Below, piece after piece: positions 1 through 32,000 of a DNA stretch of 32,000 nt. This stretch comes from Planctomycetales bacterium (GTDB lineage: Bacteria > 4484-113 > JAFGCY01), in assembly GCA_022646745.1 (NCBI GenBank), contig CP060262.1, positions 2,160,001-2,192,000 of the forward strand, in the 5' to 3' direction. Each line of letters opens with the position of its first letter. Position 1 is the stretch's first letter. The notes below the pieces were generated by a model. It made no database searches and had not been told where the DNA came from. It saw nothing but the letters and a program-made list of their open reading frames with translations. The position numbers were made by a program, and so were the translations under genes.

Positions 1-1238
<1,238 letters not shown>

Positions 1239-1242
<4 letters not shown>

Positions 1243-2513
1243 CAGCTGTCCTCCCTGTCATTACGCTCCCCGCCGCCGGGCAGCTCATCCGCCATCCTGA
1301 GGATGCGGTCCGGGTCCTTGCCCTCCCACATCAGTTCGCCCATCTGCACCTGGAAGCCCTGCTCCAGCAGTTCGTGCATCTCCGTGATCACCTGCTCGGC
1401 ACTGTCACAGACCGCCGCGCTGCCACCGCCGACCTTCGTCACGGTGCTCTTCGTGTAACCGTCAATGTCGTAGAACACCTCGCCCTCCACCGGCACGCTG
1501 ACGCTGATCCCCTGTCCCATGTCGTTGACAGCGGTGAAGGCCAGCGCCGTGGCCGGGTGGCCGGGATGCTCCTCAGTGGCTTCGCTGACGAGGAAGCCCA
1601 TCTCGGCCAGGGTCTCGCGGATACCGCGCGCGATGTAGTCACGCTGGTCCGCCTTGACCTGTGCCGCATTGGCCTTCTCCACCAGCTCCTGTTCCTTCGC
1701 CTGGGCCTGCTGCGCCAGGTCGTCCGGCACCGCAGCCGCGTTGCCAGCGCGCAGTTCCCGCGTGCGCTCGTCCATCGCTGCCACCTCGCCGGGCAGCCAG
1801 CGCATCACGGTGGTGTCAGCCTGCAGGCCAGCCACGCAGCTTTCCCAGGCCGCCAGCCGGTCCTCCAGCTCCTGCCGTTCACGGCGCTCGCGTTCGGCAT
1901 CATGCTGCACGCGCACTTCCAGCCGGTCGATCGCCTTGTCAGCGAGGCGGATGTGGTAGTCGGTCATCACCGGGTCGTCACCACGCACGCTGGCGCGCGC
2001 CTCGTACAGGGCCTGCCTTGCCTCCTCGACGGCGCGCTCCTCCAGCTTCGTGTTGGCCTGCGCCTCGAGTGCAGCCATGCGCTCCTGCAGGGCCGTGATC
2101 CGGCCGCGGAAGGCCTCACGCTCATCCGCACTGCGCTGGGCGGCCTGCTGCCGCGCGCTGTCAACCGCCGCAGTGAGCTGCCGGCGCGCCAGCACCAGCA
2201 TCGCCTCGATGTTCGCCATGTCCGGGTTGGCAGCGTTGCTGGCCGTGGCCCGCGCACGGTTGATTTCATCACTGATGCGCATTTCATCCGCAGGTGACAG
2301 GCGTTCACTGACCGCCGCCAGCTCATGCTCAAGCGCCGTGGCCTGGTCCATCACCGCATTGCGGCGCTGCATCTCCCGCTGCCGCATCCACTCATCGGCG
2401 CGGCTGCGGCGCAGGCGCATCTCCTGCTGGGCCTCCACGCGGCGCGCCTCGGAGATCGTGGCGCGGATCGCGGCCGTCAGGCTGGGGGAGACGTACTTCG
2501 GTGAACCGCTCAT
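1239..2513 (-). CDS. Coiled-coil protein (~280 aa of charged heptad-like, E/R/A/Q-rich sequence) with a ~130-aa C-terminal globular domain; function unknown
   Basis: 424-aa ORF. ATG at 2513-2511 overlaps the stop of the upstream rSAM gene (ATGA). Its own TGA overlaps the GTG of the AAA+ gene. GC3-rich codon usage matches the neighbours. I recognised no catalytic motif. Confidence 0.7.
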
Positions 2514-3157
2514 CCCTCGCTGCCTCCGTTGCCAAGCAGGATGCCGCGCTTCGCCAGGCCATCGCGGAACTGCTCCACGAAGCCACTGCGCGGCGGCACC
2601 CCGGTGAAGCTCAGGCCTTCGTCGTCAAGTTGCAGTTCCAGCCCCACTGGGCTGTCATCCAGCCCGGCCAGCTCATCGGCGTAGCGGCCATTCAGGTCTA
2701 TCAGGCGCTGGTTGCTGGATCCGCGCCACTTAAGTTCGGCATGCCGGTGGCGGATGTAAGGCCCGTCCACCAGCAGGTCCACCTGTGCCAGCAATGTACG
2801 CTGGGAATCGCTGCCCCGGTGCAACAGGTCCTCATGGCGGTAGCCGGTGTAACACATCACGCCGATGTCGCGCGATGCGCGCACTCTCGTAATCAGATCT
2901 CTGAGGGCTTCCGGCTGCTGCATCGGTTCGCCGCCGGACAGGGTCAGCCCCTCGATCCCAGGCAGGCCGAGCAGCCAGTCCGTCATTTCGCTGATTGTCA
3001 CTGTCTCTCCCCCGTCACCGGGCCAGCTTTCGGGCACGATGCAGCCCGGGCAGCCGAAGGGGCATCCCTGGACCCAGATCACCGCCCTGATCCCCGGTCC
3101 CAGCACCGCAGTCCTGTCCTGCCTGCGGAAGATGCGCAGCTGATTGCGCTGGTCCAT
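2510..3157 (-). CDS. NrdG/PflA-family radical-SAM activating-enzyme-like protein (4Fe-4S, CX3CX2C)
   Basis: GPGIRAVIWVQGCPFGCPGCIVPESW matches the anaerobic-RNR-activase N-terminal cluster motif. LSGGEP (SAM/GGE motif) and the NrdG-type C-terminal LLVDGPY...LKWRGSSNQRLIDL are also present. 215 aa. Confidence 0.8.
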   Translation of the reverse strand: MDQRNQLRIFRRQDRTAVLGPGIRAVIWVQGCPFGCPGCIVPESWPGDGGETVTISEMTDWLLGLPGIEGLTLSGGEPMQQPEALRDLITRVRASRDIGVMCYTGYRHEDLLHRGSDSQRTLLAQVDLLVDGPYIRHRHAELKWRGSSNQRLIDLNGRYADELAGLDDSPVGLELQLDDEGLSFTGVPPRSGFVEQFRDGLAKRGILLGNGGSEG

Positions 3158-3176
3158 ACATTAATTGTAGTGCAGA

Positions 3177-5117
<1,941 letters not shown>

Positions 5118-5136
5118 CGCGCCAATAGGATAGCGC

Positions 5137-8100
5137 TTACTCGGCTTGCCCGGGGCTGCCCCAGCCGCCTCCGCCCGGAGTAACAATCTCAAGCTGCTCG
5201 CCGGGCTCGACTTCGATTGTGCATTTGCCGGGCAGAATACTGCGAGTTCCGTCAGCCCGTTGCAGGATATTGGCACCCTTGCTGCCGGGCTGTCCGCCAT
5301 TGGCTCCGGGTGGGGAATGCCGGCGGCGTTCCGTGATCAGCGTGACCGTCGCTGGTGCATCGAACTCGTAAGTACGAACCAGGCCATCGCCACCGCGATG
5401 CAGTCCCTCGCCACCCGTGCCGCGGGCCAGGTGGTACTCAACCACGCGGAATGGGTAGCGCCGCGCAATCGTTTCAATCGGCGTGTTCAGCGTGTTCGTC
5501 ATATGGCTGTGTATCGCGCTTTCGCCGGGGCCATCAGGCCCTGCGCCACAGCCTCCACCGATGGTTTCGTAGTAACTGAAGGGCTGGCCGGTGCGCGGGT
5601 CCACGCCGCCGATCAGCACATTGTTCATCGTGCCCTGTGAACAGGCCGGCATCCGCTCAGGCATTGCTTTCGCCAGCGCCTGCATCAATACGTCAGTGAT
5701 GCGCTGGCTGGTTTCCACGTTGCCTGCCGCAACTGCCGCCGGATACTGCGCATCCACCAGGCTGCCGGGTCGGGTGACGAGCTTCAGCGGCTGCATCGCG
5801 CCTTCGTTCTGCGGCAGTTCAGCCGGGGCCAGCAGGCGCAGCACGTAACCCAGCGCCGACAATGTGATGGCGCGCACCGCATTGATGCTGCCCGGAACCT
5901 GCTCGTCAGTCCCTGTGAAATCAGCAGTCAGTTCGTCGCCAGCCACCGTCAGCTTCACGCGGATGGCAACATCCGTAGCCTCCAGCCCGTCGCCATCCAT
6001 GAAGTCCTCAGCTTCGAAAGTCCCATCTGGGATCGCCGCCACGACTTCGCGCATCATCCGCGCCGAATACTGCAGGAGCGTCGTCGCCATTGCGGACACA
6101 TGCTCCCAGCCGTAGCTCCCGCACATCTCAATCAGGCGCCGCCGTCCGGTGAGCTGGCTGGCAATCTGCGCATTCAGGTCCCCGAGCCGCTCCTGCGGCG
6201 TGCGCGAGGCTGTGCAGATCCGTCCCTGCATTTCCTTGTCATACAGCGCAGGCTCGATGCGGATCCCTTCCTCGTCAATATGCCTTGACAGCGGCAGCGA
6301 GCCGGGGGAGATCCCGCCGACGTCTGAGTGATGCGCGCGACTGGCAACGAGGAAGCGCGGCAGGTCCTCCTCCAGTGGCACCACCGGGCTGACGATGGTG
6401 ATGTCCGGCAGGTGCGTGCCCCCACTGAACGGGTCATTGACGATGTAGTGCGCGTCCGGGTCCATCTCCGCCAGCGGGAAGCGCTCCAGCACGGCCTGCA
6501 CGGCTGTGCCCATCGAGCCGAGATGCACCGGGATATGCGCCGCCTGGGCGATCATGCGCGCCTGCTCATCAAAGATCGCGCAGGAGAAGTCGCGGCGCTG
6601 GTTGATGTTGGGGCTGTGCGCCGTGCGCATCAGGCTGTTGCCCATCTCCTCGGCGACTGCGGCGAACAGCTGGCGGAATATCTCCAGTTCTATCGGGTCT
6701 GATCCCTGTTCCCTGTTCGCTGCAACCTGTTTGCCGGTCCCCGGTCCCAGGTCCCCGGTCCCTGTTGTCTTTTCAATCAATATATGTCCGTTGTCAACCA
6801 CCCGCAGGTCCCAGCCCGCCGGGATGGTGGTGGTCGCGGACTGCTCCATGAGCGTCAGCGGTCCGGTATGCCACTGCAGCGGCAGCAGGTCGTCCCGCTG
6901 CACCACCCTGGACAGCCGCGTCTCGGTCGATGCATGCAGGTTGACTGGGTTGTTCACGCCCTGGCCCTGCGACACCTCCACCGACACATGCACTGACACG
7001 ATCTCCAATGCGCGATCGAGATGGCAATGCCCGTAAAGCTGCTCGTGCAGGCGGTGGAAATCCTCATCCCATTGATGCCTGGCATTCCAGTCCACCGTCA
7101 ACTCGTGGTCCTGCCCCGCATAGCGTACATCCACCAGCGTGCGGAAGCTGCTCCACATTCGGGTGTCGCGGTCAGCGGCCTGCACATCACTTTCCAGTTC
7201 CTTTGTCATTTGCTCGATGTGGCGGTCCAGCGTGGCAAGCGCATCGTACAGTTCATCCCTGCGGAATTCAGCTTCTGACCTGCTATACATTGCCAGCTCC
7301 ACCCGTCTGCTCCTGCTGAAACGCAGCGGTGCTGACAACATGCCGACGGCACTCAAGAGTCCCGGGCTGGCCGGCAGCAGGATGCGCCTCATCCCCAGCA
7401 GTTCTGCAAGGCGCACTGCATGCAACCCGCCGGCCCCGCCAAACGGTACCAGTGTGTACTGCCTGGGGTCATGCCCGCGCTGCGATGAAACCGCGCGGAT
7501 CGCATTCGCCATATTCTGGTCGGCGATGCGCAGGATGCCCTCGGCGCAGTCCTCAACCGCCAGGCCAAGCTGCTTCGCCAGTACATTCACCACGCGATCC
7601 GAGGCCACGCGGTCCAGCTCCAGCTTGCCAGCGAGGCGCACCTCCTCCGGCAGGTGCCCGAGCACCACATGCGCATCGGTCACCGTTGCCAGCGGCTCAT
7701 CATGCTTCTGGCGGCCGTAGCAGGCCGGGCCAGGGTCGGCCCCGGCACTCTGAGGCCCGACCTTCAGTGCCCCGCCGCTGTCAATCCAGGCGATGCTGCC
7801 GCCGCCCGCCCCGACGGTGTGGATGTCTATATGCGGCAGGCGCAGCGGGATATTGTCAATCTCCATCGTGCGCGCCAGCGGCAGGCCGTTGTCCAGGAGC
7901 GCCACATCCGTGCTGGTGCCGCCCATGTCGAAGGTGACAAGCTTCGTGATTCCGCAGTCCTGCCCGGCCTGCAGCGCGCCGAGTGCGCCGCCGGCCGGCC
8001 CGCTGAGCATCGTCAGCACCGGCTTGTAGCTGACCACCGAGACCGGCACCAGCCCGCCGTCGGAAGCCATGATGGACAGCTGCTGCTGTTCGCCTTCATC

Positions 8101-8976
8101 CAGCTTCGCAAGGTACTGCTTCATCATCCGCGCCACCATCGCATTGGCAACAGTAGTACAGCAGCGCTCGAACTCCAGTGCATCCGGGGCAATGTCCATC
8201 GAAGTGTGGATCTCGATGCCTTCGACCATTGCCTGGCTGATCTCCGCGAGAGTTGATTCCTCGTCCTCGCTGAGTTTGCGGGATTTCAGTTGTTCATAAA
8301 GCTGCCGGATGCTGTCAACATGTTTCGCAACACCGGCCGTTGTCGGCAGGAGTTCCATCAGTTGTGACCTGAATCGTGACTCAAGTTCCTGGTTTGGTCC
8401 GATGGCAGATATCGCCCAGGCACTCTTGCTGAGCAGGCCTTCCAGCTCAAGCTGCCTGCGGTAATCTGGCTGCATCTGCGCTACCCATTGCTGCTCCGGT
8501 CCGCCAATCCCGCGCACATCCTCCGGCCTGACAAGCGCTGCGCCCCGCCGCGGATGCAGCGCGTACAGCTCCGGCCGGTTCTGGCGGCCGATGCCCAGCA
8601 GGCCTTCCATACCCTTGTTGACAACAAGCCCGACGCGAGCGCCGCTGCGGGTCAGCATTGCATTCGTTGCCACCGTCGTGCCGTGGATCAGTTCATAGGG
8701 CTCCATGTCGCGGCCGGACATCGCAAGCAGCATCTGCACGCCTTCCAGCACCGCGCGCGAGGGGTCGTCCGGTGTGCTGAGCAGCTTATGCGTCAGCAGC
8801 AGCCGGCCATGCTCATCTGTGAGCACCAGATCCGTGAATGTGCCACCGGTGTCCGCCGCGATGCGCAGCAGCCCGCGCGGCGCACTATCCGCCCCGGTTG
8901 CCACATGCAGCGGGTCCAGCCCGTCATGCTCGGGACCGGTCTCCGTCTCATCCCGGTTCTTGTTAAGGTCTGCCAT
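5137..8976 (-). CDS. Fused hydantoinase A / hydantoinase B protein (5-oxoprolinase-type, ATP-hydrolysing family)
   Basis: N-terminus IAADTGGTFTDLVL and FDMGGTSTDV (HyuA ATPase fold). C-terminal half DPIELEIFRQLF…NDPFSGGTHLPDITIV… (HyuB). ~1279 aa, as in fused oxoprolinases. The tracked start at 8991 is a TTG; the first ATG is at 8976. Confidence 0.85.
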   Translation of the reverse strand: MADLNKNRDETETGPEHDGLDPLHVATGADSAPRGLLRIAADTGGTFTDLVLTDEHGRLLLTHKLLSTPDDPSRAVLEGVQMLLAMSGRDMEPYELIHGTTVATNAMLTRSGARVGLVVNKGMEGLLGIGRQNRPELYALHPRRGAALVRPEDVRGIGGPEQQWVAQMQPDYRRQLELEGLLSKSAWAISAIGPNQELESRFRSQLMELLPTTAGVAKHVDSIRQLYEQLKSRKLSEDEESTLAEISQAMVEGIEIHTSMDIAPDALEFERCCTTVANAMVARMMKQYLAKLDEGEQQQLSIMASDGGLVPVSVVSYKPVLTMLSGPAGGALGALQAGQDCGITKLVTFDMGGTSTDVALLDNGLPLARTMEIDNIPLRLPHIDIHTVGAGGGSIAWIDSGGALKVGPQSAGADPGPACYGRQKHDEPLATVTDAHVVLGHLPEEVRLAGKLELDRVASDRVVNVLAKQLGLAVEDCAEGILRIADQNMANAIRAVSSQRGHDPRQYTLVPFGGAGGLHAVRLAELLGMRRILLPASPGLLSAVGMLSAPLRFSRSRRVELAMYSRSEAEFRRDELYDALATLDRHIEQMTKELESDVQAADRDTRMWSSFRTLVDVRYAGQDHELTVDWNARHQWDEDFHRLHEQLYGHCHLDRALEIVSVHVSVEVSQGQGVNNPVNLHASTETRLSRVVQRDDLLPLQWHTGPLTLMEQSATTTIPAGWDLRVVDNGHILIEKTTGTGDLGPGTGKQVAANREQGSDPIELEIFRQLFAAVAEEMGNSLMRTAHSPNINQRRDFSCAIFDEQARMIAQAAHIPVHLGSMGTAVQAVLERFPLAEMDPDAHYIVNDPFSGGTHLPDITIVSPVVPLEEDLPRFLVASRAHHSDVGGISPGSLPLSRHIDEEGIRIEPALYDKEMQGRICTASRTPQERLGDLNAQIASQLTGRRRLIEMCGSYGWEHVSAMATTLLQYSARMMREVVAAIPDGTFEAEDFMDGDGLEATDVAIRVKLTVAGDELTADFTGTDEQVPGSINAVRAITLSALGYVLRLLAPAELPQNEGAMQPLKLVTRPGSLVDAQYPAAVAAGNVETSQRITDVLMQALAKAMPERMPACSQGTMNNVLIGGVDPRTGQPFSYYETIGGGCGAGPDGPGESAIHSHMTNTLNTPIETIARRYPFRVVEYHLARGTGGEGLHRGGDGLVRTYEFDAPATVTLITERRRHSPPGANGGQPGSKGANILQRADGTRSILPGKCTIEVEPGEQLEIVTPGGGGWGSPGQAE

Positions 8977-9049
8977 GCAGTGTCGCCACAATCATAAACC
9001 GCGCCGCCTAGTAAAATAGGCACAGCACCCAGCAGGGTAGAGGATTACC

Positions 9050-9781
9050 ATGGCAAAGGCAGCAGCAAAGGCAGTTCAGATCGCCCCCTTCACGGGCTTT
9101 TCGAAGAAGACCATCGCGTTCTACCGGGACCTCGCGAAGAACAATGAGCGTGACTGGTTCGAGGCGCACCGCGACAACTACATGAATGATGTGATCGCCC
9201 CGGCGCAGTCCTTCATCGTCAGCATGGGCGAGAAGGTGGCGAAGCTCTCCGGCGGGCTGAATGCCAACCCGGACTACAACGGCAAGGGCAGCTTCAAGAA
9301 GATCTTCACCGATGTGCGCTACAACCAGGATCGCAACCCCTACAAGACCTGGATGGACATCATGTTCTGGGAGGGCACGCGCAAGTCCAAGAAGGACAAC
9401 TCCGCCTTCTACCTGCGCATGAACCCGGAGAAGCTGTTCCTGGTGGCTGGCATCAAGGGCTTTGACAACAACCTGCTGAAGGGCTGGCGCGCGGAGATGG
9501 CCAACGCTGCCAACCAGAAGGCGGCCAGGGCCGTGATCGACAAGCTGAAGAAGGGCGGCTATGAAATCCTCGGCGAGACCTACAAGACCCTGCCGCGTGG
9601 TGCCAGCGAGGACGGCCCGATGCCGGAGCTGCAGAAGTACAGCGGCTTCTACGCCGTGCATGAGGAAAAACTGCCGGATGTGGTCTATTCCGAGAAGCTG
9701 ATGGACCACTGCCTGAAGCACTACAAGGCGATGCTGCCCCTGCACCAGCTGATGCTCGGAATTGCGGAAAAGCATAAGTAG
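9050..9781 (+). CDS. DUF2461 (TIGR02453-like) family protein
   Basis: FTGFSKKTIAFYRDLAKNNERDWFEAHRDNY … FTDVRYNQDRNPYKTW resemble the family's conserved N-terminal and RF-skDKsPYK blocks. SD GAGGA lies 6 nt upstream of the ATG. Confidence 0.7.
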   Translation: MAKAAAKAVQIAPFTGFSKKTIAFYRDLAKNNERDWFEAHRDNYMNDVIAPAQSFIVSMGEKVAKLSGGLNANPDYNGKGSFKKIFTDVRYNQDRNPYKTWMDIMFWEGTRKSKKDNSAFYLRMNPEKLFLVAGIKGFDNNLLKGWRAEMANAANQKAARAVIDKLKKGGYEILGETYKTLPRGASEDGPMPELQKYSGFYAVHEEKLPDVVYSEKLMDHCLKHYKAMLPLHQLMLGIAEKHK

Positions 9782-9810
9782 CGACGGCGCTCCCGCCGCC
9801 GGAACCTTCG

Positions 9811-9922
9811 TAGCGGTGCGCCCCTGGCGCAACTGGGAGTGGTTTTAGCTAAGTGGGCATGGCAATTGAAGTAGGGCGGCGGTAATACCGCCGCCGGGGA
9901 TGGGGTATTACCCCATCCCTAC
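9811..9922. repeat. Composite intergenic repeat: a diverged R1-type segment (9811-9867) directly abutting a double-hairpin REP-like element (9868-9922)
   Basis: GAAGTAGGGCGGCGGTAATACCGCCGCCGGGGATGGGGTATTACCCCATCCCTAC holds two adjacent stem-loops (GGCGGCGGT/ACCGCCGCC and GGGATGGGGTA/TACCCCATCCC) plus an outer GTAGGG/CCCTAC pair. A near-identical copy lies at 30618-30672. The 5' part (TAGCGG.GCGC..CTGGGAGTGG…GGCATGGCAAT) resembles 30439-30508 and 30928-30999. Confidence 0.65.
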
Positions 9923-10158
9923 GTCAATGCAATGGCTCAGCTTGCTCGATGTAAGCACCTGCGCCTGTATAACGCTGCTCCTCACCTTCTCAATAAAACC
10001 CCAAAACTGGACACCCGCTTTTCCGAACATTTCGCGATAGAGCACTATCAATAAGGGTACGCATCTGCATGGGAATGCAGGGATAGCCCTGTTGGGCCAT
10101 CCACCAGGCGGGACTTAGGACCGAGAACCGCCACAAGCAACATTCTGGAGGAATACAC

Positions 10159-10848
10159 ATGATCCGCAAGCTGATCGCTGGCCTGGCCGTCATCGCCATC
10201 GCCGCCGCCGCAATCCAGACCACCGGGGCTCGCCGGGCAGAAGCGCAGGGCATGGACCTGCAGCCCGGCACTTCCGGTTACGACTTCACCCTGATGGACA
10301 CCCAGGGCAACAGCCATGACCTTTCCGACTACACCGCCGACGGCAAGGTCGTCGTGTTGGAGTGGTTCAACCCCGGCTGCCCCTTCGTGAAGAAGTACTA
10401 CGAGGGCAGCAACCCGAGCATGAAGGCCGCCAAGGCATTCGCCGAGGAGAACGGCGTGGTCTGGCTGGCCGTCAACTCCGGTGCTCCCGGCAAGCAGGGC
10501 TACGGTGCTGATACAAACAACCAGTACGCCGCCGAGCATGGCATCAACAACCCGATCCTGCTCGACGAGAGCGGCGAGGTCGGCCGCATGTTCGGCGCGC
10601 AGAACACCCCGCAGCTGTTCATCATCTCCGAGAAGGGCATCCTGCTCTTCAACGGTGGTGTGGACGAAGCCAAGATGGACGGCGAGGTGCCGCAGCACAA
10701 CTACGTGATCAACGCCCTCGAACAGCACATGGCCGGCAAGGATGTCGACCCCTCCATCACCGCACATATCGGCTGCAGCGTGAAGTACGGCGAGCACAAG
10801 CCCGTCGAGGGCGAGATGAAGCCGGAGACCGCACAGGGCGCGCGTTAG
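10159..10848 (+). CDS. Secreted thioredoxin-fold redoxin (AhpC/TSA/redoxin-like)
   Basis: N-terminal signal-like [48 protein letters not shown] is a thioredoxin-fold active-site region. SD GGAGGA lies upstream. Confidence 0.7.
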
Positions 10849-11297
10849 TCGCGGGCGTCCAGCTGCTGAATCCGCGCTGACAACAGGTGCAGCCCGGCGA
10901 TGTAGCTGTCAACACCGAAACCGGTGACAACGCCGACCGCACCCATCGCGGTATAGCTGTGGCGGCGGAACTCCTCGCGGGCGTGTATGTTCGAGAGGTG
11001 CACCTCCACCACCGGCAGGCCGCAGGCGCGGATCGCATCAAGCAGCGCAATACTCGTATGTGAATAGGCCGCGGGGTTCATCAGGATCCCGCGGTTTCCG
11101 TTTTCTCTTGCCGACAGGATCGCATCCGCCAGCACACCTTCATGGTTGCTCTGCAGGATCGTCAGCTCGGCCCCGCGCTGCCTGGCCGTTTCCTCGAGCT
11201 GCGCATTGATCTCGCCAAGGCTGAGGCTGCCGTAGATTTCCGGTTCGCGGGTGCCGAGCTTATCCAGTGAGGGTCCGTGCAGTACCAGCAGTTTCAT
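10845..11297 (-). CDS. aroQ: 3-dehydroquinate dehydratase, type II
   Basis: [20 protein letters not shown] and [15 protein letters not shown] are type II DHQase signatures. 150 aa. ATGA overlap with the upstream gene. Confidence 0.9.
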
Positions 11298-12883
11298 CGC
11301 CTGATCGCCTCCAGTGATTCAATCAATTCGTCACGCTCCACCGGGATGCCATGCATCAGCTCACCGGGGCGCACCGGCAGCACCATCTCAATTTGCCCGC
11401 TGCGGTTCTTCTTGTCCAGCTTCACAAGCGACAGGATCGCAGCCGGCTCAGGCAGTTCATGCTCCACCGGCAGGCGGCACTGCTCCAGCGCGCGGCGCAC
11501 GATCGCCTCGTTGTCAGCCTGGGCCATGCCGTTGCCTTCCGCGATGCGGCAGGCGCACAGCATCCCGAGCCCGACAGCCTCACCATGCGTCAGCAGGCCC
11601 TCCGACAGTGCCTCCAGCGCATGCCCGATGGTATGGCCGAAGTTCAGCAGCTTGCGCTCGCCCTGCTCACGGAAGTCGGAACTGACAACGCTGCACTTCT
11701 GCAGGCTGCAGCGCTCCACGAGCCTCGTCAGCGCTGCTATGTCGCCCCGGCTTGCCGCGCTGTAGGCCGCTGACTGGTCCTCGTCAATCGCCGCGCTCAG
11801 CATGTCGTACTTGACAACCTCCGCCAGCCCACAGCGCAGTTCCCGCTCGGGCAGTGTTGCCAGAGCCTGAGGGTCGCAGGCCACGCACAGCGGCAGGTGG
11901 AAACTGCCGACGAGGTTCTTGGCACTGCCGAAGTTGATCGCGGTCTTGCCGCCGATCGCCGCGTCCACCATCCCCATCAGGCTTGTCGGCAGCAGCACGC
12001 AGCTAATCCCGCGCATGTACAGCGAGGCCGCCAGCCCGGCGATGTCAGTCACCACGCCGCCACCCAGTCCGAGCAGCAGCGAGTCGCGGTTGGCACGGTT
12101 CTCCGCGAGGAAGGTCAGCACGATCTGCAGGTGTTCCAGTGACTTGCTGCCCTCGCCGGCGGGCAGGCTCAGCCAGCGCACCTCACGGTCAGCGATTGCC
12201 AGCGCTTCTGCCAGCGCATCGCCATGCAGCTCCATCACGTTCTCATCCGTCAGCATGAACACGGTTTCCTGCGCTGGCAGCAGTGCGTCCAGCCGCACGG
12301 GATCACGCAGCAGGCCGGGCAGCACATGCACCGCTGATACCTTGCCATCACCCGGCTCCACCAGCCGAGGTTCACCGAAGTGCCAGGCGACCTGCCGGGC
12401 GGCGAACAGCGGGTCAAGGTAGCTTGTGTCAACGCGCTGGTCGGCGATCCGGTAGACCGGTTCACGCTCCGCCAGCAGGCCCTCGATCCGTTCCTCGATG
12501 TCGTCGGTGAACATCAGCGGACGCCCGCCCTCGCTTTCGATGCGGTTCAGCAGGCATTCGAGGTCCGCCGTCAGGTTGACGACGTGGCTGCCGCGCGCCA
12601 GCAGTTCGCGGCGCTCTGGATCCAGCACCGTACCGCCGCCGCTGGCAATCACCACATATATTGCTTCGGCCAGCTCCCGGCAGCATTCCAGCTCCAGTTC
12701 GCGGAAGCGGCCCTCACCATGCAGCTCCCAGATGCGCGGAATCTCCATCCCCGTACGCTCCACGATCATCGCGTCGGTGTCAACGAAGCGGTAACCCAGC
12801 AGGCGCGCCAGTTCGCGTCCGACACTGGACTTGCCGCTGCCCATGAAGCCGGTCAGCAGGATCCGCCGCGGCAGCTCAGGCAT
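11294..12883 (-). CDS. aroB: Bifunctional shikimate kinase / 3-dehydroquinate synthase (AroK-AroB fusion)
   Basis: The N-terminus [30 protein letters not shown] (AroK P-loop) is followed by a DHQS body (…[14 protein letters not shown]…, [11 protein letters not shown]). Start taken at the ATG at 12883 (MPELPRR). The tracked 599-aa ORF adds an implausible W/C/R-rich extension that overlaps aroC. Confidence 0.85.
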
Positions 12884-14048
12884 GGCCGCTATGCTCCCGG
12901 ATGCTGCGTGCGCGGTGGGCTGCCAGCCGCTGAAGCAGCTGGTCCAGCCGGTCCTGGCCGAAGCTGTCCAGCAGTGCGTCCGCCATCGTGATTGCCAGTT
13001 CGGCCTCCAGCACGCTGCAGCCGCGCGGCACGATGCACACATCGCTGCGCTGGTAGCGCGCGCGCCGGCTCTCACCGGTGTGCAGGTCGACACTGTTCAG
13101 GGTTTTCTGCAGGGTTGCGATAGGCTTGAAGTGTACACGCAGCCAGACCGGCATGCCGTTTGTCATCCCGCCCTCGATCCCGCCGGCCCGGTTCGTGAGC
13201 CGTGCGCCATGGGAAGGGTTGTCAGCATCCACCTGGTCATGCACCGCGCTGCCGGGCCGCACACTGACATCACTGCCGATGCCGATCTCCACGGACTTGA
13301 CTGCAGGAACGCTCATCAGCGCGGCTGCCAGTTTCGTGTCCAGCCGCCGGTCCCAGGCCACATGTGTGCCCAGCCCGATCGGCGGGTTGCAGGCGAACAG
13401 CTCCACGCTGCCACCAAGTGAGTCGCCGCTTTCGCGCGCATTGTCAATCGCGGCCAGCATCGCCGCCTCACTGGCACTGTCCGCGACCCGCACTTCGCTC
13501 TGTTCACAGGCTTCGTTGATCCGGCTGATCTCCGCCTCGTCCAGCAGCTCCTCGGCTGGCCTGCCTTCCGCGCGCACCCCGCCGATCTGCACCACGCGGC
13601 TGTACACGCATATTCCGGCCTGCTCCAGCAGCAGCCTGGCGATCGCGCCGATGGCAACACGCATTGCGGTCTCCCGCGCACTGGCCCGTTCGCTGATCGG
13701 CCGCGTCTGGTCGAGGCCGTACTTCACCGCCCCGGCGAGGTCCGCATGCCCCGGCCGCGGCACGGTGTACAGCGGCGGCTGGTGGTTCTGCCAGTTGGCA
13801 AAGTCCAGGTTCTCGATCAGGAGCCCGATCGGCGCGCCGGTGCTGCGGCCCTCATAGACCCCGGCCATGATGCGCGCGCGGTCCTTCTCGATCTTCATCC
13901 GCCCACCGCTGCCATAGCCCGCCTGGCGGCGCTGCAGCTGTGGCAGCAGCAGTTCCTCACTGAGTTCCAGCCCGGCCGGCATCCCCTCGAGGATGCCGAG
14001 CAGGCCCGGGCCGTGGCTGTCCCCGGCCGTCATGTGGCGCAGTGCCAT
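12876..14048 (-). CDS. aroC: Chorismate synthase
   Basis: MALRHMTAGDSHGPGL…, RPGHADL, GRSSARETAMRV-like block (SERASARETAMRVA). 390 aa from the ATG at 14048. SD GGGGAGG lies upstream. 1 nt after the aroE stop. Confidence 0.9.
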   Translation of the reverse strand: MALRHMTAGDSHGPGLLGILEGMPAGLELSEELLLPQLQRRQAGYGSGGRMKIEKDRARIMAGVYEGRSTGAPIGLLIENLDFANWQNHQPPLYTVPRPGHADLAGAVKYGLDQTRPISERASARETAMRVAIGAIARLLLEQAGICVYSRVVQIGGVRAEGRPAEELLDEAEISRINEACEQSEVRVADSASEAAMLAAIDNARESGDSLGGSVELFACNPPIGLGTHVAWDRRLDTKLAAALMSVPAVKSVEIGIGSDVSVRPGSAVHDQVDADNPSHGARLTNRAGGIEGGMTNGMPVWLRVHFKPIATLQKTLNSVDLHTGESRRARYQRSDVCIVPRGCSVLEAELAITMADALLDSFGQDRLDQLLQRLAAHRARSIREHSGHA

Positions 14049-14049
14049 T

Positions 14050-14925
14050 TCAGCGCCTCCCCTTGATGCCGGCCAGCATCCGCTGCGCATCAACCTTATG
14101 CCCGCTGAGCAGTTCGAAGGCCTCCGCCGCCTGGCAGGCCAGCATTGCCAGCCCGTTCTCCGTACGCGCCCCGCAGTTGCGCAGCTGCGCGATGAAGCGC
14201 GTCACTGCCGGGTGGTACACGAGGTCGATTGCCAGCATCCCGCGCGGCACATCATAGAAGCCGCCCAGCGGGGACTCATCCTCGCGTCCGGCCATTCCGG
14301 CACTGGTGCAGTTGACAAGCAGGTCTGCCTCAGCAAGCGCTGCAGTCATCAGTTCACTGTCTATCAGGGCCAGGCCGAGCCGCATGTTCCCGGTATAGCC
14401 TTTCGTATCCGCTGCAAGTTCCGCCAGCGATTCCGCGTTGCGTCCCGCCACAAGCACGCTGGCGCACTTCAGCCGTGAAAGGGCCAGCAGTACACTCCTG
14501 GCAACACTGCCGCTGCCGAGGATCACCGAGCGTTTGCCAGCCGGGTCGAAGCCATGGATCTCCGCCAGCGCCCGGCTGAAACCGCCCACATCCGTGTTGG
14601 CAGCCAGGATGCCCTCATCGCTGAACTGCAGCAGGTTGGCATTGCCGGTCAGACGCGTTTCCTCGCTGTACATATCAGCGCATTCATAGGCTCGCTCTTT
14701 ATGCGGCGTTGTCACATTGATCCCCTGGAAGCCCTGCTCACTGCAGCTTGCCAGGCAGCCGCCGAAGCTGTCCTCGTCGCAGGGCAGCAGCTCGTATGTG
14801 CAGGCGATCCCGCACTGGCTTGCCGCCGCTGCGAACAGGCGCGGGGAGAGGGAGTGGCTGACCGGATAGCCGGCCAGCCCCGCCCGTATGGCGCGCAGTC
14901 CACGCCGTGCATCGGTACCTGTCAT
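14050..14925 (-). CDS. aroE: Shikimate dehydrogenase
   Basis: GLAGYPVSHSLSPRLF (AroE N-terminal motif), NVTTPHK, and an ILGSGSVARSV Rossmann loop. 291 aa. Confidence 0.85.
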   Translation of the reverse strand: MTGTDARRGLRAIRAGLAGYPVSHSLSPRLFAAAASQCGIACTYELLPCDEDSFGGCLASCSEQGFQGINVTTPHKERAYECADMYSEETRLTGNANLLQFSDEGILAANTDVGGFSRALAEIHGFDPAGKRSVILGSGSVARSVLLALSRLKCASVLVAGRNAESLAELAADTKGYTGNMRLGLALIDSELMTAALAEADLLVNCTSAGMAGREDESPLGGFYDVPRGMLAIDLVYHPAVTRFIAQLRNCGARTENGLAMLACQAAEAFELLSGHKVDAQRMLAGIKGRR

Positions 14926-14926
14926 G

Positions 14927-16213
14927 TCAGTCCACCAGCCTCATGATTTCCTCGCGGAAGCCCGGGTAGGACACGGCGATGCATTCCTCATCACTGGTCT
15001 CCACCGGGTCCGCCGACAGCAGGGATGCCACCACCGCGCTCATCGCAATGCGGTGGTCGCCGCGGCTGTCAACGCGTCCACCCTTCACCCGCTGCGGCCC
15101 GCTGATGCGGAAGCCGTCCGCATGCGTCTCACAGCTGATCCCGAGCGCAGCCAGCATCGCCGCCGTGCTTTCGATCCGGTCGCTCTCCTTCAGGCGCAGC
15201 TCGGCCGCGTCACGGATCAGCGTGGACCCGGCGGCCTGGCTGGCAACGAGCGCCAGCAGCGGCAGTTCATCAATGATGCGCGGGATGCGGCTGCCGCGCA
15301 CGGTCGTGCCCTTCAATGCACTGTGGCGCACGTGGATGTCCGCCACCGGTTCCCCGCCGACGAAGCGCTGGTTCTCGAGCGTGATGTCCGCCCCCATTTC
15401 CTGCAGGGTGTCAATGAATCCGAGCCGGCCCTGGTTGACCCCGATGTTCAGGCATTTCAGGTCAGAACCGGGCAGCAGCACTGCGGCGGCGATCAGGAAG
15501 CTGGCCGAGGAGATGTCGCCCGGCAGCTCGAACTCACGTCCGCTGATGCGCGCGCCCGGCGGCAGTTCGACAATGCCGTCGACCAGGGTCAGCCCGCTGC
15601 CCATATGGGCCAGCATCAGCTCGGTGTGGTTGCGGGTCTGCACCGGTTCCAGCAGGCGGCAGCCGCTGCCCGCCGCCAGTGATGCCAGCAAAAGCGCACT
15701 CTTGACCTGCGCGCTGGCAACCTCCGGCTTGTGCAGCGTGAATGGCAGCAGCCCGCCTTCCACCCTGAGCGGCAGGCGGTTAGTGTCTGCAAGGTAGTCG
15801 ATCCGCGCCCCCATGTCCCTGAGCGGGTCCACCACGCGCGCCATCGGCCGCCGCCTGAGCGACTTGTCGCCGTCCAGCGTCGCGCTGAAGCGCTGGGCGC
15901 TGAGCAGCCCACACAGCAGCCGCGCCGTGGTGCCGCTGTTGCGGCAGTCCAGTGGTGCCAGTGGCGTCTTCAGCCCCTCCGTACCACGGCCCTCAACCAC
16001 GACACGTCCATCCGCGTCGGGGTCGCTGATCTGCACGCCGAGTGTGCGCATGCAGTCCCGTGTCGTCAGCACGTCGCCACTCAGCGGCATGCCGTGGATC
16101 ACGCTGTCACCTTCGGCGATCCCGCCGAGCATCAGTGCCCGGTGCGCGATGCTCTTGTCTCCCGGGACGCTGATTGCCCCACGCAGGCTGCGGCCTGTCT
16201 TCTGCGGATGCAT
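14927..16213 (-). CDS. aroA: 3-phosphoshikimate 1-carboxyvinyltransferase (EPSP synthase)
   Basis: [35 protein letters not shown], and DHRIAMS near the C-terminus. Start at the ATG at 16213 (MHPQKTG), sharing one nt with the aroF stop (TGATG). Confidence 0.9.
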
Positions 16214-17229
16214 CAGAATGTCCTCCCCAGTGCCGCACAGACCGGAGGCAGGGCATTGCCAACCTCTGCCAGCATTTCCGGCGTGAGGCTCTGCTTGCCG
16301 TCGCACAGCGCGTCGTCGGGGCAGGGATGGGCCTCAATGATCAGCCCGTCTGCCCCGGCCGCCACCGCCACCAGCGACATCGGCCTGATCAGCTCCCGCC
16401 GCCCGGTGGCATGGCTCGGGTCCACGATCACCGGCAGGTGCGTCAGCTGCTTGAGCGCCGCCACCGCGGCGATGTCCAGCGTGTTGCGTGTATAGCTTTC
16501 AAATGTGCGGATGCCGCGCTCGCAGAGCACCACCTGGCTGTTGCCGGCGGCCAGCACGTACTCGGCGGACATCAGCAGCTCCTCGATGCTCGCCATCATC
16601 CCGCGCTTCAGCAGCACCGGACGGTCACTGCGCCCGGCGGCTTCCAGCAATGCGAAGTTCTGCATGTTGCGCGCGCCGATCTGCAGCATGTCGCTGTATT
16701 CGGCAATCGGCCCGACCATCTCCGGGTGCAGCACCTCGGTCACGATCGGCAGGCCGACGCTCTCACCCGCGGCCTTCAGCAGGCGCAGGCCGGGCAGGCC
16801 CATCCCCTGGAATGCATAGGGCGACGAACGCGGCTTGAAGGCCCCGCCACGCAGGATCCGTGCCCCGCTGGCAGCGGCGGCCCGCGCTGCGTCAAACACC
16901 TGCTGCTCGCCTTCCACCGCGCAGGGCCCGGCGATCAGCACGAAGCGCTCACCGCCGATCTCCACCCCGCCGACATTGACAATCGAGTCGTCCGGGCGGA
17001 ACTCACGGCTGGCCAGCTTGAAGGGCTGGCGCACGCCACTAATCTCCGCCACGCCATGCATCGCCCTGAGCACTTCCTGCTCCGGCGCCGGCAGCACTGC
17101 CGTCACGCCGATGCTGACCCGGCCGGACTCGCGCGACATGTGCGGCACCACGCCGCTGTCCTCCAGGCGGCGCAGCACATCACTGACCTGTTCCATCGGA
17201 GCCTGCGGCTCCATCACGATCACCATCAT
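16213..17229 (-). CDS. aroF: 3-deoxy-7-phosphoheptulonate (DAHP) synthase, type I-beta, with an N-terminal ferredoxin-like regulatory domain
   Basis: The core is IAGPCAVE…[17 protein letters not shown]…[11 protein letters not shown] (KDO8PS-like DAHPS). It is preceded by a ~70-aa extra domain, as in Thermotoga-type enzymes. 338 aa. Confidence 0.85.
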
Positions 17230-18050
17230 GTTCGGCTCTCCTCGAGTGCCACGCCGCTGTCCTGCGCGCTGTGGTCCAGTGCCCGGCGGATGCCGGCGAT
17301 GAATTCCGCTGCGGCCTGCAGCGGATTGTCAGATTCCAGTCGTTCGATCAGCGCACTGCCGATGATCACGCCATCGCAATGCGCCGCTGCGGCACTCGCG
17401 CTCCTGGCATCGGAGATCCCGAAGCCGGTCAGCAGCGGCAGAGTGGAATTGGCGCGAATGTCCTCGATGATGCCGGGCAGGCTGCCGTTGGCAGTGATCT
17501 GTCCGCCGGTCACACCGAGCCGTGACACCAGGTAGATGAAGCCCTCGCTGGTACGTGCCAGCCGGCTGATGCGCGCAGCTGAGCTGGACGGGGCCACCAG
17601 CTGGATGCGGGCCAGCGGACTCCTGGCAATTGCCAGTTCGGTGACCCGGTCACCATCCAGCGGCAGGTCCGGCAGGATCAGCCCGCTGATCCCGGCGGCC
17701 GCCGCATCAGCCAGGAAACGCTGCACGCCGTAACTCAGCAGCGGGTTGACATATCCCATCGCAACCAGCGGGATCGCCAGCTTCCCCTGCAGGCGGCTGG
17801 CCAGCTCCAGTGCCCTGGCCGAAGTCATCCCGCTGTCGATTGCGGCTGCACTGGCGCGCTGGATCACCGGACCGTCCGCCAGCGGGTCGCTGAAGGGCAG
17901 GCCGAGCTCGATCGCGTCCGCACCACTGGCTTCCAACAGCGGCAGCAGCTCAAGGAAACGCTGCTCATCCGGGAAGCCGGCGGTGACGTAGGCCACCAGC
18001 AGCTTGCGCTGGCGGCTGCGCTGCACCATGAATTCCTCAAGCTGCTTCAT
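17226..18050 (-). CDS. trpA: Tryptophan synthase alpha chain
   Basis: [10 protein letters not shown]…[21 protein letters not shown]. Start chosen at the ATG at 18050 (MKQLEEF…) by spacing to the conserved block. An alternative ATG lies at 18029. Confidence 0.85.
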
Positions 18051-19869
18051 GGTCGCCCTCCTGCATGCTGCGCTGCGTTGCCAGTACATGCTCGATGTCC
18101 TTGTCGCCGCGCCCGCTCAGGCACACCAGCAGCGGTCCGCTGCCTTCCGTGCGCAGTGCCAGTGCCAGCGCATGGCTGCTTTCCAGCGCGGGGATGATGC
18201 CCTCCGTGCGGCACAGCAGGTGGAAGGCCTCCAGCGCTTCCCTGTCAGTCACACTCATGTATTCCACGCGGCCGATGCTGTGCAGGAAGCTGTGCTCCGG
18301 ACCGACGCCGGGGTAGTCCAGCCCGGCACTGATGCTGTGCACCGGCTCCACCTGGCCGTTGCCATCCTGCAGCAGGTAGCTGAGCGAACCATGCAGCACC
18401 CCGGGCCGTCCGAGGCCGAGCGCTGCGGCATGCTGCCCGCTGGCATTGCCATGCCCGCCGGCCTCGGCTCCCAGCAGGCGCACGCTGCGCTGTGCGATGA
18501 AGGGTGCGAACATCCCGATCGCATTGCTGCCGCCGCCGACGCTCGCCACCACCGTGCCCGGCAGGTCGCCGGTCAGCTCACGGCACTGCTGCAGGCTCTC
18601 ATTGCCGATCACTGCCTGGAAGTCGCGCACCATCGTCGGGTAGGGATGCGGGCCGACCGCACTGCCGATCAGGTAGTGCGCCGTGTTGCAGTTGGCGACC
18701 CAGTCGCGGATCGCCTCACTCGTGGCATCCTTCAGTGTGCGGCTGCCGCTGTCAACCGGGCGCACCTCGGCCCCGAGCAGTTCCATCCGCCTCAGGTTCG
18801 GTCCCTGGCGGCGGATATCCTCGCTGCCCATATAGACCCGGCAGCCCATCCCCATCATCGCGGCGGTGGTTGCCACCGCCACGCCATGCTGCCCGGCACC
18901 GGTCTCGGCGATCAGCTGCGTGCAGCCCATCCGCCGTGCCAGCAGCGCCTGGCCGATGCAGTTGTTGAGCTTGTGCGCCCCGGTATGCACCAGATCCTCA
19001 CGCTTCAGCAGCACCGGCCGGCCCTGCATTTCGCTCAGGCGGGCCGCATGGTACAGCGGTGTCCTGCGCCCGGCGAACTCACGCAGCAGCGTTGCCAGTT
19101 CCGCTCGGAAGTCCCCGTCATTGCTGAAGTGGCTGAATGCCTGGGACAGTTCCTCAAGCGCGGGCACGAGCGTCTCCGGCACATAGGCCCCGCCGAACGG
19201 GCCGATCCGCCCGTCAGCGCCGGGGCTGGGCAGCCGGCCCGCACCCGCATTGCGCACCGCAGTGATGAACTCCGAGAGCATCGCCGGATGCTTGATGCCC
19301 GGTGAAAGCTCAACGCCGCTGGCAACGTCCACTCCGATTGCCCTGCTGAGCTGCAGCAGTGCCACGGCGGAGTAGGCATTCAGCCCGCCCGCAATCCGCA
19401 GCGGGACACCGCTCGCCGTTGCGCTGTCAATATCCTTCAGTGTCAGTGTCGTACCCGGCGGGCAGCCCTTCGGCAGGTCCAGCAGCAGGCTGTCAATCCC
19501 GCTCGCGGCCAGCATCCGCAGGTATGCCTCGTCCCCAAGCTGCTGCGGCTCGACCGCCACGATGATCCGTGCTGCAGAGCAGGCGCGCAACTCACTGAGG
19601 TACTGCTCCGTCACCGGCTCATGCAGCTGCACGTAGTCCAGCCCGCAGGCCAGCGCCGTTTCGGCGATCTCCATCGCGGCAGTCCCGCGGAACACGCCGG
19701 CCATTGCCACGTTTTCCACACTGTCGCTGATCTCCTGCGCCATGCCGCGGTTCACCCGGCGCGGGCTTTCACAGAAGACCATCCCGAGGATGTCCGCGCC
19801 GAGCGCCTCAGCCAGCCGTGCATCCACCGGGCGTGTCACTCCACATATCTTTATCTCAGAGCGGCTCAT
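18037..19869 (-). CDS. trpB: Fused phosphoribosylanthranilate isomerase (TrpF) - tryptophan synthase beta chain (TrpB)
   Basis: The N-terminal ~200 aa [27 protein letters not shown]… is PRAI-like. It is followed by [10 protein letters not shown]…[16 protein letters not shown]…ETGAGQHG (the TrpB PLP enzyme). A single 610-aa ORF. Confidence 0.85.
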
Positions 19870-20653
19870 TGGCAGGCTCCCGCGCCAGCAGCTCAGCCAG
19901 GCGCTTTTCCGGTCGGTCGTGCTCCAGAAGCTCCGTGCCGATCAGGAAACTGTGCACGCCACCTGCGATGAAGCGGCGCATGTCCTCAACCCCGCGGATG
20001 CCGCTCTCGGCCACCACGCGGATCCCGTCCGGCACCTGCTGTGCCAGCTCAAGTGAGGCGTCGAGGTCCATTGCCAGGCTGTCCAGGTTGCGTGCGTTGA
20101 CACCGATGATCTCCGGTTCCAGCAGCAGTGCGCGCTCCAGCTCATCCGCGTTGTGCACCTCGAGCAGTACCTCCAGCCCGATCTCGCGGGCGAGGGTGTA
20201 CAGCATTGCCAGTTCAGCATCATTCAGCAGGCGCACGATCAGGAGCACCGCATCCGCCCCCAGCAGCCGCGTCTCCAGCACGTCAAAGTCCGAGATGATG
20301 AATTCCTTGCGCAGCACCGGGATGCTGACGGCGGCCCTGGTGTTGCCAAGGTCGGATTTCTGCATCCCGAAGAACTGCTCATTCGTCAGCACACTCAGCG
20401 CGGCGGCCCCGTTGCGCTCATAGGCCGGGCCGAGGATGCGCCCGTCGCGGTAGCCACCCATTTCACCGCGGCTCGGCGAGCAGCGCTTGATCTCTGCAAT
20501 CACGCTTGGCTTCTGCTCGAGCGCGAGGCGCAGGCTTCGCACCGGAGGCATCGACCGGCAGTCCTCCTGCAGGCGTTCCATCTTGTAGCGGTCGATCGAG
20601 AGCGGCTGGCGGCGGCGGCGGTCCTCGATGATGCGGGAGAGCAGGCTCGTCAT
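19856..20653 (-). CDS. trpC: Indole-3-glycerol phosphate synthase
   Basis: [30 protein letters not shown]. 265 aa. Confidence 0.9.
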
Positions 20654-21678
20654 GCACGCACCTCCAGCCCGCGGCTCAGCTCGACCAGCTGATCCAGTCT
20701 TGCGGATGCGGCCCCGCTGTCAATCGACTGCGCCGCCAGTTCCACGCCCTGCCTGAGGTCCTTCGTCAGCCCGCCGAGCACGGCGCAGGCTGCGGCGTTG
20801 GCCAGCACGATGTCGCGCGCGGCCCCGGCTTCCCCGGAAAGCAGGCGGCGGATGATGCGCGCGTTGTCAGCGCGGTCGCCACCACGCAGCTCGATCGGCA
20901 GGTGGCGCGTGAGCCCGAGCATCTCCGGGCTGATCGTCATTTCATTGAAGCCGCCGTCGGCCACCACCATCACGTCCGTCTCGCCGCAGACGCTGATCTC
21001 GTCCAGTCCGTCACGGCTGGCAACGAGGATCGCATGGCTGTCGCCGAGAGCGGCCAGCACGGATGCCATCCGCCAGGCGGCCTTGCGCGACCAGCAGCCG
21101 ATCAGCTGCTGGCGGGCTCCGGCCGGATTCGTGAGCGGGCCGAGCATGTTGAAGAAGCTGCGCACGCCGAGCGCACGGCGCACCGGGGCAACCTGCTTCA
21201 TCGCGGGGTGCAGCGCCGGGGCGAACAGGAAGCCGATGCCGCACTGCTCGATGCACTGTGCCATCCCGGCGCTGTCCAGCCCGATGTTGACACCAAGCTC
21301 CTCCAGCACGTCAGCGCTGCCACAGCGGCTGCTGACGGAGCGGTTGCCATGCTTGGCGACGCGCAGGCCCATCCCGGCGGCCACGAAGGCCGTCGCAGTG
21401 GATACGTTGAAGGTGCCGCTGCCATCGCCACCCGTACCGCAGGTGTCAATCAGGTCCGGGCCCTGTGCCACATCCACCGGGGTGCAGCGCTCGCGCATCA
21501 GTTCCGCGAAGCCGCACAGCTCATCCGTGCTTTCCCCGCGCAGCCTGAGCGCTGCAAGGATCGCGGCTGACTGCTCCGGGGTGGCTTCGCCATCCATCAT
21601 CTCAGCCAGCAACTCACGGGCCTCGCCGCGGTTCAGCACCTCGCCGTCCAGCAGCCGCTCCAGCGTGGCCTGGATCAT
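20650..21678 (-). CDS. trpD: Anthranilate phosphoribosyltransferase
   Basis: IDTCGTGGDGSGTFNVSTA, KHGNRSVSS. 342 aa. Confidence 0.9.
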   Translation of the reverse strand: MIQATLERLLDGEVLNRGEARELLAEMMDGEATPEQSAAILAALRLRGESTDELCGFAELMRERCTPVDVAQGPDLIDTCGTGGDGSGTFNVSTATAFVAAGMGLRVAKHGNRSVSSRCGSADVLEELGVNIGLDSAGMAQCIEQCGIGFLFAPALHPAMKQVAPVRRALGVRSFFNMLGPLTNPAGARQQLIGCWSRKAAWRMASVLAALGDSHAILVASRDGLDEISVCGETDVMVVADGGFNEMTISPEMLGLTRHLPIELRGGDRADNARIIRRLLSGEAGAARDIVLANAAACAVLGGLTKDLRQGVELAAQSIDSGAASARLDQLVELSRGLEVRA

Positions 21679-22262
21679 CGCAGCACCTCCGCCGGGGCCA
21701 GCTGGGCCAGCAGGTTGTCAACCAGGCGCGGTCCGACCGCCGTCATCAGCGACTCCGGGTGGAACTGCAGGCCGACCAGTGGCAGCTCGCGGTGGCGGAT
21801 CGCCATCACCTCGCCATGGCTGGTATGCGCCGTCAGTTCGAGGCAGTCCGGCAGGCTGGCCGGGTCCACCACCAGCGAGTGGTAGCGCATCGCCTCATAG
21901 GGGTTCGGCAGGCCGCGGTGCACCCCATGCCCGTCGTGGTACACAAGCGAGGTGCGGCCGTGCATCAGCCTCCCGGCACGCACGATGCTCGCCCCGAAGT
22001 GCATGGCCAGCGCCTGGTGCCCGAGGCAGATCCCGAGCATCGGCAGCTCAATGTGCAGCGCGGAGATGATCGCCGGCATGTTGCCAGCATCCTCCGGCCG
22101 GCCCGGGCCGGGGCTGAGCACCACGAGCTGCGGCGCCAGTTCCCGGATCCCGTCTGCATCTATCGCATCATTGCGGAACACCCGGAGCTCCTGCCCACGC
22201 GCCCCCAGCATCTGTACCAGGTTGAACGTGAAGGAGTCGAAGTTGTCAATCACCACTATCAT
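21675..22262 (-). CDS. trpG: Anthranilate synthase component II (glutamine amidotransferase)
   Basis: IVVIDNFDSFTFNLVQ, GICLGHQAL, LQFHPES. 195 aa. Confidence 0.9.
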   Translation of the reverse strand: MIVVIDNFDSFTFNLVQMLGARGQELRVFRNDAIDADGIRELAPQLVVLSPGPGRPEDAGNMPAIISALHIELPMLGICLGHQALAMHFGASIVRAGRLMHGRTSLVYHDGHGVHRGLPNPYEAMRYHSLVVDPASLPDCLELTAHTSHGEVMAIRHRELPLVGLQFHPESLMTAVGPRLVDNLLAQLAPAEVLR

Positions 22263-23728
22263 CCGATGCCCTCCTCCGCGATGCGGATCGCCTCAAGCAG
22301 CGCTGCCATCTTGGCAGAGCATTCCTCGTATTCCTTCTGCGGCACGCTGTCCGCCACGATGCCGGCCCCGGCCTGCACCGTGTAGCGGCCCTGCTGCAGC
22401 TGCACCATGCGGATCGCGATGCACATGTCCATCCGGCAGTCGCGTCCGATGTAACCCACCGCGCCGCCGTAGGCCCCGCGGCGGAAGGGCTCAAGTTCGT
22501 CAATCAGTTCCATTGCGCGGATCTTCGGAGCGCCGCTGAGTGTGCCCGCCGGGAAGGCGCTGGCCAGCAGCTTGAAGCAGTCCTGCTCCTTCGCCAGCCG
22601 GCCGCTGACCCTGGAGACAAGGTGCATCACGTGGCTGTAGCGCCGCACTTCCATCAGCTCATCCACGTTGACAGAGCCGTACTCGCAGACACGGCCGAGG
22701 TCATTGCGCCCGAGGTCCACCAGCATCAGGTGCTCGCTGCGTTCCTTCGGGTCCGCCAGCAGTTCCTGCTCCAGCGCGAGGTTGCCGGCCTCATCCGCTG
22801 CCAGCGGACGGGTGCCGGCGATCGGCATCACGCGCGCGACGCCCTCATCCAGCGAAACCAGCTCCTCCGGCGAACTGCCGACGAGCTGGAAGCTGCCGAA
22901 GTCCAGCAGGAACATGTAGGGCGATGGGTTGACTGAGCGCAAGGCGCGGTAGATCGACAGCGCACTGGCCGGGGTATGCCCGCTTAAGCGCCGTGACAGC
23001 ACCACCTGGAAGATGTCCCCGGCCGCGATATGCTCCTTGGCCTGCTCCACCGCCTGGATGTACTGCCCATCGGCATAACCGCATTCCTGCGCCGGAGTGC
23101 TCAGCGAATAGGGCTGGGTCTCCTCAGTGGGCAGCGGCCCGCGCAGCACCTCGCGGTAGTGCCGTGCCCGCGCATCCACCTCGGCCTGCGTCGCATCCGC
23201 CGCACAGGGCATCACCGCGATCCGCATCCGGCGGGTCAGGTGGTCGAACTCGACCACGCTGCGCGGCACGAGGAAGTTCGCATCGGCCAGCCCGCTTTCA
23301 TTTGCATTGCTGTCCGGGATGCGCTCGAACAGGCGCACGCAGTCATAGCCGAAGCTGCCCACCGCACCGCCGAGCATCGGCGGCAGGCCGGCCGGCAGTG
23401 ATCCACTGCTCTGCTCAATGAAGCGGCGCAGCGGGGCCAGCGGGTCATTGGGGTCGAGCTGGTGCAGCTCCTCACCGGTGGATGTGCTGATGCGCATCTC
23501 GCGGCCGCGGATCTCGACGCGGTCGAAGGGCGGCAGGCCGATGAAGGAGTAGCGTCCCAGTCCGCGGCCATGCTCACTGCTTTCCAGCAGGAAGCCGCCA
23601 TCCGCGCCGCACAGCTTCATGTACGCGCTGACGGGGGTGTCGAGGTCGGCCGGGAGTTCGATCAGGCTGCAGGCGGGCACCAGGCCCGCGCCTACTGCGC
23701 GATTATCGTGAGAGTGGAGCGTGGACAT
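22259..23728 (-). CDS. trpE: Anthranilate synthase component I
   Basis: LLESSEHG, a GAVGYFGYD-like block (GAVGSFGYD), and FPAGTLSGAPKIRAMELIDELE…RGAYGGAVGY. SD GGGAGG lies 8 nt upstream of the ATG at 23728. Confidence 0.9.
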   Translation of the reverse strand: MSTLHSHDNRAVGAGLVPACSLIELPADLDTPVSAYMKLCGADGGFLLESSEHGRGLGRYSFIGLPPFDRVEIRGREMRISTSTGEELHQLDPNDPLAPLRRFIEQSSGSLPAGLPPMLGGAVGSFGYDCVRLFERIPDSNANESGLADANFLVPRSVVEFDHLTRRMRIAVMPCAADATQAEVDARARHYREVLRGPLPTEETQPYSLSTPAQECGYADGQYIQAVEQAKEHIAAGDIFQVVLSRRLSGHTPASALSIYRALRSVNPSPYMFLLDFGSFQLVGSSPEELVSLDEGVARVMPIAGTRPLAADEAGNLALEQELLADPKERSEHLMLVDLGRNDLGRVCEYGSVNVDELMEVRRYSHVMHLVSRVSGRLAKEQDCFKLLASAFPAGTLSGAPKIRAMELIDELEPFRRGAYGGAVGYIGRDCRMDMCIAIRMVQLQQGRYTVQAGAGIVADSVPQKEYEECSAKMAALLEAIRIAEEGIG

Positions 23729-23846
23729 TGCGCTGACCTCCCTCGACCGATCTTTGTGAATCGGTTGAGCGCCACCACAGCCAGGCCTCGCTAGCGTTGA
23801 AGCTGCGGACGTAGGCGTAGTTGGTGGTGAGGACAGCGTTTGTCAT
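23703..23846 (-). CDS. Candidate trp leader peptide ORF (MTNAVLTTNYAYVRSFNASEAWLWWRST…), 47 codons from the ATG at 23846
   Basis: Three Trp codons within four (W-L-W-W; TGG at 23781-83, 23775-77, 23772-74) lie 44-55 nt upstream of the trpE ATG. The local ...WWRS(T) resembles E. coli TrpL ...WWRTS. The ORF runs through the trpE SD and ATG and stops 24 nt inside trpE. The initiation site is uncertain, since AAGGAG lies 13 nt upstream of the ATG. Confidence 0.45.
   Translation of the reverse strand: MTNAVLTTNYAYVRSFNASEAWLWWRSTDSQRSVEGGQRNVHAPLSR
23744..23767 (-). promoter_or_regulatory. Leader hairpin between the Trp codons and the trpE SD
   Basis: In the RNA sense, ACCGAU-ucacaaag-AUCGGU is a 6-bp core, extendable to 7 bp with one mismatch. 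It starts ~4 nt after the last Trp codon, and its 3' arm abuts the GAGGGAGG SD. Confidence 0.3.
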
Positions 23847-23898
23847 TGTCGTGTACGTGCTCCTTGTCGTGCTTGAGGGAATTGCCCCTCGCAAAGGC

Positions 23899-23926
23899 AT
23901 TATAACCAGAATTAACGGATTGCAAA
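23899..23926 (-). promoter_or_regulatory. Candidate sigma70-type promoter of the trp-aro operon
   Basis: On the minus strand, TTTGCA/TTGCAA (-35) is separated by 16/15 nt from a perfect TATAAT (-10, plus coordinates 23899-23904). A perfect TATAAT is conspicuous in this GC-rich DNA. It predicts a ~160-nt leader. Confidence 0.5.
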
Positions 23927-24016
23927 GTGAGGGAACTGTGTTTTTTGCTGACTCGCGGTCGGCCGTTCATCTATATATGCAAAATTCCCGCCGGACACCA
24001 GCTGCGGGTGCTGCAT

Positions 24017-24029
24017 TAGAATAGAGCCC
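24017..24029 (+). promoter_or_regulatory. Possible -10 (TAGAAT) placed 7 nt before the rpiA ATG (leaderless geometry)
   Basis: TAGAAT-agagccc-ATG with no SD. The -35 region is poor (GACACC at 17 nt). Confidence 0.3.
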
Positions 24030-24731
24030 ATGCCGGACAGACCCCTCAGTTCCGCCGAGATGAAGCGCATGGCCGCGGTCGAGGCACTGATGCACATCCA
24101 CGACGGCTGCCAGCTCGGGCTGGGCAGCGGATCCACCGCGGAGATCTTCGTCGAGGAGCTGGCGAAGAAAGTCGCCCAGGGACTCAGCGTGCGCTGTTGT
24201 TCAACCTCCGAGCGCACCGCTGCGCTGGCCCGCTCACATGGCATCGAGGTGCTGCCGCTGGAAAGCTTCAACCTGCTGGATGTGACTGTGGACGGCGCGG
24301 ACGAAATTGACCCGCGGCTCAACCTGATCAAGGGCGGCGGGGCCTGCCACCTGCGTGAGAAGGTGGTGGCTTCCTACAGCGAGCGGCTGGTGATCATCGC
24401 CGACGAAAGCAAGCTCGTGAAGCAGCTCGGCGCATTCCGCATCCCGCTGGAGGTGATCCCCTTCAGCCTGCCGGCCGTACTGCGCAGCGTGGCGGCGATC
24501 CGTGGCAACCTGGCCTGCGAGCAGCGCCTGGCCGATGGCGAGGCCGTGATGACAGATGAGGGCAACCTGGTGCTGGATGCCGATTTCGGACTGATCAGCG
24601 ACCCTGCACTGCTGGCAGCACAGCTCGGTGCGGTGCCCGGCATAGTCGAGCACGGCCTGTTCGTCGGCATGGCGGAAGTGGCCTATGTCGGCTGCCAGTC
24701 CGGCCTGCGCATCCTCAAGCCGCAGCCCTAG
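24030..24731 (+). CDS. rpiA: Ribose-5-phosphate isomerase A
   Basis: LGLGSGSTA, DVTVDGADEID, LIKGGGACHLREK. 233 aa. Confidence 0.9.
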   Translation: MPDRPLSSAEMKRMAAVEALMHIHDGCQLGLGSGSTAEIFVEELAKKVAQGLSVRCCSTSERTAALARSHGIEVLPLESFNLLDVTVDGADEIDPRLNLIKGGGACHLREKVVASYSERLVIIADESKLVKQLGAFRIPLEVIPFSLPAVLRSVAAIRGNLACEQRLADGEAVMTDEGNLVLDADFGLISDPALLAAQLGAVPGIVEHGLFVGMAEVAYVGCQSGLRILKPQP

Positions 24732-27700
24732 TACTGCAGCACGGTCACCTTGCCGCTGCCATCAAACTCCGACACACTGGCTTCCGTGCCGTCCGCCCAG
24801 CGCACAGTCAGCTTGACCGGTTTGCTGCCCGCCGGGATGCCGAAGTGCAGCGGGGCCAGCGAGCTGGAGAGGTAACCGCTGCCGGCCTGCTGCTCGCGCA
24901 GCAGCACACTGCCATTGTCAAGTTCCAGCGTGGCGCGGCTGCCCACCGCCCAGCGGTTGCCATCCTTGCCGACGAGGTTCACCGCGAGTCCCGTGCCGGA
25001 CTGCTCCTGCGGATTGCGCCTGAGCACCACCGGGCTGGCATAGGCCACGCTGAGGACCAGCTCAAGCAGGCCGTCGCCGTTGCTGTCGAAGGCCTGCACC
25101 CCGCGTCCGTCGGTGAAGATGTAGATCCCGCTGCGGCCCGGCTCGACTGAGCTGAAGCCACCGCTGCCATTGCCATCCAGCAGCTGGCCGTAGCCGGCGT
25201 TCCAGCGCCCGGTCTCCGGCTGGGTGGCGTAGTAGTTGTCAGCCTGCAGCAGGTCGATGTCGCCGTCATTGTCGAAGTCACCGGCCGCGCAGCCGAAGGC
25301 GATGCTGTACTGCGCTGCCAGCGGCAGCTGCTGGGCCGTGAAGCCGCCCTTGCCATCGTTGACAAGCAGCATGCTCGCCAGCTCATTGGCGTAGTAGTGC
25401 TCCTGGATCTCCTGCGGGTCGCCGTAGATCTCATTGAAGCTGGCGTTGGCGAAGTCATGCCACTTCGGGAAGCGCTCCGCCACTGTCTGCGGCATCGCAT
25501 AGCCGCTGCAGGAGCGGCCTCGGCCGGGCAGGAACTCCTGCTCGCCCTTCTGCTTGGCCTCAACCAGCTGGCGCCTGCCGTCGCCATTGAACTCACCGGC
25601 AAACAGGGTCATCGCATGCTCGTTGTCAGCCTTGTACTTGGTATTCAGCCCCTGGTTGCCGGCCACGATGTCCAGGTCGCCGTCATTGTCGGTGTCCGCC
25701 ACAGTGAGGCTGGTCCAGATGCCGTGCGGGGCGATGTCGATTCCGTCCATCAGCCTGCCATCCACGTTGCGGTAGAGGCGCACCGGGCCGTACTCATCGC
25801 AGGTCAGCAGGTCCTGCCAGCCGTCGTTGTCAACGTCGGCGAAGCAGGCATCACTGATGCAGCCGCTGATCCCTCCATCCGGCAGGCTGCCGGCCCCGTC
25901 CACGAAGTTCAGGTTGCCTTCGTTGAGCAGCAGCTCACTGGGCACCGGGCTCAGGTAGCGGTGCGGCTTCAGCCGGCCGGCGATGAACACGTCGAGGTCG
26001 CCGTCACGGTCGATATCCGCGCTGCAGGCACTGCCGGATGAGACCTCGCTCGTGCTGATCCAGCCGCTCTGCATCCCTTCCTCGGTGTTGAGCACCAGCC
26101 AGTTGCGGTACAGCGTGGTGTCGCCACCGGCCTCGTTGCCACCGGCGGTCACCAGCATGTCCGGACGGTCGTCGCCATTGGCATCGAAGCACAGCACGCC
26201 CATCTCCTCCACTTCGGCCGGGATGCTGCCCTCCATCAGTGAACTCGCGGCGAAGCCACCCTCCGCGCCCATGTAGAGCCGGCCGGTCTGCCCGGCGGCC
26301 CCGGCGAAGTAGATGTCCATCCGGCCGTCGAGGTCAAAGTCGGCAATGCCCATTCCACCACCCAACGTGCTGCGCTGCCAGGGCAGCAGCGGCTCCTCCT
26401 CGAATTCCTGTGCCAGCGTGTCCGCTTCCTTGCGCTGCCAGGCGAAGTCCTCACGGGTGTAGATCCCCTGCTGTGCGGGCGGTGTCCAGTCCTCCAGCCC
26501 GTCACGGCGGCTGATCACGTAGTGGCTGCCGCAGGGCAGGTCGCGCTCGACCTGCAGCTTGCCGTCGGGCCAGATGATCTCAAGCCGCGTCAGGCTGGTG
26601 TGCTCGCCGGTGCCGATGTGCACCCGTGCGCTCTCCGCGCTGGAGTAGCCGCGCGCCAGCGTCACTTCGCTGGCGATCACCTTCGTACCGGCGTAGGCTT
26701 TCAGCTTGGCGCCGACGGCCTGCCAGTTGCTGCCGGGCTGGCGCAGGTCGATCGTCAGGCGGTTACCGCACTGCTTGTCATTGCGCCACACACCGAGCAA
26801 GTCATTCGTGCGGTTGGTGATGATGTCCAGGTCGCCGTCACCGTCGTAGTCCTGGATCGAGGTGCCGCAGGAGATGCTCTCGCCCACGATCCCCCAGTTG
26901 TCAGCCGGCTTCTTGTAGTGCAGCGGCGTGTCGGCGGTGAACAGCACGTCCTGGCGGGGCAGGGTGCCGAAGCTCAGCGCATGCTGCTGCAGTTCCTCGT
27001 CGCTCGCCCCGGCGGCCGACAGTGCAGCCGCCTCGTTCATCGCGTCCACGTCCACGCTGAAGCGCATCGTGTAGCCGTTGGTGGCGAACAGCTCAGGTGT
27101 GCTGGAGCAGTTCAGGTCTGCGATCCGGCAGCTCCAGGTCCACTCGCTGGCCTTAACGCCGGCCAGCTCCGCCACCTCGCTCATCCAGCCGAAGCCGCGG
27201 TTGAGGAACAGGCAGTTGCGCATGTTCTGCTGCGGCATGAAGTTGATCAGCTCCTGGCGGTACTGGTACATGTCACCGCTCTGGATCTTGCCGTCCTTGT
27301 AGTCCGCCGCCGCCATGTCGCCGACGAAGATGTCCAGCAGGCCGTCGCCATCGAGGTCGCCGTGGTCGGCGCCCATCGAGAAGTAGGGCGTGCGCCTGAG
27401 CATCGTGCGGGACTGGTCGGTGAAGAAGCCGTGCCCGTTGTTGATGAAGTAGTAGTCCGGGGTCTCCATGTCGCCGGCGAGGTACAGGTCGGTATGGCCG
27501 TCCTCGTTGTAGTCTCCGGCCAGCGCCATCAGGGTCCAGCCGATGTGGTCCATCCCGGCGTCGGCGATGCCGTTGTCAAAGTGCCCGCTGCCGTCGTTGA
27601 TCAGCAGCTGGTCGTCATCCGGCTTGACGCGCGCCTTGTTCAGCTCGTCGAAGTAGTAGAACTCGGCGGCTGCACCGGTCATGATGTAGCGCCCGGTGTT

Positions 27701-28408
27701 GTGGTCAATGCGGAAGCTGCCCTGGATGTCGGAGTCCATCTGGCTGGCCATGCTTTCGCGGCCCATCCGGTTGTTGGCGACATACAGGTCGAGGTCGCCA
27801 TCCCCCTCGATGTCGAGCGCCGCCACGGTCACGCAGGTGTTGCCGACGTCTGCGCCGCGCGCCTCGGTCTCATCCGTGAAGCCACCGCTGCCGTCGCCCA
27901 TGTACAGGCGGTTGCTGCTGCCGCGGGTGAACACGTAGAGGTCCAGCTTGCCATCGCCGTCCACGTCGACGAACATCGCGCCGGCGCAGTACTCGCCGTC
28001 CAGTGCGAGGTCAGCCCCGGCCTCGGCGGTCACATCGGTGAAGCGGAAGCCGCCCTCATTGCGGTAGAGGCGGTTGGGCTGCTCGATGCCCGCCACGTAG
28101 ATGTCAAGGTCGCCGTCGTTGTCAAAGTCACCACTGGCCAGCCCGGCCTGGGCCGCGATCTGGTCCAGCAGCACCTGCGGGTTGCTGACATTGTTGTCGA
28201 ATTCCAGCCCGGTCTCGCTGGAGGCCAGTGCCACGAAGGAATCCGCGGAGGAGTCCGCGGCGGCGAAGGGCGTGGCCACGACATGGCTGTCGGCATTCTG
28301 AGTGCCACCCTTGCCAGCGCCGCCATCGGCGGTCTTCGTGGTGTCTGTGCAGGAGGCGAGGGCCAGCAGCGTAAGCGCTGCAAGAGCGAGGATGCTCGGT
28401 TTGTTCAT
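24728..28408 (-). CDS. Large FG-GAP/VCBS-repeat lipoprotein with two ASPIC/UnbV-like modules (CRTAC1-like family)
   Basis: Lipoprotein signal MNKPSILALAALTLLALASC. Many D.D.DGD.D(I/L) FG-GAP/VCBS calcium-type repeats. Two UnbV/ASPIC-like blocks (…GAKLKAYAG…ARGYSSAESARVHIG…IIWPDG… and …GSRATLEL…GSGYLSSSLAPLHFG…VRWADG…). Confidence 0.85.
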   Translation of the reverse strand: MNKPSILALAALTLLALASCTDTTKTADGGAGKGGTQNADSHVVATPFAAADSSADSFVALASSETGLEFDNNVSNPQVLLDQIAAQAGLASGDFDNDGDLDIYVAGIEQPNRLYRNEGGFRFTDVTAEAGADLALDGEYCAGAMFVDVDGDGKLDLYVFTRGSSNRLYMGDGSGGFTDETEARGADVGNTCVTVAALDIEGDGDLDLYVANNRMGRESMASQMDSDIQGSFRIDHNTGRYIMTGAAAEFYYFDELNKARVKPDDDQLLINDGSGHFDNGIADAGMDHIGWTLMALAGDYNEDGHTDLYLAGDMETPDYYFINNGHGFFTDQSRTMLRRTPYFSMGADHGDLDGDGLLDIFVGDMAAADYKDGKIQSGDMYQYRQELINFMPQQNMRNCLFLNRGFGWMSEVAELAGVKASEWTWSCRIADLNCSSTPELFATNGYTMRFSVDVDAMNEAAALSAAGASDEELQQHALSFGTLPRQDVLFTADTPLHYKKPADNWGIVGESISCGTSIQDYDGDGDLDIITNRTNDLLGVWRNDKQCGNRLTIDLRQPGSNWQAVGAKLKAYAGTKVIASEVTLARGYSSAESARVHIGTGEHTSLTRLEIIWPDGKLQVERDLPCGSHYVISRRDGLEDWTPPAQQGIYTREDFAWQRKEADTLAQEFEEEPLLPWQRSTLGGGMGIADFDLDGRMDIYFAGAAGQTGRLYMGAEGGFAASSLMEGSIPAEVEEMGVLCFDANGDDRPDMLVTAGGNEAGGDTTLYRNWLVLNTEEGMQSGWISTSEVSSGSACSADIDRDGDLDVFIAGRLKPHRYLSPVPSELLLNEGNLNFVDGAGSLPDGGISGCISDACFADVDNDGWQDLLTCDEYGPVRLYRNVDGRLMDGIDIAPHGIWTSLTVADTDNDGDLDIVAGNQGLNTKYKADNEHAMTLFAGEFNGDGRRQLVEAKQKGEQEFLPGRGRSCSGYAMPQTVAERFPKWHDFANASFNEIYGDPQEIQEHYYANELASMLLVNDGKGGFTAQQLPLAAQYSIAFGCAAGDFDNDGDIDLLQADNYYATQPETGRWNAGYGQLLDGNGSGGFSSVEPGRSGIYIFTDGRGVQAFDSNGDGLLELVLSVAYASPVVLRRNPQEQSGTGLAVNLVGKDGNRWAVGSRATLELDNGSVLLREQQAGSGYLSSSLAPLHFGIPAGSKPVKLTVRWADGTEASVSEFDGSGKVTVLQY

Positions 28409-28472
28409 CTGCAGTAACCTTCCTCGGACGCATGGCGCAAGCGTGTCCGCGCTGGTCTAGCGTCCACTGCAG

Positions 28473-28478
28473 ATTATA
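28473..28478 (-). promoter_or_regulatory. Perfect TATAAT hexamer ~65 nt upstream of the FG-GAP gene ATG
   Basis: The minus strand reads …cctccccTATAATctgcag…. No convincing -35 is present. Confidence 0.3.
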
Positions 28479-28539
28479 GGGGAGGCCGGCCGCCCTCCAT
28501 GGCAGCTGGCATCGTGGCAGTCACTGTTGCGAAAGTGCT

Positions 28540-28698
28540 TCAGCAGCAGTCTGAACCGCTGCAGCAGGACTCGCCGCAGTGGAGCGTGATGCTCACAGTG
28601 GCGCAGCCGCAGCTGCTGCCCTCGGCGGGACGGATGTGCAGCGTGCAGCTGCCGTCACCGTTGTCCACGCATTCACCGCTCAGGTTCACGTTCTTCAT
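28540..28698 (-). CDS. Small cysteine-rich protein (52 aa, 9 Cys); metallothionein-like / metal- or redox-binding candidate
   Basis: Not in the ORF track because it is under 60 aa. Sequence: MKNVNLSGECVDNGDGSCTLHIRPAEGSSCGCATVSITLHCGESCCSGSDCC. SD GAGGTG lies 6 nt upstream of the ATG at 28698. Third codon positions are strongly GC-biased, as in neighbouring genes. It sits directly downstream of an ArsR/SmtB regulator. Confidence 0.65.
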   Translation of the reverse strand: MKNVNLSGECVDNGDGSCTLHIRPAEGSSCGCATVSITLHCGESCCSGSDCC

Positions 28699-28720
28699 GT
28701 CTGTCACCTCGATTAATTAG

Positions 28721-28736
28721 ATTATTAGAGAATAAT
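28721..28736. promoter_or_regulatory. AT-rich palindrome ATTATT-N4-AATAAT upstream of the Cys-rich ORF (candidate operator)
   Basis: A 6-4-6 perfect inverted repeat sits in the only AT-rich stretch (28711-28750) between the arsR terminator and the small ORF's SD. Confidence 0.35.
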
Positions 28737-28750
28737 AGAAATTATCGTCC

Positions 28751-28778
28751 AAAAAAATATGCGGCTAAATGCCGCATA
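28751..28778 (-). terminator. Rho-independent terminator at the 3' end of the ArsR gene
   Basis: RNA sense: UAUGCGGC-AUUUA-GCCGCAUA followed by UUUUUUU. The arsR TAG stop straddles the stem-loop junction. Confidence 0.8.
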
Positions 28779-29103
28779 CCTTCGGGTCAAAGAATTCGGC
28801 GAGCTCCTGGATGGTCTCCGGGTCAACCCAGCAGACGATCTTCTGGCCCTGGCGCTCGGTCTTGATCAGGCCGGCGCGCTTCAGTTCACGCAGGTGGTGC
28901 GATACCGTGGAGGCGGCCACGTCGAGCTTCTGGCAGATGTCGCCCACGCAGACGCAGGCCTCCTTATTGGTCACGAACACCGTGCCCGGCGTGCAGCAGT
29001 TGGTCAGCATGCGGAAGATCTTCAGGCGGTTGCTGTTGGACAGCGCCTGGAACATCTCGGCAAGCACTTCGGTACGGTCGGTTTCTGTTAGAACTTTCGA
29101 CAT
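28765..29103 (-). CDS. ArsR/SmtB-family metalloregulatory transcription factor
   Basis: EMFQALSNSNRLKIFRML…ACVCVGDICQKLDVAASTVSHHLRELKRAGLI (a CVC alpha3-type site plus the wHTH SHHL..L block). There are extra Cys pairs (NCC, C-terminal VCGI). First ATG at 29103; the tracked start at 29139 is a TTG lying in the -35 box. Confidence 0.85.
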   Translation of the reverse strand: MSKVLTETDRTEVLAEMFQALSNSNRLKIFRMLTNCCTPGTVFVTNKEACVCVGDICQKLDVAASTVSHHLRELKRAGLIKTERQGQKIVCWVDPETIQELAEFFDPKVCGI

Positions 29104-29110
29104 CGCTCGA

Positions 29111-29139
29111 ATTATAACCCGATCTAAGCATGGATGCAA
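29111..29139 (-). promoter_or_regulatory. Sigma70-type promoter giving a leaderless arsR mRNA
   Basis: The minus strand reads TTGCAT-N17-TATAAT-N7-ATG (‑35 at 29139-29134, ‑10 at 29116-29111, ATG at 29103). No SD is present. Confidence 0.6.
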
Positions 29140-29186
29140 GGAAAAAGGGGGAAAAGTGGGGAGTTTGGAGTGGGGAGTGGGGAGAT

Positions 29187-29248
29187 CAGTGATCAGTAGT
29201 CAGTGGTCAGTGGTCAGTGGTTAGTGGTCAGTGGTCAGTGATCAGTAG
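29187..29248. repeat. Heptamer tandem array (CAGTGGT-type, ~9 units)
   Basis: cagtgat cagtagt cagtggt cagtggt cagtggt tagtggt cagtggt cagtgat cagtag. Confidence 0.9.
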
Positions 29249-29316
29249 GAGGTCAGGCCCATGGCCTGACAGGAGGCCAGTGCCATGCACTGGCAGGAAT
29301 GCGGTCCCATGGACCG
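29247..29316. repeat. Three serial hairpins with different stems and an identical CAT loop, each preceded by AGGAGG/AGGAAT
   Basis: GTCAGGCC-CAT-GGCCTGAC (29252-70), GCCAGTGC-CAT-GCACTGGC (29276-94), CGGTCC-CAT-GGACCG (29302-16). Period ~24-26 nt. Confidence 0.8.
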
Positions 29317-29570
29317 ATTGAGAGAGAAGAAGGCAGCGGGCATAAGGCAAAAGGCAGGGGGGCAGAAGGCAGGAGGCAGGATAAAGGTGAGAACGGAGCG
29401 GCGTCGAGAAGTCATGCTGTATGCGTGACGAAGCTGCGCCGGATCAAGCCCAGTCCAGGTATGGCGTATAAAGCAAGCGAAGCTGCGCTTCGCGGCTCCC
29501 TTTTTGCTCAATCATCCCTGCATAATGCTGATTGATCCCGACGGCTGGAAGCCGAATCACCGAACTACTG

Positions 29571-29620
29571 CTTCTGCTTCTCATTCTGCTTCTGCTTCTC
29601 ATTCTGCTTCTGCCTTCTGC
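29571..29620. repeat. 18-bp tandem repeat CTTCTGCTTCTCATTCTG (2 full units plus a partial)
   Basis: Units at 29571-29588 and 29589-29606 are identical. A related TTCTCATTCTCATTCTG stretch recurs at ~31310-31327. Confidence 0.8.
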
Positions 29621-29703
29621 CTCCTGCCTTCTGGCTACTGACCACTCCCCACTCCAAACTCCCACCTCCCTTTGTTAATTCTTTCATATTCATCGCCTTT
29701 ACC

Positions 29704-29731
29704 TTGACTAAATTCACGTCGCTGGTAAACT
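29704..29731 (+). promoter_or_regulatory. Candidate promoter of the 225-aa ORF
   Basis: TTGACT-N16-TAAACT in an AT-rich stretch. GGGGGA SD-like sequence lies 5 nt before the ATG at 29764. Confidence 0.4.
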
Positions 29732-29763
29732 AACGTTTAGCAAAGATTGTACGGGGGACTAAT

Positions 29764-30441
29764 ATGACCAACTCCAACAATGCCGCCCTGGAACTGATCG
29801 GGACGGCTCCGCGCCGTCCACTGGACTGGCTGATGGTTTACAGCCTTGAGATGCACGGCGGGCTCGACGATGACTGGCTGAAGGCCAGCGGGCTGGACCG
29901 AGCTTCCGCCGAGCGCCTGCTGGCGCAGCATCCCGAGTACCGCCAGGAGGCCCGCCAGCTGCGCGGGCTAGGCAGGTTGCTCACGCTTGAGATGCTGTTC
30001 GAGCTCCTGCGCCAGCGCGCTATGGAAATGCTGGCCGCTGCCACGAAGCCGGCGGAACTGAAGAGCCTGCTTGGTACACTCTCCGGCCTCCGCGCCCTCG
30101 AGCAGCGCGGGCTTGAGCCGAAACCGAAGCGCGCAGCCAGGCAGCCAAAGCCGCTGCAGGATCCAGCGCCTGCCCCGACTGACAGAAGTGGCCTGGCCGT
30201 GATGCCGGAGCAGTCCGAGGAATCCACAGCGGATGCAGCGGACCCGCGACCGGAGCAGGAGCTGCCCAGCCTGCCCGACATCACGGAGCTGCAGCGGATG
30301 TCACCGATCACCCGCCACAAGCTGGTCAAGGGCTTCCGCACCAGCGTGCAGGAGCTGTTCGATGCTGACAACCTGCCGCGCCAGCAGCGCCGCCAGCTGG
30401 AGCGCATCATCGAAAAGCTGGACAAAGCCAGGCTGCAGTAG
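29764..30441 (+). CDS. Hypothetical protein (225 aa): helical N- and C-terminal parts, with a P/E/A-rich linker likely to be disordered
   Basis: Clean ORF with GC3-rich codons and a plausible promoter and SD. I recognised no family motif. The antisense 222-aa ORF (29838-30506) is S/R/C-rich and rejected. Confidence 0.6.
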   Translation: MTNSNNAALELIGTAPRRPLDWLMVYSLEMHGGLDDDWLKASGLDRASAERLLAQHPEYRQEARQLRGLGRLLTLEMLFELLRQRAMEMLAAATKPAELKSLLGTLSGLRALEQRGLEPKPKRAARQPKPLQDPAPAPTDRSGLAVMPEQSEESTADAADPRPEQELPSLPDITELQRMSPITRHKLVKGFRTSVQELFDADNLPRQQRRQLERIIEKLDKARLQ

Positions 30442-30526
30442 CGGCGCGCGCATCGCGCGACTGGCAGTGGATGCGGCGAGGATAAGATAACAGTCATGCT
30501 TGGCAATCCGCCAAATGTGCTTCGTG

Positions 30527-30589
30527 TCTTCGCGCCTTCGTGACAACAAAATAGTTTGCATAAACCACGAAGTCACGAAGGCACGAAGA
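30527..30589. repeat. Hairpin module B: 18-bp stem (17/18 paired) built from CTTCGTG-type words, 27-nt AT-rich loop
   Basis: TCTTCGCGCCTTCGTGAC (30527-44) pairs with GTCACGAAGGCACGAAGA (30572-89). The loop contains ATAGTTTG (30551-58). Confidence 0.8.
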
Positions 30590-30617
30590 ATGGACGGGGT
30601 TGGGATTGACGGAACCG

Positions 30618-30672
30618 GAAGTAGGGAGGCGGTAATACCGACTCACGGGATGGGGTTTTACCCCATCCCTAC
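30618..30672. repeat. Second copy of the double-hairpin REP-like element (see 9868-9922)
   Basis: GAAGTAGGGAGGCGGTAATACCGACTCACGGGATGGGGTTTTACCCCATCCCTAC. The second hairpin is intact and the first is partly eroded. Confidence 0.75.
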
Positions 30673-30930
30673 CTCAAAGAACTTGGCAACATGCCCTCAC
30701 TCGCGGACTGCGGTGCGCACGCAGTACCCGCTCGGGTGCTGGCGTCGCTTGGCGACGCCGGTACACTTATCGTTTGATTCATCGACAAGCTCAAGTACCG
30801 GCGCAGCCATGACGCGAGCAATGAGCAATGAAGACTGAGCAATGAGCCTGACAAACATCTTCTTCCACTGTGGAACTCTGTGGATCTCTGTGTTTGACAA
30901 TCCTCTTACATCCATGTTGCCAAAATAGTA

Positions 30931-31400
30931 CCGGCGCGCGCTTCGTGCGCCTGGGAGTGGATGCTGCGAGGTTCGCAAGACAGATGGGCTTGGCAATCTG
31001 ATTGATTCACTCCACGCCTCTGTTCTTTCTCTGCGCCTCTGCGCCTATAGAACCATGCTGGCGAGCACGGTGCTTCCCGCGCGACTGCGCGTCTTGATAG
31101 TTTGTACCTGAGCGCTTCATATTCGTTCGAGTGGCAGCGTAACCTGCGTAGCGGTTCTTTTGGCGCAGAGGCGCAGAGGGATCCTGAGACGCAGAGGAAA
31201 TCAGCTATCTGGCAACATTCACTCACTCGCAAATCGCATTGCGCACGAATTACCCGCTCGCGTGCTGGCGTCGCATGGCGACGCCGCTACTGCTTATCAT
31301 TTCTTCCTGCTTCTCATTCTCATTCTGTTTCTCTTACTGCCCACTGACAACTGACCACTAACAACTTCTTCCACTATTCGCACTATTCGCACTATCCGGA
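30931..31400. repeat. Composite intergenic repeat unit 2 (R1b, hairpin module C, R2b 31209-31302, word-repeat tail)
   Basis: Same module order as unit 1, offset ~490-525 bp. The tail holds TTCTCATTC, CTGAC(A/C)ACT and CACTATTCG short repeats. The CTTCTTCCACT junction is shared with unit 1 (30858-68 against 31366-76). Confidence 0.7.
31029..31178. repeat. Hairpin module C: perfect 17-bp inverted repeat of CTCTGCGC-type words around a 116-nt spacer
   Basis: CTCTGCGCCTCTGCGCC (31029-45) against GGCGCAGAGGCGCAGAG (31162-78). The spacer contains ATAGTTTG (31097-31104). Confidence 0.8.
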
Positions 31401-31406
31401 CCATTG

Positions 31407-31447
31407 CCAGACTGTCGTCTGGCCTCCACGCCTGGCTTGCGCCAGGC
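31407..31447 (-). terminator. Two GC-rich hairpins just downstream of the DUF2207 stop (possible terminator; no U-tract)
   Basis: GCCTGGC-ttgc-GCCAGGC (31430-47) and CCAGAC-tgtc-GTCTGG (31407-22), plus-strand coordinates. Confidence 0.3.
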
Positions 31448-31452
31448 CTCCA

Positions 31453-32000
31453 TCACCAGCCCTTGCCGCCACCGCCGCCACCGCCGCCGCCGCTGTAGCC
31501 GCCGCCACTGCTTGAGCTCGAGCTGCTGCTGAAGCCGCTGCCGGAGCTGCTGCCCCAGCTGCCGCTCGAAGTGCTGCCACCGCCCCAGCCGCCGCCGGAG
31601 GAGGAACTGCTGGACGGGGGAGGCGGGGGCGGGTGCGAGGCCGAGCGGTAGCGCCGGGCCAGTGAGCGTGGCATCACGTTGCCAAAGGAGGTGTAGTCAA
31701 ACTGGTTGCGGTAGACGTAGTCATCCTTGCGGCCGGCATACCAGTCCGGCCGTGACAGGCTGCGGCCGGCTGCCGCCGAGACCTTGCGCAGCTTCAGCAC
31801 CCATTCGAGGTTGACACCGAGCGCCACCGCATAGGGCAGGTACTTCTGCTGCAGCACCTCATCGGCGTACTGGTATTCCCCGAGGCTGTCCTCGCCGCCG
31901 CGCATCGCCAGCCTAAAGCCGTGAATGCGGTCCAGCACGGCACGCCCGAGTGCATTGTATGCCGGCATCAGGATGTAGAAGGTCCCGGAGATTGCCACAA
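31453..32000 (-). CDS. DUF2207-type membrane protein, C-terminal part (N-terminus beyond the window end) with a Pro/Ser/Gly low-complexity tail
   Basis: …GFRLAMRGGE…YQYADEVLQQKYLPYAVALGV… resembles the conserved DUF2207 C-terminal block (…LPYA.ALG…). It is followed by PPPPPPSSSSSSGGGWGGG…GGGGGGGGKGW. The frame stays open to the window end. Confidence 0.65.
   Translation of the reverse strand, partial: VAISGTFYILMPAYNALGRAVLDRIHGFRLAMRGGEDSLGEYQYADEVLQQKYLPYAVALGVNLEWVLKLRKVSAAAGRSLSRPDWYAGRKDDYVYRNQFDYTSFGNVMPRSLARRYRSASHPPPPPPSSSSSSGGGWGGGSTSSGSWGSSSGSGFSSSSSSSSGGGYSGGGGGGGGGKGW

Follow-up and report, generated by a model that had tools for sequence, protein, structure and literature searches.

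A small gene encoding a 52-residue protein with nine cysteines, located behind the gene of an ArsR/SmtB metalloregulator, is real and under purifying selection, and to judge from its homologues it is the thiols that selection keeps. The protein represents a sequence family that is new, on a theme that is known, and the chances are about even that it works in the cytosol as a metal(loid)-thiolate binder linked to the ArsR protein, with arsenite as the favoured ligand; arsenite as the specific ligand can be proposed only tentatively. All coordinates given below are positions in the window, i.e. the whole stretch of 32,000 nucleotides that was analysed, in which the small gene, arsR and the downstream FG-GAP gene are all encoded by the minus strand. 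In the direction of transcription, the features are as follows:

29096..29139, minus strand: arsR promoter, with TTGCAT (29134-29139) and TATAAT (29111-29116) separated by 17 nt, the hexamers assigned by eye and placed for a leaderless mRNA
29096-29111, minus strand: palindrome TTCGAGCGATGTCGAA, spanning the arsR start codon and invariant in the genus
28765..29103, minus strand: arsR, encoding an ArsR/SmtB metalloregulator of 112 aa (NF033788, PF01022, PF12840)
28758-28778 and 28751-28757, minus strand: intrinsic-terminator-like hairpin and its T7 run (fold -19.4 kcal/mol, z -5.0)
28717..28752, minus strand: AT-rich promoter-like block, from the three-genome alignment
28747-28752 and 28724-28729, minus strand: candidate -35 TTGGAC and candidate -10 TCTAAT with a 17-nt spacer, the hexamers assigned by eye, not by a scanner
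28721-28736, minus strand: perfect palindrome ATTATT-CTCT-AATAAT, ATTATTCTCTAATAAT, overlapping the candidate promoter including the plausible -10
28705..28710, minus strand: Shine-Dalgarno sequence GAGGTG, 6 nt from the ATG at 28698 and invariant across three genomes
28540..28698, minus strand: gene of the 52-aa, nine-cysteine protein including its stop codon, based on translation, homologues, dN/dS, codon bias and alignment
28473..28498, minus strand: intergenic element kept in three genomes, consisting of a GC hairpin (28481-28498) and, after it, TATAAT (28473-28478), and separating the small gene from the FG-GAP gene
24728..28408, minus strand: gene of an FG-GAP/ASPIC-UnbV lipoprotein of 1226 aa (PF13517, PF07593, PF01839), in the same position in G001

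The ORF picked out by a preceding sequence-only reading of the window corresponds exactly to the translation of the small gene; its Shine-Dalgarno sequence with the 6-nt spacing was found as described, and the codons are indeed GC3-rich (0.85, compared to 0.85 for arsR and 0.89 for the downstream gene). The cysteines occupy positions 10, 18, 30, 32, 41, 45, 46, 51 and 52, forming the motifs C-x7-C, CxC and C-x3-CC-x4-CC, CxxC being absent. With 17% Cys, no Phe, Tyr or Trp, six acidic versus two basic residues and neither a hydrophobic leader nor a signal peptide, the protein exhibits the low mass, high cysteine content and lack of aromatic residues that belong to the operational definition of a metallothionein, which further comprises metal-thiolate clusters and induction by metal. 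The same reading had considered the ORF as untracked, which holds with regard to family models but not to databases, since the protein and one relative are already present in NCBI nr under the label 'hypothetical protein'. The source organism is an uncultured sludge bacterium.

A search for homologues beside ArsR genes, as the sequence-only reading had suggested, was done in six frames in 39 relatives. It revealed intact syntenic homologues behind arsR in both other species of the genus (77% and 58% identity), the gene order in the sister species being a DUF2207-like gene, arsR, the small ORF and the FG-GAP/ASPIC lipoprotein gene; the small gene is thus paired with arsR in all three species. 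The frame, on the conservation of which that reading had made itself depend, is maintained: dN/dS values (Nei-Gojobori) are 0.14-0.33 for the small gene versus 0.05-0.08 for arsR, and the differences at the first, second and third codon positions in the three pairwise comparisons (8/6/21, 12/15/23 and 9/16/28) are biased toward the third position. A nine-sequence alignment, covering the members of the genus, cluster members and one Logan-derived relative of 51 aa, shows eight of the cysteines invariant in all nine homologues and C10 in eight of them. It is the dN/dS, the third-position bias and the cysteine invariance together that establish the gene as real and point to the thiols as the selected feature. 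A spurious ORF was also taken into account, the antisense frame being open too, but the codon-position bias, the Shine-Dalgarno sequence, the conserved ATG and the conserved cysteines fit the sense frame only. Concerning the metal-thiolate pattern that had been read from the cysteine spacings and two histidines, the spacings are as described and conserved, whereas the histidines vary among the nine homologues (H21 being replaced by N, T or E and H40 by N, R or K) and are therefore unlikely to be ligands.

The proposal of a new small protein family is in agreement with the scans of Pfam and NCBIfam, in which the protein was assigned to no family and the sole Pfam match was a CFSR repeat with an E-value of 0.055. 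Word-indexed searches of 5.8 billion proteins returned the family itself only, and 1.84 billion representatives, whatever their length, when searched with an HMM, yielded two small true relatives and no fusion of the protein to ArsR or to any other domain. Of the other HMM matches, those sampled (six of 35) were rejected as homologues; they are almost Cys-free repeat proteins sharing only the motif 'DNGDGSxT' of a beta-hairpin, also seen in filamin repeats in a search of PDB sequences, and the motif supports a hairpin at residues 9-22, nothing more. Homologues of the small gene were found neither in JGI metagenome contigs by a peptide scan nor on plasmids by tblastn, the ESM Atlas gave no usable match, and a profile search of the 22-species phylum detected the gene in the three species of the genus and in none of the other 19. 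The family is thus tiny, comprising one genus and a few metagenome sequences.

AlphaFold2, run on this small alignment, predicted a three-stranded sheet with strands at residues 6-12, 17-24 and 35-40 (pLDDT 73), for which no significant structural neighbour was found (best Foldseek E 0.7, best VIA Z 3.7). The predicted folded beta-sheet would be unlike a classical disordered metallothionein, and its cysteines might serve to coordinate a structural Zn or an Fe-S centre. A small protein with a redox role, an Fe-S centre or a structural Zn—which might, for instance, serve the ArsM-like enzyme of the same genome as a thiol-disulfide relay, rather than store metal—would be compatible with such a sheet, with cysteine positions as invariant as those of cofactor-binding mini-proteins and with the Cys relays that ArsM enzymes are known to use; without any CxxC of the rubredoxin, ferredoxin or zinc-ribbon type and with no fold matched by the structural searches, this role is nevertheless considered improbable. 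Even less credit can be given to a Cys-rich peptide precursor whose product is modified or exported (of the lanthipeptide, ranthipeptide or sactipeptide type) or to a disulfide-rich toxin. The richness in Ser/Thr and Cys would suit such a peptide, and the best, although weak, structural neighbour (Z 3.7) is a disulfide-rich sea-anemone toxin. As the sequence-only reading had remarked, however, there is no maturase gene adjacent, the neighbours being the trp operon, rpiA and the FG-GAP lipoprotein gene, and neither the window nor any of the sister loci encodes a maturase or a transporter; there is no leader/core partition, the conservation being uniform from residue 6 to the C-terminus, no signal peptide, and no match to the NCBIfam models, including those of precursors of SCIFF, lanthipeptides and similar RiPPs.

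With regard to the neighbour, its scores of 74 bits for NF033788 (cut-off 55) and 42.7 bits for PF01022 (cut-off 22) identify it as a bona fide ArsR/SmtB protein, its best PDB relatives being CzrA and SmtB. Its cysteines comprise the vicinal pair Cys36-Cys37, those of a CVC-x4-C motif placed at alpha3, Cys91 and Cys110. The best 80 relatives of this regulator from metagenome contigs, sharing 46-61% identity with it, were sampled together with their surroundings. In 65 of the 80 loci an arsM-like gene follows directly behind arsR, usually after a gap of 56-73 nt, and two loci have an MddA-like methyltransferase gene in that position; three (L038, L071 and L073) have a small Cys-rich ORF and no arsM, four leave 216-260 nt behind arsR with no match, and the contig ends within 200 nt of arsR in the remaining six. 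On NF008823 (cut-off 263), those arsM-like genes that were sampled reach 338-368 bits. The source regulator nests inside this arsM-linked radiation (quick maximum-likelihood tree; SH-aLRT of the enclosing clades 91-93), whereas the ArsR-like genes of G004 and G005, two sister genera (41-46% identity), are not part of it. It shares with the clade the cysteine signature and the leaderless TTCGA-box promoter described below; the adjacent arsM is missing, the source arsR being followed by the 52-aa gene and then by the FG-GAP gene.

Within the clade, Cys36 is retained in all 81 sequences, Cys37 in 77, Cys91 in 80 and Cys52 in 62, all of them being present in the source ArsR, and Cys50 and Cys57 at alpha3 are rare (7/81 and 3/81). 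The conservation of Cys36-Cys37 and Cys91 across the clade points to a sensory site formed by the vicinal pair after helix 2 and a cysteine of the beta-wing. AfArsR and CgArsR, both As(III)-responsive, have a vicinal CC pair as well. The layout is also reminiscent of the modelled site of the As-responsive ND132 ArsR2 from Pseudodesulfovibrio mercurii, which places cysteines in the coil that follows helix 2 and in the beta-wing (bioRxiv 10.1101/2022.10.17.512643). It should be noted that the positions of Cys36-37 and Cys91 in this putative site differ from every described site type.

The regulator also bears on whether the small protein is a classical divalent-metal metallothionein, i.e. one that would bind Zn(II)/Cd(II) as an M3Cys9-type cluster, or Cu(I), and whose induction would depend on an SmtB-like sensor in the manner of smtB-smtA. 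Few bacterial metallothionein families are known, namely BmtA/SmtA and the mycobacterial MymT. In its manner of working, the pair of genes most resembles the smtB-smtA system of Synechococcus PCC 7942 and BmtA: a folded cytosolic protein of approximately 55 aa beside an ArsR/SmtB gene and an AT-rich palindrome in the promoter. The nine cysteines equal the number found in SmtA and in the mammalian beta-domain, the regulator has CzrA and SmtB as its closest PDB relatives, and its CVC at alpha3 is an arrangement known as well from Cd/Pb/Zn sensors, CadC among them. There is, however, no similarity to SmtA by sequence or profile, which bears out the earlier opinion that the protein is not SmtA/BmtA; PF02069 (Metallothio_Pro) matched neither the 52-aa protein, at E ≤ 1, nor anything else in the whole genome, the Synechococcus control being positive. 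Of the zinc-finger-like fold with conserved His ligands that marks BmtA/SmtA there is no trace either, as the His positions vary in the 52-aa family and the structural searches matched no solved chain. The arrangement differs too, the small gene lying in tandem behind arsR whereas smtB and smtA are divergent. Unlike SmtB, the source regulator has the Cys36-Cys37/Cys91 signature and belongs to the arsM-linked clade, and by its sequence it lacks the His/Asp/Glu site at alpha5 that would bind zinc; two of its alpha3 cysteines are, as shown above, the rare ones in the clade. Since the nearest relatives of the regulator are overwhelmingly linked to arsM, arsenite or another metalloid seems a better candidate than Zn or Cd, and a classical metallothionein is regarded as unlikely, albeit not remotely so. 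For comparison, SmtA binds four Zn(II) per molecule (PMC10612145).

The position behind such regulators is also occupied by other Cys-rich small genes. In the locus L097—counted among the 65 with arsM—arsR is followed by an ORF of 89 aa that is rich in Cys pairs and Met, then 20 nt later by arsM and finally by a C_GCAxxG_C_C protein. The same small ORF is present behind arsR in the three loci lacking arsM, the family covering lengths of 67-89 aa. An ArsR-like gene of the sister genus G005 has, 40 nt behind it, an ORF of 51 aa with nine cysteines, a C-terminal CC and an AAGGAG Shine-Dalgarno sequence; this family (P0041, P0043 and P0044) is conserved, with homologues of 78% and 57% identity. 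The 52-aa protein shows no detectable homology to the G005 family (hhalign probability 0.4-2%) or to that of L097 and its relatives. What it has in common with both is the slot behind an ArsR of the same or a related clade and the CC pairs, including the one at the C-terminus; they differ in that the genes of the other two families are operonic with arsR, whereas the 52-aa gene is set off by a terminator and a separate promoter block. The occurrence of mutually unrelated Cys-rich small genes in the same position suggests that thiol-rich mini-proteins have repeatedly been recruited behind such regulators, once inside an arsR-arsM operon. Taken together, the 52-aa family and these unrelated Cys-pair genes behind arsM-type ArsRs would suggest a recurring small-protein part of metalloid handling, consisting of genes missed by gene callers and family databases.

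Concerning the regulation, the arsR promoter of the source genome has counterparts in 75 metagenomic arsR loci, across which a TTGACA-17-TATAAT promoter is placed for a leaderless mRNA and a palindrome TTCGAyAyATGTCGAA contains the start codon, the exact form TTCGA-N4-8-TCGAA being present in 45 of the 75. Because the palindrome includes the start codon, the N-termini of the encoded ArsR proteins are conserved as MSN or MSK. The recognition-helix motif STVSHH is identical in the source ArsR and in the clade sequences examined. This shared helix and the recurring palindrome make it probable that TTCGA-N6-TCGAA over the arsR start is the operator of the clade, with TTCGAGCGATGTCGAA as the predicted ArsR box of the source genome. 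A clade-wide leaderless arsR promoter with an operator including the start codon may be of practical use in the design of arsenic biosensors. In the whole genome TTCGA-N6-TCGAA occurs at five sites versus two for a control, one of them upstream of a thioredoxin-reductase-like gene; five sites are too few to call a regulon.

The strong terminator that the sequence-only reading had placed after arsR, and that was not listed by a simple pattern scanner, is supported by the calculated fold and the T7 run. Its hairpin contains the arsR stop codon, and the equivalent hairpins in the two sister species are weaker (-16.1 and -11.6 kcal/mol), each being followed by a run of T7-8. An Rfam scan of 28300-29300 gave no match. 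The perfect palindrome in the AT-rich region, also reported by that reading, belongs to an 18-nt core that is invariant in all three genomes, in the very genomes whose synonymous sites differ by 43-71% (pS 0.43-0.71), and has further conserved flanks (G000 and G001 share 28 identical nt). Within the 4.1 Mb of the genome the palindrome occurs just once; with up to two mismatches there are 32 matches versus 20 for a control pattern, and the sole match with one mismatch sits between convergent genes, so that genome-wide there is no sign of a regulon for this element. The AT-rich palindrome bears no sequence resemblance to the TTCGA box, and as the palindrome of the clade differs from it while the STVSHH helix is the same, it is probably not the standard box of the source ArsR.

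The control of the small gene by ArsR is thus plausible as judged from the layout, the case for a coupling of the two genes being weakened by the conserved terminator, the separate promoter block and a palindrome unlike the box of the clade. Expression of the small gene may start at the arsR promoter with its ArsR box and read through the hairpin, or it may start at a promoter of its own, in which case the binder at the conserved palindrome could still be ArsR. An internal hairpin attenuating an ars operon has a precedent (PMC4562236). The same layout is relevant to the idea that the small protein is a partner or co-sensor of ArsR, binding the effector and docking on the repressor in the style of SrnQ-SrnR instead of serving as a sink. 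The strict pairing with arsR in three species would agree with it, as would the related ArsR of G004 with its Cys/His-rich C-terminal tail. Nonetheless, the small gene has its own promoter beyond a terminator, the ArsR of the clade already possesses an invariant cysteine triad, and an ArsR-fused form is missing among the 1.84 billion representatives, all of which makes a co-sensor doubtful.

Returning to a metal(loid)-thiolate binder, we infer the binding itself, the choice of ligand, the stoichiometry and the ArsR-linked induction from sequence. The N-terminal beta-hairpin and the third strand would form a mini beta-sheet presenting the nine thiols, with C10 and C18 facing each other across the hairpin, followed by the CxC, a single cysteine and the two vicinal pairs of the CC-x4-CC tail. 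The thiolates would bind thiophilic metal(loid) ions, preferably arsenite, or else Sb(III) or a methylated arsenical, nine thiols being sufficient for three S3 sites; the protein might then serve as a buffer or sponge for the bound ions, or pass its cargo on to a partner, such as the ArsM-like enzyme of the genome. Arsenite is favoured because the regulator comes from the arsM-linked clade, the tail recalls ArsD, the number of thiols corresponds to three S3 sites, and the genome has an ArsM-like gene without Acr3, ArsB or a Grx-type ArsC, none of which was found in it. The ArsM-like gene scores 214 bits, i.e. below the cut-off, and its locus, behind ribBA, is at a distance of approximately 690 kb. 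That other ars genes are lacking might just as well indicate that the lineage is not adapted to arsenic. A comparison of the family HMM with the N-terminal cysteine motifs of ArsM was not significant (E at least 0.18).

ArsD, a 120-aa protein of the thioredoxin fold, serves the ArsA ATPase. Its arsenite sites are Cys12-13-18, Cys112-113 and Cys119-120 (PMC4562236), so that ArsD from R773 has CC-x4-C and a C-terminal CC-x5-CC where the 52-aa protein has a C-terminal CC-x4-CC, both proteins being linked to ArsR (PMC4562236). The likeness is at the level of the motif only, with the CC-x4-CC tail invariant in the 52-aa family; the small protein differs from ArsD in its length and predicted fold, and there is neither detectable homology nor a match to PF06953.

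The most specific version of the proposal—a dedicated arsenite binder (an 'arsenic metallothionein' or chaperone) holding three As(III) on nine thiols, and one of several unrelated Cys-pair mini-proteins that independently came to occupy the position behind arsM-type ArsRs—is a possibility that should be held with reserve. To our knowledge, no gene-encoded arsenite-binding mini-protein has been characterized, and literature searches did not reveal any. If true, sequestration or hand-off by mini-proteins would be an overlooked arm of bacterial arsenic handling. A small acidic protein without a signal peptide would, moreover, lend itself well to studies of the chemistry of metal(loid) binding, and perhaps to uses in biosensing or bioremediation.

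On the downstream side, the hairpin ahead of the FG-GAP gene has an ordinary folding energy (z -0.6), and the element probably serves that gene as its promoter region. The FG-GAP lipoprotein gene is syntenic; nothing shows that it is a member of the module. On the opposite side, the source genome alone has an insertion upstream of arsR, made up of 2.3 kb of repeat DNA that contains an orphan ORF.

The arsR promoter (window 29096-29139; here TTGCAT-17-TATAAT) follows a layout common to the whole clade, TTGACA-17-TATAAT, seen upstream of arsR among the metagenomic loci of the 80 nearest ArsR relatives (L019-L098), where it is directly followed by a palindrome, TTCGAyAyATGTCGAA, with the arsR start codon inside it; in the window a palindrome likewise spans the start codon. 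Judged from this arrangement, the arsR mRNA of the clade is predicted to be leaderless, its start codon falling within the palindrome, and the kept MSN/MSK N-terminus of the clade's ArsRs looks like the product of a constraint at the DNA (operator) level. The pattern TTCGA-N6-TCGAA has only five sites in the genome holding the window (G000), versus two for a control pattern, one of the five being a possible second ArsR target:

G000:C1:1012432-1012447 (L113:1533-1548), TTCGA-N6-TCGAA site, with a thioredoxin-reductase-like gene about 80 nt downstream

Concerning arsenic genes elsewhere, Acr3, ArsB and Grx-type ArsC were not found in this single-contig genome, and its sole ArsM-like gene, scoring 214 bits and thus below the cut-off of 263, follows ribBA after 18 nt and has no ArsR in its vicinity:

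G000:C1:2880864-2881550 (L099:1408-2202), minus strand, ArsM-like gene

Residues 9-22 of the 52-aa protein (window about 28633-28674) make up the predicted N-terminal hairpin, 'ECxDNGDGSCT', closely resembling the motif of the hairpins in filamin Ig repeats and in collagen-flanked surface repeats. Because of this resemblance, the 52-aa family gave strong profile matches to giant repeat proteins; these are almost Cys-free, share only the hairpin motif, and the matches were judged spurious.

Other small Cys-rich proteins are encoded beside arsR or ArsR-like genes:

L097:2891-3160 (plus strand), L038:896-1099, L071:483-686 and L073:1385-1639, Cys-pair/Met ORFs directly behind arsR
L018:1850-2005, plus strand, second small Cys family, genus G005 (sister genus)
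L017:1028-1288 (minus), 2103-2363 (plus) and 2564-3013 (minus), Cys- or His-rich protein genes flanking an ArsR-like gene, genus G004 (sister genus)

The first, an unnamed family of 67-89 aa without NCBIfam match, is built of 'MGKMMKDCC'-type repeats, its L097 member lying between arsR and arsM. The second (P0041, P0043, P0044; 50-51 aa, nine Cys in P0041) is marked by CDCGCNxTVTVSCDC as its invariant core and by CCGGK at the C-terminus, and its ORF is separated by 40 nt from a preceding ArsR-like gene that has many CC pairs; relatedness to the 52-aa family was not detectable. The L017 ArsR-like gene encodes a C-terminal tail rich in Cys and His; flanking it are genes for two 86-aa Cys paralogues (motif CPFFND) and for a 149-aa protein combining a long His-rich tract with CC pairs, none of these having a Pfam match.

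As for the flanking DNA, about 2.3 kb of repeat-built DNA (window 29146-31452), an insertion relative to the sister species G001, separates arsR from a DUF2207-like gene and contains an orphan 225-aa ORF without Pfam match. In the interval separating the small gene from the FG-GAP gene, three species keep a GC hairpin with TATAAT and CTGCAG behind it (window 28473-28498), and CTGCAG recurs immediately before the ATG of the FG-GAP gene.
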